Source: a virus. Taken from it: a stretch of DNA of 64,000 nucleotides. The stretch covers positions 11,155 to 75,154 of the IMG/VR virus record IMGVR_UViG_3300020158_000335; one strand, written 5' to 3'. The position numbers and the translations under genes were made by a program. Below, one piece after another: positions 1-64,000 of the stretch. The notes beneath the pieces were generated by a model. That model was given only the letters and a program-made list of their open reading frames with translations, searched no databases and had not been told where the DNA came from. Every line of letters starts with the position of its first letter. Positions within the stretch are counted from its first letter, which is position 1.

Positions 1-2972
1 TTATTAAATTCTTCTCTCGTCATGTCCCACGGCTGCTTATCTGCCACAGATGGTGCGCTTGTACCAGAGGCGTCCGGGGCTTGATCGTTGTTGGCCATTT
101 TATTGAATTCAGGATAGTCTTCCAAAACATGTTTTGCTACTGGAAGCCCTTTTGATATTGCGTCAAGAACTGCGTAGTAGTGTTGCGTATGTTCTGTCAT
201 GGGTGATTCTTTTACGATCATGCCATTATGCCCAGCATCTTCAAAAAAACGGAACATGTCCTCAGAAACAACATCGGGATCGCCACATCTATCAGTAAAC
301 GTTTTCCACTGTTTTGTTGTGACAAGACCTTCTCGGTATTTCTTCTCTGTATTTTGGGAGAGTAACCGCTTTAGTGCCGCCCATTGTTTTTCGCGTAAAG
401 TGTTTTTTGCGGTACGTTTTCGGGATATTGAGATATAGGTATCCCTGCTCATCTGCCACGGCTGCTTATTGGCCACGGATGGAGCCGATTCCATAACCAG
501 ATCATCGTCGTCATCCTCATCGTATTCACCTTCATCACCATCTTCAAAAATCCCTTTCTGCTTGTTCGCCGGATCAAGTTCAGCCGCCCGAGCAATAGCG
601 CCCTTTATGACTTCCGAAGCGGTCGGTGCTGGTTCTTTTCCAAACAGCCCGACTTGATTCTGATACTGCAGAAAGGTTAAAATGCGTTCGCCCGCCAGCT
701 TGAAAACCGTTCCAAGATGTTTTGACCGTCTGATGTTATCGTTTAAAATCCGGGTGATGTCCTTTGTTTCTTCTGGTATCTGTGAGAACAGCCCCATTTG
801 TGAAAGAATCATTTCAATTCCGTCCCCATCGTCTCGGGCCTGAACCATAAGGCGTGTGGCTTCAATGATATTGTCCACAAGATTGATACCGCCCATATCC
901 GGATAGCTGGCCCTGATTTTGGCGAACACGGGAGCTGCTGCGGTTAATGCAGTCAGGATGTTCTTGACGGCTGGATGCGTCTCTTCCGCCATCAAAGTTA
1001 AAAGCCTGTCATCAGCATAAGCTTTGCTGAAAATGGCGCACTGAATTCGATCTACAAGCGCTTTTGTTGGACGGCTGTCCGCCGTAAGCAGCCCAGCCGC
1101 CTCAGCTTTGCCCACTTTTTCAATAAACTTGGCGATAAATCCCGCATTACTGGCAGCCGCGATGTCCCCGTCTTTGGATGGTGTAAATCTTTCCATATCC
1201 GCAGCGGTTAGCCTGCTGTCATCAACCTTGGCCTGTTCCATCGGACTCATGGAGGCGATATCCGCCTCGTTTGCCCGCTCTGTAATTGATCTGCGATCTC
1301 CACCGGAAAGACGGATCCGGACAAGCACCGGCTGCTGGATTTCCGCCAGTTTTTCCGGATTAAACCCAAACTTACCGGCATTCTGAATAATCCATGCTTT
1401 GTATTCGGTCGCGCCGTCTTTGTTGTACCGTTGCCTGATAGCCATTGTCCGGCCGTTCCCGGATTCAACGGCTAAATCCCTGCCAACGATAGGCGATCCG
1501 ACAGATGCGTAAAGAGAATCGCCCAGGCGGTCTGGATTGAGAGTGTTTGAAATTGTTGGAATCTGCCCCTTCATGGTATCCCGTGTCCGGTCCCGTGGTT
1601 GAAGCTCGGCAGGGAATTCCGGGTTCGGCGTAAAATCAGCGTTATGGGAAGCGACAAGGTTTTTTGCTTCGACTACTGCATATTGCAGTACCAGCATATC
1701 ATTATCACTCAGGTAAGCGCGATCACGCTTGCCTGTGATTACTTTAGCGTTGACTTTTCCGCCGTTTCTGGTAATATTTTCAACATCAAAAGGAGGATTA
1801 CTTATGCTATCTCGTAATTTTGAATTTATGGAAAATGAGTTTGTTCCGTATGCCATCGAACGATCAGGCGGTAGGGTGTTCCGCATGTGTGGAAGGTCAA
1901 TGGCAAAATGGAAAGAGATTGAGGATTCCGACAAGGCTTTCAGGATTACCTCAAATGCCTTCTCTGTCTCAGAGTCATCTGCTATAGCACTGGCTGATGA
2001 GTTTGAAGAAGACATCCGTGAAGCCGCCGCCCGATAAACCTTGGTGCTGACCTTGTTTAGGCGAGAGATAAACCCGTCCGCCAGGATAGATACTTCTCCT
2101 AATTCTTCTTGGCTCGCAATCGGTTTTAATTGCCTGATTACGTTGTAAATTTCATGCCCAAGCCCGTTCTCTTTTGCATCAATAATTGGGGCGGTGTTCA
2201 TCTGCAATTCGCAGATGTGCCCGCCGATCATGACTTTCATTATGATACCGGGATAGCCTTCTTTAGTCGGATTTTCGAACCCATTCTTAATCCAGAATAC
2301 AGCAGGGTCTTTTGATATTAAACTGGAAGCCATAGCAACTTGCGATGTGGTGTCGAATACCAATGTCGCAGCTACGACGTCCAAAAGCTTTGACTCGTCT
2401 CCCTCGTAATCATTCTCGATTTTTTCAGCCGCACGTTCTTTCCCTTTTAACCCAGGTCGCAATATCACTTTGGCGCCTGTTTTCGCTCCGAAAGCCTCTA
2501 CCCATTCCTTAAATGCAGGAAGCGCAATCTCAGCCGCAGCGTACACGTCTTCAATGGTCTTAACGCCTTGCTGTTTCAGAGATTTTTTGATTTCAACCAC
2601 CACATCAGTTTCACCTAAATCCTTGAGCGCCTGAAGTGTGGTGTTCCCATCCAGCACCTTAAACTTCCCGTTGCCCATATCAATCACCCGAATAGGCGCA
2701 CGTTTCTCACCTGTTCCGGACTTGGCCGCCGCCATAGACTCATGAGCGCGTTTCACCCGTTCCGGGTCCGCCGCTTCACTGGGAACCAGTTGATCAATGG
2801 AAATGGTTACGCTGTTGAACGTGTCTTTGAAAAACGGAGAGTTACTCGGAGGCATCGTTTCAGAGAAAACATGACGAAAGACGTTTGAAATATCGTCAAT
2901 GTCCTGTGCGGCGGCAAGCTCAGCTCGCCAGTCGGGATTACCTGGAAGGGATTCAAAAAATGCTGATAGCAT
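1..2972 (-). CDS. Large DdrB-like polyvalent protein (partial, >990 aa): ParB-like domain, RelA/SpoT-like nucleotidyltransferase domain, DdrB-ParB domain
   Basis: ATG at 2972; frame stays open off the left edge, so it is absent from the ORF track. Manual translation gives APIRVIDMGNGKFKVLDGN, LKGKERAAEKIENDY..LLDVV..GY..CELQMNT..HEIYN and LQPRDRTR..GSPIVGRDLAVESGNGR. Confidence 0.85.
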   Translation of the reverse strand, partial: MLSAFFESLPGNPDWRAELAAAQDIDDISNVFRHVFSETMPPSNSPFFKDTFNSVTISIDQLVPSEAADPERVKRAHESMAAAKSGTGEKRAPIRVIDMGNGKFKVLDGNTTLQALKDLGETDVVVEIKKSLKQQGVKTIEDVYAAAEIALPAFKEWVEAFGAKTGAKVILRPGLKGKERAAEKIENDYEGDESKLLDVVAATLVFDTTSQVAMASSLISKDPAVFWIKNGFENPTKEGYPGIIMKVMIGGHICELQMNTAPIIDAKENGLGHEIYNVIRQLKPIASQEELGEVSILADGFISRLNKVSTKVYRAAASRMSSSNSSASAIADDSETEKAFEVILKALSESSISFHFAIDLPHMRNTLPPDRSMAYGTNSFSINSKLRDSISNPPFDVENITRNGGKVNAKVITGKRDRAYLSDNDMLVLQYAVVEAKNLVASHNADFTPNPEFPAELQPRDRTRDTMKGQIPTISNTLNPDRLGDSLYASVGSPIVGRDLAVESGNGRTMAIRQRYNKDGATEYKAWIIQNAGKFGFNPEKLAEIQQPVLVRIRLSGGDRRSITERANEADIASMSPMEQAKVDDSRLTAADMERFTPSKDGDIAAASNAGFIAKFIEKVGKAEAAGLLTADSRPTKALVDRIQCAIFSKAYADDRLLTLMAEETHPAVKNILTALTAAAPVFAKIRASYPDMGGINLVDNIIEATRLMVQARDDGDGIEMILSQMGLFSQIPEETKDITRILNDNIRRSKHLGTVFKLAGERILTFLQYQNQVGLFGKEPAPTASEVIKGAIARAAELDPANKQKGIFEDGDEGEYDEDDDDDLVMESAPSVANKQPWQMSRDTYISISRKRTAKNTLREKQWAALKRLLSQNTEKKYREGLVTTKQWKTFTDRCGDPDVVSEDMFRFFEDAGHNGMIVKESPMTEHTQHYYAVLDAISKGLPVAKHVLEDYPEFNKMANNDQAPDASGTSAPSVADKQPWDMTREEFN
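1750..1777 (+). promoter_or_regulatory. Antisense sigma70-type promoter nested in a coding linker
   Basis: TTGACT (1750-1755), 16 bp, TAATAT (1772-1777) with extended-10 TG; AGGAGG at 1791-1796. Confidence 0.7.
1804..2037 (+). CDS. Nested antisense 77-aa protein, candidate antitoxin of the RelA/SpoT-like domain
   Basis: Promoter, AAAGGAGG RBS 7 nt before ATG 1804; the overlapping sense frame is a Ser-rich unstructured-looking linker. Confidence 0.65.
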   Translation: MLSRNFEFMENEFVPYAIERSGGRVFRMCGRSMAKWKEIEDSDKAFRITSNAFSVSESSAIALADEFEEDIREAAAR

Positions 2973-3055
2973 GTTAATTAGCCTTTGGATTGTTGGTTTG
3001 AGATTATATCAAACAGGATTACATTCAAACGGCGGGGATGGCAAATAGGTGATGT

Positions 3056-3073
3056 GCAGATAGGGGTATATAG
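3056..3073 (-). promoter_or_regulatory. Candidate late-promoter motif copy 1
   Basis: gcagataggggtatatag; similar copies at 20943, 34536 and 44360, all upstream of minus-strand virion genes. Confidence 0.45.
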
Positions 3074-3137
3074 AGATTTTCTGGCGAAGGATACAAGGTT
3101 GACTGTTTTTCGGATTTCAAGTAAAGTCTTTTTTATA

Positions 3138-3725
3138 ATGATTGATAATTTCCAAAAACAAAGACTGCATGAAAAATTGTTTGAGTCGCAATGCTCTATC
3201 GTGACACATCAGGCGTATCTTGCCAGAATTGACAGTGTACTGAGAACCATAGAGATTCTTGCGATATGCGCTCCTATAGGATTCATGTCTGTCCAATTGT
3301 CTTTGATTAGCAATGTGGCAATCACAAAAATACTTTCGATTATAAACCCGATTCTATCAGCGGCATTACTTATACTCGCTGTTTTTTCCCTTACCCAAAG
3401 TTACAGACAACGGCTGCAAGATCATCAGAAGTTTCTCGTTGAAAACTTTCCGATAGCCGAACAACTCAGGGCTCTCCTTATCAAAACAGAAGCTGATGAC
3501 AGAGATGTTGAAAAAATCATGGATAAAATAACAGCTTTGGACAAGGAAGAGGCACGATTGATGGCGCACCAGAAAGCCGATGAAAAACAAACATTTTACA
3601 GGGAAGCGATGAAGCGCATGGGAGATATAGATGTGAAATGCCCGAAATGCGGGAAATCTCCGTGGGAGTATCAGAAATCGAAAAACAAGTGTCAGGTCTG
3701 CGGTAGTGAACTACCCCTACCCTAA
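3138..3725 (+). CDS. 2-TM protein with C-terminal CxxC..CxxC ribbon (mobilome CxxC-CxxC / SLATT-like)
   Basis: Two hydrophobic helices; CPKC-x13-CQVC; TTGACT-17-TAAAGT at 3099-3127 favours ATG 3138 over TTG 2985. Confidence 0.65.
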   Translation: MIDNFQKQRLHEKLFESQCSIVTHQAYLARIDSVLRTIEILAICAPIGFMSVQLSLISNVAITKILSIINPILSAALLILAVFSLTQSYRQRLQDHQKFLVENFPIAEQLRALLIKTEADDRDVEKIMDKITALDKEEARLMAHQKADEKQTFYREAMKRMGDIDVKCPKCGKSPWEYQKSKNKCQVCGSELPLP

Positions 3726-3740
3726 AGGGATAGGGGCTTT
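3706..3740. repeat. Hairpin resembling an IS200/IS605-family end, or a terminator
   Basis: gtgaactacccctaccctaaagggataggggcttt; no transposase or nuclease nearby. Confidence 0.35.
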
Positions 3741-4034
3741 ACGCCATTCTTATAAAGACCGGGCAAGTACGTTTATAATGGAAGGCTTACAATATGCCGC
3801 TCCCCCGGCAAGCAGATTCGATGCTCTGAGTCCGAAATGCCCAACATGCAGGAGACCATTATGAACGACAGAAGCATATTGAAAGTCATAGCCATTGCGA
3901 TTAGCCTGATCGGATATTACAGCGTAGGCGGATTCGGTTGGTTTTTACTCATCGGGGCTAACGTCCTTCTGCTGTATCAGGATTACAAATTTTCCAGCAG
4001 GAATAATTGATAAAAATATCAAAACAGCAATAGA

Positions 4035-4066
4035 GATTAAGGGTACCCTGTAGAGTACCCTTAATC
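4035..4066. terminator. 12-bp inverted repeat between convergent genes
   Basis: gattaagggtac ... gtacccttaatc. Confidence 0.45.
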
Positions 4067-4263
4067 CACATTTCTTGAGTGGTTATCCTGTTGCAAGGGC
4101 CGCATCACTGAATCGGAAGTTTATTGCCAAAATCCTGTTCTATGGCGAGTTGCTTGATTTTCTTCAGGAGGCTGATTTGGATCATCACCTGAAGACTGAC
4201 TTCATCAACCCAATGCCATGCGTCATTTATGTCCAGTTATCCCCACGCTGTTATCCAAAATTA

Positions 4264-5298
4264 TTATATCCCATTACCACTGTCACTTTCTAAATCAAAA
4301 GGCAATTGCATCGTTTCATTGAATGCAGGATGAACTATGTCAAGATTGTTTTTGAAGTCTCCCCAACGCTTACTAAGTTTCATTATTGTAGTAACCGATA
4401 CAATGAGTTCTTTAAGTTTTGGATGTCCTGTTTCAATTGTAAGTTTTCTATGTAAATGATGTTTTAAGCGCCCCCTTTCATTTTTTTCTGCTTGAGCTTT
4501 CAACTCCTTCCACACCCCAGGGGCAAGCCGACGATAAACAATATCATTGGTTAAATGTCCGAAATACAAAGGCCGTTTTACGCCATTGCTTGGGAATGGC
4601 AAACTACGCAACCGAAACATTTGTTCATAAAAATCAGAAGGGAACGTTTTAACCCAAGGCTGAAGCTCTTTGGCGACGAAAGACTCAAGTATTCTTGCCA
4701 ATTCATCACGGGCTCTATCTTTTTGATAACCTGTAGCCTCATCTACCAGTGCAACAATGCCGACGCGCATAAAACCACGCATTAAAATTTCACACTGTTT
4801 TGCAATTATCAAACGTCGAGGAGTAGTCAATAGGCCATTATCTCTGGCTTCAAGCATGGCTTCACAAATATCTGCAAGTATTTCTGCACGGTACCCGCTA
4901 ATATATCTCCCCTCAAAAACGCACTTGATAGGTAAAAAATGGTCCGGCCTCTTATCTTTATAAATCAACTGGTTAGCCCATTTTGCTGACAGAAAACGGT
5001 CCACCCTGGAGCCAGGTTTTGTCCCGCTTGCTGGAGCTTCTTCGTCGACCAATCTGAGTGTTTCTTGCAACCCACGGCCTGACAATAACCGCTCTCCGGT
5101 ATTGGTCACATAACAAGACAGGCTGAATCCACAAAGGTCAATTAAACCTGTATGCGTTATTCGAACCATTGACGCCTTTTCTTTTTTTGCTTTAACCATT
5201 TTTAATGATTGGTCCTTGCGCTGTGCAGGTGTCATCATAGCGTTTTTTACTTTTCCACCTTTTGATCTACCAGTTACATCACAGATTGAATTTGGCAT
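4264..5298 (-). CDS. P63C-domain phage protein
   Basis: ALVDEATGYQKDR..LQPWVKTFPSDFYEQMFRL motif. Confidence 0.85.
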   Translation of the reverse strand: MPNSICDVTGRSKGGKVKNAMMTPAQRKDQSLKMVKAKKEKASMVRITHTGLIDLCGFSLSCYVTNTGERLLSGRGLQETLRLVDEEAPASGTKPGSRVDRFLSAKWANQLIYKDKRPDHFLPIKCVFEGRYISGYRAEILADICEAMLEARDNGLLTTPRRLIIAKQCEILMRGFMRVGIVALVDEATGYQKDRARDELARILESFVAKELQPWVKTFPSDFYEQMFRLRSLPFPSNGVKRPLYFGHLTNDIVYRRLAPGVWKELKAQAEKNERGRLKHHLHRKLTIETGHPKLKELIVSVTTIMKLSKRWGDFKNNLDIVHPAFNETMQLPFDLESDSGNGI

Positions 5299-5457
5299 AT
5301 TGCATTCCTTTTTTATATGTTCAGCATGTTATTACATGCAAAATATAAAAAAGCAAATAAAAAGTTATGCAATTAAGAAAATTGCATAAATCCCCTTGAC
5401 ACCCCAGCAACTCATAGCAAACAGTTGAAAGCTACATAACCTTATCTGCGGAGAAAC

Positions 5458-5494
5458 AAAAAAAAAGCCCCTGTGAACTGAATCACAGGGGCTT
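5458..5494 (-). terminator. Rho-independent terminator of the darA operon
   Basis: aaagcccctgtga-actgaa-tcacaggggcttt stem with an A-run on + (U-run on -). Confidence 0.8.
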
Positions 5495-5522
5495 TCGTAT
5501 GCGGGTATGGGTGTGTTATTGG

Positions 5523-5891
5523 TTAATCGTCTTGATCATCCATCAGGCCAGCGTTTTCTTCAATAAATTGCATCCATGCCTTATCAGGAACAAACCCAAT
5601 AAGTAATTTCACTTCCTGAATCAAGTCAGTCCGGTGGTGCATTGTCTCATTCATTAGCAATATGTGATAAACATCTTGAGGGATCATAAACGGATCATCA
5701 ATGTCAATTGCATGGCCATACATTCCCTGCCCGTGGGTCAAAAAGTACTGCCGGAGAAGATAATATCCGCTGACATAATCAAGAGCAACCTTTCCAGCAG
5801 TATCCCACTGGGTAGGTGCAATGACAAGTTCCACGGTGCCGCCTGGAGTGATAATCTGCCAGTGATAAAATGATTCTGGGTATCGTTTCAA
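5523..5891 (-). CDS. Hypothetical protein abutting the 1458-aa gene
   Basis: 122-aa ORF with TTG start directly after the upstream stop; followed by a terminator. Confidence 0.6.
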   Translation of the reverse strand: MKRYPESFYHWQIITPGGTVELVIAPTQWDTAGKVALDYVSGYYLLRQYFLTHGQGMYGHAIDIDDPFMIPQDVYHILLMNETMHHRTDLIQEVKLLIGFVPDKAWMQFIEENAGLMDDQDD

Positions 5892-8800
5892 TTATGCCGC
5901 CTTTATGTCTGGAAGCCCGTCTGTGACCCAAGACGGGACGTTGGCTATAGCAGCAGGGATACTGTCTTTGTTAATGACGTTGAATTGGCCCCAATCTTTG
6001 AAATCTCTGGTTGCGCCATCCCCCAGTGTTGACTGCTCTAATGCCAGATACAGATATGCAATTTGTAGAACGATCTGCTTCGATTTAGCAGAAAATTGGA
6101 AGAGGTAATGTCCGTATGAATCCCATTCTTTTGAAATAATATAGTAACCATCGGAGTTACTTGTTTTCTTATGTCCGCTCACAGATTGAAAAGTAGCAAA
6201 CGGTTCATAAAAAAGAGGGTTCTTCTTGATCTTCTTATCGAGCATTTTATAAAATGCGTCAATAGGCTTTGAAGCATCGGTAATTGCTTTGGCCAGTTCC
6301 AAATCACCAATGAATTTTTCTTTTTCAGAACCAGACGGAGGGGTAGCCAGTATGCCCAAAATCATTTTAAACATTTCAGGGTCATTTACCACTAATTCGT
6401 GCATTAATTCAGGGGACGAAAACTGCTGGATGCCCATTGAAAAGACTTCTGTTGAGTTATCTGCCCCATAATACTTCCCGACATAAGCGTTGAACAGGTG
6501 GTCTGTGTATGCCACTTCATCATCTTTGTAGTTTTCATTCCCGGTCAGAACAGATAATTTTATCAACCCCTTTGTTTTATCAACTCTACCGTCGAGAAAC
6601 GTATTGGAAACTGATACATACTTTGCGTCATCTTCAACTAAATGCCCCATTTCATGCCATAACGTACTCTTGGTAAACTCAGCCCCGACATGGATAATCT
6701 TTCGACCGACTTCAGCGCAAGCTCTTGGTTGGCCTTTAAACCTTTCCTGGATGTGACATTTACCGAACCGCCCCCCGCTTAACCGGTATAATTCCGCCAT
6801 GTCTTTTCTGATATTGGCCTCGCCATACCCGGCTTTTGTTGTTGTTCCCGATTTGCCTGTTACCGATATTTCAACTGCCAAGTAGTTTATCGCGGATTTG
6901 TCTATCACCTGGTCGCTGACCCATTGGTTGGCCTGCTTTTCGGTAATGGGTGATGATTCAAGCATTTTTTGAATCAATGGGTTATAAGTTTTGGCGAGTG
7001 CATCTGATAGTTCTGTGTTTAGCTGCTGCTTCTTATCGGAAAAAGACTTTTCTTTTGTTTTGTACTCAGATTTAAGATTTTGATATTCATCAGAAGCGAG
7101 AAATTCATCCAGAGCTTCTTGAATAATTTTTAGGTTTTTAGCGTATCTCTCTTGTGTTTCAGCAGCCATTAGAGAGTATGCTTCATGCAGTTTGATCCAT
7201 TCGTCAGTTTTTGCCCGTGTGCCTGATATCCTATTTGCGATGGCGTCCAAATAAGAACCCGCAACTGCCGTCTCTCTTTCTACATCCCCCAGCTTTTTGG
7301 TATATCCTAATCGGTCTTCAAGTGTTGATTTATCTGCTCTATATTTAAGCTCTGCCGCAGACCGTTCTTGTTCAAGGGATAAAAGGTCATTTCGTGCAGC
7401 AGAAACCTTCAGCGCAACCGGTCTAAAGCCAGGGGCCGTTGACCATGCATCTACAATCTCTTCCCCTTTGGCTTTTGCAGCATCAAAGATTTCCTTCCCG
7501 GCTTCCTTCGATAGTTCTGACATCGGCTTAACGTTTTCATATCCTGACACCATCCGAGCCAATGTGCCAGGGGCGATTGTGATGAGCCTGTCTTCTGACA
7601 TCGACTTACGCATTAATTCTGAGATTTCATATCTTTGGATAGCGGTTACTGCCACGTTGTAATCAGAGACCAATAATTCAAGTCGATCTATATGGTCGAA
7701 CACGGTTATAGCGTCTTGTGGCTTGTTTGGCATATCTTCTGACATAATTCCTGACGCCTTGAACGCAAGATAAATATCATCAAATGTGGTTGCAGCCCGG
7801 AGCATATCTTTCCAGTCGCCGCCATCTTCAAGGATTGCGGTCTCCATAACCGGATCATCATCCAGCATATCCTTTGCCATTGCAGGAGCAGGCGCAGCGC
7901 TTTCCAAAATACCGCCCCAGTCCTCCCGCCATGCCGCCAGGTACCAAGTCTTCCTGTCCGGGTCCCATGACACCGTTGCAATCTCACCCTGCCACGATAA
8001 ATCGACTTTCGGTCTGCTGGATGGCCCGTATTTTCGCTTGATATGTCCACGGGTCAACATATCCACAAGCCTCATGCAGAGTTCACGGCCTGACTGTTCG
8101 CTGGGCAGGTTTTTTTTTTCAAAATCCTGCTTGGCGATGATTCGGGCAATGCCGTCACCATCAGCAAAAAGCGGGGCAGTCCCAGTATTCCCCCAAAGGA
8201 GGGCAATCCAGCCGATATCCGGACGGCTGGCACCCTGTATGGTGTTCTTTTGGGTATCCAGCGTGTTTTTCATGGCCCGCTTGGATTGATCCTGGGCGAT
8301 GGTGGGCTTTTGGTTCGGCTGGACGGTGGATTCAAGAATCATGGCTTTGCCTATTGTTATTTCCTGCAAGCCGAGTGTAAAAGTCGCCTTGATTTTTTTG
8401 GGGTACACTGCTGCCATGCCCAGAACAAGTTTCTCGTTGACATCAAGTTCTGCATAAATTCCATATTTAGGCCCAATCATACTTCTGAGTGAAGGTGCGC
8501 CTTTGCCTTCTATTGATAGAGTATATACTCCAGGGGGTAACTTCAGGATTGCTGCTTCAAGTAAAGCCCGTCTGCCATCACCGTACACTGAAAGGTAAAG
8601 TTTGTTTTTCGTATTTAAAATGCTACTCCTGGCAATACGAGACAGAAGTTTACGTACGGTTGTTTCTCCTTCATCTGTCTCGATCTTTTGATCCAGATGG
8701 GCGGAGGATTCAAGAATTGATCCGATTGAAGGATCGAATGTGCCCTGATTCTCTACCGCTTTGATTTGGTTCGGATTAAAAGCTATCCAGACAAGGTGTT

Positions 8801-10268
8801 CTTTACCACCGCCCATTATATTGCCGCCGATGTGAGTAATGCCGTCATAACCAACATTTTGCAATACCTGATTTGCGACGGCCTTGCTATCTGCTTGTTG
8901 TTCAAGCAATGAGTAATTATAACCTCCTGGCGTGGTACGTTTTATTTCTTTTGATATAAAATCATCAATTTCTGTATCTGAAAATTTTACAAGAGCAGGA
9001 AACAACAGCATCCATTCGTTACGGGACAACAACTGCATATCAAGAGTATCTTTGTCCGCGTCAAACGGGTTCCGAATGTTCAGGAAGCATGAATAAACGG
9101 CGCGGTTGGCTTCTGTTTTTCCTGCCACTAACGGCATTGCGATTTTTATTCTTTCGCTGTTAAGGAAACCCCTGGCATCCCGTACCAGATGTTCTACAGC
9201 ACCGTCAGATAAAAATAATTGTTGGTTATCATCTGACGATAATGCACCAGCCCCAATGTCCATTACATCCATGTTAAATACCTTCAAAAAGGTATCACGG
9301 AACTCTTCCTTGATCGTTGCCCATTCCACGACTTCCTTACCCATATATTCCCGAGCCACATCTTTGTTTTCAGTAAAATAAAACCCTGGCCCATATAACG
9401 CTGTTTTATCCTGCTTTGAAATGTCGAATTCCTTAAACCCGGCTTTGGCTGTGCCGTGATATACCGGAACTGGAGTTTGAATTTTGTGGGTTTCCTGGGG
9501 AGAGCCGTCTGGGTTTACGACTTTGGATGTTATTTTTCCATTGACAATATCAATAAGATGTGCGATCTTCTCCCCATAGCCTGCGGGCGGTGCTGCTACT
9601 GGCGAGGACATTTCTTGTGTCGAGGTCAGCCCTTCACCACATGACGCAGGCTTTCCTATTTCTACCGCTTGCACAAGATACAGACGAGTTCCACGTTCCT
9701 TCCTGGTATATTCCTTTGCCATGATTTTTACACACAAGACTTCACCGTCGAATTTCATCGGGACATCAAAATGGTGTATTTCTTTGATGTTTTCGTTTCC
9801 CTTGCGGTCATCACGAGACATCCTAAAAGCTGAAGCCTGAAACAGCCTGTCAAGATTTGCAATAGCCTGCATGTGGGCTTGAACTGAGACTGATCGTTCA
9901 TACGCACTTTTGCTCAACATCTTCAGCAGCGATTCACCTGAAACGGTTGCTGTGAATCCGGTGTCGATATTAACCAGGGGCACCCCGATAAACTCTTTCG
10001 CTGCTGCCTTTGCCTGGTCTGATCCCCGCGCATATCGCATATTCCCCAGAAGCGCAGCCTTTTCCCAATCCCCAAACCATTCCTTAAACTTCTTGGCCTT
10101 CACGCCGTTTTCTGAGTAATCATACTTGGCATAATCAGCCGGGAATTCCGCTTCAAACACCGCCGCAATATCCCCGAATGTTTGAGCATTCCGGATTGCA
10201 TCACGCCAGTCCTTCGCTGCGGGTTCGGGGGTGCCGCCATCCGCTGGGGTTCCGGATTCAAGAATCAT
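5892..10268 (-). CDS. Large polyvalent protein: LPD3-like domain inserted in an ART-PolyVal-like ADP-ribosyltransferase, degenerate PBECR-like domain, coiled coil, zincin metallopeptidase
   Basis: FKEWFGDW..SKVVNPDG..VYHGT..GFYFT..GYDGI..AFNPNQIK; LVNIDTG..HMQAIANLDRLF..VKIMAKE; LWHEMGH..TEVFSMG. Confidence 0.8.
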   Translation of the reverse strand: MILESGTPADGGTPEPAAKDWRDAIRNAQTFGDIAAVFEAEFPADYAKYDYSENGVKAKKFKEWFGDWEKAALLGNMRYARGSDQAKAAAKEFIGVPLVNIDTGFTATVSGESLLKMLSKSAYERSVSVQAHMQAIANLDRLFQASAFRMSRDDRKGNENIKEIHHFDVPMKFDGEVLCVKIMAKEYTRKERGTRLYLVQAVEIGKPASCGEGLTSTQEMSSPVAAPPAGYGEKIAHLIDIVNGKITSKVVNPDGSPQETHKIQTPVPVYHGTAKAGFKEFDISKQDKTALYGPGFYFTENKDVAREYMGKEVVEWATIKEEFRDTFLKVFNMDVMDIGAGALSSDDNQQLFLSDGAVEHLVRDARGFLNSERIKIAMPLVAGKTEANRAVYSCFLNIRNPFDADKDTLDMQLLSRNEWMLLFPALVKFSDTEIDDFISKEIKRTTPGGYNYSLLEQQADSKAVANQVLQNVGYDGITHIGGNIMGGGKEHLVWIAFNPNQIKAVENQGTFDPSIGSILESSAHLDQKIETDEGETTVRKLLSRIARSSILNTKNKLYLSVYGDGRRALLEAAILKLPPGVYTLSIEGKGAPSLRSMIGPKYGIYAELDVNEKLVLGMAAVYPKKIKATFTLGLQEITIGKAMILESTVQPNQKPTIAQDQSKRAMKNTLDTQKNTIQGASRPDIGWIALLWGNTGTAPLFADGDGIARIIAKQDFEKKNLPSEQSGRELCMRLVDMLTRGHIKRKYGPSSRPKVDLSWQGEIATVSWDPDRKTWYLAAWREDWGGILESAAPAPAMAKDMLDDDPVMETAILEDGGDWKDMLRAATTFDDIYLAFKASGIMSEDMPNKPQDAITVFDHIDRLELLVSDYNVAVTAIQRYEISELMRKSMSEDRLITIAPGTLARMVSGYENVKPMSELSKEAGKEIFDAAKAKGEEIVDAWSTAPGFRPVALKVSAARNDLLSLEQERSAAELKYRADKSTLEDRLGYTKKLGDVERETAVAGSYLDAIANRISGTRAKTDEWIKLHEAYSLMAAETQERYAKNLKIIQEALDEFLASDEYQNLKSEYKTKEKSFSDKKQQLNTELSDALAKTYNPLIQKMLESSPITEKQANQWVSDQVIDKSAINYLAVEISVTGKSGTTTKAGYGEANIRKDMAELYRLSGGRFGKCHIQERFKGQPRACAEVGRKIIHVGAEFTKSTLWHEMGHLVEDDAKYVSVSNTFLDGRVDKTKGLIKLSVLTGNENYKDDEVAYTDHLFNAYVGKYYGADNSTEVFSMGIQQFSSPELMHELVVNDPEMFKMILGILATPPSGSEKEKFIGDLELAKAITDASKPIDAFYKMLDKKIKKNPLFYEPFATFQSVSGHKKTSNSDGYYIISKEWDSYGHYLFQFSAKSKQIVLQIAYLYLALEQSTLGDGATRDFKDWGQFNVINKDSIPAAIANVPSWVTDGLPDIKAA
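9541..9569 (+). promoter_or_regulatory. Antisense promoter nested after the LPD3-like domain
   Basis: TTGACA (9541-9546), 17 bp, GATCTT with extended-10 TG; the -10 is weak. Confidence 0.55.
9576..9660 (+). ncRNA. Candidate structured antisense sRNA (~80 nt)
   Basis: Terminal stem agcctgcg (9578-9585)/cgcaggct (9645-9652) at the predicted +1; nested helices ggtg/cacc, ctggc/gtcag, gaca/tgtc; pyrimidine tail. Confidence 0.5.
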
Positions 10269-10606
10269 GGCTGTACCGTTTTCTTGATTTCAATATATTT
10301 TTCAGTCGGTTGAATCACCGGTGAAACAGCCTGAATTTCATCCGTGATTGCCTTTATGATTTTGATAAACCGCTCCGGCTCTTCACCGTTGAATTTTCCG
10401 GCGATAAGGTCAGCAAGCTTCTGGTTCTGCTGAGCGGCTTCTGGTTGAAGGTCAATTTGTTCGTTCAGTTTGGCGAGGGCCGACTTAAACTCCTTTTGAG
10501 CTTCACGCTTTGCTGAAAAACTAAGCCCGCTGGATGCAAGCTCAGTTCGTTTTTGCGCCACTATCGCCTGCAATGTCCGTTTTTCTTTAAATCCAAGTGC
10601 CATCAC
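10265..10606 (-). CDS. DdrA-like small protein
   Basis: Position directly after darA as in P1; duplicated LxFxxKR motif. Confidence 0.5.
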   Translation of the reverse strand: MMALGFKEKRTLQAIVAQKRTELASSGLSFSAKREAQKEFKSALAKLNEQIDLQPEAAQQNQKLADLIAGKFNGEEPERFIKIIKAITDEIQAVSPVIQPTEKYIEIKKTVQP

Positions 10607-13092
10607 ATCACCTTTTTAGCTTCCTCGTTTAACAAACCGGTTAAATAATCAGCGACGGTATTCAGAAGCCCATCGTATTTCTCCATCAAGCCTGCGGTTT
10701 CCAGTGTTGCGGCTGCCTCATCCAGTATCCTGCCATATCCATCAGTATCCGAATCGTGAGCGCCGGACATCAGGTCATTCAGGGTGGCGATTGCGCTCTT
10801 GACATCCGCATCTTCTGGGGGTATATTATCCCCAAGGTTGCTCTCATTCGAGCGTCTGCTGTCTTCGGGCTGGCCGGGTTCTTCCACGGGGGCAGGAAAC
10901 GAAGGTGATTGGTCAGGATCATCAGCGTGCGCGACACGCAGGAGCAACTTTCTTCCACCTCTCTGCTCATAAGGTGTTTTGCTTTTTGGTTTGGCATCTT
11001 CAAGAAACCATGTTGTAACGCCGTAATATCCTCCGTTATTTTGCAACTCAACTGCTGCGAATTTACCACGTCCATTTCGTTTTACAAGCAACAGCCTCCC
11101 GTTAGGTTGTTCGTAAATTTCAGTGTAATGGCGGGTGATGTCCGAAAGTGCATCTATTTCGTCATTATATCCGTATGCCTTGAATTCCTTGATTCTGTCT
11201 TCTGCAATATGTGACTTACCATAAGCGCCGCCTTCCTCAAGTCGGATAGGTGCGGATGGGAATCTTCCCTCGCTGGCCGTTTCTATATCGGGGCCGATAC
11301 TCCCAAAATCAGAAGTTCCATCAGGCGCGGGAATGAATAGACTTCCAGGGGTTTCGACTTTATCCACTTCCGGCGCAATCTGTTCCGGAGATAAAGATGA
11401 TTGAGCGAGTTCGGGATATTCTGCGATAACCATTGTATCTACAGGTTCCCCTGCGGTTACGGCCCGTTTGACACTCCTGGCATGATTTCCTTCACTGATT
11501 GATATTATTTGAGTCCTGGCCTCAAGTTCCTTCGCTATTGCTTGTGGTATAGCTGCATCGGCGCGAAGCCCCGCGAGTGATTCGCCAGCACGAAGCCCTG
11601 TAATCGCTTGGTTAATAAGGTCGAGCGCTCTTTCCGCTGCTCCGTCTTCTTTCAGCCTGCGTTTGGGGCTTGTCCATAAGCCATAATTAGAAGGTCGGTT
11701 CCTATATTTTCCGTCAGGATATTCGGCTATTATACTCTTTGCGCTTTTAGCTTCCTGTTCAAGCATATAAATCAGATAATATTTTTTCGTCATTTCCCAG
11801 GGTTCCGGTACGTCCGGTTCCGGCATCACAAATTCCGGGACAACCGGCGTGACTTCCGGCGTGACGACTTCCGGGGCAACAGGCGTGACTTCCGGCCTTG
11901 GCGCTTTCCCACTGGTGTACAAATCTTCAACGTATTTATCCCATTGCGCCTGCGTGGCTTCACCTTTTTGAAGTAATTCCCACATTTGACCAGTCCACTC
12001 CTGATCTTGAGACCGAACCCCTGGCACCGCCATTTCCCCTACTTCTCTCAATCTGACAAACTCAAGTCGCTTGACTTCCCTCTCATTGGGGATTTTATCT
12101 TCCTTGATTTTAGCCATTATCCCCTTCAAGTCGTTTATAAACCCGTCCTGTTTCATCATGTCAAATGCTTGCTTATCTATCCCCAGGGAAAGAGCTTCAT
12201 CTTTAAGCGCCTCAAATTCCGAATCCATCGCCGCCTGCTTCGCCGCCGTTTCCGCCGCCATCGCCCGCGCCGCTTCATCCGCCTTGGCCTTCACCTGCAA
12301 TGCCGCAAGCTGGTTTTCCAAATCAGCATTTATACCCTGCTGTTTTTCAATCAAGCCTTGCGTCATGGTAATCTTTGTTTGGGTGATTTCCGCAGCAGAC
12401 TGTTGATCCCTAAGCCCGTTCATCAGAGCGACATTTTCAGTGGACAATTTATCAGCATCCGACTTCAAGGTCACAAGCTGTTCATTTTGAGCCTTCACGT
12501 CTTTTTGTGTCGTCTGAAACCTTGCAGAGTTCTTCACCACAAGCTGAGCTATACGTTTGCCCACCTCTTCCAGCGAAATCTCACCCTCGCCCTCTGGTGA
12601 CACCACAAGCGTAATATCCCGTTTATTCAGCAGCCAGCGGTAAGCAATAATCTCATCATCAGGGCCGATCTTCTTGGCGTCCCCGCTCGGGGAATGAAAC
12701 ACAATCGTAATGGCCTGCCCATCGGAAAACGGAATCTGAGCGGTAACATTTGCAAACAATCCGGTTTTCCGTGGTTTTCCGATAATTGCCTCAGCCGGTG
12801 CGATCCCTTCAGGCAGATGTTTTGCAAACACCCGGGCAAGCGCTCTCATCCTGCTGTCTGTCTGTGAGAATCTCTTGACTGTAACCGCCTCGTAAATCCC
12901 TTCTTCCAGAAACTCGCCGTCATTGTACTCATCGTCCATTTCTGCAAGAGTCGCACATTCCAGAATCAGCCTGTCTGTCTCATGGGTATTGGTCAACGCC
13001 ATATAAGCTCGAACCAACCTGTCGGGACCGAACCCTTTAACGAACAAATCAAGCCCGATTTTGTGCAATTTGCCTTCTGAGTATGGGTTCAT
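10603..13092 (-). CDS. darA: DarA-like virion antirestriction protein with an added C-terminal PBECR-like RNase domain
   Basis: FSDGQAITIVFHSP..RWLLNKRDIT..VVKNSARF N-domain and coiled coil; PIRLEEGGAYGKSHI..YYGVTTWF domain. Confidence 0.8.
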   Translation of the reverse strand: MNPYSEGKLHKIGLDLFVKGFGPDRLVRAYMALTNTHETDRLILECATLAEMDDEYNDGEFLEEGIYEAVTVKRFSQTDSRMRALARVFAKHLPEGIAPAEAIIGKPRKTGLFANVTAQIPFSDGQAITIVFHSPSGDAKKIGPDDEIIAYRWLLNKRDITLVVSPEGEGEISLEEVGKRIAQLVVKNSARFQTTQKDVKAQNEQLVTLKSDADKLSTENVALMNGLRDQQSAAEITQTKITMTQGLIEKQQGINADLENQLAALQVKAKADEAARAMAAETAAKQAAMDSEFEALKDEALSLGIDKQAFDMMKQDGFINDLKGIMAKIKEDKIPNEREVKRLEFVRLREVGEMAVPGVRSQDQEWTGQMWELLQKGEATQAQWDKYVEDLYTSGKAPRPEVTPVAPEVVTPEVTPVVPEFVMPEPDVPEPWEMTKKYYLIYMLEQEAKSAKSIIAEYPDGKYRNRPSNYGLWTSPKRRLKEDGAAERALDLINQAITGLRAGESLAGLRADAAIPQAIAKELEARTQIISISEGNHARSVKRAVTAGEPVDTMVIAEYPELAQSSLSPEQIAPEVDKVETPGSLFIPAPDGTSDFGSIGPDIETASEGRFPSAPIRLEEGGAYGKSHIAEDRIKEFKAYGYNDEIDALSDITRHYTEIYEQPNGRLLLVKRNGRGKFAAVELQNNGGYYGVTTWFLEDAKPKSKTPYEQRGGRKLLLRVAHADDPDQSPSFPAPVEEPGQPEDSRRSNESNLGDNIPPEDADVKSAIATLNDLMSGAHDSDTDGYGRILDEAAATLETAGLMEKYDGLLNTVADYLTGLLNEEAKKVM
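10799..10827 (+). promoter_or_regulatory. Antisense promoter nested after the PBECR-like domain
   Basis: TTGACA (10799-10804), 17 bp, TATATT (10822-10827). Confidence 0.75.
10834..10956 (+). ncRNA. Candidate structured antisense sRNA (~120 nt)
   Basis: Terminal stem aggttgctc (10835-10843)/gagcaactt (10942-10950) at the predicted +1; cUUCGg loop 10863-10868; ctggcc/ggtcag; gcgtg-cgcga-cacgc hairpin; U-rich tail. Confidence 0.55.
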
Positions 13093-13688
13093 TATGCGCC
13101 CTCCTGAGCGTTCTGAATCATGTCAATATCAAGATTCAGCTTAACGGTTTTGGCCTGCTCGTTTTTAAGCTGTGTTTCAAGCCCTGCAAGTTGATATTGA
13201 AGAGTTGTAACCTGGCCAGCCTGGGCGGTGGTCTCCGCCATGATGTTTTCGTTCGTGCCTTTAAGCTGTGCGACGGTTGCCGTAACTGTGTCAACCTGCG
13301 CTGATATGCTGGTATTGACCGCCTTTATCTTTGGGATTTTAACAATCCCGGCGTTTTTCTCTTTGGCTTTTGTGAATGCCGGTTCATTTGCCTTGACGTA
13401 GGTTATCACCTCATCAACAGCCTTGGCGATATCATCAACAGACTTGATCGGAATGACCTTTGCGTTAAGTTTGACCTGAAAAACGCCGCCGCCAGCCTTG
13501 ATTTTTACAGTTATTTTCTGGCCGGACGCAAAAACCAACGTGGCGGTTTTCATCAAAAACCCGGATTCGCGTTTGGCCTTGTTCGTGGCTTCAACATCTT
13601 CTACCGGGATGCCTGCCGTTTCAAATTTTTTAAGCACCGGCTTTAACCCGGCCTTGTCGAATTTCTCAAAATCTATGGTTAAAGCCAT
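13092..13688 (-). CDS. hdf: Hdf-like protein (DarA N-domain homologue)
   Basis: KRESG..LVFASGQKITVKIK..VFQVKLN plus coiled coil; directly upstream of darA. Confidence 0.75.
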   Translation of the reverse strand: MALTIDFEKFDKAGLKPVLKKFETAGIPVEDVEATNKAKRESGFLMKTATLVFASGQKITVKIKAGGGVFQVKLNAKVIPIKSVDDIAKAVDEVITYVKANEPAFTKAKEKNAGIVKIPKIKAVNTSISAQVDTVTATVAQLKGTNENIMAETTAQAGQVTTLQYQLAGLETQLKNEQAKTVKLNLDIDMIQNAQEGA

Positions 13689-13776
13689 ACGATCTCCCCC
13701 TCTTATATGTTATTCATTGATAAACGGACTATCCTTAAATCACAAATGGCTTGCGTGTTTTTGAACTCTGCTTTTT

Positions 13777-14292
13777 TTACCATGATACAGCCATCACATC
13801 GTTGATGCTATGACAGGATTTAATGGCAGAGTATAATTGATTTTTCTTGTACAAAACTGCCTGGAAATGGGCTCCAACTTGCACCCCGACAGATATCATT
13901 TCCGCCAAAGATAAAACATGAGATTGGTTGTCATAATCAATAAATGCTATCTCGGGCACCTCGGCAAGCTGCATCATCGTCACAGCAGCGACCATATTTG
14001 CGCGGTCTTTGTCCTCGCAATCGTACCGAATACCAGATGGTTGCACTACACATCCCAGCGAAAGCTCTGATATTGAGCAGCCCTTGATAATCTCTTTCTG
14101 GATTCCCATAGCAAAATCAAGGTCGATAAGCTGCCCATCATCAGGGATGCGATTGACATCGTAGCTGTACCCTGCTTCTGTTTGATCTTCAGGCGACATC
14201 TGCGTAAGTTCTTCCAGCCTGATATTGTATGGATACAGGATCGAACTCTGCAACCGCTGGATAACAGGGATATTCTTCGCATATACTCTCAT
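13777..14292 (-). CDS. DUF4376-like tail fibre-associated protein
   Basis: YDCEDKDRANM..DYDNQSHVLSLAEM..VMAVSW pattern; position after the fibre genes. Confidence 0.65.
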   Translation of the reverse strand: MRVYAKNIPVIQRLQSSILYPYNIRLEELTQMSPEDQTEAGYSYDVNRIPDDGQLIDLDFAMGIQKEIIKGCSISELSLGCVVQPSGIRYDCEDKDRANMVAAVTMMQLAEVPEIAFIDYDNQSHVLSLAEMISVGVQVGAHFQAVLYKKNQLYSAIKSCHSINDVMAVSW

Positions 14293-14310
14293 GTATTTAC
14301 TCCTTCGTCT

Positions 14311-14634
14311 TCACGATAAAACATAATATCGGTAGTGTTTCTGTATTGTGGACAAAAACGGGATATGCTCTTTGTATTTCTCTATTTGCCGTATCAGCAC
14401 CTCGCTGCCAGTAAAAAATACATGAGTTTTTTTGCCCAGGTTAAATTGCACTGTTAAGCATTTGCCATGTTTTCTCTCTGTAAATTTGCTATCGGTTATC
14501 CTGTATCCAATTATTTCTATTTCACGGTTTACGATATCCGCTATCTTAAGTTTGTCGCCGTCAAGAATATGTTCATCTGCCGCAAAGTCAGAGAATTTTC
14601 GCACATTCGTCGGGTTTTCAGTAGCCTCCGGCAT
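14311..14634 (-). CDS. Small beta-rich protein downstream of the DGR RT, candidate non-Avd accessory factor
   Basis: RKFSDF..IADIVNREI..CLTVQF..FFTGSEVLI..IPF; overlaps the RT 3' end; start uncertain (14634 or up to 14706). Confidence 0.6.
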   Translation of the reverse strand: MPEATENPTNVRKFSDFAADEHILDGDKLKIADIVNREIEIIGYRITDSKFTERKHGKCLTVQFNLGKKTHVFFTGSEVLIRQIEKYKEHIPFLSTIQKHYRYYVLS

Positions 14635-15602
14635 TGTGATATCCATAAGTTGTATCCATTCCCGTGTATTAACCATCCGTAATAACTCATTACGGATTTT
14701 ACGCACGACCTAATATCTGTGGCATCATCCAAGAAGACACGAATTTTGCGTTTAAAGTTTTTTGAAATTGATTTGCGTATCAAGGTAAACTTTCCAAAAA
14801 AACGATAGCCTAAAAAATCAATGCCCCGTTCATCGGATGGGAATACCTGCCAGTTGCTTTTGATTTCAAGCTTCAACTCTGAACTCATATATTTCCTGAT
14901 ATCACTAAATAGACTGTGAAGAAAAGCCTTGTCATTATGCAATATGACAAGATCGTCGCAATATCTGGCGTAATATCTGATGTTCTTTTTCTCTTTCAGC
15001 CAATGGTCAAAAGGAGATAAATATATGTTAGCAAAGTACTGAGACAGGTAATTACCAATAGGTACGCCTTCTGCGCTATCAACAATTGTATCCAATAGCC
15101 ATAAAGTATCTGCACATTTTATCTTTTTTCTGATGATATTTTTCAAACAGTCATGATTGACGGAAGGATAAAACTTTTTAATATCAAGTTTTAAACAGTA
15201 TTTGGTTCCGTCATTGTCTTTTAGAAAATCTTTCATTCGGATCACGCCATCATGTATTCCACGGCCTGCCATTGATGCGTATGTGTCTCGTATAAATGTT
15301 TTCATCCATATCGGTTCAAGAACCTGCATGATACAGTGGTGGATGATACGATCAGGAAAATACGGGAGTTTAAAAATTTCCCTTTCTTTTCCTCTCTCAG
15401 TCCTTTTGAATACCTGATATTGTGCATTTTTGAACACTTTATTTTTTAAACTATTATGAATTTGCACAAAATATTTTTCTGGATCGCGATCAACCATTTT
15501 GACGTCTGAATAATTATTTTTCCCACGCCTTGCGTTCTTGTGCGCCAGCCGGATGTTATCCATGTCGTAAATTTTATGGTATAAATTACCAAAACGTTTC
15601 AT
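14541..15602 (-). CDS. DGR reverse transcriptase
   Basis: KLDIKKFYPS, GVPIGNYLSQYFAN, YARYCDD, GIDFLGY; adjacent TR/VR pair; ATG 15602 preferred over GTG 15623. Confidence 0.95.
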   Translation of the reverse strand: MKRFGNLYHKIYDMDNIRLAHKNARRGKNNYSDVKMVDRDPEKYFVQIHNSLKNKVFKNAQYQVFKRTERGKEREIFKLPYFPDRIIHHCIMQVLEPIWMKTFIRDTYASMAGRGIHDGVIRMKDFLKDNDGTKYCLKLDIKKFYPSVNHDCLKNIIRKKIKCADTLWLLDTIVDSAEGVPIGNYLSQYFANIYLSPFDHWLKEKKNIRYYARYCDDLVILHNDKAFLHSLFSDIRKYMSSELKLEIKSNWQVFPSDERGIDFLGYRFFGKFTLIRKSISKNFKRKIRVFLDDATDIRSCVKSVMSYYGWLIHGNGYNLWISQCRRLLKTRRMCENSLTLRQMNIFLTATNLR

Positions 15603-15727
15603 ATATCTTTTGCCTGATTCCACAAGAGAGTCTTCGCCGTTTGGCTACCAACACCCTTTATGTTTTCGTTTTGTGTTTTGCCAAGAGGCAAGGTTGAGCC
15701 AGCGCAGTAAAAAAAATAGAACCAGAT

Positions 15728-15856
15728 AGCTGACTGCCCCGCAATATTCGTATTGCAATTCGCCGCCGCATTATTCGCATTACGGTAAGTGACTCCCGCA
15801 TTAGCGCTATTATTCAGATTGCCCCCTGCATAAAGCGCCTGCCAACTCGCTGCCGA
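15728..15856 (-). repeat. DGR template repeat (TR)
   Basis: 129-nt ungapped match to 15891-16019; all 25 mismatches fall on TR adenines of the coding strand. Confidence 0.95.
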
Positions 15857-15884
15857 ATTGCCAACTCAACCCTAAATCAAAAAA

Positions 15885-17321
15885 TCAGGCAGCCGACCGC
15901 CCCGCAATACCCGCATCGCAACCCGCCGCCGCATTACCCGCATCACGGTAAGCGACCCCCGCACGAGCGCCATAAGTCAGAGCGCCCCCCGCAGAAAGCG
16001 CCCGCCAACCCGCCGCCGACGGTTGGTAGTAATAATCTGTAACGAATGTAGAGCTACTACCGTTTGCAACCGAAGATGGTAAAAATGTTCCGTCGAAAAG
16101 CGTCTGCTGATAGCCAGTTGTTCCAAGCGGGGTTATTCCAAGCGAAGAATAATTAGTCACACTTTCATCAGTGAACAAAGCAGGGTTATTACAAACATAT
16201 ACCCCGGACGGAAATAGAAAATCCACTCCATCCACCCATTTCCATAGATGCCCATAAAAATTTTCTATCCCATAAAAAGAATTAGCAACAACCATATCAG
16301 ATGCCTGAACGTATGCACACTTATTCGCGTTAGCGACCCCGTATTTGACTGATCCGCAATTGTTCCCCAGTACATTTGTGACACCAGTTTTACATATTTT
16401 CGTAATATCCCACGGTGCCCCCTCTGTATATCCTGGCAACATCAACTGTGAATTCCAGTTTTTGTATCTGGTTAGATATAAGAGAATAATCGCCTCACCC
16501 ATCCAGTAATCGTATTGGTAAAAAGCTCCGTCGGTTGCTTGACGTCGCATTGTCCGACTGAAAGTTGATAATGGCAAGTATCCAGATACAGACCGTATTT
16601 TATCTCCTGATAGATACGATTGTGTTGTAGTTCCGTGAATGTACGCACTACTGCGGTACAAAACGCCCTCATAAGCTGAGCAGTATTTGTAATCCACGGG
16701 TGTAGCCAACCCGCCTGAGAAAAATATTGGGTGAACAACCGCTGTAACTACTGATCCGTTTGATTTTGTATAGCTGAACGCACCATACGAGATCAAAGCA
16801 TACATAAAATTACCATCATTAAACAGCGCATAATAAAATTTAGGGATTTGCACCATGACGTTACCATCTGCACCTGTCAAAGTCGCAGCCGTCCCGTCCA
16901 GCTTCTTTGTTGAGTCATTTGGATGTAAATAGTAATTAAATGCGCCGGTGGTGTGCGCCAGCAGACAACGCTTCATCTGCTCTTGGATCGGAAAATTCTG
17001 ATAGTCGTATTCAAGCAGAGCTCCGTTAACCTGAATGACACCCCTCATTGTATCATTCACAAAATCCCACTTAACGCCATAAGCATAATTATTGCCAGCG
17101 TCAAAATTACCATTTAATTTTTGGATTGCTTGAAGAACTGTGTCTGAAGCAGCTACCGTTCCGGCTCCGGATGTGTAGCCGGTTAAGACGTTTGCAGCCT
17201 CCAGTGCAGCAAAGTTTTCGTCAATCTCGCCATAACGGTCATTCCACAACGCCGCGACCGCTGGCTGTCGTGGAGAACTCAAAATGGGCGTAATCATAGG
17301 ATGCGGTAATATGGACGGCAT
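15885..17321 (-). CDS. DGR target: tail fibre/receptor-binding protein with C-type-lectin-like C-terminus
   Basis: GIENFYGHLWKWVDG motif, C-terminal VR, N-terminal anchor LWNDRYGEIDENF. Confidence 0.9.
   Translation of the reverse strand: MPSILPHPMITPILSSPRQPAVAALWNDRYGEIDENFAALEAANVLTGYTSGAGTVAASDTVLQAIQKLNGNFDAGNNYAYGVKWDFVNDTMRGVIQVNGALLEYDYQNFPIQEQMKRCLLAHTTGAFNYYLHPNDSTKKLDGTAATLTGADGNVMVQIPKFYYALFNDGNFMYALISYGAFSYTKSNGSVVTAVVHPIFFSGGLATPVDYKYCSAYEGVLYRSSAYIHGTTTQSYLSGDKIRSVSGYLPLSTFSRTMRRQATDGAFYQYDYWMGEAIILLYLTRYKNWNSQLMLPGYTEGAPWDITKICKTGVTNVLGNNCGSVKYGVANANKCAYVQASDMVVANSFYGIENFYGHLWKWVDGVDFLFPSGVYVCNNPALFTDESVTNYSSLGITPLGTTGYQQTLFDGTFLPSSVANGSSSTFVTDYYYQPSAAGWRALSAGGALTYGARAGVAYRDAGNAAAGCDAGIAGRSAA
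15891..16019 (-). repeat. DGR variable repeat (VR) at the 3' end of the target gene
   Basis: Encodes the last ~43 aa of the 478-aa protein; adenine-specific differences from TR. Confidence 0.95.
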
Positions 17322-17345
17322 AGGTGTTTCTCCCTGTTTACGGCG

Positions 17346-17576
17346 TTATGATTGCTGTTCCGCGTTCCTGCGTGAGTAAGCCCTCTGACACAAGATACGC
17401 GATGCCATTCTGGGTATTGATATCCGCCAAGTCGATAAACTCGGCAGACAGTTGTTGCCTTTGCAACACCCGTTTTGGAACTCAAGTTTTGTTACAATAC
17501 CTGGCCCGGTATTTTTATTTTCAATAGCCTGAATTCTGACAGACATATTCTCTATTTGTTTCTGCAATGTTGTCAT
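17346..17576 (-). CDS. Hypothetical protein
   Basis: 76-aa co-oriented ORF with upstream GGGAAAA. Confidence 0.35.
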   Translation of the reverse strand: MTTLQKQIENMSVRIQAIENKNTGPGIVTKLEFQNGCCKGNNCLPSLSTWRISIPRMASRILCQRAYSRRNAEQQS

Positions 17577-17601
17577 GGTCTTTTCCCTTTGTTACATTTT
17601 T

Positions 17602-18636
17602 TTAAACAGCAGTATAATAATGATAACCGCATGAAATAGTGAAATTGAACGACGGATCACTCCCTGAGAACAGAATACCCCGCAACGACACTAATGGTGG
17701 GAAAAAGACGGTTGGGCCAGGGTTAGAGACGCTAATTGACACGGCTGCTCCGGTTAAGTAGCAGGTGCTATGCGCCGTACACGAGTTCGATGCCGCACCC
17801 GAACCAACGCATGAGTATGGGATACACAATATAGGTGCGTTTGCATTATAGTTCCAATTATAAACTCCGCTTCCGCCCACGAGCGCAGCCGCAGCCCCTG
17901 TCCCCATTGAAGAGAAAAAACCTGCTCCAGCACCACTACCTAATGCTGTAATAATGGACAACGCAAAAGGCTGCAATGCTGATTCAACAAAAGTTGCGAC
18001 GGCAGCGCTTGAGCATATAGACCTGAGACAACTGGCGGATATAGCCACGGCAGAGAAAGCATTCAAATCTTGCATCGTAGAGTTGCCACATGCGCCCAGT
18101 GTGTCAATACCTCTTCCCACACTATATGCTGCTCCCAGAAATATTGGGCGAGCGACACTGGAGGCAGCAATCACAGTCATGGCGGTGAGGGACATAGAGA
18201 TAGCAGCCATAGCCACACTTGATGCTGCGGTAGCCGTCATCGCAGTGCTGGACGCGGCCAGCAACCCCATTGCGACACTGGAGGCAGCGATCGCAGTCAT
18301 CGCAGTGCTCGATGCTACAAAAACAGGCATGGTAATGTCATCAATGTCCAAGATGGCCTCCATAGCATCGCTGGAGGCAGCAATCGCGGTCATAGCCACA
18401 CTCGACGCCGATATCTCAGACATAGTTCGTAAATCATTCATGGCTGGTGTCGATAACCTAAACGCGCTGTTAAAAATAGCTCCCATTACTCCTGCATAAT
18501 CGCCAGATGCGACCGCCCAAGCAATTGATCCTGTATTTACCCCTTGTATCAGTACACCTGAGCAAACGAGAGCAGATGATAATCTTATTTGATCGCTGAT
18601 AATCGTTGATGATGATGGTTGCGGTATGCTTATCAC
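17602..18636 (-). CDS. Putative tail fibre/virion protein with 10-aa Ala/Ser repeats
   Basis: Repeated IAASS(T/V/D)AMxA units; tail-fibre region. Confidence 0.65.
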   Translation of the reverse strand: MISIPQPSSSTIISDQIRLSSALVCSGVLIQGVNTGSIAWAVASGDYAGVMGAIFNSAFRLSTPAMNDLRTMSEISASSVAMTAIAASSDAMEAILDIDDITMPVFVASSTAMTAIAASSVAMGLLAASSTAMTATAASSVAMAAISMSLTAMTVIAASSVARPIFLGAAYSVGRGIDTLGACGNSTMQDLNAFSAVAISASCLRSICSSAAVATFVESALQPFALSIITALGSGAGAGFFSSMGTGAAAALVGGSGVYNWNYNANAPILCIPYSCVGSGAASNSCTAHSTCYLTGAAVSISVSNPGPTVFFPPLVSLRGILFSGSDPSFNFTISCGYHYYTAV

Positions 18637-18983
18637 GTTGTCACCTCCTTATTGCCGGAAAGATGAAACGTAATCTTGCTCGCTGTCCCGGCCTTTACCC
18701 GGATCGTCTCGGTTGCCTTGGCATGAATCGAATATTCATGAGGCGCTCCGCCCACGGCGGCAATAGCCACATCATAAGCAACCCAGTCCGTATTGGTGGC
18801 GGCATTATCGCCGTGCGCTGCCGGACAATGGGCAATTCGGTAGCTGGACTCTTCGGCGTCCTGGTTGCTGATTCTTAACACCCCGTCGAGTACGGTACCG
18901 GCTGGCACCGCATATAATTGCGCCTCGGAAGTCGATGCAGGGAACAGCGTAGCTATAACGCCTCTTGTGTTTGTAACTGACAT
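18633..18983 (-). CDS. Small beta-rich virion protein
   Basis: AGGAGG RBS; LYAVPAGT..LRISNQ pattern. Confidence 0.65.
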   Translation of the reverse strand: MSVTNTRGVIATLFPASTSEAQLYAVPAGTVLDGVLRISNQDAEESSYRIAHCPAAHGDNAATNTDWVAYDVAIAAVGGAPHEYSIHAKATETIRVKAGTASKITFHLSGNKEVTT

Positions 18984-18994
18984 AAAATACCTCC

Positions 18995-19213
18995 TTAAAA
19001 GGCAAACATATTAAAGAAAGATGGGAAAGAATCAGTTTGCAACTGTGTCACAACTGGGTTTATCGCTGCGATAGACTCATTGATTCCAGCTATAGCTTCA
19101 TCTACCGTGTCAAAGTTTTCGTCAATTTCCGAATATCGCGTATTCCATAGACTGGGTGCTGCGGGCGGTGCGGTATCTGGTATCGGTGTAATCGGGTAAT
19201 GGGGTAGTGTCAT
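18995..19213 (-). CDS. Stand-alone tail fibre anchor peptide
   Basis: LPHYPITPI..LWNTRYSEIDENF matches the N-terminus of the DGR target. Confidence 0.7.
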   Translation of the reverse strand: MTLPHYPITPIPDTAPPAAPSLWNTRYSEIDENFDTVDEAIAGINESIAAINPVVTQLQTDSFPSFFNMFAF

Positions 19214-19227
19214 ATATTCACCTCACA

Positions 19228-19605
19228 TTAAAAAACAAACGTTATAACTGTTTCGAATTCTTCATCAGATTGTTTGATCTTTGGCGCTGAGTTACGGATT
19301 CCAACCATATCGCCATCAATTTTTATTCCAAACTCACTGACGGTTTCACCTACTAAATCGGCTTGCGCCAGTCTTCCGGTTATCATGACATTCCCGTCAA
19401 TTGTCACCGAAATATCCGCCTCCGGGATTGTCGTTTCGATCAACTGGTGATGCAATGCAATCTGATCCGCCTCAATTGCTATCGGCAAATCATCCGCATC
19501 ATGCCCGCCGTCACCGAATACGGCAGTTGCCCCGGCAATGGCTTTTGCCGAAAACACTGATACAAGTAGCGGTTTTAATAAAATCGTACTGGCTGTATTT
19601 GACAT
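19228..19605 (-). CDS. Tail fibre attachment/baseplate protein (P1 gpR-like position)
   Basis: FGDGGH..VSEFGI..APKIK pattern; synteny. Confidence 0.6.
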   Translation of the reverse strand: MSNTASTILLKPLLVSVFSAKAIAGATAVFGDGGHDADDLPIAIEADQIALHHQLIETTIPEADISVTIDGNVMITGRLAQADLVGETVSEFGIKIDGDMVGIRNSAPKIKQSDEEFETVITFVF

Positions 19606-19634
19606 ATCTCGCCTCGTTATTTAAAATTGATTAA

Positions 19635-20897
19635 TTACAGGCCGGGACCAAAATCCCAAGTGCCGTCGATGAGTAAACTTCCATCTAAATATGTTGCAAA
19701 TATGGACACAGGTTCAAATGATATTTCAGCGATGGATATTATTGTCTGCATTGCAGCCACCGTATGATCCGAGACACATTCAACAAATCCAGTGACAAAT
19801 TGTCTCGACGTTGTGCCTCCGAATTCAACAGGAATATCAAACGCTGTTTTCCATTTTGTGCTGCCGTAACCAACATAAATCTTCCGGGACCCGTCAACAG
19901 GCCAAGTACCATCCACGAACATCGACCATACCGACACAGGAGCATATATCCCGGACTTCGCCGTTATGTGCATCGGCCCAGAAGATACCGGATACCGATA
20001 CTTAATATCCCCATTATCCGAACACATAAACCGGGAACCGTCGATTTCCCAGGTGCCGTCCAGTATGAGATAACAACAAAACACAGGGATTGTGTTCCGT
20101 GATGTAATCACCTGCAAATCCGTTGTGTCCCCCCAAATAACAGGGAATTCAACCACAATAGACCAAATCAGCCCGTCAAACACAATATGAAGCGGTTTGG
20201 TAAGTGCTACCCGTGCCCGTGCGGTAGATTCAATCAGCTCCGGTGCTGCTACATTGGCCTCATCAATGTAAAGTTTCCCGCGTGATGTCATGTAACACGA
20301 CACACACACAGTAACATCTGTTGGGGCCTCGACCGCCCAGGACCCGTCCAGGCTACAGGATACGTTTGTCAACCATTCAGGCTGGACTGTCCGCCCGCTT
20401 GTGATGGTTACAGACAGATGATAACTGTCTGTTTCTCGGACAGTCCACGTACCATCCAGCCGCAGTGGCGTTGTCGTTTCCCATGATTCAGAGCCTCGAA
20501 GTATCTCTTCCTCGGTATAAAACTCGCCGTCGATATACTCACGGTCGCTTATCGCATACAGGGGACGCCACTGCATAACGACATCAGGACAAGCACGCCT
20601 GATTGACGCCGTAAGCGGCACTAACGAATCCTTTTGAAGCAGCTCGACTCTACGCTGAACAACCGCCATCGGGATACTGTCATCAAGGATATCAATATCG
20701 TAATACCTGCCAAGCTCAGATAATATCCGATGCTTGTCTTCATCGACTGCGGTAAATATCGAACGAAGCCCGATTTGCCTGGCCAGAAGCGGGTCAAAGT
20801 TTTCTTCCCAAAGCTGCTGGATCGTCTCAGCGAACTCAGTCCAGCGAGGGGTTTCTGATTTTACAGGCGATAATCTTGTTTTTAGCCAATTATCCAT
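19635..20897 (-). CDS. Baseplate protein (P1 gp16-like) with LDG(T/S)W repeats
   Basis: Follows the baseplate J-like gene; KPLHIVFDG; repeated LDGTW. Confidence 0.65.
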   Translation of the reverse strand: MDNWLKTRLSPVKSETPRWTEFAETIQQLWEENFDPLLARQIGLRSIFTAVDEDKHRILSELGRYYDIDILDDSIPMAVVQRRVELLQKDSLVPLTASIRRACPDVVMQWRPLYAISDREYIDGEFYTEEEILRGSESWETTTPLRLDGTWTVRETDSYHLSVTITSGRTVQPEWLTNVSCSLDGSWAVEAPTDVTVCVSCYMTSRGKLYIDEANVAAPELIESTARARVALTKPLHIVFDGLIWSIVVEFPVIWGDTTDLQVITSRNTIPVFCCYLILDGTWEIDGSRFMCSDNGDIKYRYPVSSGPMHITAKSGIYAPVSVWSMFVDGTWPVDGSRKIYVGYGSTKWKTAFDIPVEFGGTTSRQFVTGFVECVSDHTVAAMQTIISIAEISFEPVSIFATYLDGSLLIDGTWDFGPGL

Positions 20898-20942
20898 AAA
20901 TCACATTACCAACATATCGCAAACCATGAAACATTCTCATCA

Positions 20943-20960
20943 CCAGATAGCCGTATATGG
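20943..20960 (-). promoter_or_regulatory. Candidate late-promoter motif copy 2
   Basis: ccagatagccgtatatgg in an intergenic gap. Confidence 0.45.
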
Positions 20961-20963
20961 GCA

Positions 20964-22376
20964 TTACCATCTTGTCAGGTCAATTATTGACGATTCCATG
21001 TTGATTGCGATGATTTGATTCAGCGCAGTTATCTCATGATTTCCTGCAAGGGCAGCGGTATAATCCCCGTCTGCAAAATATCCAGTGGCTTCAACCAAGG
21101 CGTATATTTCTTTCAATAATACATCAGGTTTTCTCAGCCGGGAATTAAGCCCATAATTGGTTTCAAGTGCTTCTGTTATTTTTGCCCGCACGGTTGCTGT
21201 TGCGTATTTTGAACTGACCGCCCCAACGATTGTGACCGTAAAATAATGGACAACCGGAAACACCCATTGAAACCGTCGATTCAACAGCCGCACAGACTGT
21301 AATTTAGTCATGATGTCTGTGCCGATCTCGGTATTGTTTAGGGCATAAGCTGAGACAAATATCTTGTTCACAAACTCAAGGTTTTTATATCCTGATTCGG
21401 ACTCTGCCTCTGTCTCACCCCAAACGTTTATCCATAATATTTCCGGGAATTCACGTCTTAAAAAGAATTCATAATCTTCCTGCCAAACAAGTTGCTCTTG
21501 ATACAACGGCCAGTAAAATAAATTCTTTCGAAGCTCTTCACTCGTTTCAACCGGCTCCCCGCCAATTACCATGACACCTATAATAAATGTCATGGTCGCC
21601 GGTGCGCCTGTTATATCCAGTATCCCGGCTCCGCCTGTTGGGGCAAGCGACATTCCGGCCTGTAAAACAGTAGGGCCAGCGGTTAACCACAACACGATTT
21701 TGATTGAGGCTCCAAGCGGGATTATACTTCCATAATCACCGTTTCCGAATCTGATGCCTATCTGTCCGGTATGCGTGTAAAATTCGTCATATACAGTTGA
21801 TACTGGCAGCGTGTTTTGAAACAGCCTGGCTATTTGCCAGCTCAGATATCCAGCCCCGTCATGCAGATCAACAGATACATCTATTTGAGAGATACTGCTG
21901 GTAAGGGCTGCATCAAACAGAATTTCGTAATATGGTTTTTCCGCTGTTACGTCATGCAGGATAACTTGTTGTGATAACTGGCTGACGTTCGCGTAAGCTA
22001 CTGCACCGGGAACAATCGTATCGGGGATGGCCATTCGGTAATCAATCCCGTAATTCGATTTAAACATTTGCCCTTCTGGGATTGATACTGCGTTTTTGCC
22101 AGTGTTTTTTATCGTAACTATGCCCGTCGAAGGGGTTGCCTTGCGCGGAATATAGCCTCTGTCCTCGGCGTGCGCCATAATGCTGGATTGATTAAGGGCA
22201 GTGGATAAAAATTGCTCTTGCATTGCCCGCTCTGACCCATACTGAGAGGCCCGAAGCGCCCATGACATAAACACTGACAGATGGTTGACAAACTGTGAAT
22301 CCTTGAGATATTGCCAGCCCTCTTTTGTGCCGATGATCTCTTTGAATTTCTCAATGGCCTCGTCATTAGATAACAT
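20964..22376 (-). CDS. Baseplate wedge protein (BplA / J-like)
   Basis: EQFLSTA..AEDRGYIP..IRFGNG..GGEPVET..ELR. Confidence 0.8.
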   Translation of the reverse strand: MLSNDEAIEKFKEIIGTKEGWQYLKDSQFVNHLSVFMSWALRASQYGSERAMQEQFLSTALNQSSIMAHAEDRGYIPRKATPSTGIVTIKNTGKNAVSIPEGQMFKSNYGIDYRMAIPDTIVPGAVAYANVSQLSQQVILHDVTAEKPYYEILFDAALTSSISQIDVSVDLHDGAGYLSWQIARLFQNTLPVSTVYDEFYTHTGQIGIRFGNGDYGSIIPLGASIKIVLWLTAGPTVLQAGMSLAPTGGAGILDITGAPATMTFIIGVMVIGGEPVETSEELRKNLFYWPLYQEQLVWQEDYEFFLRREFPEILWINVWGETEAESESGYKNLEFVNKIFVSAYALNNTEIGTDIMTKLQSVRLLNRRFQWVFPVVHYFTVTIVGAVSSKYATATVRAKITEALETNYGLNSRLRKPDVLLKEIYALVEATGYFADGDYTAALAGNHEITALNQIIAINMESSIIDLTRW

Positions 22377-22737
22377 TTCTGATATTTACCTCGCTATTGA
22401 ACATGCCGGAGCCGTAAAGAATTTGCACATTACAGATGTCAATGTCCCAAAAACCGACCCGGACGCCGTAAATGGGGATGCCGCAATCCGCCGCCAGTTT
22501 TTTTACGATTCGAAATTCCATCATAACCTCCAGATTGGATGACGGCGGCTCGTGCTGGAGCGCCCCCAGGGAGTTGCCCCAACTGGGCATGTCCGCAACC
22601 GTGCCTTCGGGCGTCTCGAACCATTCCTGTATCCGTTCGTTTAGCGCGTCTGAGCCTGAATACGTTGTCAGAACGTCTTGAGGCGCTATTGATAATCCCA
22701 TCAGATGATCGTATTCTTCTAAAATCATATTGCTCAC
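22366..22737 (-). CDS. gp25-like baseplate/sheath initiator protein
   Basis: WFETPEGTVADMPSWG motif; upstream of the wedge gene. Confidence 0.65.
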   Translation of the reverse strand: MSNMILEEYDHLMGLSIAPQDVLTTYSGSDALNERIQEWFETPEGTVADMPSWGNSLGALQHEPPSSNLEVMMEFRIVKKLAADCGIPIYGVRVGFWDIDICNVQILYGSGMFNSEVNIRNVI

Positions 22738-25700
22738 ATCAAATCGTGTGTCAGAAGGGTTAACATGATGTCGTCAAACTCAAACGGGATGATGGACGGC
22801 TGTTTTTGTGTCTGTGTTTGCATTTGGGATGGGTTCCGTCTGTTTGTTTGTGGCTTTTGGAATCCGCCCTGCTGTCCGCCTGATGCCGATGATCCCCCGG
22901 AGCTGCCCCCGCTGTTGGCTATCACTACCGGTTGTGGTTCGGGTTTGGGCTGTACGATAGGGGCCGGGGCTGGCGGCTGTGTTTGTTGACTGCTGGCTAT
23001 TGGTGCCGGTTGCTCGATTGCGGCTGGCTGGCTGGTGGCCGCCGCTTCAATAGGTTGAGCGCTTTGAGCGTCTTTGCTTTTCGCTTTGGTGATGGGATGT
23101 ACCAGGTTTCCGTTTGCGTCTTTCCTGTTTTTTTCAGCGAAATACATGTCTCTACGCTGGGCGCTCGTCAGCGTTTTCGGGTCCACGCCTTTAAGCGCCT
23201 GTGCAAATATGCTCGGTTCTTTTGTCCCACGCTGCGCATCGGTTGTCACGGCCTGGGCTGGTGCGGTTTCGGGTGCTGGGGCCGAGACAGGGCTTGTCGT
23301 TGCGGTCTGGACGGGTGTCACTGGCTCCGCTGGCTGGCTGGCGGTCGCCGCATCAATAGGTTGAGCACTCTGAGTATCTTTGCTTTTTGCTTTGGTGAGA
23401 GGATGCACCAGGTTCCCGTTCGCGTCTTTCCTGTTTTTTTCAGCGAAATACATATCTCTGCGCTGTTCGCTGGTAAGCGTTTTCGGGTCCAAGCCTTTCA
23501 TCGCCTGCGCAAATATGCTCGGTTCTTTTGTTCCACGCTGTACATCGGTTGTCACAGCCTGGGCTGGTGCGGTTTCAGGTGATGGGGCAGCGACGGGAGT
23601 TGCGGTTACGTCCTGGACGGGTGCCACTGGACCCGCTGCGGCTGTTGGAACCATCGACTGGTCAATAGGTTGACCGATTTTTGATGCGACTTCTGGCGAT
23701 GATAATGCTCCGATTTTTGCAGCGTCTTTGTTTTCATTTATGAATCTATTCCCCTGCTTGTTATGAGCTTTTATGCCTCCTTCTAATCTGGGGAAATGTG
23801 CTAAGGTGCCGTCTGCGTTTTTTCTACCTCGTTCAGCGTAAATTCTTTCTCTGATTTGCTCTTTTGATAGCGTTTTCGGGTCCACTCCTTTTGGGAAAGC
23901 CTGGTCTAATATCTGTGGCCCACCCCCCGGTCCATGCTGCGTACCGGTGGAAAATAGGACTTCCTGTAACATGGGATCGGTTGTGTCGATGCCCATTTTT
24001 TTGGCTTTTTTTTCGGTTGGCCCATAATGAGTTTTTTTAATGAAATCAAACTGTGCCTGACCAAATGCTTCAGGGTTTTTAGCCGCAGTTTTTGGCCATT
24101 GCTCGTTGTATTCCTTGCTGCCAGGCTTCATCCCCTCAAAATCTTTTGCCCACGGACTTTGTTTGATAAAGTCCCCGACTGTACCGCCGGAGTGCATTTG
24201 GAACTTGCCATAAGCAAAGCCTTTCACGTCCGGGGCCACTGCCCCAACATCGCCGCGTGACTCATAATGCTCAGCCAATGAACCCAGGCCGGCATATTGG
24301 TAGTCGTCCTTACCGCTGCCTTTCTTTTTCTTTCCTGATGTAGCGACAGGGCTTGTGGTTGTGGTTTGGACGGGTGCGGAGGTTCCGGGTGATGATGTTG
24401 CGACAGGGCTTGTGGTTGCGACGGGCGCAGGGGTTCCAGGTGACGATGTATCGACAGGGCTTGTGGTTGTGGTTTGGGCAGGTGCAGTTCTCGGTGATGA
24501 ACCCGACTCGGTTACACGTCCGACCTCTGTGTGCCTCATTTTGATTCTTGGTATATGGGCATTCGCCATAAGCTCTTTTGCACCATCGAAGGCTGCGACA
24601 ATGAGCGATTGCTGTGCCTTGAGCGCTGTAGCAAGAACGCCGGTTATCTCGGCTTCTTTTTTAAGCTCCTGCTGGCTGCTCCCGTCTGTAGCTGTGGCTT
24701 CTTTGGGGGTACTGCTTCCGTCTGTGGCTGTGGCTTCTTGGGGGGTCCACTTGGCCATAGCTGCGGCTTGTTCTTCGTTTGGGGCCCACCTGGCTATAGC
24801 TGCTTTTTCTTCGTCGTCTGTAAGCCCCACAGTGTCCACGCCGCCAGCTTTATCTGCAACATAACGAGCTTTCTGGAGTGGACTGGCTTCCTCTCCGTCT
24901 GGTACCCCGTATTCTTTTTTTTGCCCTTCTTTATCGTTGTACGCATCATAGATACGTTTTCCAACAACGGCTACGACTCCTGCGGTCACGACAGCAGCTA
25001 TTGTAGCAGGTAAAGCCCCCAAGATAATCGGTGTGATAGCGATAGCACCACTGGTTATCGCACCGGTTATCGCACCGGCTATCACACCAGTAATGTTATC
25101 GCCGATCCTTGATAATAACCCACCGCCTGAAGGCTGGTTTCCCGGCCTGCCTGTACCACCATGCCCGCCCGCGCCCGCTACAACTGTTGCTGTTGTACCA
25201 TCGCCGGCTGTGGCTTGTTCGTGCTCCCGTTGTCCGACGCTTTGGACTGGCCCTGCTGCCTGGGCATCGCCCAATGTTGATATGGCACCAATTAGCTGTT
25301 GGTTCCGGTTCTCAGCCGCAGTGTTGCTGGCCTGAACTGCCGTTGTAACCTCAGATGTTGCGGTAATCTGGGCGTCAACCGACCTGTCACCAGTACTGCG
25401 GTTGCCACGGATTCCACGGAATTTATTGACAACGCCCGTAAATGTGTCTTTGATTTGGCTGCCAAGGCCAATCATTTCAGAAATCATGCCGGTTATTGGG
25501 CCGCCCAACGTAGCCATTCCGACAGTTTCAGCCAAGTCGCCGTTTATTGTAGATCCCCCAGCGTTTCGTCTGCCCGTGGATGTTTGTGGGCGGCCAGATG
25601 TACCACCGGATGTTGATGTACCTCCAGACGTGGCTTGTTCGTGCGCACGTTGTCCGGCGCTGGTGAATCTGCCAGTGGCATCTCTGTTTCTTTGGATAGG

Positions 25701-25997
25701 GGTAACAACAGGGGCAGGGCTGGAAACAACAGGGGCATTCCCCGTAGCCGGGGCAGGGCTGGAAACAACCTGTACCCGCCCCCCACCGGAAGAACCCTGT
25801 CTGTTTGTCTCGACAGAATTTCTGCCGGTTGCGTCAAGCTTTACTGTGATTACAATATCTGTCTGTTGCCCAGGAGCTGCCGCGTACTCGACTGGGCGTG
25901 ACGTTGTGCCACCAGATGCAAAAATATCCAGAATCTTTTTGGTATCGTGCTTAATTCCTACGACTATTGGTTCAATTCCATCGGTGGCTGTCGTCAT
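22734..25997 (-). CDS. Tape-measure/Sit-like protein with lysozyme-like domain
   Basis: Low-complexity regions, hydrophobic segment, LAEHYESRG..AYGKFQM..STGTQHG domain. Confidence 0.75.
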   Translation of the reverse strand: MTTATDGIEPIVVGIKHDTKKILDIFASGGTTSRPVEYAAAPGQQTDIVITVKLDATGRNSVETNRQGSSGGGRVQVVSSPAPATGNAPVVSSPAPVVTPIQRNRDATGRFTSAGQRAHEQATSGGTSTSGGTSGRPQTSTGRRNAGGSTINGDLAETVGMATLGGPITGMISEMIGLGSQIKDTFTGVVNKFRGIRGNRSTGDRSVDAQITATSEVTTAVQASNTAAENRNQQLIGAISTLGDAQAAGPVQSVGQREHEQATAGDGTTATVVAGAGGHGGTGRPGNQPSGGGLLSRIGDNITGVIAGAITGAITSGAIAITPIILGALPATIAAVVTAGVVAVVGKRIYDAYNDKEGQKKEYGVPDGEEASPLQKARYVADKAGGVDTVGLTDDEEKAAIARWAPNEEQAAAMAKWTPQEATATDGSSTPKEATATDGSSQQELKKEAEITGVLATALKAQQSLIVAAFDGAKELMANAHIPRIKMRHTEVGRVTESGSSPRTAPAQTTTTSPVDTSSPGTPAPVATTSPVATSSPGTSAPVQTTTTSPVATSGKKKKGSGKDDYQYAGLGSLAEHYESRGDVGAVAPDVKGFAYGKFQMHSGGTVGDFIKQSPWAKDFEGMKPGSKEYNEQWPKTAAKNPEAFGQAQFDFIKKTHYGPTEKKAKKMGIDTTDPMLQEVLFSTGTQHGPGGGPQILDQAFPKGVDPKTLSKEQIRERIYAERGRKNADGTLAHFPRLEGGIKAHNKQGNRFINENKDAAKIGALSSPEVASKIGQPIDQSMVPTAAAGPVAPVQDVTATPVAAPSPETAPAQAVTTDVQRGTKEPSIFAQAMKGLDPKTLTSEQRRDMYFAEKNRKDANGNLVHPLTKAKSKDTQSAQPIDAATASQPAEPVTPVQTATTSPVSAPAPETAPAQAVTTDAQRGTKEPSIFAQALKGVDPKTLTSAQRRDMYFAEKNRKDANGNLVHPITKAKSKDAQSAQPIEAAATSQPAAIEQPAPIASSQQTQPPAPAPIVQPKPEPQPVVIANSGGSSGGSSASGGQQGGFQKPQTNRRNPSQMQTQTQKQPSIIPFEFDDIMLTLLTHDLM
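23041..23596. repeat. Two ~250-bp direct repeats with 306-bp period
   Basis: QRGTKEPSIFAQA..DPKTLTS.QRRDMYFAEKNRKDANGNLVHP occurs twice. Confidence 0.85.
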
Positions 25998-26129
25998 TTC
26001 TTTTTCATCTTTTTTACAAGTGCTGATTCCAGATTTAAAACAATCCGGATATCCGTATCAAGAACGTCTCGGAGGCCCTGTCCGGCCCACAGACACAAAT
26101 TATCAATGATGGTCTGCCACGAATGACGG

Positions 26130-26906
26130 CTATACCAATGGAATGTTGACGAAACCCCGAAACGGAACCCTCAAAAGGGTCTCACTCCCAACTTCATCGC
26201 ATGAAACACGGATGATTAAAAATATCCGTCCATCGGTAGTATCCACCACGGACTCAAGGCCGTGTTCCATTTCCAGCGTTTTTTCAGCCACGGTATCAGA
26301 CAAGGACTCCATATCTGACATGTTCATGGCCATAATTTTCTTTTCGTTTGCTTCGATTCTGTTTTCGTCAATCCCGACGCTGAAAAATGATAGGCTCCGG
26401 ATCAGCGCTGCCAGCCTGATTCTTGAATGGATTGCATTGGCGTCTTTTTTGTCCATACCAGGAACGATGTTCCGCCGCATCAACTCCAGCGCTTCCATAT
26501 CCGATCCAGTTAATGGCCGGACAACAACAGGCTCGCCGTTGTGCGTGAATTCACGTTCTGGCTTGCCGGATATTGATTTATAATTCTCAGCAAGCTTTTT
26601 CATGTCATAAGATATTGCATGGTTCTTTCCGCAATACCCGCAATCGTACCGAAACTGTGCGGACGAATCAGATGTCGTATGCAGCCAATACCAATAAAGG
26701 CCCAGGCGTCTGTCGTCTGCTGTCCAGGTTTTCGAGCTGACAAAGCCATCTCCCGGCAATTGCACACGATCCAGAAATATCGTTGTGATGGTTTCTTCCA
26801 TTTCAGGGTCAACGTCACAGAAATCAAGTGCATCGGCAACTGTGGCCTCACGCATGGATATTTTTTTAAGCTGCTTACTGGGTAGGGAAAACGGGGGGAT
26901 GTTCAT
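26130..26906 (-). CDS. Baseplate hub assembly protein (T4 gp26 / P1 PmgB-like)
   Basis: LPS..MREATV..CGYCG..VVRPLTG. Confidence 0.65.
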   Translation of the reverse strand: MNIPPFSLPSKQLKKISMREATVADALDFCDVDPEMEETITTIFLDRVQLPGDGFVSSKTWTADDRRLGLYWYWLHTTSDSSAQFRYDCGYCGKNHAISYDMKKLAENYKSISGKPEREFTHNGEPVVVRPLTGSDMEALELMRRNIVPGMDKKDANAIHSRIRLAALIRSLSFFSVGIDENRIEANEKKIMAMNMSDMESLSDTVAEKTLEMEHGLESVVDTTDGRIFLIIRVSCDEVGSETLLRVPFRGFVNIPLV

Positions 26907-26938
26907 TTGAAATCCTTTCAGATTGTTTTTTTAGTTGG

Positions 26939-27568
26939 TTATGACTTATTTGTTCTGCTTTGCACAAATACAATAGGGAATTCGATATTCCCGCATTCAT
27001 CACGGCTTTCTGTAATTTCTCCCAGCTTGGTTGGAATCACCCACCAGGAGTCGCAGGATTCCGGTGACACCTTTTCTTTATCCACAACTTTCAGCCTTTT
27101 CCCGTCAGCACCCAGGTTATATTTTTTAAGCAAAAACTCAATTTCGCCCAACGGCTTTATCGTTCCGTCTGTATCTATGATATTGCCGGTAATTTTTTTA
27201 AACCATTCGTAGATTTCGCGTTTTGAATTATCACGCATAGTCATAGTTATGGTGGTCGGTGATACTGCAATCGGAAAATTAAATGTGTGTCCGCCGATTT
27301 TCTCGGCTTCCATTTCGATTGCTATGGGGTCGTAAGTCACGTCTTTGACGTACATATCAAAATCAGCGACAGGTTGAAGCTTACTTTCAACAGATGGAAA
27401 CGCATATTTACCGTCTGGTGTTGTAATATCTGTCGAGATAGGGCCGTTCACTGTCGTTTTCGTTAAGGTTATTTCGCCTATCACAATCTCAAACTGCCAG
27501 CCATGCCGAAACGGGTTTTCCTTCAATTTCTGGACTGCTTGTTTCAAGCTATCGAAATCTTCTGCCAT
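26939..27568 (-). CDS. Tail tube-fold protein
   Basis: ITMTMRDN..IYEWF..EFPIVF; synteny. Confidence 0.55.
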   Translation of the reverse strand: MAEDFDSLKQAVQKLKENPFRHGWQFEIVIGEITLTKTTVNGPISTDITTPDGKYAFPSVESKLQPVADFDMYVKDVTYDPIAIEMEAEKIGGHTFNFPIAVSPTTITMTMRDNSKREIYEWFKKITGNIIDTDGTIKPLGEIEFLLKKYNLGADGKRLKVVDKEKVSPESCDSWWVIPTKLGEITESRDECGNIEFPIVFVQSRTNKS

Positions 27569-27596
27569 AATGCTTCCTTGCAGTTGATAAAATGGT

Positions 27597-28139
27597 TTAA
27601 AACACGGACATCATGGGGACAATCGCCATGTTGTCTTCCATGTATGCTTCGATTGTGGTCTTGCGGTCAACCATATCGGCATTCGACGGAAGTTCCGTTT
27701 GCATCCCGGTCGAGATCGCTACAGCGCGGGCGCGTTCGGTGTTTGGGATACCAATCAACGCCACGATATAATCAATCAGAATACCGACAATGCCCGCTGG
27801 CAGGTCGGTATCCAGATCATAATCTCGTAGGTTCACAAAATAATAAAACGTGTAAGGCGGATAACTGTTTGTGTCTTCTTCAACTGATAGATTCGTTTCG
27901 TCCTGAATGATTTCATGAAATCTGCTGTTTTTGTCGCTGGCATAAATAGCAGATAACATGTCATCAGGGATCGCCACAAATGTCTCAATATCGGTTGATT
28001 TTATGGTTTTTATCACGCCGGCCTTGTCTTGATAAACCCCAAGCGCTCGGCGTAATAACGATTCAAGTTTGTCGCTGTCACTGTGATAAAGCGGCGTGAA
28101 TTGCGACGTTGCGGCTTCTAAGGCTTCGGTTGGGGTCAT
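27597..28139 (-). CDS. Putative head-tail adaptor (P1 PmgC-like)
   Basis: FTPLYH..LLRRALGVYQDKAG..ALIGIPNTER. Confidence 0.55.
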   Translation of the reverse strand: MTPTEALEAATSQFTPLYHSDSDKLESLLRRALGVYQDKAGVIKTIKSTDIETFVAIPDDMLSAIYASDKNSRFHEIIQDETNLSVEEDTNSYPPYTFYYFVNLRDYDLDTDLPAGIVGILIDYIVALIGIPNTERARAVAISTGMQTELPSNADMVDRKTTIEAYMEDNMAIVPMMSVF

Positions 28140-28660
28140 GATGATGCCGGGAAATAACTGCCGTGAAGGGTTCCGGATAATTTCAATGGCACAGCGTCTT
28201 CTACCGACAAATCCGCGCCGTCAAGTTCAATCCAGCAATCTGTAATCACCCATTTACGGTTTGTTGTCGATGTAGCGGTTGCCTCAGATCTCAATTCAAG
28301 AGTAACTTCAAAATATTTCTTCCCCTTTGTCCAGGCTTTCAGGATTTTGTACGCTGCCCCTTTTACGACTTCCCTGAATGTGATCGCCATTTCGATTTCA
28401 TTGATGAAACGACCTTGCTGGATTGATCTAACACCCATCTGCCCGACTGTCTCAACGACTTCGCGTTTAATTGCCGGAGTTGTCGCTGCCTGTACCAAAT
28501 ACGTCAGGCCAGAAGCGTCGATGCTTGTGTCGTCACTTACTATTGTCATCCAAAAATCTTGCGCCCTGGCTGCCTCTCCTTTATCCAATAGCCCAGTATC
28601 GTAAGATGTTCTTAAAAGAGCTAATGCTGCTGATGGTGTTGGCCCAGAAATACTACCCAT
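28136..28660 (-). CDS. Tail tube-like protein, paralogue 2
   Basis: Shares long identical blocks with 28674-29171. Confidence 0.65.
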   Translation of the reverse strand: MGSISGPTPSAALALLRTSYDTGLLDKGEAARAQDFWMTIVSDDTSIDASGLTYLVQAATTPAIKREVVETVGQMGVRSIQQGRFINEIEMAITFREVVKGAAYKILKAWTKGKKYFEVTLELRSEATATSTTNRKWVITDCWIELDGADLSVEDAVPLKLSGTLHGSYFPASS

Positions 28661-28673
28661 GTCAAACTCCTTT

Positions 28674-29171
28674 TCAGCTTGGTAGATAACTACCGTGAAG
28701 GGTTCCAGACAATTTTAGCGGCACGGCGTCCTCTACAGATAAATCCGCACCATCAAGTTCAATCCAACAGTCTTCTATTTTCCAAAATCCATCGGCACCG
28801 TCTGCGGCTACACCTTGTGTTTCTGATTTCAATGCAATGGTAACTGTCTTGTATGCTTTGGTTTCAGACCAAGCATGTAAAGCTGTATATGCCAAGCCGC
28901 TTACGACTTCCTTAAACGTAATAGCCATTTCAATCTCGTTGATGAAACGGCCTTGCTGAATTGATCGCACGCCAAAAGGCCCGACCACTTCAACGACCTC
29001 TCGTTTGAGCGCCGGTGTTGTCGCTGCCTGAATTAACCAATGTAAGTTAGCATCACCGTCCACAGTCATCACAAAATCCTGAGCGCGTGCCGACTCACCA
29101 TACGATAGCATTCTGCTGTACGATTCGCTTAGCAATGACATACTCGCTGTCACACCACCTGAAATTGCCAT
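28674..29171 (-). CDS. Tail tube-like protein, paralogue 1
   Basis: QAATTPA.KREVVE..GVRSIQQGRFINEIEMAITF..DCWIELDGADLSVED. Confidence 0.65.
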   Translation of the reverse strand: MAISGGVTASMSLLSESYSRMLSYGESARAQDFVMTVDGDANLHWLIQAATTPALKREVVEVVGPFGVRSIQQGRFINEIEMAITFKEVVSGLAYTALHAWSETKAYKTVTIALKSETQGVAADGADGFWKIEDCWIELDGADLSVEDAVPLKLSGTLHGSYLPS

Positions 29172-29219
29172 ATTTTACCTCTCTTAAATTATATCTTCCG
29201 AAACCTACTCGGTTATGTA

Positions 29220-29894
29220 TTACGTTGTTATCTTCCCGTACCCTTTTTCCAGGTCAGACCTGGTAAGCGCTTCCATCGTTTCGATATGCAAAGAAACATC
29301 CGCCCGAAGCAAGTAGCCGCGCTTATCTTTTTCTTTATCATAAGATGAAGACAAGCTTCTTATGATGCAGTTTGTGAGAATCACTTTCCGGGCAATGTTT
29401 ATATCAACCGGCAGTGGAACACGGTTATTAAGTACTCCTTCTGGTAGCGTGCCATTATATATTTCCTCAGCCACATCCATAAGATTCGGGGCCATGAACA
29501 TCTCAAGAGCCTCGATTGCTTTTTCAACGTATTGATCAAACGGGTCGGCATCTGTACCTTGTGCTTGACATAACGCCCGCAGCTTCATCACTATATTGAA
29601 CGTGTACGGCTGATTTCCAGACCATATCTGTTGACTGTTTAACTTCGATTGTGTCGATAAGCCCGTTACCATCTGGAAACCTGCACCCATTTTCTGGAAT
29701 TTGGATTCAAGGCTCGTATCTGCAAACGGCATTTCCCAGTTGGAAACGATTTCCCTGGTGGTGCCTTCTCCGATATATCCGATCACGCAAGTGTTACCCT
29801 GTGAAATCCATATTTTATGGAAGTCGGATATCCCGTCGACTATCTGAAACGCGCCATACCATTTTGTAATGGGTGTTTTTGTGGTTTCAGCCAT
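29220..29894 (-). CDS. Tail tube initiator/baseplate protein
   Basis: SNWEMPF..QIWSGNQP; tail module synteny. Confidence 0.55.
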   Translation of the reverse strand: MAETTKTPITKWYGAFQIVDGISDFHKIWISQGNTCVIGYIGEGTTREIVSNWEMPFADTSLESKFQKMGAGFQMVTGLSTQSKLNSQQIWSGNQPYTFNIVMKLRALCQAQGTDADPFDQYVEKAIEALEMFMAPNLMDVAEEIYNGTLPEGVLNNRVPLPVDINIARKVILTNCIIRSLSSSYDKEKDKRGYLLRADVSLHIETMEALTRSDLEKGYGKITT

Positions 29895-29900
29895 ATCGTT

Positions 29901-30602
29901 TTATAGACCCATCGTTTTTCTGAGCTTCATACTGTGTTTACGGTTACGAATCGCAGACGAGGTGTGGGATTTAAGCCGAGCCTTTTTAAGCGCAGCTCGT
30001 GTTCCGCTGGATATCTGGTGGTGTATCCTCTTCAACTTTTTTTTGCCCCATGACATGACACCGCCCAGGATTTTCTTGACCATAGATTCCATTATCTGGC
30101 CGCCCCTGCTGTTGTTGTCCCCAGCCACGCCCAGAACGTAATTGCTGATAATGTCTTCATCAGATGTTTCCATTGCACCGATTTTCTCGGCAAGCATCGC
30201 GCCCATAGTCGCCCCGGTGTCAGAATCTTCGTCACCGATGAATTTTCCGATGGCATCCGCATCAGCACCAAGAGACGCAAAGGCATCACCTACAGCGCCG
30301 AACATGTCATTGTAATAATTCTCTTCATCGCCGCCTTCCTGGACTTCACCGTCACCATCCAGATCGGCGTAACCCTGGATAAACGTATCAAGTGAATCGA
30401 ATGAAAAATCACCTTCGCTCACCCATCCCAAAGCCACAGCCATACCATGAGACATCAATTGTTTTGTCGCAAAATCGTCAGCCGCCGCAGCCCCGCCGTC
30501 GTCCTCATAGATTGCCATATCAAGCTTCTTTTCCCTGGGAAATGACGGCATGTGTTCATCGTCAAGCTCGCCCATTTCATCGTATATGCAGAATTCACTC
30601 AT
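29901..30602 (-). CDS. Acidic morphogenesis protein with basic C-terminus (prohead core / PmgG-like)
   Basis: Acidic body, then IMES, then AALKKAR.KSH..A.R.RK.SMK.R. Confidence 0.55.
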   Translation of the reverse strand: MSEFCIYDEMGELDDEHMPSFPREKKLDMAIYEDDGGAAAADDFATKQLMSHGMAVALGWVSEGDFSFDSLDTFIQGYADLDGDGEVQEGGDEENYYNDMFGAVGDAFASLGADADAIGKFIGDEDSDTGATMGAMLAEKIGAMETSDEDIISNYVLGVAGDNNSRGGQIMESMVKKILGGVMSWGKKKLKRIHHQISSGTRAALKKARLKSHTSSAIRNRKHSMKLRKTMGL

Positions 30603-30629
30603 GCGTTTTATCCTTTCTTCAAACGATAT

Positions 30630-30678
30630 GAACCGGTTTCAGTTGACAGCCTTTACAAGCAGCCAACTGAAACCAGAT
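30630..30678. terminator. Intergenic hairpin after the sheath gene
   Basis: ggtttcagttg ... caactgaaacc. Confidence 0.5.
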
Positions 30679-30684
30679 TTTTAA

Positions 30685-32439
30685 TTACAGAACCATAATC
30701 GGCTGGCCAACAATTCGCCGTGCGGAGCCTGTCGGGCAAAACGACCATTCGACAAGCCATCTGTCGATTTCAGGTTGGGTCACCAGGAAGACATACGGAT
30801 TCGTATCAGTTGCGGCATACGCATTGACTGAATACGGTGATGCAGTAAACATCGAACGAGGCGGAGATAACGCCCCTGATATAACCAGGTCTCCCAGGAT
30901 TTTTGTCATACCGCGCGTCAAGCCATCAGCGGTAAGGCGATCCGGTTCGTGCTGGAGCTGCGAGGCCATTTCCAGAAAACGATAGTCGATATAATTGGCG
31001 ATCCGGTTCACCCAGACAAAACGGCTGTAGTTTTCGAGGGAGTTCAGTGTCAGCGCATCATCAATAATCGCACCACCTGTCGGGCCAGGTACAATCGGGT
31101 TGATCCGAAGTTCAACCAGTGCATCCCGATCCACAACATCTTCCGGATAAATAAACTCAATCGCCGTTCGGCTAAGCCTGCCTCTGATACGGCCCGCCGG
31201 AGAGTAATGGATACCAGGGGTTTCACCGGAATAATTGGCGTCCCCATTCGCACAGGCTGCGACAACAGCGCCGCTTGCGCCCCATATCGTTTTCCCGCCG
31301 TACCATTCATCATTGGCGGCAATCGGGCAGTGGTAGGCCGCTGCAAAACGGGTGTCAAACGCTGCGCTGCTGATCCATCCGGAAATTACTGATTGATTCT
31401 GATAACAGGGGACATCAAGGAAAAACATGGTATGTCTGAGTTCTGCAATATCAATACAGTTCTGCAAAACATCCATATCATAGCATCCAGCCGCAAACAT
31501 CAGATAGGCCGTAACCGCCTCGCTGCGGAACATGTCCCAGGCTGCAATCCATTCCTGAGTCGTCGGGACACCACCGTTGCTTCCGCCTTCAAATGTCGTT
31601 TTTGTCGCAAGTTCAGCAACCGCATTAATGCTGCCAATTGCATCAGCCCAGTCGTTACTGACGTTCCAATCACAGCGGAACCGAACAGATCGCTCTTCAA
31701 GAATGGTTTCGATGAAAACGCTTCTGCCCATATCGTCTTTGTCAAGCGGATTAACGCCCACAGTCCAATATTCGAGCAGGTATTCAATACCGCGTTCATC
31801 CTTGTCGAAAAACTGAATCGTAAAGCGCTCTTTGTCAGTATTGACGGCGGTAATCTTGAACGACCGATTAAGGCAAGGATCACCATCAATCGGATAAATC
31901 GAACAAAGATATCCGGTCTCGGCCGCAATGGGCGTACCATAAGAGTGATTGCTTTTTTCGACCGGGGATTCAAACGCATCCCATTCAGTCGCCGCCGATG
32001 TCGGTTCGGTCGATGAGGACGTATGAGCGGTAACACAGATCAATTTTGCTGGGCCAGTAATGGCCACAACATCACCCACAACATACGGGGTCGTTTGCGT
32101 CCAAGCGTCTTTGTCCTGTGTAACCAATATTTCAAGTGAAGGAAACGCTGCATCAGCGCTAACCACACGCACGGCATTGACGTAAATGCACTCTTTGGCA
32201 GCATCGTTTAAATGACGCAGCCCTTCCATCTGGGTACGATCCGCAATGGTCTTGGAATAAGGTTTCCCGAACACAGTCTCCCAGGTTTGATAATTTACCT
32301 GGCAGACTTTGCCCACTGGGCCTTTTTGCGCCTGGATGACAGTGGCCCCGATTGACACAGGCCCGCCGCCAGTTTTCAGCGTATTATCAATCAGGCGGAG
32401 AACTGTAATCCCCGCCGCATTTGTTACGATACTTTTCAT
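30685..32439 (-). CDS. Tail sheath protein
   Basis: KGPVGK..VRVV..FEGG..SPAG..RG..RINPI..VNRI; small CBM-like insert WTQTTPYVVGDVV. Confidence 0.9.
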   Translation of the reverse strand: MKSIVTNAAGITVLRLIDNTLKTGGGPVSIGATVIQAQKGPVGKVCQVNYQTWETVFGKPYSKTIADRTQMEGLRHLNDAAKECIYVNAVRVVSADAAFPSLEILVTQDKDAWTQTTPYVVGDVVAITGPAKLICVTAHTSSSTEPTSAATEWDAFESPVEKSNHSYGTPIAAETGYLCSIYPIDGDPCLNRSFKITAVNTDKERFTIQFFDKDERGIEYLLEYWTVGVNPLDKDDMGRSVFIETILEERSVRFRCDWNVSNDWADAIGSINAVAELATKTTFEGGSNGGVPTTQEWIAAWDMFRSEAVTAYLMFAAGCYDMDVLQNCIDIAELRHTMFFLDVPCYQNQSVISGWISSAAFDTRFAAAYHCPIAANDEWYGGKTIWGASGAVVAACANGDANYSGETPGIHYSPAGRIRGRLSRTAIEFIYPEDVVDRDALVELRINPIVPGPTGGAIIDDALTLNSLENYSRFVWVNRIANYIDYRFLEMASQLQHEPDRLTADGLTRGMTKILGDLVISGALSPPRSMFTASPYSVNAYAATDTNPYVFLVTQPEIDRWLVEWSFCPTGSARRIVGQPIMVL

Positions 32440-32825
32440 ATTTTTCTGCCTCTCTTTTTGGGCTTTTGGGATTTAACTCTTGGGGCATCCGTTTTTTCAG
32501 GGCCGGCCTCGGTTATGGGTTCGGGATCAATGAATTCAACGGGATCGACTGGATCAACGGCTATGGCTTCCTCCGATGTAGAATCGGTATCCACTGTGTC
32601 AGGCGGTTCCACGGGCTTATCGGGATTTCTGATACAGACCGTTTCATGCATCTGCATCTGAGCGGCTGGCGCTTTTTTCGCCAGGATATCCGCAAACGCC
32701 CGCACCTGAGCATCTGATGCAAAGTCAATTTCGATGGATCCGAAGGCGGGCAGTTTGATAACTCTACCCGCCTCAACAGGGATGTCTCTGGAATCACAAT
32801 GATGGTTTGTAATCGTGATTTTCAT
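32436..32825 (-). CDS. Hypothetical protein between capsid and sheath
   Basis: Co-oriented ORF overlapping the sheath start. Confidence 0.6.
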   Translation of the reverse strand: MKITITNHHCDSRDIPVEAGRVIKLPAFGSIEIDFASDAQVRAFADILAKKAPAAQMQMHETVCIRNPDKPVEPPDTVDTDSTSEEAIAVDPVDPVEFIDPEPITEAGPEKTDAPRVKSQKPKKRGRKI

Positions 32826-32835
32826 ACCGATACCC

Positions 32836-34437
32836 TTAAATCGCGTTGATGTTCAGCGTCATGAAATATTCCCGGCCATTGAATGGCTGTAGGTCGCGAT
32901 ACGCCAGTTCCCACAGAGTGTTTTTGTAGGTCAAATCTCTCTGGATTGCATGGCGGAATGACATTGCGGGGATCGCATCACCCATGACATATCCGGATTC
33001 ACCAATGCCCCTGCCTTTTGCATAACAGAGGCAGGTATAATCGGTTGCATTCGGGTCACAGTAGAGTTCCCAGGTATCAAACAGCGTGCCCACATAGTGA
33101 GGCTGCGGTACGGATTTATATCCGGATGCAGGGGTAAAATACGGTGCTGGCATAGACCGGAAAATGGTAGAAGACATAGAATCTGCAACAACACCGACAA
33201 GCCCGGACGTTCCGGTTCTTAGCAGTAAGGTCGAATCGACTCTCAGAAGCGCCTCAAGCAAGCCCTTCCAGTAATAATGGATGTCGCCCAGGTTATCCAC
33301 GGCCGCCTTGTCCCAGGTTTCCTCACCTTTGGCAAAAAAGACCAAATCCCGGAGAACTTTTCTGTCTTTGTCCGCTGCCAGAAGGTTTCTCATGGACGTG
33401 GTTACAAGCTGCTCAGAGTTCAAATCGAATTCCCGGCGAACTGCCCAAAGCGCCTGGAGTGTGGTATCTCCGGAGATTGCGGCTTCGTGGGGATATAAAA
33501 CCCTTGAATCCATTTCGGTATTGACCAAAGGAATCAAGGTCGGTGCTTTTTCAATATCCACGTCAAATCCGATATGAACAGCAATACCGTTTGCCGGAGC
33601 AATACTGAAAGTCGGGTCAACGACGCCTGTCGCATAAACAACTGTCCCGGTAACTGTTACGGTAGAACCACCGACAACAAATGACCCGGAGAGATTGCCC
33701 AAACCGTCGTCTTTTGCTACCTGGTTATGATCGTGAAAAATCTTGATGGATTTTTTCTTCATCGGGTGAACCGCGCCGAATTTAACGTTCGAGTCGAACT
33801 TGAACTCATCAGCCGATCCCGTATTAGTGCCGTCCCCGGTGCCTGCAAGGTGCCGCTGATCCATACTGGAATACTGGCCCTGGTAATCAAAATTAAGCTG
33901 TTGGCCCAGGGTGATGTCCCCAAAGGTGCTGCCTGCAACTCGATTGATTTTGAAAACTTCGGACTGGTTGTAGCTCCCAGGGATGAAAGAAACGATATTT
34001 CCGCAAACGCTGTTCAGCATTACGGGTAGGATAAGGCCAATCAGCCTATCTCTCATAAGCACGCCGTCCGTGGTAGCCATATCAGCGGATTCAAAGACCA
34101 TCCCACCAGGTGCGGGCGCTTTGCCAGCCATCACGTCGAACGCGTTACAGATAGCAGCGTGAGCGCTTGCAAGCTGTTCATCGGTAGGCTGTTTGTGCCT
34201 TCGCGCCATATACCGAAGTACGGCATTTGCAGCAGTTCCCTGCACGGTTCCAGCCGTTTTTCCAGCCATTTCAAAAATACTGCCGCTGGTTTTGGCGTTC
34301 AGGTTAGCATCCCGAACGGCCTTGTCTTTGATAAGATTGCCACTTCCGGCCATGTCAATCATGGGGTCTATGAGACACTCTCTCATGTGTTCTGCGCGGG
34401 TCGTGATATCCGCAACTCTATTTTTGTACGCTTCCAT
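32836..34437 (-). CDS. Major capsid protein (P1 gp23-like)
   Basis: 533 aa; FDVDIEKAP.LIP, HYVGTLF, GYVMGDAIPA; upstream of the sheath gene. Confidence 0.8.
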   Translation of the reverse strand: MEAYKNRVADITTRAEHMRECLIDPMIDMAGSGNLIKDKAVRDANLNAKTSGSIFEMAGKTAGTVQGTAANAVLRYMARRHKQPTDEQLASAHAAICNAFDVMAGKAPAPGGMVFESADMATTDGVLMRDRLIGLILPVMLNSVCGNIVSFIPGSYNQSEVFKINRVAGSTFGDITLGQQLNFDYQGQYSSMDQRHLAGTGDGTNTGSADEFKFDSNVKFGAVHPMKKKSIKIFHDHNQVAKDDGLGNLSGSFVVGGSTVTVTGTVVYATGVVDPTFSIAPANGIAVHIGFDVDIEKAPTLIPLVNTEMDSRVLYPHEAAISGDTTLQALWAVRREFDLNSEQLVTTSMRNLLAADKDRKVLRDLVFFAKGEETWDKAAVDNLGDIHYYWKGLLEALLRVDSTLLLRTGTSGLVGVVADSMSSTIFRSMPAPYFTPASGYKSVPQPHYVGTLFDTWELYCDPNATDYTCLCYAKGRGIGESGYVMGDAIPAMSFRHAIQRDLTYKNTLWELAYRDLQPFNGREYFMTLNINAI

Positions 34438-34535
34438 AGGTGCTTATCCTTCTATTTTGGGTTGATATTTTTGTGCATTCAGTTTGAATGATTGCTTATT
34501 TACGTGTTTTTAGAAGGATGTAAAGACAACCGTAG

Positions 34536-34553
34536 GCAGATACGGCTATGTAG
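34536..34553 (-). promoter_or_regulatory. Candidate late-promoter motif copy 3
   Basis: gcagatacggctatgtag upstream of the capsid gene. Confidence 0.45.
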
Positions 34554-34679
34554 ATTTAAAGTTGTTTTTTTGTTTGCAGGGGGCGGTTTTAGGGTCAAAA
34601 ATGGGGGAGGGATAAAACAAAAACGGCCCGCTGATTGAAAACCAGCAGGCCGGGGGTTATGGATGGGGGTGTCGGGGTG

Positions 34680-37193
34680 TTATTCGTTGGATAAAGCCGG
34701 ATCGTCTCTACAAAATGGCCGATACACAAGTTTTTTCGTGTCGTTCGGGTCAACTTCGACTGGGATGTTCAGGTCATCTTCGTCTGGAGTGGTTAGCACA
34801 TGGCTCCGATCATACACAGCCTCTCTATATTGATTTTGGTTGCATTTTGGTTCTTGTAGCCCGACGGGATACCAATAATATTTTTCAATGTCGTATGGGT
34901 CTTCAGGGTCGTAAGTGTAAACATATACAATTCCATAAACACAAATCATATCGCCAATTTCCGGGTTGTCCGGCTTTATGGCTTTATAAGGCGATTCACC
35001 TGGCCTGTTTACCATACGGAAGTCTGCTGCCTTTTTTAGCATAAATTTAGATATCAGATGATCATTATCTGGGTAATAGTCTTTTATATCGGTGTCATCA
35101 GAAAATCCACTTGAATAAGTGCTGCTATCAAACCCAGGCGGGAAAGCCATACCTGTGAGACTGGAAACCCCCTTATCTACCTGGTTGTACATAGATATTG
35201 CGGTTTTGCAAAAACTCATTTCTTGCACCATTGTGGCGCTCATTGCTGTGAGTTTGTCAATCTGGCTTTGAATACCATAGGACCCGAAACTACCAGCGAC
35301 CTTGTTCTTTAGGAAATATTCAATCGTCTTCGCGTATTTGTTTCCAGAAATCAACGCACAGCCCGCACTTGACAATGTTGAGGCAATTGCTTCCAATTGA
35401 GATTTCATTTGATCAACATTTCTTTTTGCCTGACTGATAGAGCTTAACTTCGACGCGATATCGTTTACCATTCCCTCCGCCTTTGATACCGGTTTGGCCT
35501 GTATTACAGAAACGGTTTTAATGTCACTGCCAGCCTCCACCTTAACCTGTGCCGTTCTCTCCGCACCGGTGTTCGCCGTGGCATAAACTCGGGTGCATCC
35601 ATCATTGGTGCCGCTGGCTTCTTCTTCGAAAATGAATGACAACCAAGTGCATGGTAGCACAATGGTAGCAGTCCATGGCATATCCCCATCACCGATCTTG
35701 GAAATGTTAAACTGGGCTGTACCACCATCTCCTGATACAGATATGCTGGATGGCGACACAGATAATTTGGGGGGAAGGGGCGACGAAGCACTCGCCTGTA
35801 TCACAGACACAGTTTTAATATCGCCGCCAGCATCTACCTTAACCTGTGCCGTCCTCTCTGCGCCTGTATTCGATGTAAAGCTACAAGTGACGGTTGCTGC
35901 ATCAGTTCCACTGTCCCGTGAGTTGATTGAAAGCCAACTGCTGGCAGGGGTCACTGCGACAGTCCATGCCATATTGCCTGTTCCAGTATTGGTAATATCG
36001 AAGGTGGTCGTGCCTGCAATCTTTGATACAGCCAGAATTGTTGGCGTTACATCCAATTTGGGTAATGACCCATCTGCTTGTACCACATCAACCCAGTCAC
36101 CATTCCAGGTTGTGGGGACGGACGCAGTAACTTGAACCATCGCCCTTCGTATGCCACCGTCATTGGCAGTAAAACTGCAAACGATGTCACCGGCATCCGT
36201 GCCATTTGCACCCGATATAATTGAAAGCCAATCTGGGCTACCCAAAGTCACCAGTACGCGAGCTTCCCAAGGCATGGTCCCGGCACCGATGTTTGAGACT
36301 TTGATTGTAGCTGTCCCGGCACCTTTAGTGACAGATGTATCATGTGGTTCTATAATTAATTCCGGCTGTGTCGGTGTTTGTGATTCCTGTTCCACGAGTA
36401 ATTCCACCGGGCTGCCAGCAGCGCCGATAGCAGTCACGAAAATCTTATTGACTGTTGGCGATAAGCTTGTGATCGGAGTTTTTGTGGCTCTGCAAGTGAT
36501 AGTCCCGGTGTTGCTTCCACTGGTGCCAGACGTGATTGAAAACCAACTGACGCAAACGGCACGGGCTGTCCAAGGCATGACACCAGCCCCTGTGTTGGAA
36601 ACATCGAATGTTACTATGCCACCTTCTTTTGGGATAGTCCGGCTGGTCGGTGTTACGGACAAACTGGGCGGTCCATCACGGTATTCCAGCACACTCTCAA
36701 CATCTATATCCCAATTTATTGTATCATACCACTTATTGTAAGTCGCTGCGTCCATCCCAATCTGCAATTTATTATAGTAAACAGAAGAATACTTTCCGCC
36801 TGTTACATATACATAAAGCCATCCAGCCTGGTACACAGAGACGTAAGTACCTCCTTGCAATACCTGATTTATAATCGTTAATTTTCCTTCATTATTTTCG
36901 GATATGAGTTGGTCTGAAGCCAGAAGTTGGTCTAACGTCCTGGACTGCGGAGCAAAATAATCCTGCGGAATACTGAATGTGGTCGGGAGAATTCTCTGCC
37001 TGGCGATTGCCGTCTGACCGCCATACTCATAAATTGCCAGATATATGTAATTGGTCCCGGGCGGAATGAAAACTCGAAATTTTGATTGATATCCGGCAAC
37101 TGTGACTTCCGGCATCTGGCAATACCCTGTTGTATCACCCACCGCTCTGCCATAATCACCATTAAGCGATAAATATAGTGTTGGGTTTCCCAT
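34680..37193 (-). CDS. Protein with four tandem BACON/Ig-like domains
   Basis: Four ~100-aa units LxVxP..N.G.G.M.W..WL.I..N.G..R.A.V.V..V.Q. Confidence 0.8.
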   Translation of the reverse strand: MGNPTLYLSLNGDYGRAVGDTTGYCQMPEVTVAGYQSKFRVFIPPGTNYIYLAIYEYGGQTAIARQRILPTTFSIPQDYFAPQSRTLDQLLASDQLISENNEGKLTIINQVLQGGTYVSVYQAGWLYVYVTGGKYSSVYYNKLQIGMDAATYNKWYDTINWDIDVESVLEYRDGPPSLSVTPTSRTIPKEGGIVTFDVSNTGAGVMPWTARAVCVSWFSITSGTSGSNTGTITCRATKTPITSLSPTVNKIFVTAIGAAGSPVELLVEQESQTPTQPELIIEPHDTSVTKGAGTATIKVSNIGAGTMPWEARVLVTLGSPDWLSIISGANGTDAGDIVCSFTANDGGIRRAMVQVTASVPTTWNGDWVDVVQADGSLPKLDVTPTILAVSKIAGTTTFDITNTGTGNMAWTVAVTPASSWLSINSRDSGTDAATVTCSFTSNTGAERTAQVKVDAGGDIKTVSVIQASASSPLPPKLSVSPSSISVSGDGGTAQFNISKIGDGDMPWTATIVLPCTWLSFIFEEEASGTNDGCTRVYATANTGAERTAQVKVEAGSDIKTVSVIQAKPVSKAEGMVNDIASKLSSISQAKRNVDQMKSQLEAIASTLSSAGCALISGNKYAKTIEYFLKNKVAGSFGSYGIQSQIDKLTAMSATMVQEMSFCKTAISMYNQVDKGVSSLTGMAFPPGFDSSTYSSGFSDDTDIKDYYPDNDHLISKFMLKKAADFRMVNRPGESPYKAIKPDNPEIGDMICVYGIVYVYTYDPEDPYDIEKYYWYPVGLQEPKCNQNQYREAVYDRSHVLTTPDEDDLNIPVEVDPNDTKKLVYRPFCRDDPALSNE

Positions 37194-37715
37194 TTATTCT
37201 TCTTCCTTCACGTCATAAATCAGTTTGATTCCAAGTTCATCGTACAATGTCAGCATCGCCATTTCAACATTCTGGCGTAATTCCTGTGTCTGATCCCTGA
37301 AACCATCGTCAACAAGGTGATCGTGATCGTTGATCTTTCTGAAATGGATTTCTTTATACGCCGTTTTGACGTACTCAATAGACATCTCACGCATAGAATA
37401 GGCGAGGCCATACATTCCGGCAGCGGCAGTGTAAGCGATTGTGTCGATTATAGTCCTGTCACTTACTACCCATCCGTACCTGCGGCTGGCGTTTAATTCA
37501 GCGACCATTTGTGAGTTGAAAATCCATAACTGAGCCTCAAAACTCGGTATAGTATTCTCCTTGCTCACAATCGGGTATGGACACAGCCGGGCTGTCTCAA
37601 GGATGATGCCTACCTCGTTTTTCTGACTGAGCTTTAATTGATGTGCCATGAGATAGACAGCAGTTGTTTTTCCAACCCCATGACTGCCAGAGAATGCGAT
37701 GATATTTGGTTCCAT
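37194..37715 (-). CDS. P-loop kinase/ATPase (NadR-like AAA_28)
   Basis: SGSHGVGKTT, ETAR, SDRTIID, DDGFR. Confidence 0.75.
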   Translation of the reverse strand: MEPNIIAFSGSHGVGKTTAVYLMAHQLKLSQKNEVGIILETARLCPYPIVSKENTIPSFEAQLWIFNSQMVAELNASRRYGWVVSDRTIIDTIAYTAAAGMYGLAYSMREMSIEYVKTAYKEIHFRKINDHDHLVDDGFRDQTQELRQNVEMAMLTLYDELGIKLIYDVKEEE

Positions 37716-37717
37716 TA

Positions 37718-37930
37718 TTATTGAATAACCTCCGAATCGGTTTCTCCCGAAAATGTTCCAGGCGTTTGGTTCTCTGTAATCATCAGAATATCATCAATTT
37801 TAATCTGAAATGTACACCAGTCCTGGGTATCATACCATTGCCATATTATGGTCTCCCGTCTCAGTCTGCCCACAAACTGAAAGGTGCCATGTTTGGTATA
37901 AATCTTGAAATTTTTCATGTTTTCTGTCAT
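37718..37930 (-). CDS. Hypothetical protein
   Basis: Small co-oriented ORF; start uncertain. Confidence 0.4.
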   Translation of the reverse strand: MTENMKNFKIYTKHGTFQFVGRLRRETIIWQWYDTQDWCTFQIKIDDILMITENQTPGTFSGETDSEVIQ

Positions 37931-37931
37931 T

Positions 37932-38225
37932 TTACCCCGCAGTAACGTCTGGACTTCCATTTTTGAGGACGCCCATGTAATCGCCGGTGAAGATATCACC
38001 AGCCCTTGCAACTGATTTGCCGTTCACTATCATTGTGGCGCTTGACTTTATTTTCCCGGTATGCCCGCAGCCGTCCGCTTTAACAATATCGGTATCTCTT
38101 GCAGCGCCTTTGCCGTTGATAATGACATTCTCTGATGCCGAGTCGATTTTTCCGGCGACCTGTTTTCTGCAAACGGTGCATATCCCATCCGTAACATCGC
38201 CTTTTCTGCATATTGCAGCACTCAT
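37932..38225 (-). CDS. PAAR-like spike tip protein
   Basis: AICRKGD..VIINGKGAAR..VNGKSVARAGD..GSPDV. Confidence 0.85.
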   Translation of the reverse strand: MSAAICRKGDVTDGICTVCRKQVAGKIDSASENVIINGKGAARDTDIVKADGCGHTGKIKSSATMIVNGKSVARAGDIFTGDYMGVLKNGSPDVTAG

Positions 38226-39019
38226 TATGAAAAATCCAAATCTGATGTACCGTCCCAAGTCATTATTTTATCAGCGATTGCATTGCCTTGGGCAACTGTG
38301 CCAGCGATAGCCGTCTGCACCTCGGATGATTGGGCTGTCCATAGTGGCATGACATCCTGGTCAATGGTCATGTTCATGCCGGTCATCATCCCCTCAATCT
38401 TGTCCGAATAACCGCCAATAGCACCGCAGCCCAATTCCAGGCAATCCGCAAGATCGTTCATCAGATCAATTCCATCCAGTATCCCCGATGATTTCAACAT
38501 CTTCTTATATCCCATTTCCGCACCGGCAATCAGACCGCCTATGCCCATTTTGGCCATACCCTGATCCAAAAAAGCCATAGCATTTGCCCGTACCTGGCCG
38601 ATAACCAGGGCTTTCAGTCTGCCAGTTATTTTGGATACATCTGTCACCCCGGACATTGACGCCAAGTCGATCCCGATTGCCGCCTCTATCAATGGGTTGC
38701 TTAGGATTGACTTTATACAGGTGGGCAGAGTAAGGCCACCAGACCCAATTGAGTCAAGGCTGTCTTGGATATTTTCCATCCAGCCTTCCAAATCGCCGAA
38801 TGTATCGGCTATCCCTGAAAGCCCCAAGCTGGCGATCATCTCGGTCTTAAGGTCATCAAACACAGTTTCCGCAATCCCGAATGCGTCGGCTTTGGCATTT
38901 TTAATCATCCCGTTTAAGGTTGCCATCATCTTCTGCGGGGCTTTTGCAAGGGCGGTCACTTCACCTGCTATCTTGTCAAACTCCCCGACAAGCATCTGGC
39001 AATTGGTTGATATTGACAT
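38225..39019 (-). CDS. Hypothetical baseplate-region protein
   Basis: 264-aa helical ORF between spike and PAAR genes. Confidence 0.6.
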   Translation of the reverse strand: MSISTNCQMLVGEFDKIAGEVTALAKAPQKMMATLNGMIKNAKADAFGIAETVFDDLKTEMIASLGLSGIADTFGDLEGWMENIQDSLDSIGSGGLTLPTCIKSILSNPLIEAAIGIDLASMSGVTDVSKITGRLKALVIGQVRANAMAFLDQGMAKMGIGGLIAGAEMGYKKMLKSSGILDGIDLMNDLADCLELGCGAIGGYSDKIEGMMTGMNMTIDQDVMPLWTAQSSEVQTAIAGTVAQGNAIADKIMTWDGTSDLDFS

Positions 39020-39020
39020 A

Positions 39021-39821
39021 TCAATTAATCTCCACTTTGGGCGCCTTAATAACTACCGTTGAATCTGATGTTATGAAGACTTTCTTCACGCCAGAAATGC
39101 TATGCTGCCCTTTGGTATTTTCCGCCACATTGCCCATAACGTTCTGGAGTTTATCACCCAAAGCCGTGATAGACATGTCACCGTGGATAGCGTTTTCCTG
39201 ATTCATTTTTGTGGATAAAAACAGCGAATTCTCGGCATGGATAATGATGTCACCTGTTTTGGTTATTTCGATATTGGACCCGGATACACCTTTGTTATCG
39301 GCATCGTTTGTGTTGGTGATCCGGACGGTGCCATCAGATAATATCTCGACAACAACGCCGTTTTGCTTGAACACACAAGGCGGTTTTTTTAGATCGCCCC
39401 TGCCCCCTGACAGGCTTTCGTCTGGTGTGAGTGGATCGTTAAGTCCTGTCCTATATGGAGTGCTTCTGCCATCTGAGGCGGGCCATGATTCATTCGGCAT
39501 TAATGGCTTACTTTCCGGGCAGTAATGAACACTCCCGGTAATTCTCGGACGCCGGGTGTCAGAATTGAACGGGAAGTCAACCCAAACGATATCACCCGAT
39601 TTGACCGGGATAAAAAACCCGTCCGAAACCCTCGACCCAGCAGGCAGCCGGTACGTGGCCCACGGCAAGTCTGCCGCTGGGACATCGCCGGTGAAAAGTT
39701 CCTGCACCCGCACCTGTACCCGCATTAATTCATCATGTATGCCGGTTTCCACTGTTCCCATATACTCCCCCGAATATTGGCGCTTCGGGGTTTGTGGCAT
39801 TGGAATATATTCGTCACTCAT
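39021..39821 (-). CDS. Baseplate spike (gp5/gpV OB fold)
   Basis: RVQVRV..LPWA..PVKSGDIVWVDF..RPRITG. Confidence 0.85.
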   Translation of the reverse strand: MSDEYIPMPQTPKRQYSGEYMGTVETGIHDELMRVQVRVQELFTGDVPAADLPWATYRLPAGSRVSDGFFIPVKSGDIVWVDFPFNSDTRRPRITGSVHYCPESKPLMPNESWPASDGRSTPYRTGLNDPLTPDESLSGGRGDLKKPPCVFKQNGVVVEILSDGTVRITNTNDADNKGVSGSNIEITKTGDIIIHAENSLFLSTKMNQENAIHGDMSITALGDKLQNVMGNVAENTKGQHSISGVKKVFITSDSTVVIKAPKVEIN

Positions 39822-40885
39822 TATTTATCTCCCATAATCTGCACCAATTTTACTCGGCAAAAATAATTTGATGCACCAGCGCTATAATGTGCAACTGATC
39901 CGACAATAGCCTGTGTCGGGAGGCTTTCGTCTAAAAAAGAATCTGAATAACTATCATCCAGACTCCATTGAAATTTTAATGATATTCCGGGCATCAAATG
40001 CCCAGCTCCGCCTGTCATAATATCCAGTACAGGCACAGCCATCAACGATAAATTATCGAGTATCTCAATCTTATCGTAGGCTGTAACCTCACTCGCTGCT
40101 TTATCGTTTTTGGTGGAATAGATGAAACCTTTAAGGATGTTGAATCCTGAATATTTTCTCACTATGCGATCCGCCACCAGGTTCTCTCGGTTGATATGCG
40201 TATAATCTATGATCTGATATGCCGCTAATGGATTTTTAAAACGAAAAACTCTATTATCCGGAATGCGCTTATTTATTTCATCCAAAGATAGAAAATTCAG
40301 TACGCCTCGTGAGAAGAAAACAGCAGCCCCATGCTCGATAGCTATTTGCCGTAGCAGCATGGTCGGACGTTCGCCAGGCAGCAGATGGTATGAATTCTGG
40401 AGAACGATACGGTTGTCAATTTTGAGTTTAACGGATGGATCGGTTGTCGGTGAGTTGACATGTGTCAGCGCCAAGACGATTGGTTTCAAGCTGCCGATTG
40501 ACAATGAAAAAATTCGAGCAGTTACAGCCGGTTTTTTCATGTCTGCTACCGCTTTCAGCAGACAATTCAGCGTAACCACCTCGCCATTGACCGGCATACT
40601 CATAATTTCGAAATCGGCGGTGTAACTCATTTCTTTTTTCTGGAGTAAATCAGCAAGTACGCATTGCAGAACGTTTCCGACCTTAATTTTCATGACGTTG
40701 CGCAGGATCGACAGCGAATCATCAAATTTCAGAATCAGTCTGGGGCCGGATAGGTCCATCGTTTCGATGAAACATGTTTCACGGCAAAATGATATATCAA
40801 GTTCCTGTGCCGCAGTTCCAGAATCAGCAGGAGGAACAGTCGTGATTTTTTGCAGCAGAGGCGCTCTGGTATCTTTATCAGCCAC
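39821..40885 (-). CDS. Baseplate hub protein
   Basis: IETMDLSGPRL..YHLLPGERP..LRQIA.EHG; upstream of the spike gene. Confidence 0.65.
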   Translation of the reverse strand: MADKDTRAPLLQKITTVPPADSGTAAQELDISFCRETCFIETMDLSGPRLILKFDDSLSILRNVMKIKVGNVLQCVLADLLQKKEMSYTADFEIMSMPVNGEVVTLNCLLKAVADMKKPAVTARIFSLSIGSLKPIVLALTHVNSPTTDPSVKLKIDNRIVLQNSYHLLPGERPTMLLRQIAIEHGAAVFFSRGVLNFLSLDEINKRIPDNRVFRFKNPLAAYQIIDYTHINRENLVADRIVRKYSGFNILKGFIYSTKNDKAASEVTAYDKIEILDNLSLMAVPVLDIMTGGAGHLMPGISLKFQWSLDDSYSDSFLDESLPTQAIVGSVAHYSAGASNYFCRVKLVQIMGDK

Positions 40886-41600
40886 TACATCTCTCCCCTA
40901 TGGATTTGTCACAGTTGGCAAAGCCGCCCCATGATCCCTCAAGGGTGATCTGGTTTGGATACAATGCAGGCGATAATTCAGCACCGAACAAAACAGATGT
41001 CTCAATTGTCAACAGGGTGTCCACTGCGAAAAGACGGCCTTCTGTTTTGGGGATTGAAATATCTGAAAACATTATCGTATAAGGGTCTCGAACGGCGGCT
41101 CCGACATCGAATGCCTCGCCTGCAAGCTCATATTGAATCGTGAACCGTGTTTTCTTGATTACATACTGATACCAGGCGACCTGCATTTTGTCTAATGACA
41201 GCTTATCCCAGGCGGCGAAAACAATATGGTAATCAAGCACAAGTGGAGACATTGTGATGTCAAAAAGCTTTGTTCCATTCGTGACGACCTTTTTGGGGAA
41301 ATTGCGGGTGTCGCCGTTGGTCATGCCTGGTTTCCGGTAATAATAAGCGACTGGAAGCTGTGGGAGGCGCAATTTTACGCCGTCAACCACCGTTTCAGTT
41401 TTCCCGGAACTGGATAGGTTCTTGAGGAATTCGGCGGGTGTGTCGGTTTCTTCCCGGAATATTTTCTTGTTTACTGCACGGGTTAAAAACTCCCGCCATT
41501 GTTTGGGGCCTGTGTTCGGGTTAAGACCTTCGAACGCCCCCATGATATATGCGCCCAGGGAGAAATCCACGGCTTGTAATTCTGAGAATTCGTTATCCAT
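40878..41600 (-). CDS. Tail completion/stabilisation protein (P1 gp24-like position)
   Basis: LPQLPVAYYYR; synteny. Confidence 0.5.
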   Translation of the reverse strand: MDNEFSELQAVDFSLGAYIMGAFEGLNPNTGPKQWREFLTRAVNKKIFREETDTPAEFLKNLSSSGKTETVVDGVKLRLPQLPVAYYYRKPGMTNGDTRNFPKKVVTNGTKLFDITMSPLVLDYHIVFAAWDKLSLDKMQVAWYQYVIKKTRFTIQYELAGEAFDVGAAVRDPYTIMFSDISIPKTEGRLFAVDTLLTIETSVLFGAELSPALYPNQITLEGSWGGFANCDKSIGERCSG

Positions 41601-42489
41601 TTGACACCCCTATTTGCAATTGAAGCGGTTTTTTACTCTGCCAGATTCGGAGCTGTGTGTGATAGGCGTCAAACAGCGAATTGATTTCTTTTTCACTCAG
41701 GCCCAGCTTGCCGCTGCTTTTATGTAAATTGCATAATCTACAGATCGCCCACGTTTGATTTAATGCCCTTTCGTGCCGGTTAATCGCATGATCGACGCTG
41801 AATGTGTCATTGGGGTTCCTGGACGCATCAATTATTCGAGTTTTGCATATAGGGCATTGGCCGTCAAAATGATCTGATACAAACATCAGGTGCGTTCTTC
41901 TATCAGATTTTGATACGTTCCGTCTGGTCAACGGGATAACGTTTTTGAAATTGGATATTTCGACCTTAATATCCGCAACATCGTTTTTGATAACAGAGAC
42001 ATCGTCTTCAACCTTTTCTACCCTGTTATCTATTACACAGACCTTTCCGTTCATGGATTCCAAAAGTATCTGTTGTCTTTTTTGTAAATCCAGATAGTCC
42101 GAATGTATCCGCTCTTGAAGGAGGACATACCTGTCAGTTATGCTTAATTGCGTTTCTGTAAGAGATACTGCCAGGTTGAAAGCTTCTATATACGCCTCTT
42201 TGAATTGCGCGGCCTTCGTCCCGGTGAACCCCATCACCAGGAACGAGAAACCATCACGGGAAAGGTCGTACATCTTTTGTTCTTTGTTCTGTGAAGTGAT
42301 ATAAGAGGATACAGTAAAATTCCTGTATCTAAACTCTTGAGAACATTCAAGCTTTTCTATCTTATCCAGAACGTCAAAATGGTTCTTCCCAAACACCTCA
42401 GCAATATTCAAGCTGGTAGTCCACTGTTTCCCGTCGCGCTCGAATATCTTCACCCTGTCGATAATCGTCAATTCTTTTATTTTACTCAT
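41593..42489 (-). CDS. Rha-family protein fused to an HNH-like domain
   Basis: TTSLNIAEVFGKNH..LSRDGFSFLVMGFTGTKAAQFKEAYI; CPIC..VDH..CRLCN. Confidence 0.85.
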   Translation of the reverse strand: MSKIKELTIIDRVKIFERDGKQWTTSLNIAEVFGKNHFDVLDKIEKLECSQEFRYRNFTVSSYITSQNKEQKMYDLSRDGFSFLVMGFTGTKAAQFKEAYIEAFNLAVSLTETQLSITDRYVLLQERIHSDYLDLQKRQQILLESMNGKVCVIDNRVEKVEDDVSVIKNDVADIKVEISNFKNVIPLTRRNVSKSDRRTHLMFVSDHFDGQCPICKTRIIDASRNPNDTFSVDHAINRHERALNQTWAICRLCNLHKSSGKLGLSEKEINSLFDAYHTQLRIWQSKKPLQLQIGVSNG

Positions 42490-42970
42490 GCGTTAATGTC
42501 CCCTCATCATCAAAAAACGGAATCAGGTAATGTCTCATCGCAATTGCCGGGGCCTGCCCGACCGCCTCCGACTTCACGATGTAAAGTGAAATCGTCTGTA
42601 TTTCAGTCTCGCTGATATATTCGTCATATTGGATGACGGATCCCCTGGGGATTTCCCGCTCCTTTATCAGCATGACAATCGGCACATCGTAATCCCCCTG
42701 CTGCGCCCCGCTGTCCATCGCCTGAATACCCTGGAAGTCAAACGGCAGGAATATTCCACGGGTATCAATCGGATCATCATATTCGATTGCCCGTTCATCA
42801 GCTTCAAGGGAACCCACCACGTCCTCAGTCTCGACAACGGTTTCAGGATTGCCGATTAATGCTTTAAACAACAGCATATCAATAGCATCCGGGTACTGAT
42901 CAAACATCACATCCAGATCATCGGATATCAGGGTATTTGTTGCGCGGTAATCTCGTATTGATGCAGACAT
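42482..42970 (-). CDS. Head-tail joining protein (putative)
   Basis: Acidic 162-aa ORF in the tail operon. Confidence 0.5.
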   Translation of the reverse strand: MSASIRDYRATNTLISDDLDVMFDQYPDAIDMLLFKALIGNPETVVETEDVVGSLEADERAIEYDDPIDTRGIFLPFDFQGIQAMDSGAQQGDYDVPIVMLIKEREIPRGSVIQYDEYISETEIQTISLYIVKSEAVGQAPAIAMRHYLIPFFDDEGTLTHE

Positions 42971-44289
42971 CAGATATTCACCTGTTTGGCCATTTCAGTT
43001 GCTTCCTTAATCGGGATATTCCTGGAAGCTGCAAATTTTGCTACGGCTGCGGTTTTGCTCATGTGGTCCCGATAGACCGACAGCCCCACCTCCGCTGACA
43101 TCTGAGCGACAAGAACATCCCGCCTCAATCTTGCGTTTTCGGTTTCAGCCGCGACAAGGTTCCTTTCGGATTCCTGTCTTGATTTTGTTCTTTCAGACTC
43201 GGCGGCAACCCGTTCACGCTCGAGTTTGTCTTTTTCGGCCTTCAGTTTCTTGGCCTGTGACCGATAAGTGTTTTTCTCGACTTTTAAAGCTTTAACGGTC
43301 TCTTGTGTGGTTGGATTATCCATTTTTGCCTTAAACCCCTTCGTTGCGCTGATATAGCGTTTAAATGCCGTCTGTAATTCCGCTACAGTTGCATCCGTGC
43401 CGGCTTTCTCACTGTCCGCCATATCATCAGCGTTAAGGAATGTTTCATCTGGCCCTGTCTGTCCGGTAGCTTTTCTGACCATCCGGGTGATGAACCCTTT
43501 TTTCTTGGCTTGGTTTTCCATTTCCTTTGATAGGCGCATCTGGATAAGCGGACTTAACAGCACGGCGAGGGTCTTAATGACGTGTTTGCAGCAACAACCT
43601 GTCAAATGCGGGTTTCTGATTTTCGGGAAAACGCCTTCAAGCGGGTCAAGTGCAAAATGGCCAGTTGTTGCCAGATACCGATACCAATACCGATGCCGCC
43701 CGCAGTCGCACGTAAAGGACACCCGTCCCGTGGCTGCGCCCTTGGCGGCTTGAAGATATGTTTTATCAGCCTCAAGCCCGTCAAGCTGGCTATCCCATTC
43801 TTCCAGCCGGACTTTAACCTGGTGATGCGTGTAATTGCTTTGTGGACTTGCAGAGACTTGAAAATGAAGCAGATTGCCGTGGATTTTATACAGCGCTGAT
43901 GTTTTTATCTCGCCGTTTTTAACGCGGTTTATATCTTTTTCATCGGAGGCGGCGATAAGCTGGCCCACCTTCGCCCCGTTTGTTGCAGTATTGAATTTCT
44001 TCTTGATCCGCTGCCCGGCAAGGGCCATGCCCTGCAATTCAGTCAGTGAATAAGCGCGTTTTTCGCCTTTTGTGCCGTAGTCCAGAATCAGGCGTTTTGC
44101 GTTCTGCTCTGAAAACGGCGTGTCATTGGCAAGTTTTTTCCGGCGCCCCATCAAATCAGGAGTCAGGAACGCATTCCGTTGATCGTCTGACCTATTGGCA
44201 ATTTGCCTTTGAGTGATCTTGCCGAAAAGCGACTCAAATTTCTTATATGCGTTTGACTTGCTGCTGAATAAATTACCGAAAAAACCCAT
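42970..44289 (-). CDS. P1 gp25-like tail protein with SWIM-type Zn finger
   Basis: FTCDCGRHRYWYRYLAT..PKIRNP..CCCKHV. Confidence 0.75.
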   Translation of the reverse strand: MGFFGNLFSSKSNAYKKFESLFGKITQRQIANRSDDQRNAFLTPDLMGRRKKLANDTPFSEQNAKRLILDYGTKGEKRAYSLTELQGMALAGQRIKKKFNTATNGAKVGQLIAASDEKDINRVKNGEIKTSALYKIHGNLLHFQVSASPQSNYTHHQVKVRLEEWDSQLDGLEADKTYLQAAKGAATGRVSFTCDCGRHRYWYRYLATTGHFALDPLEGVFPKIRNPHLTGCCCKHVIKTLAVLLSPLIQMRLSKEMENQAKKKGFITRMVRKATGQTGPDETFLNADDMADSEKAGTDATVAELQTAFKRYISATKGFKAKMDNPTTQETVKALKVEKNTYRSQAKKLKAEKDKLERERVAAESERTKSRQESERNLVAAETENARLRRDVLVAQMSAEVGLSVYRDHMSKTAAVAKFAASRNIPIKEATEMAKQVNI

Positions 44290-44359
44290 TTATGACGTGC
44301 CCCTTATTGTTTTTCCGCAGGATATGGCAGGTACGGCAGGAAAGGCAACATCATGAAAC

Positions 44360-44377
44360 GCATATAGGGTTATATGG
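44360..44377 (-). promoter_or_regulatory. Candidate late-promoter motif copy 4
   Basis: gcatatagggttatatgg upstream of the 44289 start. Confidence 0.45.
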
Positions 44378-44427
44378 TAGAATGTTTTGGAAAGGGCACA
44401 AAAAAGGCCCTGGACAAAAAGTTATCA

Positions 44428-44455
44428 TTGACATGATACCATTTTAAAGTATCAT
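44428..44455 (+). promoter_or_regulatory. TA promoter with palindromic operator
   Basis: TTGACA-16-TATCAT overlapped by atgatac-N9-gtatcat. Confidence 0.7.
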
Positions 44456-44461
44456 AAGGCC

Positions 44462-44740
44462 ATGAAATGGACGGTAAAGGCGACAAAGAGAGCCGAGAAG
44501 CAGATTGCCCGATTGCCGGAGCCAGTCATGCGGAACCTTGCGGCGTTGATACGGGACATTGAACGTAATGGCCCTGTTCGTGGTAACTGGCCGAACTACA
44601 GCTCTGTGGGTCGCTACAGGTATCATTGCCACATCAAGAAGGGGCACCCAACTTATGTCGCAGTTTGGGAAGTCGTTGACAAAAAAATTAAATTGGTAGA
44701 GGTATTTTATGCAGGTACTCACGAGAAAGCGCCATACTGA
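44462..44740 (+). CDS. RelE/HigB-like toxin
   Basis: KRAEKQIARLP..YHCHIKKG..YAGTHEKAPY; upstream of an HTH gene. Confidence 0.8.
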   Translation: MKWTVKATKRAEKQIARLPEPVMRNLAALIRDIERNGPVRGNWPNYSSVGRYRYHCHIKKGHPTYVAVWEVVDKKIKLVEVFYAGTHEKAPY

Positions 44741-45065
44741 GGATGTTGCTGTGGAGCTGCGGTTTTTAGGACCTATAGGCAAGCGAAATGAAGCGGTTGA
44801 TACGCTGAAAGCATTGGGCTTTGTTGATACCACAGAGACCATCCCTTGGAGAGATTGCTTCCCCTATACAGATGAGCAGTTACCCGGAATATGCCTGATT
44901 GGAGCCAGATCCAAAGAAGGCGTTACACAGCGTGAATTTTCGAAAATGACTGGCATCCCGCAACGGCATATTTCGGAAATGGAAAACAACAAGCGTTCTA
45001 TTGGCAAAGAAATGGCAAAGAAAATCGGGAAAGCTTTGAATATTTCATATAAGGTGTTTTTATGA
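44709..45065 (+). CDS. HigA-like XRE antitoxin
   Basis: TQREFSKMTGIPQRHISEMENNKRSIG HTH. Confidence 0.85.
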   Translation: MQVLTRKRHTEDVAVELRFLGPIGKRNEAVDTLKALGFVDTTETIPWRDCFPYTDEQLPGICLIGARSKEGVTQREFSKMTGIPQRHISEMENNKRSIGKEMAKKIGKALNISYKVFL

Positions 45066-45162
45066 ATTATTTGGGTTATCAAATTATTAAGCGGTTCTGT
45101 CTGAAAGGATAACAAAATTTCGGTTCCGTATTGCATTTTATTAATCCTTTATATTGCTGTTT

Positions 45163-45474
45163 TCACCTCGACTGATAATAAAGAATCCGCTCCCGTATCC
45201 AAGCAGCCCCAGGGAGCTTGATTGTCACGCCCTCCGCCAAAAACTCACGCATATCATCCATTCCGGCAGCAATCATGATTATCCATTTCATATTCTCGTT
45301 GCCATACGCCCGGTATCCAGACAGCTCGGGCCGCAGTCTCTCATCCGGCTGTATCTCGTAAGCAGTCCATCCATTATTCAGGGTTTGACCGTCTCGGATT
45401 TCCCGGTACAGCTCATTTCGAACAAGCGGGTCTGTGATGTTGTACGGCGAAAGCCTTGATATTTCAGTTGCCAT
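45163..45474 (-). CDS. Baseplate wedge protein (T4 gp53 / P1 gp26-like)
   Basis: YEIQPDERLRPELSGYRAYG..WII..G.TIKLP. Confidence 0.75.
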   Translation of the reverse strand: MATEISRLSPYNITDPLVRNELYREIRDGQTLNNGWTAYEIQPDERLRPELSGYRAYGNENMKWIIMIAAGMDDMREFLAEGVTIKLPGAAWIRERILYYQSR

Positions 45475-45477
45475 TAT

Positions 45478-45918
45478 TCAAAATCCTTTATCTATCGGGA
45501 AAACCCCGTTTTGAATCATTGCATCAAACAGCTTGGTAAGAACGGTGAACACACAATTTAAACGATCATCCATACCACACCAATGAAGAGTATTGTCGAT
45601 ACGATGAGCTATCCGGCCCGCCTGGTTGATGTATGCCGTCATGATCTGCTTGTCATGCAGTGAGACTGAAAGCTTTAAACACAATTTGTTGTCAGAAGCA
45701 CACTTAACACATTGATGAGTAATCACCACGGTATGATCCAGCATTTTTACATGGATTTCACCGTCAACAACTGCAACTGTGGCCCCGTATGGATAGGGGT
45801 TATTGTCATCCTGTGCCCCAAAAAGATGAGAACAGAAATCACCCCATATCTCTTTCAATAGATTGAATTCTGTCATGATTTTATTTCTTGCCGCTGTTTT
45901 TTCGTCTTCTCTAAACAT
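45478..45918 (-). CDS. Hypothetical protein, paralogue of the upstream gene
   Basis: GGAGG RBS before ATG 45918; C-terminus LFDAMIQNGVFPID. Confidence 0.55.
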   Translation of the reverse strand: MFREDEKTAARNKIMTEFNLLKEIWGDFCSHLFGAQDDNNPYPYGATVAVVDGEIHVKMLDHTVVITHQCVKCASDNKLCLKLSVSLHDKQIMTAYINQAGRIAHRIDNTLHWCGMDDRLNCVFTVLTKLFDAMIQNGVFPIDKGF

Positions 45919-45931
45919 CGGGTTTCCTCCA

Positions 45932-46366
45932 TTATGCCTCGCAATCTGTCGGGAATACTTTTTGTTCAATCAAAGCATCGACCAGCCCACATAGTACCTG
46001 GTCAATGTTGTTTTCATCCACAAACGGCTTATCACTTGCGAATTGTTTTAACGATGCGATAGCTTTACCATTATCGTTAAAGTACGTTTCCAATAACCGA
46101 ATTTCCCCATAACGGAATATCACTTTGCCTATGAGAAAATCAGCATCGTCTCCGACTGTGATACATCGGCAATTCACATAAACTTTCTCTCCAAGCAATC
46201 GAATCGAAAAACGGTCTGCATCCATTCCGGAGATACTGGCTTTGCAAATATTTTTCTTGCAGACATTTTCCCAATACACTTGATAGCTTCCAAAAATACT
46301 TAATAATTTCAGATAACTTTTTACGATGTTCTGGGTTTTAACCGTTTTTACAAAATCACCAAACAT
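45932..46366 (-). CDS. Hypothetical protein
   Basis: AAGGAG RBS; C-terminus LVDALIEQKVFPTD. Confidence 0.55.
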   Translation of the reverse strand: MFGDFVKTVKTQNIVKSYLKLLSIFGSYQVYWENVCKKNICKASISGMDADRFSIRLLGEKVYVNCRCITVGDDADFLIGKVIFRYGEIRLLETYFNDNGKAIASLKQFASDKPFVDENNIDQVLCGLVDALIEQKVFPTDCEA

Positions 46367-46380
46367 ATTACCTTCTCCTT

Positions 46381-47037
46381 TTAAGTTCTGTGTCTGTCGT
46401 ATTCTTCCCACCACGTCGCCTTTGCTATGTCATGGCCGATTGTAATCGCCCTGAACTGCCTGAGCGGGTCGAAATCATCTTCTTCAACACCAGGCGGGCC
46501 AAACATCGCGTTAAGATACCGGTGGCTGACTGGTTCCGTCATGGCCGCCACAACACATAGCAGAATCGCACGATATCCGCCGTGAAATGCTGACCAGTCA
46601 ACGTGGTACACAGTCCTGCCCTTGTCGTCTGTCTTTTTTTCAACCCGCTGACCTTCACCACCGGTGTAAAGCTTGTATTGGTCACATGATTTGTGGAAAA
46701 TCAAATTACCGGTAGCCTGCAATGCAAAATACCAGTCCATCGCATCACAAAAGTTCGTTCTACCCTCCCATAACTCATCCAGCAGGTATTTTGTTCCATA
46801 CTGTGAGATATGATCCGTCTTTTCTTCGATCAGAACAATGAAACCTTTTTCTTTCCGGTCTTTGATTTCAGCAATCAAGTTGGACTTCCACGCTGCATCC
46901 GCCCATGGGATCAATTCAACCTGGGTGATAATCAGGTTTTCACCGTCAAAAACCGAATATGCGGTATATTTTTGACCTGATACAAGAGAGGCCGCCATGA
47001 TCCTGATTACAGATGGTTTTAATTCTTCAACAGCCAT
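46381..47037 (-). CDS. Hypothetical phage protein
   Basis: 218-aa ORF with AAGGA RBS. Confidence 0.65.
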   Translation of the reverse strand: MAVEELKPSVIRIMAASLVSGQKYTAYSVFDGENLIITQVELIPWADAAWKSNLIAEIKDRKEKGFIVLIEEKTDHISQYGTKYLLDELWEGRTNFCDAMDWYFALQATGNLIFHKSCDQYKLYTGGEGQRVEKKTDDKGRTVYHVDWSAFHGGYRAILLCVVAAMTEPVSHRYLNAMFGPPGVEEDDFDPLRQFRAITIGHDIAKATWWEEYDRHRT

Positions 47038-47052
47038 CAGAGATTATCCTTT

Positions 47053-47313
47053 TCACTGACACAATAAGGCTCGCTGCGCATCGTCCCAACGATAGCCGTC
47101 TATAACGCCGGGTTTGCATGGCAATCTTTCAAATTTTTCATAGAATTCTGATGCTTCCCGGACAAACGCTTGGATGCTGCTTGATTTCAGGTGATAAATT
47201 ATCACCTGAAGACCATCGCGTCCGGTTGTACAATCTATGGCTCTATCCTCAACCCGATAGAGTTCACCTGTCTTTTTATTTTTCCAAATTACCAAGTTAT
47301 CATCATTATTCAC
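47053..47313 (-). CDS. DUF1653-like protein
   Basis: GELYRV..A.D..VIIY..FVREASEF. Confidence 0.6.
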   Translation of the reverse strand: MNNDDNLVIWKNKKTGELYRVEDRAIDCTTGRDGLQVIIYHLKSSSIQAFVREASEFYEKFERLPCKPGVIDGYRWDDAQRALLCQ

Positions 47314-49808
47314 GCCGGTTCCCCTTCAAGTATTTTGACCGCCCATGCGGTTAAATCATCTGCATATTGGTTTTGATTATCGCCATCAGTATCAGCCGGT
47401 ACATAGTCGCACAAAAAGAAAAAGCAATGGGTGTCAAACAAATCAGGAGACTTGATACCCTGTGATTTCATTTGCTCTTTGGGCATGATTGCATACCTGC
47501 CAGCCTCATCAATTTTATACGGAATTCTGGATGCCTGGTTGACGATCTTTGTGCCGGGGCATATCCGGAACCGATCGTCAAGAATAGCCTCACGCGCTTT
47601 AACCGAGGCATAAGCCCGCTGGTTTTTATATCTCTTTCTGTCCGCGTCCGCATGTGGGGGCAGCCCCCAGTGAATTCGTTCGACAGTCACGCCCAGCTCT
47701 TCCAGCGTTAAAATCACCGTCCGGCCCGGGCCGTCTGCATCAACTGCAACAGTTATTCTGGGGTATTTCACGATTTCAGAATACATTTCCCTGGCAAAAA
47801 CCAACTCATCAGAACCAAGGGATTCTCTCATGTCAATGACTTCGATCTTGCGAGCTGCGCCATATCCCGACACCCTTGCCAATGTCCACACAGATGAATC
47901 CCGGTGAACACCTTCCGCCACGTCCGCCGTCATCACCCATCCCCAAGGCTGCTCATGCTCAATCAATACTGCCTGCGCCTGGGTACACCAGCTTTTGGGG
48001 ATCAAAAACCCAGATAGGTTATCCGGAAGACGCCCCAGTACTTTAATCTGATATTCCGGCGAGTGATGCCCGCCGTATTCAACCAATTTGTCATGGATAA
48101 ACTTTCTTGAGACAATTGGACTTTCTTCTGAATTCAGGTTGAAGGTTTTGTACAGTGATTTCAGTGAGGAAAACGCTTCTGCAAAATGCCCGACCTGCCG
48201 GGTTGGTTGGCTGAACATGGCAAAGCGGTTTTCCTCATGGGTAAGCGCTCCACGAAGTACCCCAATGATTTCGTCTTCGACACCTGACGCCTCATCCACA
48301 ATGCAGATGTAATGCCGTCTATGCTGGCCTGCAATGTTTTCAGGCGCGGCTTTCGATGCTGTTTTTGGAATGACATACCAACTGTCTTTATGTCCTTTAA
48401 CATAATATCGTTTTGTTTCCTTGATAAACCAGTCAACCATCCACGGGTATCCACGGTTGACATCCGCAATGACGGTATCCAATTCTTTCCAAACGACTGA
48501 CCGTATTTGCTCGATGTTGGTGGCTGTGATCATGGCGTTTGAGTCGTCATACGTCCGCAGGTGCCAGTCAAGTATCCAAGCGATTCCGTGAGATTTTCCG
48601 GAATTGTGAAGGATGGTAAAATCTCCGCCTAAAAAACGCTGGTTTCCATCCAAGACAAACCCATAATATAATCCCTCGCCCAACGGCTCAACTGACCTGA
48701 TCCCATAATGGAGGTTAGACCGTTGTGCGTTATCAATATGTGATGCTTTCTTTCTTTCTACTCTGTTTGGTATTTTTTCAATATTCCTGCTGATTAAAAC
48801 GATGAAGTATTCACCCCATCGTCTTGTCCCCTTATGTATGCACGATTTGTCTATTTTTTTTATTGTTGCATGGCAGCCGACAGATCGTGCCAAAAAAACT
48901 ATATTCTTGGCCAATTGCTCATTTTTTTGGGTGATCTCAAACGTCCGTTTATCTCTGCTTTCGAGATAACCGTCCGAGTCCAACAGCCCAGCAAGCAGCT
49001 CAATACGGTCATTATATGATGCTGTTAAATAATCAAATGGGATGTGTTTATTTTCTATTAAATCATAATTCTGTAAAATGGTTAACAGTGGGTTCTTGCT
49101 ACGGCCTGAACCGTTCCCGGTTATTGAATAAAGGAATCTTTCTGAATAATTAAAGTTAAGATTTGAATCTTTGCAATAATTCGCAAACGCAGTGATTATT
49201 TCATGGTCAGGGTTCGTGATATGGGTGCTACCACTATGCCCGTCTCCAAGCCAAACGCCCAAAATGTACGGTGGGATAAGGAGCTTTTTGTCATTACTGA
49301 ATTCTACTCCTGATCGTATTATCGCGTGAGTACGTTTTCTGCGGTCACTCCATTGTAGCCAATCGCGTACAACAGGATAATATCTACTTCCAGATGTTTG
49401 GGCTTTACAATGCGTTTGTGTGGCAACAAGGCAAAGAACATGACTTTCATTGAATACATGTGAAGTTCCATCCATATATTCAAACCGGTACATGGGTTCT
49501 GTCCCACGGCACAACGAAAGGACATTCCGGCATGAGCTGTCATCACCCATTATTTTATCGCCAACCATTATGTCTTGAACCGGCTTAATAGACCCGTCAA
49601 ACATAAGTATTTCAGTATTGATTCCAAAACAACCATGGCCGCTTGCAAACGCCGTCTGACTGCCCAATTCCTGGATAGCGTTAAAAATATCGTATTGCTG
49701 CCACGTCATGGGATACCTACTTAATTCCGCCACGTACCGGACAAGGTTCCCCCGGTATCTGGCGCAAAAATCATGATACCGCTTATCATTCAGGATGCTG
49801 TGTTTCAT
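47310..49808 (-). CDS. pacB: Terminase large subunit (PacB-like), intein-containing
   Basis: Spliced Walker A SGHG|SGKS, IVDEASGV, ADVAEG, KSPDLFD. Confidence 0.9.
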   Translation of the reverse strand: MKHSILNDKRYHDFCARYRGNLVRYVAELSRYPMTWQQYDIFNAIQELGSQTAFASGHGCFGINTEILMFDGSIKPVQDIMVGDKIMGDDSSCRNVLSLCRGTEPMYRFEYMDGTSHVFNESHVLCLVATQTHCKAQTSGSRYYPVVRDWLQWSDRRKRTHAIIRSGVEFSNDKKLLIPPYILGVWLGDGHSGSTHITNPDHEIITAFANYCKDSNLNFNYSERFLYSITGNGSGRSKNPLLTILQNYDLIENKHIPFDYLTASYNDRIELLAGLLDSDGYLESRDKRTFEITQKNEQLAKNIVFLARSVGCHATIKKIDKSCIHKGTRRWGEYFIVLISRNIEKIPNRVERKKASHIDNAQRSNLHYGIRSVEPLGEGLYYGFVLDGNQRFLGGDFTILHNSGKSHGIAWILDWHLRTYDDSNAMITATNIEQIRSVVWKELDTVIADVNRGYPWMVDWFIKETKRYYVKGHKDSWYVIPKTASKAAPENIAGQHRRHYICIVDEASGVEDEIIGVLRGALTHEENRFAMFSQPTRQVGHFAEAFSSLKSLYKTFNLNSEESPIVSRKFIHDKLVEYGGHHSPEYQIKVLGRLPDNLSGFLIPKSWCTQAQAVLIEHEQPWGWVMTADVAEGVHRDSSVWTLARVSGYGAARKIEVIDMRESLGSDELVFAREMYSEIVKYPRITVAVDADGPGRTVILTLEELGVTVERIHWGLPPHADADRKRYKNQRAYASVKAREAILDDRFRICPGTKIVNQASRIPYKIDEAGRYAIMPKEQMKSQGIKSPDLFDTHCFFFLCDYVPADTDGDNQNQYADDLTAWAVKILEGEPA
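48603..49631 (-). mobile_element. Intein (343 aa) with LAGLIDADG homing endonuclease
   Basis: Starts CFGINTEIL, ends TILHN followed by Ser; LGVWLGDG and LAGLLDSDG motifs. Confidence 0.92.
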
Positions 49809-49971
49809 TTATCTTGGCCATTCTACGCATGATTTCAGCATCAATAAGCATTCCGGCACCATGCAGGCGTGCGCTGGGGTCTGGATGATGTAATTTGGGA
49901 TCGACCCCAACATATTGATTCGCAAATGATTCAATTAGGTCCACGATTTCAGATATCGTCAGGATCGCCAT
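49786..49971 (-). CDS. Hypothetical protein
   Basis: GGAG RBS; overlaps the pacB start. Confidence 0.45.
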   Translation of the reverse strand: MAILTISEIVDLIESFANQYVGVDPKLHHPDPSARLHGAGMLIDAEIMRRMAKINETQHPE

Positions 49972-49972
49972 A

Positions 49973-50398
49973 TCAAACTCCCGGATACTGGTATTCTCTG
50001 AAATTGTCTTCTGATGCCAAATGCAGGAAGATAAAAAATTCTCCGATATCAGTGTTTATTCTTCCATCAGATTTTACAAAACCTTGTTCTGTAAGTTCAA
50101 GCACGTTTATAAATGCGAGTTCGTCCGGGTTTCCCATGAATACGACCATCTGACAATACAGCGTACCAGATGCACGCCGGACTACCCCGCATGAAAGCTT
50201 AATGAATACCCGGTCAAGTACCCGTAATCTTGCGGTCATCGCGTCCGCATAATCAATATAGATTAAATACTCCTGGCCACGGGTTTTTATCTTGTCGATA
50301 AATATCTGAAACGCCTTGTGGTACAGCTTGGTAGCGTCAAGAGATTCTTGAAGCCTGGCAAGTAATTTATGCTTATCTCTGCTGGTAAATTCGTTCAT
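49973..50398 (-). CDS. Hypothetical protein
   Basis: GGAGG RBS; 141 aa. Confidence 0.6.
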   Translation of the reverse strand: MNEFTSRDKHKLLARLQESLDATKLYHKAFQIFIDKIKTRGQEYLIYIDYADAMTARLRVLDRVFIKLSCGVVRRASGTLYCQMVVFMGNPDELAFINVLELTEQGFVKSDGRINTDIGEFFIFLHLASEDNFREYQYPGV

Positions 50399-50535
50399 AT
50401 CGCCTCCGGTTATAAGTTAAAAAAAACCCCGTCAGCGGGCCACGAACACGGGGTAACATTCGCAACATGGGGACAAAGGAAAAACCCACGGCCCTGAGTC
50501 GGATATGATGCCTCCGGATTCACTGGGCTGGTTGT

Positions 50536-51000
50536 TCATTTGCCCGTACTACCGTAACCATTGTTTCCACGAGTTGTTTCAGTTAAAGTTTTTGCCTCAA
50601 TCAGTCGGACATCTGTCAATTTCTGGATTACCAATTGTGCAATGGCGTCACCGCGAGCGATGATATATGGCCCTGGGATCGCCAGGCTGAGAATAACACC
50701 TATTTCTCCACGGTAGCCTGAATCTATTGTCCCTATCCCATTAACACAAAATACACCATGCCGGACAGCCAGCCCGGAGCGTGCCCGCACCTGAGCCTCG
50801 TATCCGAATGGCAGCTCAATAGCTATGCCAGTTTTCACCAGCGTTACCGTGTGCTGATTCAATATATATTGATCAACTGCGTATAAATCAAATGCCGCAT
50901 CACCAGGATATTTACGGTCAGGCATTTTTGAATTCTGATGCAGAAGTTTAACCCTTATCGGAATTGATTCATAACCTTCAACCATGTCAATTGTGGACAT
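50536..51000 (-). CDS. dut: Trimeric dUTPase
   Basis: AFDL, RARSGLA, GTIDSGYRGEI, AQLV, RGNNGYGSTG. Confidence 0.95.
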   Translation of the reverse strand: MSTIDMVEGYESIPIRVKLLHQNSKMPDRKYPGDAAFDLYAVDQYILNQHTVTLVKTGIAIELPFGYEAQVRARSGLAVRHGVFCVNGIGTIDSGYRGEIGVILSLAIPGPYIIARGDAIAQLVIQKLTDVRLIEAKTLTETTRGNNGYGSTGK

Positions 51001-51144
51001 TATAGCTTCCTTTCTCGATTTGTTTTGGCATACCATGAGCCGGTCAGATGGCTCATGGCTGCTTTATTTCATTTGCTGGTTGGTTTGGGCTTACCCTTCG
51101 GCTTTGCAGGTTTTGCTTTCTTGGCCATTAAAATCACCTCCTTT

Positions 51145-51354
51145 CTAAAGTTCATCCACCATCTGATCGAACTTTTCCCCGGTTATATTCCGATTATACA
51201 GCACAGAGAATTGCATGGCGTTCAACTGCCTAATCTTCGTGTACCGTTCATGTCCGATCCGTAAATCCCTGATTTTATCAAAGATATATGCCCTATTTGT
51301 CGTATAACAAATACCTGCGGCCTTAGAAATAATATACAAATTTTCGTCCATCAC
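51145..51354 (-). CDS. Hypothetical protein
   Basis: Coupled to the HU-like gene. Confidence 0.45.
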   Translation of the reverse strand: MMDENLYIISKAAGICYTTNRAYIFDKIRDLRIGHERYTKIRQLNAMQFSVLYNRNITGEKFDQMVDEL

Positions 51355-51605
51355 AGCCCTTTCATGCCGGACGATGGTTTGTAGCGCAACGTCGTTGACT
51401 CTGGGATGTCAATCTTTTCGCCGGTGGCAGGGTTCACGCCTTTCCTTGCTGGCCGGGTCTTCCATTGGAATGTGCCAAATCCCTTGATCGTGGTTTTATC
51501 CGATTCGACAAGAGCCGCTATTACGGCCTCCAGTACGTCTGATACTACCGATTTGGTAACCTTTGTCTTTTCTGATACTGCTGAGATCAACTCGTTTTTG
51601 GTCAT
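51351..51605 (-). CDS. HU-family DNA-binding protein
   Basis: MTKNELI..GFGTF..RKGVNPATGEKIDIP. Confidence 0.92.
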   Translation of the reverse strand: MTKNELISAVSEKTKVTKSVVSDVLEAVIAALVESDKTTIKGFGTFQWKTRPARKGVNPATGEKIDIPESTTLRYKPSSGMKGL

Positions 51606-51635
51606 AACATTTTCCTTTCTGTTGGGTTGTCGCCA

Positions 51636-52052
51636 TTATTTGGCATTGTTCACTGCTTTTTTGACGGATTTCTTTGGGCAATATTCTTCCATGTATTCGC
51701 TTTTGGTTGCCTTGTTGTGTCCAGGGTCTCTCCGGACAATTGTCCCGATATCAGTCGTGGCGATGACTGTTTTGGTCTCGTTCATGGGCAGTCTGGGCAT
51801 TTGTTTAATCGCTGCTTTGGCTGCGTTAAAAACATCATCAATAGTCGATATTGTTTTTTGTGGTGCAGTGGATACCATCACAGTTAAATGTGCGATATAG
51901 TATTCACCTGCTGGTCTTGGGTTACCTGTTAAAGAAACACGTTTTTCATCGTCAAAATTATAGCGGTCTTCAAACTGTATTTCCTCAATATAAATACCAT
52001 GTTTTTCTATCTCTGATATCTTTTCTACCATATCCGTTAGTAAGTTCTGCAT
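51636..52052 (-). CDS. Hypothetical protein
   Basis: AAGGA RBS; 138 aa. Confidence 0.55.
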   Translation of the reverse strand: MQNLLTDMVEKISEIEKHGIYIEEIQFEDRYNFDDEKRVSLTGNPRPAGEYYIAHLTVMVSTAPQKTISTIDDVFNAAKAAIKQMPRLPMNETKTVIATTDIGTIVRRDPGHNKATKSEYMEEYCPKKSVKKAVNNAK

Positions 52053-52066
52053 TACTTTCCTTTCAC

Positions 52067-52867
52067 TTATTTGTCTTCGTTGTCTGGCGCAAACGATTCT
52101 GCGCTCTTCAGCTCTTTTTTAAGTTCAATCACTTCATCCCTGCGCTTCGGCAGGAAACACTCATACTGCCACTGGACCTGCTTCAAGGCTTCGAGCGCCC
52201 GCTGATCCAGCTCGGCTAAATTGGTCATTTCAAAATTGTTGGCGATCATGACAGGCGGTGTTTTTGACAACATAATTTTCAAAGCTTCGGGCAGGTTCGC
52301 TCCCATTTTTGAGATTTCAAGCGCTGCCTGGGTGACATCGTATTCTCTGCCCTGAAGACGCGAAATAATGTCCTCCAGCCCCGTTCTGTCCTTGAGTTCA
52401 AGGATGAACGGCATGATCTCCCGAAGGGCGCGAAGTAGTTCGTTGACAGATTGATAGGCGTCTTTGACGTCTCGCATGGTCTCAGGCATGATATTTTTTT
52501 CACAACCCTGAATGATATCGAGTCGATCCATAGCAGCAACAAGGTTTGTAAGCACTTTCGCATGTACGGCAACCACACGGGCGGAGCAAACTTGCTGAAC
52601 GATTTCACTGGTTTCTGTTGGAGAGACTTCTGCAAAAATATCTGTGGTTCCTTGCGTCGTACAAATTTTTGTACGAGAGGCATCTGTACGGAATGTACGA
52701 GATGCCCGTTTTTTTGCGATACGATGAAATGCAACCCTGCACGCCTCTGATGAAGGTAAACCGTTTTGACGCGCAAATTCGGAACTGGACGTACCTGGTT
52801 TTTCTTCGAGTAATTTTTGATATACGTCATACAAATAATCCCAGTTGTGTTTCGATCCGCGTGGCAT
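52067..52867 (-). CDS. Terminase small subunit (PacA-like)
   Basis: N-terminal HNW..SEFARQNGL HTH; C-terminal ELDQRA..FLPKRRDEV; upstream of pacB; GGAGG-free start MPRGSK is tentative. Confidence 0.55.
   Translation of the reverse strand: MPRGSKHNWDYLYDVYQKLLEEKPGTSSSEFARQNGLPSSEACRVAFHRIAKKRASRTFRTDASRTKICTTQGTTDIFAEVSPTETSEIVQQVCSARVVAVHAKVLTNLVAAMDRLDIIQGCEKNIMPETMRDVKDAYQSVNELLRALREIMPFILELKDRTGLEDIISRLQGREYDVTQAALEISKMGANLPEALKIMLSKTPPVMIANNFEMTNLAELDQRALEALKQVQWQYECFLPKRRDEVIELKKELKSAESFAPDNEDK
52563..52699. repeat. Cluster of five TGTACG hexamers, candidate pac site
   Basis: At 52563, 52658 (inverted), 52670, 52685 and 52694. Confidence 0.45.
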
Positions 52868-53198
52868 ATTCCGGCTTTCTACTGCGTTTAAAAACCTCTT
52901 CGTCAATGATGTATGGCTTGAAATCAACCACACTGTGATCGTCATAAACTATTTCATACGTTTTCCATACCAACGGGCAGGCTGGGCAGCGACGGGTGCG
53001 CTTGATTGTTTCCTGGAATTTCTCTGTGTTCGTGACGTCAGAATCCCGGTGCCCACAATCACGGCAGATGGGAGCCTCTTCATACGTTCGCCAAGCCATC
53101 CCGCATTGCTGACATGCCCGGACCCGTCTGATTGTTGATTGATATTTTTGTGTGTGGATGATGCTTGACTCGGTGTTGAAGCAAAAAGGGCATTGCAT
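52827..53198 (-). CDS. Tandem NrdR-like Zn-ribbon protein, possible transcription regulator
   Basis: Two copies of CxxC..S....T....I.R.R.CxxC...W.TYE; GGGAG RBS. Confidence 0.7.
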   Translation of the reverse strand: MQCPFCFNTESSIIHTQKYQSTIRRVRACQQCGMAWRTYEEAPICRDCGHRDSDVTNTEKFQETIKRTRRCPACPLVWKTYEIVYDDHSVVDFKPYIIDEEVFKRSRKPEYATRIETQLGLFV

Positions 53199-53899
53199 AC
53201 ACAAACTCCCATTAATTTTGTACCGCCATTGTGATATCGTCCGATCTGATGGACAATAATTTGTCGAGTGAACAACATAAAAATTCACTACAAATCGTGG
53301 TTTCATAATCTATGCTGATTGCCTCAGCGTCAATATACCCGTCAATCGCAGTGTAAATCTCTACGGGCGGCGTTTGGATCGTTGCATCATGTACGGGGGC
53401 AATGAAAAGAAAAAATGCAGCCAGAACGATTATGGACGACTTGAGTGCTTTGTGGTGGTTTTTCATTGCGATAACCAGTAATGCAGCGGGCATAATTCCA
53501 TCGAGCAATGATCTATGCCATGGAGCAGGCATTTGAAGACTGTCAGTTTCAACGGGCAGTGTTTGGCTTTTGCCAGCCAGTTATCGTATTCGATTTCTTT
53601 GAATGATTTGATGTTGTTCATTTACGCCATCCTTTCCGTTTCAATTTTTTACTGAGTATGACCCGACGAAAACCCGACATCGTAAGAATTGCACACTCCC
53701 AGGCGTCCTCCAAGGTATCGCCTTGGAACCAAAATTTCAGGGTCAAACACCATCGACGTATAAACAAGCCCATATTGATTTCCCCTTCTTGCTGTCTTTG
53801 ATTTGCCAGTATTCACCCCAGGCAAGCAGGATATTCCGGACAATGGATTCATTCACGACCATGTGTTCACCGTCCATTTCGATTATTTGACTCGTGGGT

Positions 53900-54361
53900 T
53901 CAGACATCAATCACCTCACGCAACACCAATTCTGTCCGTGGCTCAGTGCCGGGCAGTGCATAACGTTTTCGGGCGTCGATACCGACAACGAAAGAATCGT
54001 CTTGCCACACTGAGCAATGATTCAGACAGTCCATGACATGCTTCAAAAAGTTGTCTGTGTCGGGACGTATTACAGGGGCGGACGGAGCAGATGCCTTGAG
54101 GACACCGGTATTCTTGCCGGTTCCGAAATGGCTGGCGGGACGCTTCATCCAGAACACAACATTCAAGGCAACAGCGTCACTGAAATGACGTACAGCGAGT
54201 TCTTTGAGCTGTTGTCGTGCAACCATCACCCATAACTGTTCTTCATCGCCCTGGTCGCTATAGGCCCGAACGCCTTTACCGACCCTGGTGAACCGGGGGC
54301 GGTTCTTGGCGACCGGCTGTCCGGGGATCATCAGGGAGATTGTGTTTGATTCAAGGTTCAT
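53900..54361 (-). CDS. rusA: RusA-family Holliday junction resolvase
   Basis: PVAKNRPR..RPDTDNFLKHVMDCLN..WQDDSFV. Confidence 0.88.
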   Translation of the reverse strand: MNLESNTISLMIPGQPVAKNRPRFTRVGKGVRAYSDQGDEEQLWVMVARQQLKELAVRHFSDAVALNVVFWMKRPASHFGTGKNTGVLKASAPSAPVIRPDTDNFLKHVMDCLNHCSVWQDDSFVVGIDARKRYALPGTEPRTELVLREVIDV

Positions 54362-54378
54362 CTGTGTTTTTCCTTTGA

Positions 54379-54807
54379 TCAAAACGGGATGTCATCTTCG
54401 AGAGCCGGTGGTCTGTAAGCATTGCCGTCGTTCCCGCCGCCATTGCTGCCGCCGTTCCCAGACCCAGGTCCGTCGCTTTTGCTGTCGAGCATCTGGAAGT
54501 CAGAGCAGATAATCTCTGAGATATATCGCTTTTGTCCGTCTTTCTCGTATTCACGGTTTTGGATTTTACCCTCAAGATGAATTCGTGAGCCTTTTTTCAA
54601 ATATTTGCCTGCTATTTCAGCGAGTTTTCGATAAATTACAATGTTGTGCCAGGTAGTCCGCTCCTGTTTGTTGCCGGATTTATCTTTCCACGATTCGCCT
54701 GTTGCGACCGAGAAAGAGCAGACTGTATCGCCGTTTGGCAGGGTTTTGGTCTCGGGGTCTCTCCCGAGTCGGCAGATCAAAAATGCTTTGTTGAGGTCAT
54801 TCGCCAT
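54379..54807 (-). CDS. ssb: Single-stranded DNA-binding protein
   Basis: LGRDPE..TTWHNIV..KKGS..DDIPF tail. Confidence 0.95.
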   Translation of the reverse strand: MANDLNKAFLICRLGRDPETKTLPNGDTVCSFSVATGESWKDKSGNKQERTTWHNIVIYRKLAEIAGKYLKKGSRIHLEGKIQNREYEKDGQKRYISEIICSDFQMLDSKSDGPGSGNGGSNGGGNDGNAYRPPALEDDIPF

Positions 54808-54816
54808 TGTGTTTTT

Positions 54817-56184
54817 TTATCCCCTATACAGGTTTTTGAACGTAGTTACTGTGGCATCAAAGGCCAGCCTTGCAATACCGCAAGCGCCGTTTCTGTGTTT
54901 GGCGATTTCAAGCTCTGCTGTGCCTCTGGTTTCGTCTGTTTTTTTGTACATTTCTTCCCGGTACAGTAGCATCACTACATCTGCGTCCTGTTCCAGCGCC
55001 CCTGATTCCCGCAAGTCCGACAGCATTGGGTGTTTATCGAATCGGGCTTCGAGGTTGCGGTTTAGTTGTGACAAAACCAAAATCGGGATATTAAGCTCCT
55101 TAGCTGTCATTTTTATCGCCCTGGAGACACTTGATACTTCCTCAACGCGGTTGCCATAAGACATTTCGCCTTTCATCAGGCCGATATAGTCAATAACAGC
55201 GAACCTAACCCCCTGTTTTTTAAAAGCTATCCGGAGTTTCCGTCTGAATCCGCTGAAATGTAGGTCTGCGGTATCGTCGATGTAAAGCGGCAGACTGCTG
55301 ATTGACTGGTTTATCCCGGTTAGCGTATCCCAATCACCAGTGGATAACCTGCCTGATTCAAGCCGGCGCGAGTTAATACCAGTCTCACCTGCGATCAAAC
55401 GGGTCATGAGTTGGTTTTTCCCCATTTCCAGCGAAAAGAACGAGACGGGGGTCCCGGATTCCGCCGCGTTTTGGGCAATGTTTAATGCAAGTGCTGTTTT
55501 CCCCATCCCAGGCCGTGCCGCCAGAATGACCATATCCCCAGGTTGAAATCCGGACGTTATGTGATCGATATCCGGGTATCCAGACGTAACCCCGGTTATC
55601 CCGGTGGTCAATGATGCAGCCTCATATCTGTCAATTGCAGATTCAAAGAGGCTCCCGACATGAACGGCATCGTTTCCAGATGTCTCGATTGATCCGACAC
55701 TCAGGATGTTTTGCTGTAGCCTGTCGATAACTGCGGGGGCATCCCCATTGCAGGACATGCACTCTCGAACTCCGGCGTAAGCAATCCCGATTGTCTGTCT
55801 CAAAATTGCCTTTTGCTTGATAATCCCTGCTGTATGTTCGATATTTACGGCCAATGGCACATCAGCGACAAGCCCGGCCAGATACAACGCTGGATTGTCG
55901 ATATTTGTGCCTGTCATGGCGGAGATAAGCTCAGCGTAATCGAGCATCCCTGTTTTCCTGGCATTATGGCTTGTTGCAACTTTTTTCATCGCGGTAAATA
56001 TCCGCCTGTGTTTTTCGAGATAAAAATCGTCTTCGGAGATAAAATCCGTTGCGGTCAGTGTGTCTTCGATGCTTTGAAAACATGCTGAGAGCAGGCTTTC
56101 CTCTGCGATTGTCGCGTTTGGCAAAGTCTCAAGCCCGAATGGCTTTTCAAATTCTGCCTGTGGTTTTGTTGTGTTTCGCTTCAT
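54817..56184 (-). CDS. dnaB: Replicative DNA helicase
   Basis: ARPGMGKT, FSLEM, IDY, LSQLNR, SDLRESGALEQDAD, KHRNG; ATG 56184 has GAGGGG RBS. Confidence 0.95.
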   Translation of the reverse strand: MKRNTTKPQAEFEKPFGLETLPNATIAEESLLSACFQSIEDTLTATDFISEDDFYLEKHRRIFTAMKKVATSHNARKTGMLDYAELISAMTGTNIDNPALYLAGLVADVPLAVNIEHTAGIIKQKAILRQTIGIAYAGVRECMSCNGDAPAVIDRLQQNILSVGSIETSGNDAVHVGSLFESAIDRYEAASLTTGITGVTSGYPDIDHITSGFQPGDMVILAARPGMGKTALALNIAQNAAESGTPVSFFSLEMGKNQLMTRLIAGETGINSRRLESGRLSTGDWDTLTGINQSISSLPLYIDDTADLHFSGFRRKLRIAFKKQGVRFAVIDYIGLMKGEMSYGNRVEEVSSVSRAIKMTAKELNIPILVLSQLNRNLEARFDKHPMLSDLRESGALEQDADVVMLLYREEMYKKTDETRGTAELEIAKHRNGACGIARLAFDATVTTFKNLYRG

Positions 56185-56327
56185 GATTCCCCTCTTGTGG
56201 CATATCGGTGGGTGTGGAAAGCTTTGTCGCAATGCGAACTTTCTTCCAATGTCTCGAATTTCTGCCGGTTTTTCCAGGTAGAGTTCCGCATGGCCCAGCG
56301 TACTGGCTGGAAGTTTGGAGCAATGTT

Positions 56328-56510
56328 CTCTGGCGTTCGGTTTCTGAGGTGCGGTGCCGCCGCCGTATTTAGCCAGCTCATGGCTGGGCGTACGGAGTTA
56401 TTGGCACTAAGGCCCTCTGGCGTTCGGTTTCTGAGGTGCGGTGCCGTACTTATGGCCCAGCCGGTGACTGGGAGTAAGGAGTTGGCACAAGGCCCTCTGG
56501 CGTTCGGTTT
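56328..56510. repeat. Direct repeats at the 3' end of the initiator gene
   Basis: 32-bp ctctggcgttcggtttctgaggtgcggtgccg at 56328 and 56415; 16-bp partial copy at 56495. Confidence 0.85.
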
Positions 56511-57457
56511 TGTCTGCTGTCTGCGTACAGGTCCACGGTTGCATCGACGTATGTGCGTTTTGGCATTACGGCGGTTGGCAATGAGGATGTTGAAACTTGG
56601 TGTTCATCAAGCCAGCATTGGCCATTCAGCCAGGTTGCTGGATTTGGAATAAATCTGCCGCCCTCAAGTTTCCAGGCATCCGCGTTTTTCGCTTGATCAA
56701 TCGCCGCGATAATGACGGCTGCGAGTTGGTCGTCTGGCGCAATCTTTACCCACGCTGTTGCCGCAACTGCTTTGGCAATGCGTTTGGGATAGGCCAGCCA
56801 AAAACGATCAAACAGGATTTGAAGCTTTGTTGTCATTCCTCTCGTTGGCTTGAGTTGTTTTTCGATAACAGGCAATTGCTCAAGGTTTGTGCTTGTGTCT
56901 GTGCTTTGCTTTTCTTTGCTTGAGATTTTTTCACTCTCACTCCCCCTTTTTTCGGAAAGGGGGGTAGGGGGGTTATTACTCTTCTCTACTCTACTCTGTC
57001 GGTTTTCGGTCGTAGGCTGGTCGTAATCTACGGGTGATAACTGGGTTTCTACGGGTAGAAACTCGGTTTCTACCCGTAGAAACGTAAAATGGCTTGGTTT
57101 TTGTGGTATCGGTCTTTTCCGATTTTTATATGCTTCTGATATGTTTTCAATGAAGTTTGGAGACCAAATGACCCTCTTTGACCATAATTCAGGGTCAATT
57201 GCTTTCATTTTACAGAGCAAATTTAGTATCGCTTCGCAATCTACGGTTGATAACCGGGTTTTTGCCTGTAGAAACTCCCAGACGATTTCATCATTCGTAT
57301 CTATGTAATGGCCATCTGTTGATCCGAGTATTTCCAATAACTTAAACCAGAACGCATAACCGTCGTTTCCATGCCGCTGTTCAAGTACATACATCGTACT
57401 TTTATGGATGCAGTAATGTGGAAACCAATCAATTGTCTGTTTTATGGGTCTGGCCAT
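56450..57457 (-). CDS. Phage replication initiator (DUF4373/Lin1244-like N-terminus)
   Basis: MARPIKQTIDWFPH..GYAFWFKLLE; FDRFWLAYPK..IPNPATWLN; upstream of dnaB. Confidence 0.8.
   Translation of the reverse strand: MARPIKQTIDWFPHYCIHKSTMYVLEQRHGNDGYAFWFKLLEILGSTDGHYIDTNDEIVWEFLQAKTRLSTVDCEAILNLLCKMKAIDPELWSKRVIWSPNFIENISEAYKNRKRPIPQKPSHFTFLRVETEFLPVETQLSPVDYDQPTTENRQSRVEKSNNPPTPLSEKRGSESEKISSKEKQSTDTSTNLEQLPVIEKQLKPTRGMTTKLQILFDRFWLAYPKRIAKAVAATAWVKIAPDDQLAAVIIAAIDQAKNADAWKLEGGRFIPNPATWLNGQCWLDEHQVSTSSLPTAVMPKRTYVDATVDLYADSRQNRTPEGLVPTPYSQSPAGP
57024..57083. promoter_or_regulatory. Candidate origin iterons inside the initiator gene
   Basis: Palindromic gtttctac-N2-gtagaaac units at 57045 and 57066, degenerate copy near 57024; 21-bp period. 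Confidence 0.65.
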
Positions 57458-57652
57458 TTATTCCTCAGTCACATTAATGAATGGTAGGTATCGCATCCAG
57501 GTTGTTTTGAAGACGATTAATATTCCGGTTTAATGCCGCAATCACGTCAGCTTTACCTTGATGGTCAGATTCAGGATAATTGCTGTCGATATTCAAAAGG
57601 TGCCTCTTAAGTCCATTGATCCGGTCATGATCTGTGAAAAATATAATTTGCT

Positions 57653-58057
57653 TCATTCCTCAATCCTCTTCCTGATGTCAAAAAAGCCTCTCAGCTCAAC
57701 TTCTGTCTCCATCACCAGCCTCGCGTAGATTGATGTGAAGATGTTATTGAGCCTGTAGCGCTCGCCTTGCGTTTGCATCGTGTACTGCCAGCGCAAGTAT
57801 TCAAACACACCTTTCATGCCGAATTTATGGACGCCAGACTGCTTCATGCGTTTGCTGATATCGACAATCAGATGATAAACGTGGGGGTTCCTTTGGTGGA
57901 ACCGATTAAACTTTGCTGTAATGGATTCTTTCTTGCGGAGGGTACCAGTCAGACCGAATTCCCCATCATCAGTGATCGGCTGGATGATGGGCATCGTGAA
58001 GGAAAATGTCTTCTGTGAAAACATTGATGTTGGTGTGACTGGTATGTTTTTTGTCAT
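57653..58057 (-). CDS. Hypothetical phage protein
   Basis: FHQRNPHVY..FEYLRW..RLNN..YARL. Confidence 0.65.
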   Translation of the reverse strand: MTKNIPVTPTSMFSQKTFSFTMPIIQPITDDGEFGLTGTLRKKESITAKFNRFHQRNPHVYHLIVDISKRMKQSGVHKFGMKGVFEYLRWQYTMQTQGERYRLNNIFTSIYARLVMETEVELRGFFDIRKRIEE

Positions 58058-58323
58058 ACTACGGTATCACCAAATGGTGATTGCTGCTTTTTGTATTGAT
58101 TGATAGAATCTATCACGTTGATCAATATTGGGTTTTTTTCAAATACGGGCATGCCGAGCAGTAAGCAGGCCCGGACCATTTGAGACATGTTTATATCCAT
58201 TTTGTTTGCGACGTAGCCGAGGTGGTCGGCCAGTTCGTTTGGCATTTTAAAGCTGATTTGACGATCTGCTGATGCCATTGCTTGAGTTCCTTTCTCTATG
58301 TTTGTTAAAAATGGGCAATCCAT
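58054..58323 (-). CDS. Ribbon-helix-helix protein
   Basis: QISFKMPNELADHL..SQMVR. Confidence 0.6.
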   Translation of the reverse strand: MDCPFLTNIEKGTQAMASADRQISFKMPNELADHLGYVANKMDINMSQMVRACLLLGMPVFEKNPILINVIDSINQYKKQQSPFGDTVV

Positions 58324-58793
58324 AATTTCCTTTCGCCCTCCTGTTTCGGGCACAGGAGCATCCCTACGATTATCCAGTGTTTGACTGGATAATCGTGGTT
58401 GTCAAAGCCGTCTATAAGTGTTATTTGGGTCAATTTGGTTCTTTTTATTCCGCCGAATTTGTTTCGGCAGATGGATTTAAATCATGGAAAATCGAATAAC
58501 ATGAAAATTCTTTTTGAATATTGCCACGGACTGACAGTCATTCTCGCTCTTTTAACCAGACTGTTAATTCAATCAAAAATTGTTTCGCACGATGAAGTTT
58601 CGCAGGTGATTCAAGAAACCTTAAAAAAGATTGATACCAAACCAGAAGCGCCGAATGGAGAGGTAAATGCTCTGAAGACGTTTCTGAAGTTAATCTCCAA
58701 TTAATCGTGGATAAAGCATCAATCGCTATGCGATCAAGCCTGTCCATTTCAGTTTGGAATAAGGATTCACAAGATGTCATACGGCGGCCTCTG

Positions 58794-59165
58794 ATGGATG
58801 AAAATAAATTAACCGAGCTTCTTTCCAGAGTCGATATTCTCGAAGTAAAACTGGCTGAGGCCAATGAGAGAATATCTAAGCTGGAGCGCTGCCCACGACA
58901 CGTTACGGCAGAAAGTAATCGCCCAACCCAAAACCGATTGAATGGATTTAAACCGGATGAGATTAAGGAGTTTCATGGGGCACTTTTCCACAGGAAACAT
59001 GGGCGGTACGAAAACACGGTGTTCTGTGAAACTTGTAAGGTCCCACTTGAGAATCTTGGGAATAATCATCTTTTTAAATGTCCCGTTTGTAGAAAGAATG
59101 TTGAGTTCACACCGAATGAATTACCAGATTTCATAAAAGCCTTAAATTCAGGAAAGGCCGGATAA
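58794..59165 (+). CDS. Hypothetical coiled-coil plus Zn-ribbon protein
   Basis: FCETCK..FKCPVCR; start approximate. Confidence 0.55.
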   Translation: MDENKLTELLSRVDILEVKLAEANERISKLERCPRHVTAESNRPTQNRLNGFKPDEIKEFHGALFHRKHGRYENTVFCETCKVPLENLGNNHLFKCPVCRKNVEFTPNELPDFIKALNSGKAG

Positions 59166-59227
59166 TATGCAAAGTGTTTATGAAACTTCCGTCATTGCGC
59201 CGCCCATGTCCGAGTGGGATTGAGACC

Positions 59228-59635
59228 ATGATTGATCCGTATGAAATTGATCGTCAGTTCCGAGCTGAATATCGTCGCAGCCGATTGTTGTTGTCTGAAA
59301 AGCTTCTGCCCCGTCTGAGGGGATTGAGACTTTCGGTACAAAAAGGTCATACATCAGATCAAGCACTTGACCATGTGTTAATGACATCGACTTGGATATT
59401 TTTGCTATCATCAATGATTGCAGGTATTGGCGTGCTGCTTCTGGACTTAATGTCCGAGAAGGACACGATTGTTTATATAGAGGAATGTAGCACCATGGCG
59501 CGTTCAACCAGCGCCACGGAGCACCTAAAAGTCCCCAGATTCTATGCAATATGGATTTATGTAATGATTTTTTCATTTGCGTCTGGGGTAGTGTCTCTGA
59601 CATGGTTTAGCGCCCTGAATGTGTTGAATCGTTAA
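59228..59635 (+). CDS. Hypothetical membrane protein
   Basis: Two hydrophobic segments; start uncertain. Confidence 0.4.
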   Translation: MIDPYEIDRQFRAEYRRSRLLLSEKLLPRLRGLRLSVQKGHTSDQALDHVLMTSTWIFLLSSMIAGIGVLLLDLMSEKDTIVYIEECSTMARSTSATEHLKVPRFYAIWIYVMIFSFASGVVSLTWFSALNVLNR

Positions 59636-59641
59636 CAAATA

Positions 59642-59974
59642 TTAAGCTTGAGTTTCTGAACTGGGTAAAACATCCTGAACCCGAAAAACCATAAGCTGCA
59701 TTTTGTCCATCACGATACCGAGTGCTTGAGTTATCGTTCCGACGTTCGGGTTCTTCTTATCAAGCAGGTTTAAAATATCTGATGCCAGGATGTCGGCGTC
59801 AGCACACATTTGCTCGGTGGCTTCTTTGATTCTGTGGTTCGATTCTTTGAGCATGATGATTCCTTGAGGTGTACCTGTTAATTTTATGATTACGCACATA
59901 TTGTACATAATGCCAACAATCGGAAATAACGAGATAATGCCGAAGACATACAAGACAACTTCCGTTTCCGTCAT
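59642..59974 (-). CDS. Hypothetical protein with N-terminal TM helix
   Basis: ATGA overlap with the cro-like gene. Confidence 0.5.
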   Translation of the reverse strand: MTETEVVLYVFGIISLFPIVGIMYNMCVIIKLTGTPQGIIMLKESNHRIKEATEQMCADADILASDILNLLDKKNPNVGTITQALGIVMDKMQLMVFRVQDVLPSSETQA

Positions 59975-60204
59975 TGCGCCACCTTCGCCCCGTCCGAGGG
60001 GGTCGAGACGTACAGTTCGGGGAAAAGCATCATATCCCTGGTAACCTGCCCACCAGTTGCTTGTTCAATACGTAGGGCGAGGTCGGGGGATGGACGGCGC
60101 AAACGAACTACGAGCAAATTTACGTAATTCTTTGTCGTTCCTATGTCGTGAGCAAAAGATTCACGACTTTTACCTTTTAAATATTTTTTAAGAGTTTCAG
60201 ACAT
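59971..60204 (-). CDS. Cro-like HTH protein
   Basis: FAHDIGTTKNYV..RRPSPDLALRIEQATGGQVT. Confidence 0.85.
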   Translation of the reverse strand: MSETLKKYLKGKSRESFAHDIGTTKNYVNLLVVRLRRPSPDLALRIEQATGGQVTRDMMLFPELYVSTPSDGAKVAQ

Positions 60205-60254
60205 GATTAAGTTAATCACATAGATGAAATGAAGTCAAGAGGAAATTATCCTAT

Positions 60255-60758
60255 ATGAGAAACCCAACAGTATCAGAAGTTATACGGATCAATTTGCTCA
60301 GGATTAAAGCAGAACGAGAGTTGAAAAATATCGACTTAGCTGAAATGCTAAACGTCTCTCCGTCATATATTACGAATATTTTAAAAGGGACTGGTAGCAC
60401 GAAACGAGGGATCGGGCAGATAACTCTTGATAAATTATGCAAAGGGTTAAATATAAATCAATCTGAATTTTATAAAGGGATATACGGAGACGAACAAACA
60501 GATTCCATTGTCACTCCACCACCAGGCATCGCTTCCCAGGAAGATGAACGACAGGATAACACAACTGATGATTGGTCTCTCATTGGCATTGTAAATTACA
60601 TAGACGCACATGGAACTGCCACTCAATATAAAAAACTCCACGAATTTGCCATATCAATAAAGCGCGAAATCGAAGACGGAAAAAACGAAATCGAGTCCAA
60701 AAAAAAACAGTTGTCTCAGCAGCCTCAGATGGACAAAGTATTACCACGGGCAGCATAG
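60255..60758 (+). CDS. CI-like XRE repressor lacking a peptidase domain
   Basis: DLAEMLNVSPSYITNILKG HTH; divergent from cro. Confidence 0.75.
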   Translation: MRNPTVSEVIRINLLRIKAERELKNIDLAEMLNVSPSYITNILKGTGSTKRGIGQITLDKLCKGLNINQSEFYKGIYGDEQTDSIVTPPPGIASQEDERQDNTTDDWSLIGIVNYIDAHGTATQYKKLHEFAISIKREIEDGKNEIESKKKQLSQQPQMDKVLPRAA

Positions 60759-61041
60759 ATGCCCATCCTCACTTAAGGCTGGTATCCAATTTGTATGACT
60801 TAAGTAATACGATTGAAAAAAATTTGGAGTTAATGGCAGAGATGAAAGGCCGGGTTTTAAAATCGCGGGAATTAACGTTTGATCTAAACAGGATCAGAAC
60901 GGATATATACCTGGTAAGAAATCAAGCGAACGGAAAAATTGGGGGGGGGGGGTAAATAACTGTTTTAGTTAGAGATAATCGTCAAATATTCGTAAAGTGT
61001 TCTTAATTGCTGGAATATAATCAGACCCGGAGATAATCATA

Positions 61042-61260
61042 ATGAAAATGAAAGTTCACGAAACCGTAGTGAATATGACCAGAATGGACGAAGATTTCAT
61101 GTCCCTCGAAGATTTTATTCAACTACCGAACGAACAGCGCAGGGACATAGCCAAAGCGACCCCGTTTGTGAGACGTTTAGGGAGTATTGGTATTGATAAT
61201 CCAGATTTCGTTTCGATGATAGTAAAATGGAAAACTCCCAGATATAGAGTGAGACTTTGA
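61042..61260 (+). CDS. Hypothetical protein
   Basis: GGAG RBS; 72 aa. Confidence 0.55.
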   Translation: MKMKVHETVVNMTRMDEDFMSLEDFIQLPNEQRRDIAKATPFVRRLGSIGIDNPDFVSMIVKWKTPRYRVRL

Positions 61261-61314
61261 TGGATAAAAATGCTGAAACTGAACCGGGATGTTTTGTCGA
61301 AAGGAAAATATTTT

Positions 61315-61752
61315 ATGCTTTCATGTCATGATATTGCTAAATACTTCTTGGCGCTGACAGACGAAGATGCAGGAGATTTGATATCGAATCTGAAACTGCA
61401 AAAATTGGTTTATTATGCACAAGGCTTTCATCTGGCGTTGTTTAATACCCCGATGTTTAATGAGCCAATAGAAGCGTGGACACATGGGCCGGTTGTCCCA
61501 GTTCTTTATCATGAGTATAAAGATTGTGGATCAGGCCCAATACCATCACCGAACGATATGGACTTTAGCGTGTACTCTGAAGATGCAAAGGAATTGCTTA
61601 ATGAGGTATATTCGGTATTCGGTCAGTTTTCAGCATGGAAATTGAGGAATATGACACATCAAGAACCACCCTGGGTTGACGTATCAGGACAAGCCGGTGT
61701 TATCTCGCATGAATCAATGAAGGAATACTTTATCACACAGGTAACGAAATAA
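61315..61752 (+). CDS. Panacea (DUF4065/SocA-like) antitoxin
   Basis: ISNLKLQKLVYYAQG..EAWTHGPVV..LRNMTHQEPPW. Confidence 0.9.
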   Translation: MLSCHDIAKYFLALTDEDAGDLISNLKLQKLVYYAQGFHLALFNTPMFNEPIEAWTHGPVVPVLYHEYKDCGSGPIPSPNDMDFSVYSEDAKELLNEVYSVFGQFSAWKLRNMTHQEPPWVDVSGQAGVISHESMKEYFITQVTK

Positions 61753-62165
61753 TGGGCAAGAAAGGGCTAAAGGCATTTGATAATAAAGGCCAGCGGTTTT
61801 CAGCCAGGCCCACGGCACATGAATCTACTGAGCAACAACCGCCATATTTCTCACTTCGATATGTTGCCAGCCAATATTGTATTTCTGACTGCCAGTTGCA
61901 AGACCGGGCAGCTTTCACAGATACCATCCGTAAACTGAGCCAGCTTACATGGATGGAAATAAAACAGCAGTCAAGACACACTTTGGGTTATGAAAAGATT
62001 CCGAGAACCAGCATAAAAGCCGGTATTCCAAATCATATCAAAGATGATGTTCAATTTGTTGCATTTCGGTTCAGTGGGCTAAAACCGATGGTTGGATATC
62101 GAGACGGGGCAGTTTTCCACATCATTTGGTTTGATAATAAATTCACACTTTATCGCCACTCATGA
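61752..62165 (+). CDS. Putative toxin paired with the Panacea antitoxin
   Basis: TAATG coupling; FSLRY..GYEKIP..FRF..MVGYR..FHIIWFD..LYRH resembles an RNase-type fold. Confidence 0.65.
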   Translation: MGKKGLKAFDNKGQRFSARPTAHESTEQQPPYFSLRYVASQYCISDCQLQDRAAFTDTIRKLSQLTWMEIKQQSRHTLGYEKIPRTSIKAGIPNHIKDDVQFVAFRFSGLKPMVGYRDGAVFHIIWFDNKFTLYRHS

Positions 62166-62310
62166 TCATAGACAATGGTTACTTGCAAAGGGGTTCCATT
62201 GGTTTTGACTATAATCAATCTTCCGGTATGCGCGGCGGTTGTGCTTTCGGGCGGTGGTGTGATGGGAAATAACAGAAAGGGTAAATTAAATGGAAAAATG
62301 CGGGATAACC

Positions 62311-62475
62311 ATGAACGTAAAGCTTCCGATTGAGATGTTGAAACGGGAGCGATGGTATGTGGCGTCTTGTCCTGCCCTGGATGTTGCTTCACAGGGAGAA
62401 ACGATAAAAAAAGCCAAGGATAACTTGAGCGAAGCGGTCTCGTTGTTTCTGCAATATGTTAAGCAACCTAAATAG
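62311..62475 (+). pseudogene. Short HicB-like fragment without hicA
   Basis: YVASCPALDVASQGETIKKAKDNLSEAV then an early stop. Confidence 0.6.
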
Positions 62476-62685
62476 ACTTGAAGGCGGCTGTGCTTTCGGG
62501 TGGTGGTTAATGGATGACAAAAAACTGTATGTATGCTAAAAACAACTAAAGTCCAAACTCGTACTTGGTTTACTGATGGCTGAAAATCAAGGAGATGTAC
62601 AATCAAAAACGTTGATAAGCAGTCTTTGTTAGGATGTATTCATCTATGGGATTGCACCAATTAACATGGGGGAAGCAGGTTACAA

Positions 62686-63705
62686 ATGAAATACATGGTT
62701 TGGAACAACAAAGGCGGTGTTGGCAAAACTTTCATAACATTTATCCTTGCGTCTGAATATGCAATCGCTCATCCAGATGAAGATATTGTTGTTGCTGATT
62801 TGTGTCCTCAAGCGAATGTTTCAGAAATGCTATTGGGTGGAAATGGTGCAGGTGAAAAAAATTTACAAATCTGTTATGACAACCAAAGAACAATTGCCAG
62901 TTATATAAAAGCCAGATATGACAAATCTCGTTTTGGCAATTTAGGGGATGAAACAAGCTATTTCGTTAAAGTTTCTGATTACAATAATAAAATGCCAGAC
63001 AATATATATCTTCTTCCGGGTGATATGGATTTAGATATATGCTCAACAATCATAAATTATTTAGCACAAGCTCCTGAAAAAATGGCGTGGGTAAAGAGTA
63101 GAAAATTTCTATATGACTTAATCACTCCTTTCATTGGTAGCAAAAAAAACAGAAAAAAAGTTTATTTTTTTGATTGCAATCCGAGTTTTGCTAACTACAC
63201 AGAAATGGCTGTCATTGCATCGGAAAGGATTATTGTTCCTTGTACTGCTGATGCGGCGTCTATAAGAGGAATCCATAACCTATTCAGAATGATCTATGGG
63301 ATAAAAATTGGTCAAGAAATTCCTGACGATGCAATATTTGATACTTTTAGTTCAAAAATAAAAGAAGCTGGGATAAATCCTCCAAAAGTTCACTTATTCA
63401 TTCAAAATAAGTCAAGAGTGTTGGATACTCATGCGACTAAAGCATTTAACGCCCATATAGAAGAAATACGGGATATCGTAAAAGGATTAAAAAAGGATTA
63501 TCCCGAGCATTTCACTGAAAACGATGATGTCGTTTTAAATGTTAAAGATGGAAATACCTTAACAGCAGTTATGAATCATACAGGACTTCCTTTATCTAAA
63601 GTCCAACCTAAAACCTATTCTATCTATGGCAAAAGGACGCAAGCAAATCAATCGCAAATAAAACCACTTTTAGATGATATTAAAAATTGTCTAATTACAC
63701 TTTAA
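62686..63705 (+). CDS. ParA-family ATPase
   Basis: NNKGGVGKT, DLCPQAN, FDCNPS; low GC; no parB seen. Confidence 0.85.
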   Translation: MKYMVWNNKGGVGKTFITFILASEYAIAHPDEDIVVADLCPQANVSEMLLGGNGAGEKNLQICYDNQRTIASYIKARYDKSRFGNLGDETSYFVKVSDYNNKMPDNIYLLPGDMDLDICSTIINYLAQAPEKMAWVKSRKFLYDLITPFIGSKKNRKKVYFFDCNPSFANYTEMAVIASERIIVPCTADAASIRGIHNLFRMIYGIKIGQEIPDDAIFDTFSSKIKEAGINPPKVHLFIQNKSRVLDTHATKAFNAHIEEIRDIVKGLKKDYPEHFTENDDVVLNVKDGNTLTAVMNHTGLPLSKVQPKTYSIYGKRTQANQSQIKPLLDDIKNCLITL

Positions 63706-64000
63706 AATCACCAACGATTATTCAATCCGATTAGAACGAGAACGAGAACGCGATGGCGGTGGATGTGGTATGGACGCAAGAATAGCAAAACTCGAAGCTT
63801 CTGTGACCCATATTGAAAGTGATATTTCAATGATATGGACAGCGATAACTGGGATACTGGAACGAATTCATTCAAAACTTAAACGTACCTTTCTGACATC
63901 AAAATATCTGGTCAGAATCAGCCGGGTAAAGAAGATCGTGGAATATTGGGGTTTGGAATCAATTTACCAAACCAGACAAGAAATGAACCGAAGCACAGAT

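Follow-up and report, generated by a model that had tools for sequence, protein, structure and literature searches.

We analysed a 64,000-nt stretch of DNA (the window) from a freshwater prophage, positions 11,155 to 75,154 of IMGVR_UViG_3300020158_000335. The gene order is P1-like: a darA-like gene, a ddrA-like gene and then genes for polyvalent proteins. Three Dar-like polyvalent virion-effector genes, here called A, B and C, each hold a complete small antisense gene with its own promoter behind an effector domain. The antisense products are one probable immunity protein (site 1) and two structured RNAs (sites 2 and 3), and relatives keep all three. The features are as follows.

3 to 2972, minus strand: gene A, polyvalent protein, 1548 aa in full, with ParB-like, RelA/SpoT-homologue (RSH)-like and DdrB-ParB domains; extends beyond the window start
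1750 to 1777, plus strand: site 1 promoter inside gene A, TTGACT-16-TAATAT, nine of 12 matches, TGn before the -10 box
1790 to 1796, plus strand: Shine-Dalgarno sequence AAGGAGG, read from the sequence, 7 nt before the ATG at 1804
1804 to 2037, plus strand: nested antisense gene P0004, 77 aa, Tis1-like probable immunity protein
2037 to 2585, minus strand: RSH (Tas1-like alarmone synthetase) domain, aa 130 to 312 of gene A, by Pfam and Foldseek
5892 to 10268, minus strand: gene B, polyvalent protein, 1458 aa, with LPD3, ART-PolyVal and a C-terminal part matching phage metallopeptidase
9541 to 9569, plus strand: site 2 promoter, TTGACA-17-(TGc)GATCTT, at the LPD3/ART junction of gene B
9576 to 9660, plus strand: site 2 RNA, ~80 nt, with an 8-bp closing stem (9578 to 9585 with 9645 to 9652) and then a U-rich tail
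10603 to 13092, minus strand: gene C, DarA_N protein, 829 aa, with a PBECR3-like domain at about aa 600 to 730
10799 to 10827, plus strand: site 3 promoter, TTGACA-17-TATATT, 11 of 12 matches, in a variable linker behind the PBECR3-like domain of gene C
10834 to 10956, plus strand: site 3 RNA, ~120 nt, with four helices (a closing stem and three inner ones) and then a U-rich tail

Each of the three genes joins several unrelated effector domains in one long phage polypeptide: DdrB-ParB, RSH-like and ParB-like in A, LPD3 and ART-PolyVal in B, DarA_N and PBECR3-like in C. The match to LPD3 was solid (E 2.7e-16) and was followed by that to ART-PolyVal. PBECR3 was weak in gene C (E 0.006) and is on record for its homologues P0044 and P0049. 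The domains (DarA_N, DdrB-ParB, LPD3, ART-PolyVal, PBECR and RelA/SpoT) place the three genes with the known polyvalent proteins (PMC5512222) and with DarA, DdrA and DdrB of P1.

A sequence-only reading had proposed antisense sigma-70-type promoters at 1750, 9541 and 10799, and direct inspection of the sequence confirmed all three motifs. Promoter-like motifs as a class were not enriched (32 in 16 kb versus 26.8 ± 5.3 expected), and neither were antisense promoter-like sites genome-wide (61 versus 56.3 ± 6.1 in synonymous shuffles). An organised product was present at just three of the 15 plus-strand promoter-like sites in the window. These were sites 1, 2 and 3, which stand apart because each heads an organised, transcribed product conserved in relatives; the products noticed in that reading all look real. 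The peptides NITRNGGKVN, KIAHLIDIVN and NIPPEDADVK do occur in the three minus-strand proteins. The shared I-x6-V(N/K) pattern that had been drawn from them is not a feature of the proteins: it is how the -10 and -35 boxes translate in the frame of the protein.

Apart from one 50-nt element, the RNA contigs with the greatest depth in the first 14 kb lie directly downstream of the three sites. The contigs were assembled from environmental samples, and two of the four runs contain a relative rather than this phage. Strand could be inferred at site 1 only, by means of the adapter; the contigs at sites 2 and 3 are strandless. The exceptional element, at 3706 to 3756, is unrelated and common to other organisms.

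The site 1 promoter lies ~125 residues past the Pfam RelA_SpoT match of gene A. It had been assigned to a free linker and in fact sits in a peptide conserved by the nearer homologues. Two RNA contigs cover the region downstream, 1801 to 2130 (X16, depth 24.5) and 1797 to 2191 (X18, depth 15.6), with uncovered flanks. Both start sharply at 1797 to 1801, 20 to 24 nt past the -10 box, and both carry read-1 read-through Illumina adapter at the low end. In the usual stranded libraries, such a fusion marks the 5' end of a plus-strand RNA. This end falls after the Shine-Dalgarno sequence, which the transcript includes only if library preparation lost 10 to 15 nt.

The nested gene P0004 belongs to a protein family, with 24 homologous small proteins at E ≤ 1e-3; the distant ones are called as genes, on contigs of up to 917 kb. 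Its AlphaFold2 model was confident (pLDDT 93.2, pTM 0.80). Among 48,161 solved chains, the best structural match was Tis1 (6ox6_B), the only one to reach Z ≥ 5 (Z 5.3, rmsd 3.3 Å, 62 of 76 residues aligned, 11% identity; next best Z 4.0). This Z lies below the level that proves a shared fold by itself. Foldseek gave an E of 0.67 for the same pair, and a profile of the P0004 family found nothing at E ≤ 10 among PDB sequences, hence no detectable sequence similarity to Tis1. We also compared the substitutions in gene A homologues in the two frames. Residues 315 to 390 are 58% identical among homologues, yet where they differ the mean BLOSUM62 score in the sense frame is -0.79, denoting radical exchanges, against a milder -0.13 when the implied antisense frame is read. 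The pattern is confined to this stretch, and the sliding-window signal peaks at residues 310 to 320. By this measure, substitution at site 1 follows the antisense frame.

The neighbouring domain of gene A missed the curated Pfam cut-off for RelA_SpoT (14.3 bits versus 27; E 0.049), and PF04607 is on record for the gene A homologues P0006 and P0008. The modelled domain (core pLDDT 75 to 88) gave 33 Foldseek matches at E ≤ 0.001; among the matches listed, all are RelA/SpoT-family enzymes. The top PDB matches are all alarmone synthetases, the first three being 8vx3_B, 6ewz_A and 6ox6_A, each with probability 1.00. The third of these is Tas1 (E 2.1e-5, 22% identity), from the same PDB entry as Tis1. 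R172, K176, K184, D198, E255 and Q257 are conserved across five homologues of gene A. The predicted fold is clearly that of a synthetase.

Complex prediction for the RSH domain with P0004 gave an ipSAE of 0.45 against 0.00 for the best control, a result that the tool itself terms 'weak support'. The partner pLDDT was at least 84, and the runs shared at least 91% of contacts. In calibration, the mark was reached by 58 of 80 solved complexes and two of 110 mismatched pairs, with just seven of those 80 at ≤ 0.60; by the tool's own account, predictions in the band that holds 0.45 are mostly wrong in the absence of a good prior.

The arrangement recurs in two distant polyvalent genes. In L039, TTGCCA-17-TATACT and GGAGGG-5-ATG precede a 74-aa homologue of P0004, the sole non-self match among 16,424 ORFs (HMM E 3.4e-4; hhalign 79%). 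In L003, TTGACA-17-GATACT and GGAGGA-7-ATG precede a 97-aa ORF. Both small ORFs lie within an ORF of ~3000 aa, directly behind the RSH-like domain. A small gene right behind an RSH-like domain is found in the window, L039 and L003, which is the genetic linkage expected with a (p)ppApp-type toxin domain. Each product keeps its place beside its domain even though the domain order differs: RSH-[ORF]-LPD3-[RNA]-ART in L039 and LPD3-ART-RSH-[ORF] in L003. The antidote reading of site 1 is independently supported by a predicted Tis1-like fold next to a Tas1-like domain, together with a weak pass in complex prediction.

At site 2, the -10 box matches at only three of six positions, and so the site was not listed by the scan tool. 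The RNA is predicted to fold with an MFE of -31.8 kcal/mol (z -2.27). Contigs cover 9578 to 9634 and extend to 9654, which corresponds to a discrete RNA of ~77 nt whose ends match the prediction. Their depth was 23 in X20 and about 190 in X19 (an estimate from the bin mean) versus 2 to 3 nearby. The sequence-only reading had asked for positional enrichment across homologues, and the test was passed at the LPD3/ART junction. A sigma-70-like motif occurs at the homologous spot in 16 of 39 loci and in 15 of 32 lineages (clusters at 70% nt identity); some of the positive loci are from Bacteroidota, whose promoters depart from the sigma-70 consensus. Expectation was 2.65 ± 1.41 loci from ORF-wide synonymous shuffles and 4.48 ± 1.65 from local shuffles. 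The sense strand gave one locus, and composition-matched decoy motifs averaged 2.8. ATA makes up seven of the nine Ile codons under the -10 box at these loci, versus 36% ORF-wide.

The RNA folds downstream of these motifs have a mean z of -2.93. A stem followed by a U-run is present in 24 of the 39 loci versus one of 39 on the sense strand and ~5 expected. The closing stems contain 27 G-U pairs, and the antisense fold is more stable than its reverse complement by 4.6 kcal/mol. Across loci, the architecture of the RNA is kept and the sequence is not. We found no evidence that LPD3 is a toxic domain, as had been assumed; the effector to watch at site 2 is the ART domain.

Site 3 is one of three antisense sites with at least 11 of 12 matches in the whole record, where 0.4 are expected. 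Its RNA has an MFE of -45.8 kcal/mol (z -1.5), and the fold alone is not significant. A relative with about 72% nt identity, L114, has TTGACA-17-TAGAGT at the same spot. Between the two sequences, all 42 pairs are kept and none is broken, with five compensatory and ten compatible one-sided changes, in a comparison with this single relative and with the structure predicted from the same two sequences. Contigs span 10863 to 11013 and 10877 to 10972. They begin 29 to 43 nt past the predicted +1 and overrun the predicted end by 16 to 57 nt. A search of the whole window against Rfam gave nothing at gathering scores, and 9500 to 11100 gave nothing at E ≤ 1. Sites 2 and 3 both have the make-up of a type I antitoxin: an own promoter and a terminated small RNA complementary to the effector mRNA.

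Could the three elements be products of pervasive antisense transcription, with chance promoters in moderately AT-rich genes and an accidental ORF and stems? The chance-level motif density, the poor -10 box of site 2, the non-significant fold at site 3 and the frequency of antisense ORFs of 100 to 200 codons in the window are what this would predict. The conservation data largely refute it. Promoter position is conserved far above the synonymous-shuffle expectation, the stem and U-run in 24 of 39 loci are strand-specific, and site 3 shows compensatory changes and no broken pair. Moreover, the ORF belongs to a protein family, is modelled at pLDDT 93 and has an antisense-frame substitution signature in its homologues, and organised products are confined to three of 15 promoter-like sites. 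We consider accidental transcription very unlikely. Just as improbable, in our judgement, is that the motifs simply reflect a conserved amphipathic peptide, (K/R/T)-I-x2-L-x3-V-(N/K), combined with AT-rich rare codons that slow translation at domain borders for folding. The peptide pattern does recur, site 1 is conserved as protein (NPPFD.ENITRNG.KVN), and local GC is 0.426 versus an ORF mean of 0.480. However, with both the peptide and the local codon pool preserved, shuffles yield 4.5 ± 1.7 loci versus the 16 observed, and the same AT-rich stretch yields one locus on its sense strand and 2.8 on average with decoys. Nor would a peptide predict downstream terminators, RNA contigs or a nested protein. 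An even more remote explanation is a sense-strand signal, in which an A-run and stem at the LPD3/ART junction cause -1 frameshifting or transcriptional slippage to give a truncated LPD3, the promoter likeness being incidental. Read on the sense strand, the terminator is indeed an A-run directly before a strong stem, and some loci have A AAA AAG-like runs. An in-frame slippery heptamer occurs in one of 24 loci, however, and in none in this window, and there is hardly any spacer between run and stem. The 27 G-U pairs become A-C mismatches on the sense strand, where the fold loses 4.6 kcal/mol, and neither the promoter enrichment nor the discrete ~77-nt RNA is explained.

A more serious alternative, which we nevertheless think rather unlikely, is that these are real genes but not antidotes. 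The elements would then be lysogeny cargo in tolerant linkers, namely a small protein with a different function, and small RNAs that work in trans or bind proteins and are directed at functions of the host or of rival phages, and adjacency to effectors would reflect linker position only. Trans-acting small RNAs are a familiar feature of prophages. The distant relatives of P0004 were predicted as genes on long contigs and so may have no RSH-like gene beside them. In addition, it is linker sequence, not a catalytic domain, that lies opposite the site 1 ORF and the site 2 RNA, so that the earlier picture of promoters pointing back into toxic domains held only in part. On the other hand, three divergent proteins combine a Tas1-like domain with a Tis1-like fold that keeps to one side of it in differing domain orders, and the complex prediction passed, weakly, against controls that scored zero. 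Site 2 RNAs keep architecture and not sequence, which suits antisense action in cis more than it suits a target in trans or binding to a protein.

Overall, we favour as moderately probable that site 1 encodes an immunity protein and that sites 2 and 3 encode cis-acting silencers, which together protect the lysogen. Binding, neutralisation and silencing are what we infer from these data, and neutralisation is well grounded at site 1. Here, the 77-residue Tis1-like protein would most likely bind and block the adjacent Tas1-like synthetase domain in the manner of an immunity protein. Tis1-like domains neutralise toxic alarmone synthetases that make (pp)pApp through occlusion of the acceptor site (PMC11782079). 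The RNAs of sites 2 and 3 are perfectly complementary to the polyvalent mRNA and would most likely act as fail-safe silencers in cis, pairing with the mRNA so that it is cleaved or its translation is blocked. Virion effectors are made late, in a cell about to lyse, and the need for an antidote is therefore not self-evident. Since host-type sigma-70 promoters are independent of phage late transcription, the products can be expressed in the lysogen at times when the effector genes are silent; such expression would shield the host from leaky effector expression. The site 1 product may also guard against effector injected by related phages. Because each product shares its DNA with the domain linker, it stays attached to the domain during domain shuffling.

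The original proposal, that every effector is a cassette with its antidote on the opposite strand, is borne out in that a separately promoted product travels with the effector domain; as a whole it is partly supported. In its broadest form, all effector domains would be two-strand cassettes, each with its own neutraliser encoded in the linker DNA: the alarmone synthetase would have a protein, the ART- and RNase-type domains RNAs. The host promoter boxes would appear as I-x6-V(N/K), shuffling would never separate the pair, and lysogens would be immune to injected effectors of related phages. We put this forward tentatively and regard it as doubtful.

Known systems resemble the parts. Tas1-Tis1 of Pseudomonas aeruginosa (a type VI (p)ppApp-synthetase effector with its immunity protein, PDB 6OX6) and the Tis1-like antitoxin domains of toxSAS (PMC11782079) likewise pair a toxin-type domain of RelA/SpoT fold with a protein of ~76 aa. 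Here, however, the toxin-type domain is a module of a 1548-aa phage virion protein rather than a type VI effector, and the immunity-like gene, under a promoter of its own, is nested in the opposite strand of the toxin-bearing gene rather than adjacent in an operon. Prophage MuF-Apk2 toxins come with immunity genes (PMC12226406). They are polymorphic toxins found in temperate phages; their C-terminal domain is the (p)ppApp synthetase Apk2, and iapK and aph1 are the immunity genes (PMC5576092, PMC12226406). They share with gene A a prophage virion-associated toxin domain of RelA/SpoT type and a protein immunity factor that blocks the active site, as predicted here. Their immunity genes lie downstream on the same strand, whereas ours is overprinted on the opposite strand of the linker, and a hydrolase-type second immunity gene was not seen here. 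In type I systems such as RalR/RalA (PMC4041452), the mRNA of a harmful or strictly controlled protein is likewise matched by a short, structured, constitutively made antisense RNA that has a promoter and an intrinsic terminator of its own. The toxins there are small membrane peptides or small enzymes, with the RNA usually over the ribosome site or the 3' end; the RNAs described here, known from sequence and contigs, lie in an internal domain linker of genes of 830 to 1460 codons. The type III system ToxI/ToxN (PMC3401426) also has a structured RNA beside an RNase-type toxin domain, as at the PBECR3-like domain of site 3, whereas the site 3 RNA has no tandem repeats and is antisense-embedded rather than upstream on the same strand. 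We found no published description of such an antisense promoter and product in polyvalent genes; the polyvalent-protein paper of Iyer et al. 2017 (PMC5512222) describes no opposite-strand elements, and the word 'antisense' is absent from it.

Among phages, a cis-antisense RNA is exemplified by lambda OOP RNA, which acts against cII. In bacteria and phages, functional antisense genes that nest fully within a long protein gene are rare, and a matter of dispute. One cluster here has three, each with transcript and comparative support, and gene callers cannot report them; with effector and probable antidote on the same DNA, standard annotation overlooks the antidote. Should the site 1 product be an immunity protein, virion-delivered phage toxins would carry immunity inside the toxin gene, which bears on superinfection exclusion and on how temperate phages safely carry self-harmful effectors. 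Some conserved 'linker motifs' of polyvalent proteins are a promoter imprint rather than a protein feature, a warning for annotation. The LPD3/ART junction RNA recurs across Verrucomicrobia, Spirochaetes, Bacteroidota and others, and would constitute a widespread RNA class absent from Rfam.

The source record is a 75-kb IMG/VR provirus, of which the window covers bases 11155-75154. The DNA of the window was present in freshwater and lake metagenomes from eleven studies. Near relatives were not found by megablast in phage and plasmid collections, nor in IMG/VR, GTDB genomes or JGI metagenomes, collections from which close records may be missing; the window yielded no tRNA and no match to an Rfam family. 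The polyvalent (Dar-like multi-domain virion-effector) genes and the antisense sites considered here are:

1-13100, minus strand: P1 Dar-like cluster (genes C, DdrA-like, B and A)
10603-13092, minus strand: gene C, 829 aa, DarA_N
10265-10606, minus strand: DdrA-like gene
5892-10268, minus strand: gene B, 1458 aa, LPD3 then ART-PolyVal
3-2972, minus strand: gene A, 1548 aa in full, DdrB-ParB
1750-2037, plus strand: site 1, promoter, AAGGAGG and 77-aa ORF (P0004), behind the RSH-like (RelA/SpoT) domain of gene A
9541-9660, plus strand: site 2, promoter and stem-closed RNA of about 80 nt at the LPD3/ART junction of gene B
10799-10956, plus strand: site 3, promoter and four-helix RNA, behind the PBECR3-like domain of gene C

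The three promoter motifs, and the three peptides that coincide with them, are exactly as the sequence-only reading described. That reading noted that the promoters show up in the proteins as a shared peptide, I-x6-V(N/K). We reject it as a protein motif: it is the promoter boxes read in the sense frame, the -10 box (..ATA..) giving Ile and the -35 box (GTC AA.) giving Val-Asn/Lys. Promoter-like motifs are not special as a class. There were 32 in 16 kb versus 26.8 ± 5.3 in shuffles, and across all 85 ORFs 61 antisense sites scored at least 9/12, versus 56.3 ± 6.1 under synonymous-codon shuffles. The sole enriched strength class was the strongest antisense one (at least 11/12), with 3 sites, 10799 among them, versus 0.4 expected. 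What distinguishes the three sites is what comes downstream. As had been claimed, each is followed by an organised product, either an ORF led by a Shine-Dalgarno sequence or an RNA that is closed by a stem and runs into a U-rich tail; of the window's 15 promoter-like sites on the plus strand, only these 3 have one. Other plus-strand promoter-like sites scoring 11/12 are:

13810, plus strand: within a minus-strand gene
36328, plus strand: within a minus-strand gene
19599, plus strand: at the 3' edge of a gene
44428, plus strand: between genes

None of these four showed an obvious stem plus U-run or Shine-Dalgarno-led ORF, the one exception being a weak stem of 7 bp that follows 36328. Over the 85 ORFs of the whole record, the sense strand of coding regions contained no sigma-70-like motif of at least 10/12 (9.2 ± 3.0 under synonymous shuffles) and the antisense strand 12 (7.8 ± 2.6). 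Internal sense promoters may have been selected against, which would account for the missing strong sense-strand motifs.

At site 2, we compared 39 distinct LPD3-ART loci with 23-37% protein identity, which formed 32 clusters at 70% nucleotide identity. Antisense sigma-70-like matches concentrated at the homologous position: of about 51 in all, a single one of 18 bins contained 17. The positional enrichment that had been proposed as a check was found here, 16 of the 39 loci (15 of the 32 clusters) being positive versus 2.65 ± 1.41 in shuffles that keep the protein and its codon usage. Shuffling confined to local codons gave an expectation of 4.48 ± 1.65 loci; the sense strand of the same segment gave 1 and forty composition-matched decoy motifs a mean of 2.8. 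Under the -10 box, Ile was encoded by the rare codon ATA at 7 of 9 positions, versus 36% ORF-wide. The first 90 nt downstream of the motifs, which were not selected for folding, had a mean z of -2.93, typically with a GC-rich closing stem and then U5-7. A separate scan found stem plus U-run in 24 of the 39 loci, ten of them lacking a sigma-70-like match; the sense strand gave 1 of 39, and the remaining parts of these ORFs set the expectation at about 5. The window's own RNA, 9576-9660, is closed by a stem of 8 bp and folds with a z of -2.27. A structure at this junction could also be a frameshift signal acting in the polyvalent mRNA. This was ruled out: an in-frame slippery heptamer occurred in 1 of the 24 loci, and the antisense strand, where the fold contains 27 G-U pairs, gave a structure more stable by 4.6 kcal/mol. 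Site 2 is a conserved antisense RNA gene. LPD3 as its toxic partner was rejected.

At site 1, gene A residues 130-312 are predicted to adopt a RelA/SpoT synthetase fold. Among the matches of this domain Tas1, the partner chain of Tis1 in the same PDB entry, ranked third and had the highest identity. The nested ORF (1804-2037) encodes P0004, for which a search of 1.84 billion representatives gave 24 matches at E ≤ 1e-3. Most of these are proteins of 70-109 aa that align over their full length, and the distant ones had been predicted as genes on contigs 11 to 918 kb long. P0004 had no match in Pfam, PHROGs, the ESM Atlas, a tblastn search of phages and plasmids, or a profile search of PDB sequences. 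AlphaFold2 modelled it from 16 sequences with a pLDDT of 93.2 and a pTM of 0.80. Foldseek returned nothing significant for the model, its first row being 6ox6_B, Tis1. Exhaustive alignment to 48,161 representative chains also ranked Tis1 first (Z 5.3, rmsd 3.3 Å, 62 of 76 residues aligned); it alone exceeded Z 5, the next best chain reaching Z 4.0. Tis1-like domains are known neutralisers of toxic synthetases that make (pp)pApp (PMC11782079). The predicted complex of the RSH-like domain with P0004 scored 0.45 versus 0.00 for the best control, which the tool grades as weak support, such scores being wrong more often than right unless the pairing is likely beforehand; the partner pLDDT was at least 84 and contacts agreed between runs to at least 91%.

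The same arrangement was found in two other large proteins. In locus L039, a Spirochaetaceae genome bin, an RSH-like domain 33% identical to that of gene A lies within a 3161-aa ORF, and directly behind it, antisense, are TTGCCA-17-TATACT, GGAGGG-5-ATG and a 74-aa P0004 homologue. When 16,424 six-frame ORFs were searched, this homologue was the sole non-self match, at E 3.4e-4, and hhalign gave it 79%. In L003, an IMG/VR contig with a 2868-aa ORF, the same place holds TTGACA-17-GATACT, GGAGGA-7-ATG and a 97-aa ORF with weak likeness to the P0004 family (hhalign 32%). The three proteins differ in domain order, yet the side of the RSH-like domain that the small gene occupies is constant. A search for short stand-alone RSH-like relatives yielded contig-end fragments only.

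Third codon positions of the P0004 ORF oppose those of the sense gene, so that each sense residue fixes an antisense residue. As an independent line of evidence, we compared gene A on this basis with its homologues P0006-P0009, which are 53-60% identical. Residues 315-390 were 58% identical, equal to the catalytic domain, and contained about ten invariant serines; much of this stretch is predicted to be disordered (pLDDT under 50 at residues 363-400). Read in the sense frame, the substitutions within it were radical, with a mean BLOSUM62 of -0.79; translated into the antisense frame that they imply, they were milder (-0.13). All other regions of gene A gave the opposite pattern, and the sliding-window peak at residues 310-320 is the exact position of the ORF. 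P1-like DdrB proteins start about at site 1, lack the peptide ENITRNGGKVN and hence could not be used to test the promoter.

The site 3 promoter is located in a variable linker behind the strongly conserved PBECR3-like domain. The single relative with DNA, L114 (60% protein and about 72% nucleotide identity), has TTGACA-17-TAGAGT at the same position despite a 10-aa insertion just beyond. Between these two sequences, from which the structure was itself derived, none of the 42 predicted pairs was broken, 5 were changed on both sides and 10 showed one-sided compatible changes; in slid controls 44-56% of cells paired, with no double change. The linkers of three further proteins (P0041, P0042 and P0044) keep [IL]-x6-V-[NK] and are dissimilar in the rest of their sequence. 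No antisense unit followed the domain in three distant PBECR loci from Bacteroidota (L080, L102 and L045), which are uninformative, since the promoter type differs there.

RNA was examined in four metatranscriptome runs from two studies, mapped on 1-14000 as assembled contigs, which give neither level nor, generally, strand. Cover was sparse (depth 2-5), and contig-free stretches are no evidence of silence. Element 3706-3756 apart, the deepest contigs sit just downstream of each of the three sites. They span 1801-2130 (depth 24.5) and 1797-2191 (depth 15.6) at site 1, and 10863-11013 (depth 9.5) and 10877-10972 (depths 17.8 and 27) at site 3. At site 2, contig 9578-9634 (depth 23) and one extending to 9654, its depth estimated at about 190 from a bin mean of 32.5, cover nearly the whole length of the stem-closed RNA predicted there. 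In both site 1 contigs an Illumina read-1 read-through adapter is fused before 1797 or 1801, and the flanks are uncovered. That no second adapter type is present indicates a stranded library. Such libraries are normally made so that the first mate reads the strand complementary to the RNA. Given a library of this type, the site 1 RNA is plus-strand, with its 5' end 20-24 nt after the -10 box; the proposed start near 1784 would be compatible if the usual few nucleotides were lost during second-strand synthesis. Variant letters in the site 1 contigs fail to separate the frames, those at 1860 and 1869 being silent in both and that at 1865 altering both. In contigs from a related phage of the second study (X19 and X20 runs), likeness to the window ends abruptly before 1805, after 9654 and after 10972, as expected if the nested elements sit at mosaic junctions or outlast their flanks in conservation.

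The three elements are real and conserved; their role we infer. Judging from fold, linkage and the weak complex score, the site 1 product is probably an immunity protein. At sites 2 and 3 RNA architecture is conserved and sequence is not, which favours action in cis; tentatively, these RNAs might silence the polyvalent mRNA. Published analogues are Tas1-Tis1, MuF-Apk2 with iapK and aph1 (PMC12226406, PMC5576092) and type I toxin-antitoxin pairs; none of them places its antidote antisense inside the gene that carries the toxin. The polyvalent-protein paper (Iyer et al. 2017, PMC5512222) does not mention antisense elements.

Behind the PBECR3-like domain, gene C residues 728-750 carry a semi-conserved motif, FP.P..G(Q)..DSRRS, which is shared by proteins that differ in architecture. 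The motif and the 5' part of the site 3 RNA overlap; it may therefore be an imprint of that RNA, or else a protein processing site. Ahead of the RSH-like domain, gene A residues 55-130 (about 2583-2810, minus strand) match a PHROG ParB-like partition protein (E 0.008) and form a second ParB-like segment, at the N-terminal end. Since P1-like DdrB proteins align from their start only at about residue 390, the ParB-like, RSH and nested-gene module appears to have been added N-terminally to a DdrB-like body.

Between genes A and B, a plus-strand ORF of 246 aa (2985-3725) has a weak SLATT_4 match (E 2.2e-5, below Pfam's cut-off); SLATT_4 is a Pfam family of two-transmembrane effector domains of defence systems. 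RNA contigs cover this ORF, which may be defence cargo expressed in lysogeny. At its stop codon lies a hairpin element of about 50 nt (3706-3756). No tRNA was found in it, and Rfam gave only weak hints of HEARO (5' part; IscB-associated RNA, E 0.046) and CRISPR-DR35 (E 0.035). Contigs over the element occurred in all four runs at depths of 200-6800 and with many different flanks, which indicates that it is common to abundant transcripts of other organisms.

Follow-up and report, generated by a model that had tools for sequence, protein, structure and literature searches.

A 77-codon gene lying antisense within the linker of a phage polyvalent protein, a candidate Tis1-like immunity gene

The window, by which we mean the whole stretch of 64,000 nucleotides analysed here, is part of an IMG/VR provirus record (IMGVR_UViG_3300020158_000335). 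At its left edge lies the minus-strand gene of P0001, a protein with the marks of the phage-type polyvalent class: it is 1548 aa long, it carries a PF18763 domain and a domain of RSH fold, and it comes from a provirus record. A 1458-aa ORF neighbours this gene. In P0001 a linker joins the synthetase-type domain to the DdrB-ParB domain and, on the strand opposite to it, we find a 77-codon ORF that lies entirely within the minus-strand ORF, antisense to residues 312-390 of the large protein (Table 1). A promoter-like site, a Shine-Dalgarno sequence, an ATG and a TAA are all present in the window, as a first-pass annotation made from the letters alone had reported, and its placing of the small gene between the two domains holds as well. 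The promoter and the ribosome-binding site are carried by a conserved N-terminal extension of the DdrB-ParB domain (aa 393-425, nt 1698-1796). No terminator-like site was found on the plus strand after the small ORF, and an Rfam scan of positions 1-6000 gave no match.

Table 1. Features of the locus, with positions counted from the first nucleotide of the window.
Feature	Position	Strand	Basis
First 990 codons of the phage-type polyvalent protein P0001 (1548 aa); the gene exits the left edge of the window	3..2972	-	ORF and homology
RelA/SpoT-type (Tas1-like) synthetase domain of P0001, aa ~137-318	2019..2564	-	AlphaFold2 (pLDDT ~90) and Foldseek
Ser-rich sense linker of P0001, aa 313-392, shadow of the small gene	1797..2036	-	Coupled-frame conservation, pLDDT
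DdrB-ParB domain of P0001, aa 426-554	1311..1697	-	Pfam PF18763, E 2e-31
Sigma-70-type promoter-like site: -35 TTGACT (1750-1755), 16-nt spacer, TG-extended -10 TAATAT (1772-1777)	1750..1777	+	Site scan and layout in nested copies
Shine-Dalgarno AAAGGAGG, 8 nt to the ATG; antisense of sense codons CCT CCT TTT (PPF)	1788..1795	+	Sequence and nested copies
77-aa gene, nested antisense, Tis1-like immunity candidate; ATG 1804, stop TAA 2035-2037	1804..2037	+	Homologues, wobble test, AlphaFold2, PDB matches
Extent of RNA contig cover (four lake metatranscriptome runs, two studies)	1792..2293	not given by the contigs	Contig alignment

The two frames are tightly coupled. Their third codon positions coincide, and positions 1 and 2 of either frame are positions 2 and 1 of the opposite one, so that conservation of the small frame or of the linker frame forces conservation of the other. 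When the sense gene is recoded synonymously, the antisense frame stays open in 15% of the recodings for the window and in 49-80% for its homologues. An open antisense frame alone is thus not unusual here, and the case rests on comparative, structural and RNA evidence.

The small ORF and its ATG are intact in seven nested copies (those of the window, L066, L067, L001, L109, L107a and L110), which represent four lineages, with large proteins that share only 52-57% identity with the window's own. Because the third codon position is shared, a stop in the small gene can be silent in the large one. Stops in the antisense frame of close homologues had been named in the first-pass annotation as one of the findings that would refute its reading; in fact, the ORF is whole in all seven. 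The signals are kept too. All six nested copies examined have the promoter layout, with TTGAC or TTGAT, a gap of 16-17 nt and TGgTAATAT, TAAGAT or TAATGT, and all six have AAAGGAG(G) at the equivalent place. Three of the four lineages shown share the sense codons CCT CCT TTT GAT; in L109 the first codon is ACT. Over the promoter-bearing sense codons (aa 389-412), synonymous codon identity reaches 0.64, compared with 0.39 elsewhere in the gene (Fisher p 3e-6).

The family also extends beyond large genes. Among 1.8 billion representatives, phmmer retrieved about 15 small relatives of 70-109 aa, and the copies L102-L106, L095 and L089 lie outside any large gene. Stops break the linker frame in L089, L106, L095 and L105, and the small ORF is whole in all four. 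Two of the copies outside large genes come after genes of TetR-family regulators, and in G099 two divergent copies are adjacent. In a distant relative, P0150, the small domain is fused to an HD_4/phrog_990 phosphohydrolase, HD_4 being what we take to be an alarmone-hydrolase type of domain. All nested copies except L107a are linked to the synthetase-like domain; L107a lies at the start of a DdrB-ParB protein that lacks this domain, with a decayed synthetase copy 10 kb off. The first-pass annotation had proposed a search for free-standing homologues next to RelA/SpoT-like genes, and the outcome was divided: relatives do exist outside large genes, but no synthetase domain was found within 6 kb of them. 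Likewise, the synthetase domain found no match in three genomes that have 2-3 copies of the small gene each, in a search that used one query and genomes that may be incomplete.

At the shared wobble sites of seven independent pairs, 15 changes are silent in the small frame but not in the linker frame, and 1 shows the reverse (expected share 0.38, binomial p 5e-6); the nested lineages alone favour the small frame by 20 changes to 5. Changes at wobble sites are depleted 4-20 times if only the small protein is altered, whereas linker-only changes are as frequent as under neutrality or more so. The comparison of selection in both frames, which the earlier annotation had also proposed, thus reveals purifying selection that is specific to the small frame. 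The linker is conserved no further than its coupling to the small frame demands, and it is mostly predicted to be disordered, with AlphaFold2 pLDDT values below 50 at aa 323-331 and 359-407 and a single helix between. Unselected linker-only changes and predicted disorder both bear out the earlier impression that the sense linker is the shadow of a gene on the opposite strand. Recoding gives high scores as well: in six nested copies the real antisense product outscores all 1000 synonymous recodings of the sense gene (z 4.4-5.7). In the reciprocal recoding, the linker frame also comes out above chance (z 1.9-3.8 in nested copies and 1.3-3.8 in all twelve tested), even in most copies outside large genes. 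Shared descent explains these scores, and we therefore left them out of the evidence. Plain wobble identity shows no clear rise in the module (0.435 vs 0.39, p 0.17; 0.52 vs 0.39-0.46 at 4-fold sites), because third positions wobble in both frames.

RNA from lake metatranscriptomes covers the small gene. The contigs from the four runs have their left ends at 1792, 1795, 1797 and 1798, that is within 7 nt of one another and 15-21 nt downstream of the -10 box, and one of them is joined to an Illumina adapter at 1797. The RNA measures about 400-500 nt and extends 150-250 nt beyond the stop of the small gene, into the synthetase-coding part. Over the rest of positions 1-3000, depth is 0 in runs X11, X14 and X18, and X9 has one further contig of 175 nt (2699-2873). 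Of the sequence words of positions 1300-2700, the DNA runs hold 83-97% and the RNA runs 26-33%. What counts here is the contrast inside one 6-kb stretch together with the common left end, the uncovered parts being no proof of silence.

On the other side of the linker from DdrB-ParB, the synthetase-like domain has the RSH synthetase fold according to its confident model and to Foldseek. Its top PDB match is Tas1 (6ox6_A, E 1.4e-7), after which come 48 more RSH chains at E <= 1e-3, including small alarmone synthetases, RelSeq, CapRel and FaRel2. Pfam PF04607 scores 30.7 bits in P0003, above its gathering cut-off of 27, and falls just below it in P0002 (26.0) and P0005 (24.6); the window's own P0001 has no Pfam RelA_SpoT match at E <= 0.1. 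The domain of the window retains D198, G239-Y240, E255 and Q257. It alone has AA instead of GG (DVVAAT) and G instead of a nearly invariant D (GYPG), a divergence about which the first-pass annotation had rightly cautioned, and judging from these changed motifs the window's own synthetase domain may be inactive. The more distant RelA/SpoT plus DdrB-ParB proteins P0011, P0013, P0014 and P0019 have different linkers, unlike this module.

For the small protein, AlphaFold2 (24 sequences) predicts a beta-beta-beta-beta-alpha-alpha fold with a pLDDT of 93.8 and a pTM of 0.80, in keeping with the small globular protein that the antisense product had been thought to resemble. Among 350,542 PDB chains, its best Foldseek match is 6ox6_B, which is Tis1, a weak match (E 0.65, TM 0.42). 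VIA-align, run on 48,161 representative chains, also places Tis1 best and as the sole chain at Z >= 5 (Z 5.3, rmsd 3.3 A, 62 of 76 residues), a score below the safe level for a shared fold, since Z values under 8 can reflect a common arrangement of elements. Tas1, a toxin that synthesises (p)ppApp, and Tis1, the protein that gives immunity to it, are chains A and B of one crystal entry, PDB 6OX6. In sequence, the small protein and Tis1 are 11-14% identical, and a profile of the 24-member family searched against all PDB sequences returned no Tis1 at E <= 10 and no relevant match. When the small protein was modelled in complex with the synthetase-like domain (residues 137-312), the score was 0.00, a value from which we draw no conclusion on binding. 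In published work, toxSAS that make (pp)pApp are neutralised when a Tis1-like domain occludes their acceptor site (PMC11782079).

We conclude that the small ORF is a functional gene: it is conserved, it is under selection in its own frame, its product has a confident fold and it is accompanied by a discrete RNA. That it should be a non-functional shadow, open only because the linker is selected and has few Tyr, His and Gln codons, is hardly credible. Such a reading could draw on the tight coupling of the frames, on the 15-80% of recodings that leave the frame open and on the above-chance score of the linker frame, which is itself confounded by common descent. It is contradicted by the linker frames that are broken in four copies whose small ORF is whole, by the wobble tests, in which changes to the small protein are strongly depleted and linker-only changes are neutral or above, and by the conservation of promoter, ribosome-binding site and ATG at synonymous sites; the confident fold and the discrete RNA tell against it too. 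It is also very improbable that the locus works through its antisense RNA, as a regulator of the polyvalent gene of the type I-like or transcriptional-interference kind, with the ORF being incidental. The conserved promoter and a discrete RNA of this length, which overlaps the sense gene and runs into its synthetase-coding part, would suit such a regulator, but selection in the small frame acts at the amino-acid level, ATG and ribosome-binding site are conserved, the predicted fold is of high confidence and copies persist where no sense gene exists to regulate. The RNA may have a role of its own in addition.

We propose that the product of the functional gene at 1804-2037 is a Tis1-like immunity factor of the adjoining Tas1-like domain, and we give this reading a probability of roughly 0.6. 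The idea gains strength because Tas1 comes closest to the domain, Tis1 comes closest to the small protein and a distant relative is fused to an HD_4-type hydrolase. It is supported but unproven, binding, neutralisation, toxicity, enzymatic activity and the timing of expression being what we infer. The first-pass annotation had spoken of an overprinted immunity gene. The Tas1 and Tis1 matches support the immunity part of this idea, but overprinting de novo is improbable, since members of the family are found outside large genes too and it is the linker frame that is passive.

In the mechanism that we envision, the synthetase domain upstream of the linker would be a Tas1-like pyrophosphokinase of the RelA/SpoT family, an effector of the toxSAS type. 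The first codons of the DdrB-ParB region would hold a sigma-70 promoter that belongs to the small gene, and transcription from it would run when the late minus-strand gene is off, as it is in a lysogen. Its protein would bind the synthetase domain and block the nucleotide-acceptor site. A cell that carries or assembles the phage would in this way be protected, possibly also when a related phage injects the same effector. Since the linker is the reverse reading of the small gene, recombination could not separate toxin from antidote.

The gene may also be real and expressed and yet serve another role, as a regulator, as a ParB-like or DdrB-ParB partner, as a helper in the assembly or packaging of the polyvalent protein or in superinfection exclusion with another target, which we regard as unlikely though by no means far-fetched. 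In L107a, the module travels with the promoter-bearing start of DdrB-ParB even without a synthetase domain; the copies outside large genes have no nearby synthetase, three genomes have none detectable and two of the outside copies follow TetR-family regulator genes. The Tis1 match, moreover, is weak and has no support in sequence. In favour of immunity, however, the best PDB matches are the two chains of one toxin-immunity entry, a remarkable coincidence otherwise, and the fusion to an HD_4-like hydrolase points to alarmone biology. The copies without a synthetase would be accounted for if they were orphan immunity genes.

Orphan immunity genes are a known pattern, and the copies without a detected synthetase, together with the paired copies of G099, resemble them. 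We tentatively suggest a wider scenario, conceivable although we would not count on it. In this scenario, an immunity gene read backwards would form the linker of the toxin protein; that linker being a passive reading of the antidote, loss of the antidote would split the toxin-bearing gene. Decay of the prophage would leave the antidote behind as an orphan with its promoter, sometimes paired, where it could protect bacteria against alarmone-synthetase effectors that related phages inject. A phage weapon would in this way give rise to a defence gene of the host by a new route.

How does this arrangement compare with known systems? Tas1-Tis1 is among the nearest: there, and on our reading here too, a toxin domain of RelA/SpoT fold is delivered into another cell and the immunity partner, of about 76 aa, has a mixed beta/alpha fold. 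Unlike in Tas1-Tis1, the small protein has no detectable sequence similarity to Tis1 (and a structural Z of only 5.3), the toxin domain is a module of a phage polyvalent protein rather than a type VI effector or the toxin of a toxin-antitoxin pair, and the immunity gene is nested on the opposite strand of the same gene with its own promoter instead of being an operon neighbour. The large protein itself resembles the phage polyvalent proteins described earlier, being a large multidomain phage protein with DdrB-ParB and RelA/SpoT-type domains. In that work, both domains are listed as restricted to phage-type polyvalent proteins, and alarmone synthesis is suggested as a weapon (Iyer, Burroughs, Anand, de Souza, Aravind 2017, PMC5512222). 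The word "overlapping" does not occur in it and, of the 59 places where the relevant terms appear, the 12 covered here do not deal with immunity to these domains.

For E. coli, embedded antisense overlapping genes have been put forward (bioRxiv 10.1101/2020.11.18.388249), and for viruses, overprinted genes have been described (PMC8227390). Like these, the small gene is a coding ORF entirely inside a gene of the opposite strand. It differs from them because its family is also found outside large genes, because the embedded frame is the selected one and the host segment is passive, and because we propose that its product and that of the host gene are partners in function. The passive segment of the host gene reverses the usual picture of overprinting. 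As in type I toxin-antitoxin systems, a presumably antisense transcript lies in or beside a putative toxin gene; unlike in those systems, a protein product is indicated by the selection, the ribosome-binding site, the ATG and the fold. In the literature we found no report of such a layout, with the antidote antisense in the linker of the toxin protein.

To our knowledge, bacteria and phages have few convincing protein-coding genes that lie fully inside a gene of the opposite strand, and such genes are dropped by annotation pipelines. The comparative support for this embedded gene is unusually complete, and the function proposed for it is specific and testable. If the immunity reading is true, it would show how a phage shields its own host from the alarmone-synthetase effectors that it packages, and it would reveal a means of making toxin and antidote genetically inseparable. 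It would also provide a source of the orphan immunity genes of bacterial genomes. Toxin control of the Tas1-Tis1 kind would then reach beyond secretion systems and toxin-antitoxin modules and include phage proteins that are injected.

In searches with the small protein, Pfam, PHROGs and the ESM Atlas gave no match, and the matches in BFVD were only uncharacterised small phage proteins at E >= 0.04. In phmmer, the small protein also matched large repeat proteins (P0124, P0129 and similar ones, with 4-6 stretches each), which we take to be chance matches. By eye, the repeats of P0129 resemble FG-GAP/VCBS units, with a short GRS..W..L.D motif in common.

A 77-codon gene that is conserved, under selection, folded in prediction and covered by discrete RNA contigs lies antisense in the Ser-rich linker of a large polyvalent protein, beside a domain resembling Tas1, a type VI (p)ppApp-synthetase toxin. 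The window comes from a provirus record in IMG/VR, and the full-length large protein, P0001, has 1548 residues, with DdrB-ParB as its sole Pfam match (PF18763, residues 426-554, E 2e-31). With residues 150-560 as the query we found nine homologues (54-70% identity, full coverage of that region). The alignment runs through an N-terminal motif, a segment that we read as ParB-like from its GNGKFKVLDGNTT stretch and that has no Pfam match, a domain bearing D...G, GY and ELQxNT motifs, the Ser-rich stretch and finally DdrB-ParB. The third of these parts had been called RelA/SpoT-like in the first-pass annotation, and rightly so: Pfam RelA_SpoT (PF04607) finds nothing in P0001 itself and picks out three of the homologues, with 30.7 bits for P0003 (exceeding the cut-off of 27), 26.0 for P0002 and 24.6 for P0005. 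In addition, an AlphaFold2 model of residues 137-408, with pLDDT ~90 across the domain, drew 49 RelA/SpoT-family chains from the PDB at E <= 1e-3 in Foldseek, led by Tas1 (6ox6_A, E 1.4e-7). The accompanying caution about divergent synthetase motifs was also justified, since the window's copy alone among the homologues carries AA in place of GG and G in place of a nearly invariant D. RelA/SpoT and DdrB-ParB already figure in the list of phage-type polyvalent protein domains in Iyer et al. (2017, PMC5512222). The N-terminal motif (DW.., DIDDIS.VF..F) is found again within these polyvalent proteins and at their C-terminal ends.

Coordinates of the small gene, its signals, the enclosing gene and the recurring N-terminal motif
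Feature	Position	Strand	Detail
Promoter-like site	1750-1777	+	TTGACT, 16 nt, TG-extended TAATAT
Ribosome-binding site	1788-1795	+	AAAGGAGG
Small ORF, 77 codons	ATG 1804, TAA 2035-2037	+	antisense to P0001 residues 312-390
Long ORF	3..2972	minus	single ORF, continues past left window edge
Recurrences of N-terminal motif	P0001 C-terminus; L107 9875-9949, 10526-10603; L109 10317-10403		L-numbers are homologous loci

The promoter, ribosome-binding site, start and stop proposed for the small gene are all present. The two frames share their third codon positions, and the first position of each pairs with the second of the other. Thus, conservation of one protein is imposed on its partner frame as well, and a stop in the antisense frame requires a Tyr, His or Gln codon in the sense frame. 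In fact, when the sense gene was recoded synonymously, the antisense frame was still open in 15% of trials for the window and in 49-80% for the homologues, so that an open antisense frame is cheap and the ORF alone proves nothing. The ORF is nevertheless intact by tblastn in three homologous loci at 63-65% identity, the sense segment there being 51-53% identical, and in DNA of four lineages, on which the comparison of the nested state rests, it keeps a length of 75-77 codons in all seven nested copies (window, L066, L067, L001, L109, L107a and L110). Stops in the antisense frame, which would have spoken against the gene, are thus absent from these copies. In the six nested copies whose upstream sequence could be read (all except L110), the ATG follows AAAGGAG(G) with the same promoter layout. 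These signals are written into the N-terminal codons of DdrB-ParB: sense codons that bear them (aa 389-412) show 64% synonymous codon identity, against 39% in the rest of the gene (Fisher p 3e-6, with pairs that are not fully independent).

Which of the two frames is selected? We compared shared third positions only, with neighbouring bases unchanged, in seven phylogenetically independent pairs. Of the wobble differences, 83 were silent in both frames, 15 in the small frame only, 1 in the linker frame only and 1 in neither; given opportunity shares of 0.12 (small only) and 0.20 (linker only), the binomial p is 5e-6. The four nested lineages alone gave 20 discordant changes silent in the small frame only versus 5 in the linker frame only; all these counts are small, and the independent-pair version is robust. 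Changes that alter only linker residues occur at a rate at least that of fully silent changes, hence no selection on linker residues as such is visible. The discordant changes therefore favour the small frame, and they bear out the earlier suspicion that the sense frame is here the shadow of an opposite-strand gene.

AlphaFold2 folds the small protein with a mean pLDDT of 93.8 and pTM of 0.80 (24 sequences) into four strands and two helices; read in the sense frame, this DNA gives pLDDT < 50 for residues 323-331 and 359-407, which flank one helix. No named match was found in any sequence library searched. The best Foldseek match is 6ox6_B (E 0.65, TM 0.42), the 76-residue Tas1 immunity protein Tis1. 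This chain also came first in an exhaustive comparison with 48,161 representative chains (62 residues aligned at rmsd 3.3 A) and was the only one at Z >= 5, its Z of 5.3 being modest and of a size that can arise from common topologies. The match gains weight because the best match of the upstream domain, obtained independently, is chain A of that crystal entry, and because an immunity-type partner had been proposed ahead of any search. In the models, the synthetase-like domain resembles Tas1 and the small protein, weakly, Tis1 of PDB 6OX6. In P0139/P0150, a distant member of the family (42% identical to the window's small protein over 61 residues, E 2e-4), the small-protein-like domain forms the N-terminus of a 707-aa metagenome protein and is fused to a phosphohydrolase carrying an HD...ED motif; for the C-terminal part the matches are phrog_990 'metal-dependent phosphohydrolase' (E 2e-42) and a weak one to Pfam HD_4, which we take to be the hydrolase domain of RelA/SpoT-type enzymes.

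Tis1 and Tis1-like domains inhibit (pp)pApp-producing toxSAS by occluding the pyrophosphate-acceptor site (PMC11782079). We envision, with a probability of about 0.6, that the small protein binds to the synthetase domain in the manner of Tis1 on Tas1, and so holds it inactive in a cell carrying the phage or assembling it. The same effector, injected by related phages, might also be neutralised, and the antisense RNA could further dampen the large gene at the level of transcription or of RNA.

The family is not confined to large genes. A phmmer search of 1.84 billion representatives gave 24 matches, of which ~15 are proteins of 70-109 aa with the pattern F.F.EKEDVPFA...G..FRM.GR...W.EI.D.D...I..N...ISE.EA..LA. 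The module occurs in 7 of 401 genomes scanned (one class), and at many of its sites there the opposite strand carries no large gene; in L089, L106, L095 and L105 stops interrupt the linker frame and the small ORF is intact. In the small-protein tree, nested copies and those outside large genes interleave, and the closest relative of the window's protein (82%) lies outside. These outside copies could be ancestors of the nested gene; however, linker-frame similarity extends slightly past their ORF, so they look like survivors of decayed large genes instead. Linkers of more distant RelA/SpoT plus DdrB-ParB proteins are unrelated to the module, which places the nested state in one subclade. The idea of a gene overprinted on an old linker fares poorly, since selection acts on the small frame and members of the family also exist away from large genes. 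The likeliest account is that the linker is read-through across an opposite-strand gene that was already there, or is a state maintained as such.

Stand-alone homologues, expected next to synthetase genes, do exist, but no synthetase domain was found within 6 kb of them. Nor did G099, G122 and G138, genomes with 2-3 copies each, give a synthetase-domain match to one query, these genomes being possibly incomplete. Such copies would fit an orphan immunity gene and another protein role equally well. In G099 (contig C329, locus L103), two members 47% identical to each other (6021-6281, +; 6719-6943, -) are convergent and ~440 nt apart, an arrangement resembling a small array of orphan immunity-type genes. 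TetR-family regulator genes (L102 6626-7222; L106 6298-6924) lie directly upstream of two outside copies, on the same strand. The nested copy L107a lies at the head of a DdrB-ParB protein that lacks a synthetase domain; 10 kb away in the same contig (L107 17063-18313; genome G019, contig C2) is a decayed second copy of N-terminal motif, synthetase and linker, in which two TAG codons fall in frame within the synthetase domain and a frameshift precedes the linker. Its other strand keeps a small ORF without the usual stop (109-144 aa), a cluster member of which, P0151, has an NCBI hypothetical-protein accession. The phmmer search also matched 4-6 repeats each in P0124, P0129 and other proteins of 500-2300 aa (those of P0129 FG-GAP/VCBS-like by eye); we set these aside as probable matches by chance or composition, made through a short GRS..W..L.D.-like motif.

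RSH toxins with Tis1-like immunity, RelA/SpoT domains in polyvalent proteins and embedded antisense genes are all known. Among the matches listed in a full-text search of the antisense, nested-gene and antitoxin literature, none combined them as here, with an immunity protein encoded wholly within its presumed toxin's gene on the other strand, serving as that gene's linker, conserved across lineages and surviving as orphans. The word 'overlapping' is absent from the polyvalent-protein paper (PMC5512222).

RNA contigs from four lake metatranscriptome runs (two studies) cover 1792-2293, 1795-2284, 1797-2191 and 1798-2239, and as contigs show neither strand nor level. Over all else of 1-3000, depth is 0 in runs X11, X14 and X18, and X9 has one further short contig (2699-2873); DNA runs contain 83-97% of the sequence words of 1300-2700. 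The shared left end lies 15-21 nt past the -10 box, where the Illumina read-2 adapter adjoins one contig. With standard dUTP libraries, such a junction indicates + strand RNA; if these are of that type, the RNA would be + strand with its 5' end at or near 1797. Further along, 3705-3756 (~50 nt), at the end of a + strand ORF at 2985-3725, has very high depth in all four runs, with single contigs reaching 3510. It contains the hairpin CCCTACCCT-AAA-GGGATAGGG, has no Rfam match and is joined to many different flanks, as if it were a short element common to many replicons or organisms. In X14, RNA contigs lie on parts of that ORF (246 aa, CxxC...CxxC end) and on ~4019-4242, and the nearby minus-strand polyvalent genes have none; these two regions may be accessory genes expressed in lysogeny.

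Follow-up and report, generated by a model that had tools for sequence, protein, structure and literature searches.

A candidate antisense RNA gene overprinted on the linker behind the LPD3 domain of a phage polyvalent protein

Introduction

The locus described here raises the question whether DNA that codes for the linker behind a protein domain may at the same time carry a small RNA gene on the opposite strand. The window, i.e. the whole stretch of DNA from a lake phage that was analysed, comprises 64,000 nt (positions 11,155-75,154 of the record IMGVR_UViG_3300020158_000335), and all coordinates below are those of the window. One of its genes encodes a multi-domain polyvalent protein of 1458 amino acids, which is probably packaged in the virion and then injected as an effector. 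Pfam finds LPD3, ART-PolyVal and a weak PBECR1 match in this protein, and the neighbours of the gene belong to Hdf-like antirestriction and 'released upon infection' families. With its LPD3, ART, PBECR-like and zincin-like parts the gene is typical of the phage-type polyvalent proteins, in whose description LPD3 has no assigned function and antisense RNAs and linkers are unmentioned (Iyer et al., 2017, PMC5512222). The predicted LPD3-linked antisense RNA is the feature that we add.

Results

The LPD3 cassette in the polyvalent gene

The following features of the polyvalent gene are listed in the direction in which it is read, with the gene itself first:

5892-10268, minus strand: polyvalent protein gene, 1458 aa (open reading frame and translation)
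10062-10088, minus strand: leader motif FKEWFGDWE at aa 61-69, which is the upstream half of the ART-PolyVal start in its usual form
9528-10061, minus strand: LPD3 cassette, aa 70-247, made of LPD3, a disordered linker and a short helix
9678-10019, minus strand: LPD3 domain PF18798, aa 84-197 (Pfam 60.2 bits, cut-off 27)
9504-9527, minus strand: SKVVNPDG at aa 248-255, with which the ART-PolyVal leader resumes (its downstream half)
9342-9476, minus strand: start of the ART-PolyVal domain PF18760, best Pfam stretch aa 265-309 (58.3 bits, cut-off 31.2)

The linker 3' of LPD3 is disordered in the structure model (pLDDT below 50). In most ART-PolyVal relatives the leader runs without interruption as WFGDWExDPxNASKVV. 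The original prediction held that LPD3 and its linker split this leader between FKEWFGDW (aa 61-68) and SKVVNPDG, and both the relatives and a near-identical lake metagenome variant agree with it: the variant lacks exactly 9528-10061, has 27 nt (ESNKQDKAC) instead, and reads WFGDWE, nine residues, SKVV. The contig joint from 9527 to 10062 was found in runs X11 and X13, which belong to two studies, and the cassette-plus and cassette-minus forms both occur there. The further claim that LPD3 is inserted into the ART domain itself did not hold, as the ART Pfam match starts at aa 265 and LPD3 sits in the N-terminal leader. The insert was also expected to end just past the -35 box of the antisense promoter, and the cassette edge at 9528 indeed lies 13 nt beyond that box.

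Anatomy of the predicted antisense unit

On the plus strand, antisense to the polyvalent gene, the linker carries a promoter-like site followed by a foldable stretch:

9541-9546, plus strand: -35 box TTGACA, the reverse complement of the I-V-N codons
9561-9569, plus strand: extended -10, TG-c-GATCTT (TG at 9561-62, GATCTT at 9564-69)
9576-9667, plus strand: predicted antisense RNA of about 85-92 nt (fold, covariation, covariance model)

A spacer of 17 nt separates TTGACA from GATCTT and the predicted +1 is at 9576. Promoter and RNA together occupy 9541-9667 and correspond to aa 201-243 of the polyvalent protein; the Pfam LPD3 match stops at aa 197. The closing stem of 8 bp (AGCCUGCG/CGCAGGCU at 9578-85/9645-52) is accompanied by an extra pair, A9576-U9654, and encloses 59 nt with nested helices inside; it is followed by the pyrimidine tail CUUUCCUAUUUCUAC at 9653-9667. 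Terminal stem by the predicted +1, nested helices and tail were all found where they had been placed by the original prediction.

Two further assignments were tried and rejected. The closing stem and tail were considered as an intrinsic terminator, for which a compact, GC-rich hairpin with 5 or more U among the next 8 nt was required; the terminator scan called none at 9645-9667, the stem encloses 59 nt, and the window tail, CUUUCCUAUUUCU, is without the clean U-tract that relatives have (U5-U6). A Bacteroides-type promoter does not suit the window, as its genes are preceded by Shine-Dalgarno sites and TAnnTTTG is absent in register.

Judged on the window sequence alone, the antisense element is within chance. 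The fold of 120 nt has a z of -0.67; a hand-picked 85 nt reaches -2.27 (rank 12 of 358 among windows of the polyvalent gene), and the gene contains 10 inverted repeats of 8 bp compared to 5.4±2.3 in shuffles. The site at 9541-9569 is missing from the list of a simple consensus promoter scan. Neither the window nor any of 19 related loci had a relevant match in Rfam 15, and self-search of the 75-kb phage record revealed neither a second copy of the RNA unit nor a trans target longer than 13 nt. Searches of the phage collection by megablast and tblastn were without a match, and exact-word scans of viral contigs with the hairpin arm and with the 27-nt connector returned 0 matches each. It is the comparison with relatives that raises the element far above chance.

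Conservation and covariation in closer relatives

Thirteen proteobacterial or viral LPD3 relatives with 40-56% amino acid identity keep the antisense unit in register, the order common to these loci and the window being -35, TG, -10, about 7 nt, stem and tail. TTGAC of the -35 box is invariant in 14/14 loci. The Val codon within the box is GTC in all 14, against a GTC share of 15-45% among Val codons there, and the Arg codon within the -10 is AGA in seven of eight loci, against an AGA share of 1-13% among Arg codons. A-11 of the -10 is invariant in the relatives, and T-7 and TG are retained via rare AGA and GCA codons. The promoter bases are kept by atypical codons.

The closing stem follows the same register. 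Across the loci 99.1% of its cells are paired, compared to 29-46% in slid controls, and both-side changes occur in 12 cells versus 2.9±1.9 in shuffles, a count that 0 of 500 shuffles reach; these values concern the outer stem, for which covariation was testable, the inner helices having failed to align. At pair 45-111, where Pro CCN faces Ala GCN' and both bases are third codon positions, UA, CG, GC and AU all occur. Compensatory base changes, by which the original prediction had proposed to be judged, are therefore present in the closing stem. Additionally, a covariance model built from the relatives without the window finds 9572-9667 as its sole match in the window (58.2 bits, E 6e-15), a score inflated by the coding sequence shared with the relatives (KPAS/PPAGF motifs). 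Sliding-window z values in the relatives are not uniformly extreme, e.g. 0.13 in the GC-rich locus L128. An alignment of 9 proteins was too divergent to drive the locus search.

Distant relatives

The unit lies 3' of LPD3 in 13 of the 14 closer loci, among them loci without a following ART domain, and behind LPD3 in 20 of 20 distant representatives (Bacteroidales-type and others). The linkers of these 20 fold with a z of -3.0 on the antisense and -2.1 on the sense strand, and the antisense fold beats the sense fold in stability in 20 of 21 cases. Aligning the Bacteroidales linkers with MAFFT alone gave no RNAalifold consensus because the hairpin registers differ among them; a swap test was used in its place, and in 14 of 21 cases the best pairing partner of an arm was the linker it came from. 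The Bacteroidales relatives have a Bacteroides-type promoter (TTTG-N20-TAnnTTTG), then a hairpin, then a U-run, and Moraxella plasmids have TTGTAT-17-TATAAT, a hairpin with an 11-bp stem and U6. In each group the predicted promoter type fits the host. The RNA sequence is wholly different between clades and LPD3 is conserved.

As nearly all relatives from distant bacterial groups keep the unit, domain and RNA seem to travel and work together. This linkage and the lake variant, which lacks exactly LPD3 and linker, therefore support the idea already voiced in the original prediction that LPD3 and the RNA unit are one cassette, gained or lost en bloc. By sequence criteria the antisense unit is a conserved class that goes with LPD3 in several phyla, be it in phages, in plasmids or in integrated elements. 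Such an LPD3-linked class is absent from Rfam, and a literature search found no description of it.

Structure model of LPD3

The LPD3 model (pLDDT 84.9) was compared with RNase toxins by VIA-align, which gave Z values of 5.7 for BrnT, 5.4-5.7 for CdiA-CT, 4.5 for colicin D and 4.2 for RelE; VIA-align itself rates Z below 6 as weak, and the link between LPD3 and RNase toxins rests on such values. Foldseek returned no match below E 0.001 for LPD3, and no match was found with a PDB sequence profile. The modeled fold thus appears weakly similar to the RelE/BrnT/CdiA-CT/colicin D RNases.

Discussion

From the anatomy, conservation, covariation, codon-level constraint and cassette polymorphism we infer transcription of the unit, the ends of its RNA and an effect on its target. 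The explanation that we favour, and hold to be reasonably probable, is that a small antisense RNA gene is overprinted on the LPD3 linker and lowers LPD3 output by pairing with its own mRNA. A sigma-70-type promoter (TTGACA, 17 nt, TGcGATCTT) would start a plus-strand RNA at about 9576, and this rod-like RNA, closed by a stem of 8-10 bp, would end pyrimidine-rich at about 9660-9667. The predicted RNA would be fully complementary to the polyvalent mRNA directly behind the LPD3 coding part, and the pairing would probably proceed through loop-loop contacts to cleavage of the duplex. The result would be a cut in the output of the possibly RNase-toxin-like LPD3 during merely leaky transcription of the gene. 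Such a mechanism would be like that of lambda OOP on cII, or that of 3'-overlapping type I antitoxin RNAs.

In the type I pairs txpA/RatA and bsrG/SR4 of Bacillus subtilis a convergent antisense RNA lies over the 3' end of the toxin coding sequence, and mRNA decay has been proposed as the outcome. A convergent, 3'-overlapping antisense RNA is likewise predicted for the LPD3 unit, but in place of a small membrane peptide the putative toxin would be a RelE-like domain of roughly 130 aa within a 1458-aa effector. ToxI of the type III system ToxIN is a same-strand tandem-repeat array upstream of the toxin, by which it is processed. The LPD3 RNA might similarly neutralise an endoribonuclease-like protein; however, the unit is a single antisense hairpin downstream of the domain, tandem repeats are absent in the phage record, and the type III design, one of the possible roles named in the original prediction beside decoy substrate and antisense silencer, is therefore a misfit. 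The overlap of OOP with cII is 52 nt long; the RNA stops at the tO hairpin and directs cII mRNA to RNase III-dependent cleavage (PMC5869508). The LPD3 unit resembles this pO-oop-tO arrangement as a predicted short phage countertranscript with little beyond promoter and hairpin end; in both cases the complementary stretch belongs to the 3' part of a coding region, and overproduction of the encoded protein is toxic, putatively so for LPD3. Contrastingly, the LPD3 unit, promoter included, lies wholly within one open reading frame, in an inter-domain linker; it is inherited with the protein domain across phyla, with the promoter type re-tooled for each host, and its transcript and any cleavage are predictions from sequence.

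It is conceivable, though in our opinion doubtful, that LPD3 belongs to the RelE/BECR-like RNase toxin domains and has the linker RNA as its dedicated antidote, the two forming a portable toxin-antidote cassette with a promoter for each host. If this is true, effector genes in phages and in conjugative elements across phyla take up the cassette with the protein frame kept open, and its insertion point here is the leader of an ADP-ribosyltransferase domain.

If the units are transcribed, they represent a widespread small-RNA gene family that is invisible to annotation because each member sits wholly inside a protein-coding frame. Conserved "linker motifs" such as KPAS...PPAGF...RFAxxVxAVK would then be imprints of the RNA stem and promoter and not protein features, a protein domain and a regulatory RNA would be heritable and shuffled as a single module, and the safe carriage of toxin-like effector domains by phages and plasmids would be explained. 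The unit would offer a first clue to the function of LPD3, and the lake population with and without the cassette is a natural experiment.

One could argue that a real RNA has the LPD3 protein, and not the mRNA, as its target, be it as a bound partner, inhibitor or decoy substrate of an RNase-like LPD3, or as an antidote or cofactor that is made or packaged together with it. The strict tie of the unit to LPD3, whichever domain comes next, is consistent with this, as are the weakly RNase-like fold of LPD3 and the locus L134, where two tandem copies of the RNA unit accompany a single LPD3, a hint at a role of RNA dosage. However, the tandem-repeat or same-strand layout of type III is absent, and the RNA sequence is fully clade-specific although LPD3 is conserved, for which self-complementarity to its own mRNA is an easier explanation. 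We regard an action on the protein as unlikely.

Quite improbable is a hairpin that works as DNA or sense mRNA (a recombination or cruciform site by which the LPD3 cassette is mobilised, transfer ssDNA or an interdomain pause site) next to silent promoter-like boxes. The cassette is polymorphic, the 77-nt piece 9578-9654 recurs in these lakes with different surrounding sequence, and the sense strand too folds better than shuffles, all of which would suit such a role; but atypical codons preserve the promoter bases, the promoter consensus changes with the host phylum, which would be needless for such a hairpin, the antisense strand is nearly always the more stable one, and the cassette edges 9528 and 10061 lie off the hairpin.

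We give even less credence to a real promoter whose role is antisense transcription itself, through interference, collision or long read-through over LPD3, with the hairpin as a leaky terminator. The poor U-tract of the window tail would fit, and an unstranded RNA-library contig (run X19) covers only 9695-10000, just beyond the tail, the lack of RNA-library contigs over 9576-9667 itself carrying no weight either way; however, many relatives end cleanly with a hairpin and U-run, and the covariation of the stem points to a defined RNA body.

Least probable of all is a decayed or chance look-alike, inactive in this window, since against its unremarkable single-sequence statistics and a stem of 8 bp with one U-U mismatch (10-13 bp in relatives) stand the perfect -35, the retained TG, A-11 and T-7, the 58 bits of the covariance model and the lake variants, which within 9528-9660 vary at 9614 alone, in the apical loop.

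The unit and its host gene

The source record of the window is a 75-kb IMG/VR provirus from freshwater and lake metagenomes. The unit, a predicted antisense RNA gene at 9541-9667 (+), lies inside a gene for a polyvalent protein, where 9541-9660 codes for aa 204-243, the linker joining LPD3 to ART.

5892-10268 (-): ORF of the 1458-aa polyvalent protein, containing the unit in antisense
aa 84-197 of this protein: LPD3 (Pfam)
From aa 265: ART-PolyVal (Pfam)
Beyond ART-PolyVal: PBECR1, weak match (Pfam)
9541-9546 (+): -35 box, TTGACA
After TTGACA (+): 17-nt spacer with TG at 9561-9562
9564-9569 (+): -10 box, GATCTT
A9576 (+): predicted start, six bases past GATCTT
9578-9585/9645-9652 (+): closing stem around nested helices, then CUUUCCUAUUUCUAC (RNAfold)

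Every item named in the original prediction (promoter boxes, closing stem, nested helices, tail) is present, as the plus-strand reading and RNAfold confirm. Judged by itself, the unit is not remarkable. The fold z is -0.67 for the 120-nt stretch and -2.27 for a hand-picked 85 nt, which ranks 12th among the 358 plus-strand windows of the gene, and the z values of these windows look randomly distributed (mean -0.11, sd 1.06). The gene has 10 perfect 8-bp inverted repeats (loop at most 100 nt) versus 5.4±2.3 in shuffles. The scan for consensus promoters and terminators listed neither at the unit, and no Rfam family matches the unit or 19 related loci. Shine-Dalgarno sites precede most genes of the window, therefore the sigma-70-type promoter is the relevant kind, and the window's hexamers (6/6 and 3/6, plus TG) equal or surpass those of the relatives. 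The sole variant seen within 9528-9660 in diverged lake populations is 9614 C>T, which changes E219 to K and maps to the predicted RNA's apical loop.

Closer relatives

A profile search gave 14 loci with LPD3 40-56% identical to that of the window, from Burkholderiales, Gammaproteobacteria, Desulfovibrionaceae, Nitrosomonadaceae and others, including four viral contigs. One locus (L136) ends after LPD3, and the comparison covered the other 13 and the window. These have a common antisense register: TTGAC(a), 16-17 nt with TG, an xAxxxT hexamer, about 7 nt, a stem and a tail. The common stem of the closer loci is GAAGCCNGCG ... CGCN'GGCUUC and the tail CUUYUCUAUUUCCAC, with N/N' being U/A, C/G, G/C or A/U. 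Since N and N' are third positions of Pro and Ala codons, the protein gives no reason for their match. Covariation across LPD3 linkers had been proposed as a check, and compensatory changes were indeed found: in 11 sequences RNAalifold predicts the 10-bp closing stem with 99.1% of cells paired, and two-sided changes occur in 12 cells versus 2.9±1.9 in shuffles, none of 500 shuffles reaching 12. Sliding the partner by 1-3 columns lowers pairing to 29-46%. A stem of its own occupies this position in each of three loci whose linker is of another type (ENAGVVGQDP...QPPPDV).

At the -35 box, Val is encoded by GTC in 14/14 loci, with GTC making up 15-45% of Val codons (frequency product over the 14 loci, 7e-8), and at the -10 box, Arg is encoded by AGA in 7/8 loci, with AGA making up 1-13% of Arg codons. 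Unusual codons thus hold the promoter bases, and such codon-level evidence for the putative promoter is new. A covariance model built from ten relatives, the window excluded, found a single match in the 64-kb window, at 9572-9667 (+) (58.2 bits, E 6e-15, a score derived partly from shared coding sequence).

Distant relatives

We folded the DNA between LPD3 and ART from 20 distant representatives, Bacteroidales-type and others, less than 70% identical to one another. These linkers fold far better than shuffles (mean z -3.03 antisense and -2.09 sense, n=20), and every one contains a long imperfect hairpin. On the antisense strand, codons for the conserved LPD3 end (EIEKGKLL) form the 3' arm of this hairpin and variable linker codons form the 5' arm. 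The registers differ and sequence alignment gave no consensus structure, therefore a swap test was used: in 14 of 21 loci, window included, the locus's own linker was the best partner for its 3' arm. The mean duplex energy is -26.9 kcal/mol with the own linker versus -18.9 kcal/mol with foreign linkers. The antisense duplex is more stable than the sense one in 20/21, each duplex containing 3-7 G-U pairs.

In the Bacteroidales loci the hairpin is preceded on the antisense strand by TTTG-N20-TAnnTTTG, the Bacteroides promoter consensus, and followed by a U-run. Opposite the G of TTTG stands a third codon position, which is C in 25/25 aligned sequences over seven amino acids. Two non-Bacteroidales loci (L048, L108) have TTGACA-17-TAATCT and TTGACA-17-TAATTT in place of the Bacteroides type. 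This parallel of sigma-70-type and Bacteroides-type versions of the unit is new.

The cassette in the ART leader

In the 66 homologues compared, ART-PolyVal typically begins with FKxWFGDWE-xDPxNA-SKVVDxxGEP...YHGT, and most have WFGDWE-xDPxNA-SKVV uninterrupted; in a minority WFGDWE is followed by LPD3 and then, about 200 aa on, by SKVV...YHGT. The latter layout is common to about 68 distant loci, mostly Bacteroidales. When lake-metagenome contigs were compared with positions 9000-10300 of the window, a joint 9527 -> 10062 was found in two runs from two studies, with 534 nt skipped and 27 other letters between. On the coding strand it reads FKEWFGDWE-ESNKQDKAC-SKVVNPDG, the canonical leader without LPD3 and linker. 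The form with LPD3 is present in the same two runs at similar depth. Because of this natural joint, the limits of the cassette (LPD3 plus linker) are 9528-10061 (-), aa 70-247. Both the presence/absence polymorphism and the exact insertion point are new.

The original prediction was therefore right that LPD3 and linker split the leader between FKEWFGDW and SKVVNPDG; it erred in placing LPD3 in the ART domain, as the break is in the N-terminal leader and not in the catalytic domain. The insertion also ends just past the -35 box as claimed, the ART-side edge being 13 nt beyond it, thus the entire unit is inside the cassette. Several loci and proteins have the unit after LPD3 with no ART next, therefore it belongs to LPD3 and not to ART. 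The proposal that domain and RNA move as one cassette is supported.

A Nevskia MAG (L134) has a second tandem promoter-hairpin-tail copy behind one LPD3, with no second LPD3 (1874-1966 and 2060-2152, - strand of the locus; 82.9 and 68.1 bits). In finished plasmids from Moraxella bovis and M. lincolnii the corresponding position has TTGTAT-17-TATAAT, then 7 nt, the stem AAAGCCCCAUU/AAUGGGGCUUU and finally U6.

Interpretation

Most likely, the unit is a small antisense RNA gene inherited together with LPD3. Four lines of evidence (host-matched promoter, hairpin at the predicted start, synonymous-site covariation and strand asymmetry in stability) point to a transcribed antisense RNA as the target of selection, and not to the protein or a DNA hairpin. 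The one RNA-library contig in the compared region lies outside the unit and carries no strand information.

The AlphaFold model of aa 56-247 (pLDDT 84.9) has a helical part and a four-stranded sheet; aa 207-225, corresponding to the loop region of the RNA, are disordered, and the segment opposite the promoter forms a short helix. For the LPD3 fold, nothing clear came from Foldseek or a PDB sequence profile. The top ranks of VIA-align were RNase toxins (BrnT, two CdiA-CT toxins, colicin D, MqsR and RelE; Z 4.2-5.7), a likeness of the model that is suggestive but weak.

The main rival is that the RNA acts on the LPD3 protein instead of the mRNA. The most economical mechanism would be pairing of the RNA with the mRNA immediately 3' of the LPD3-coding segment, which would silence a possibly toxic domain as long as its transcription is only leaky. 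Such action would resemble that of lambda OOP on cII, a hairpin-terminated RNA overlapping 52 nt of cII with RNase III-dependent cleavage (PMC5869508). Antisense RNAs and linkers are not mentioned by Iyer et al. 2017 (PMC5512222), and a full-text literature search found no description of an LPD3-linked antisense unit.

Further observations

Within the next polyvalent gene, 10799-10956 (+) has the same design as the unit: a second putative antisense promoter TTGACA-17-TATATT (11/12), then a stem-closed fold with an 11-bp outer stem and the tail UCUUCC, with a fold z of only -0.5. The strongest local plus-strand fold in the host gene, 8064-8172 (z -3.7), includes a terminator-like hairpin (8094-8108) with nine T after it, on the strand opposite the coding one, and may be another embedded unit. 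A short contig in the lake runs X11 and X13 matches only the 77-nt hairpin piece 9578-9654, both flanks differing, therefore the RNA body occurs in other gene contexts of the same habitat; its coding strand reads ...PLFK, linker, FK and a stop, with an ATGA start/stop overlap. In another lake contig the 5' arm of the hairpin has diverged. The Haematobacter massiliensis plasmid pOT1-1 (L143) encodes at 385-1274 a stand-alone LPD3-like ORF of 214 aa without linker or obvious antisense unit; the 65-aa ORF next on the same strand is possibly a protein partner replacing the RNA.

PHROGs matches of the 1458-aa protein are to unknown-function families only. Nearby genes encode an Hdf-like antirestriction protein, the family 'released from the phage upon host infection' and more giant ORFs. 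By domain content and neighbouring genes, the block is classed as a P1-Dar-like set of polyvalent virion effectors as described by Iyer et al. 2017. The Hdf-like gene lies within 13092-17321, where a 360-aa reverse transcriptase has tail and tail-fibre genes beside it; this position of the reverse transcriptase suggests a diversity-generating retroelement acting on a fibre.

Five copies of the motif (I/M)LES are spread over the 1458-aa protein, every one at a domain border (aa 2, 518, 644, 787 and 1102; 10254-10265, 8706-8717, 8328-8339, 7899-7910 and 6954-6965, all -), versus about 0.1 copies expected by a rough estimate. T4-type prohead proteases cleave by the rule (L/I)-x-E. The motif fits this rule, and thus the protein may be cut into single domains inside the capsid.
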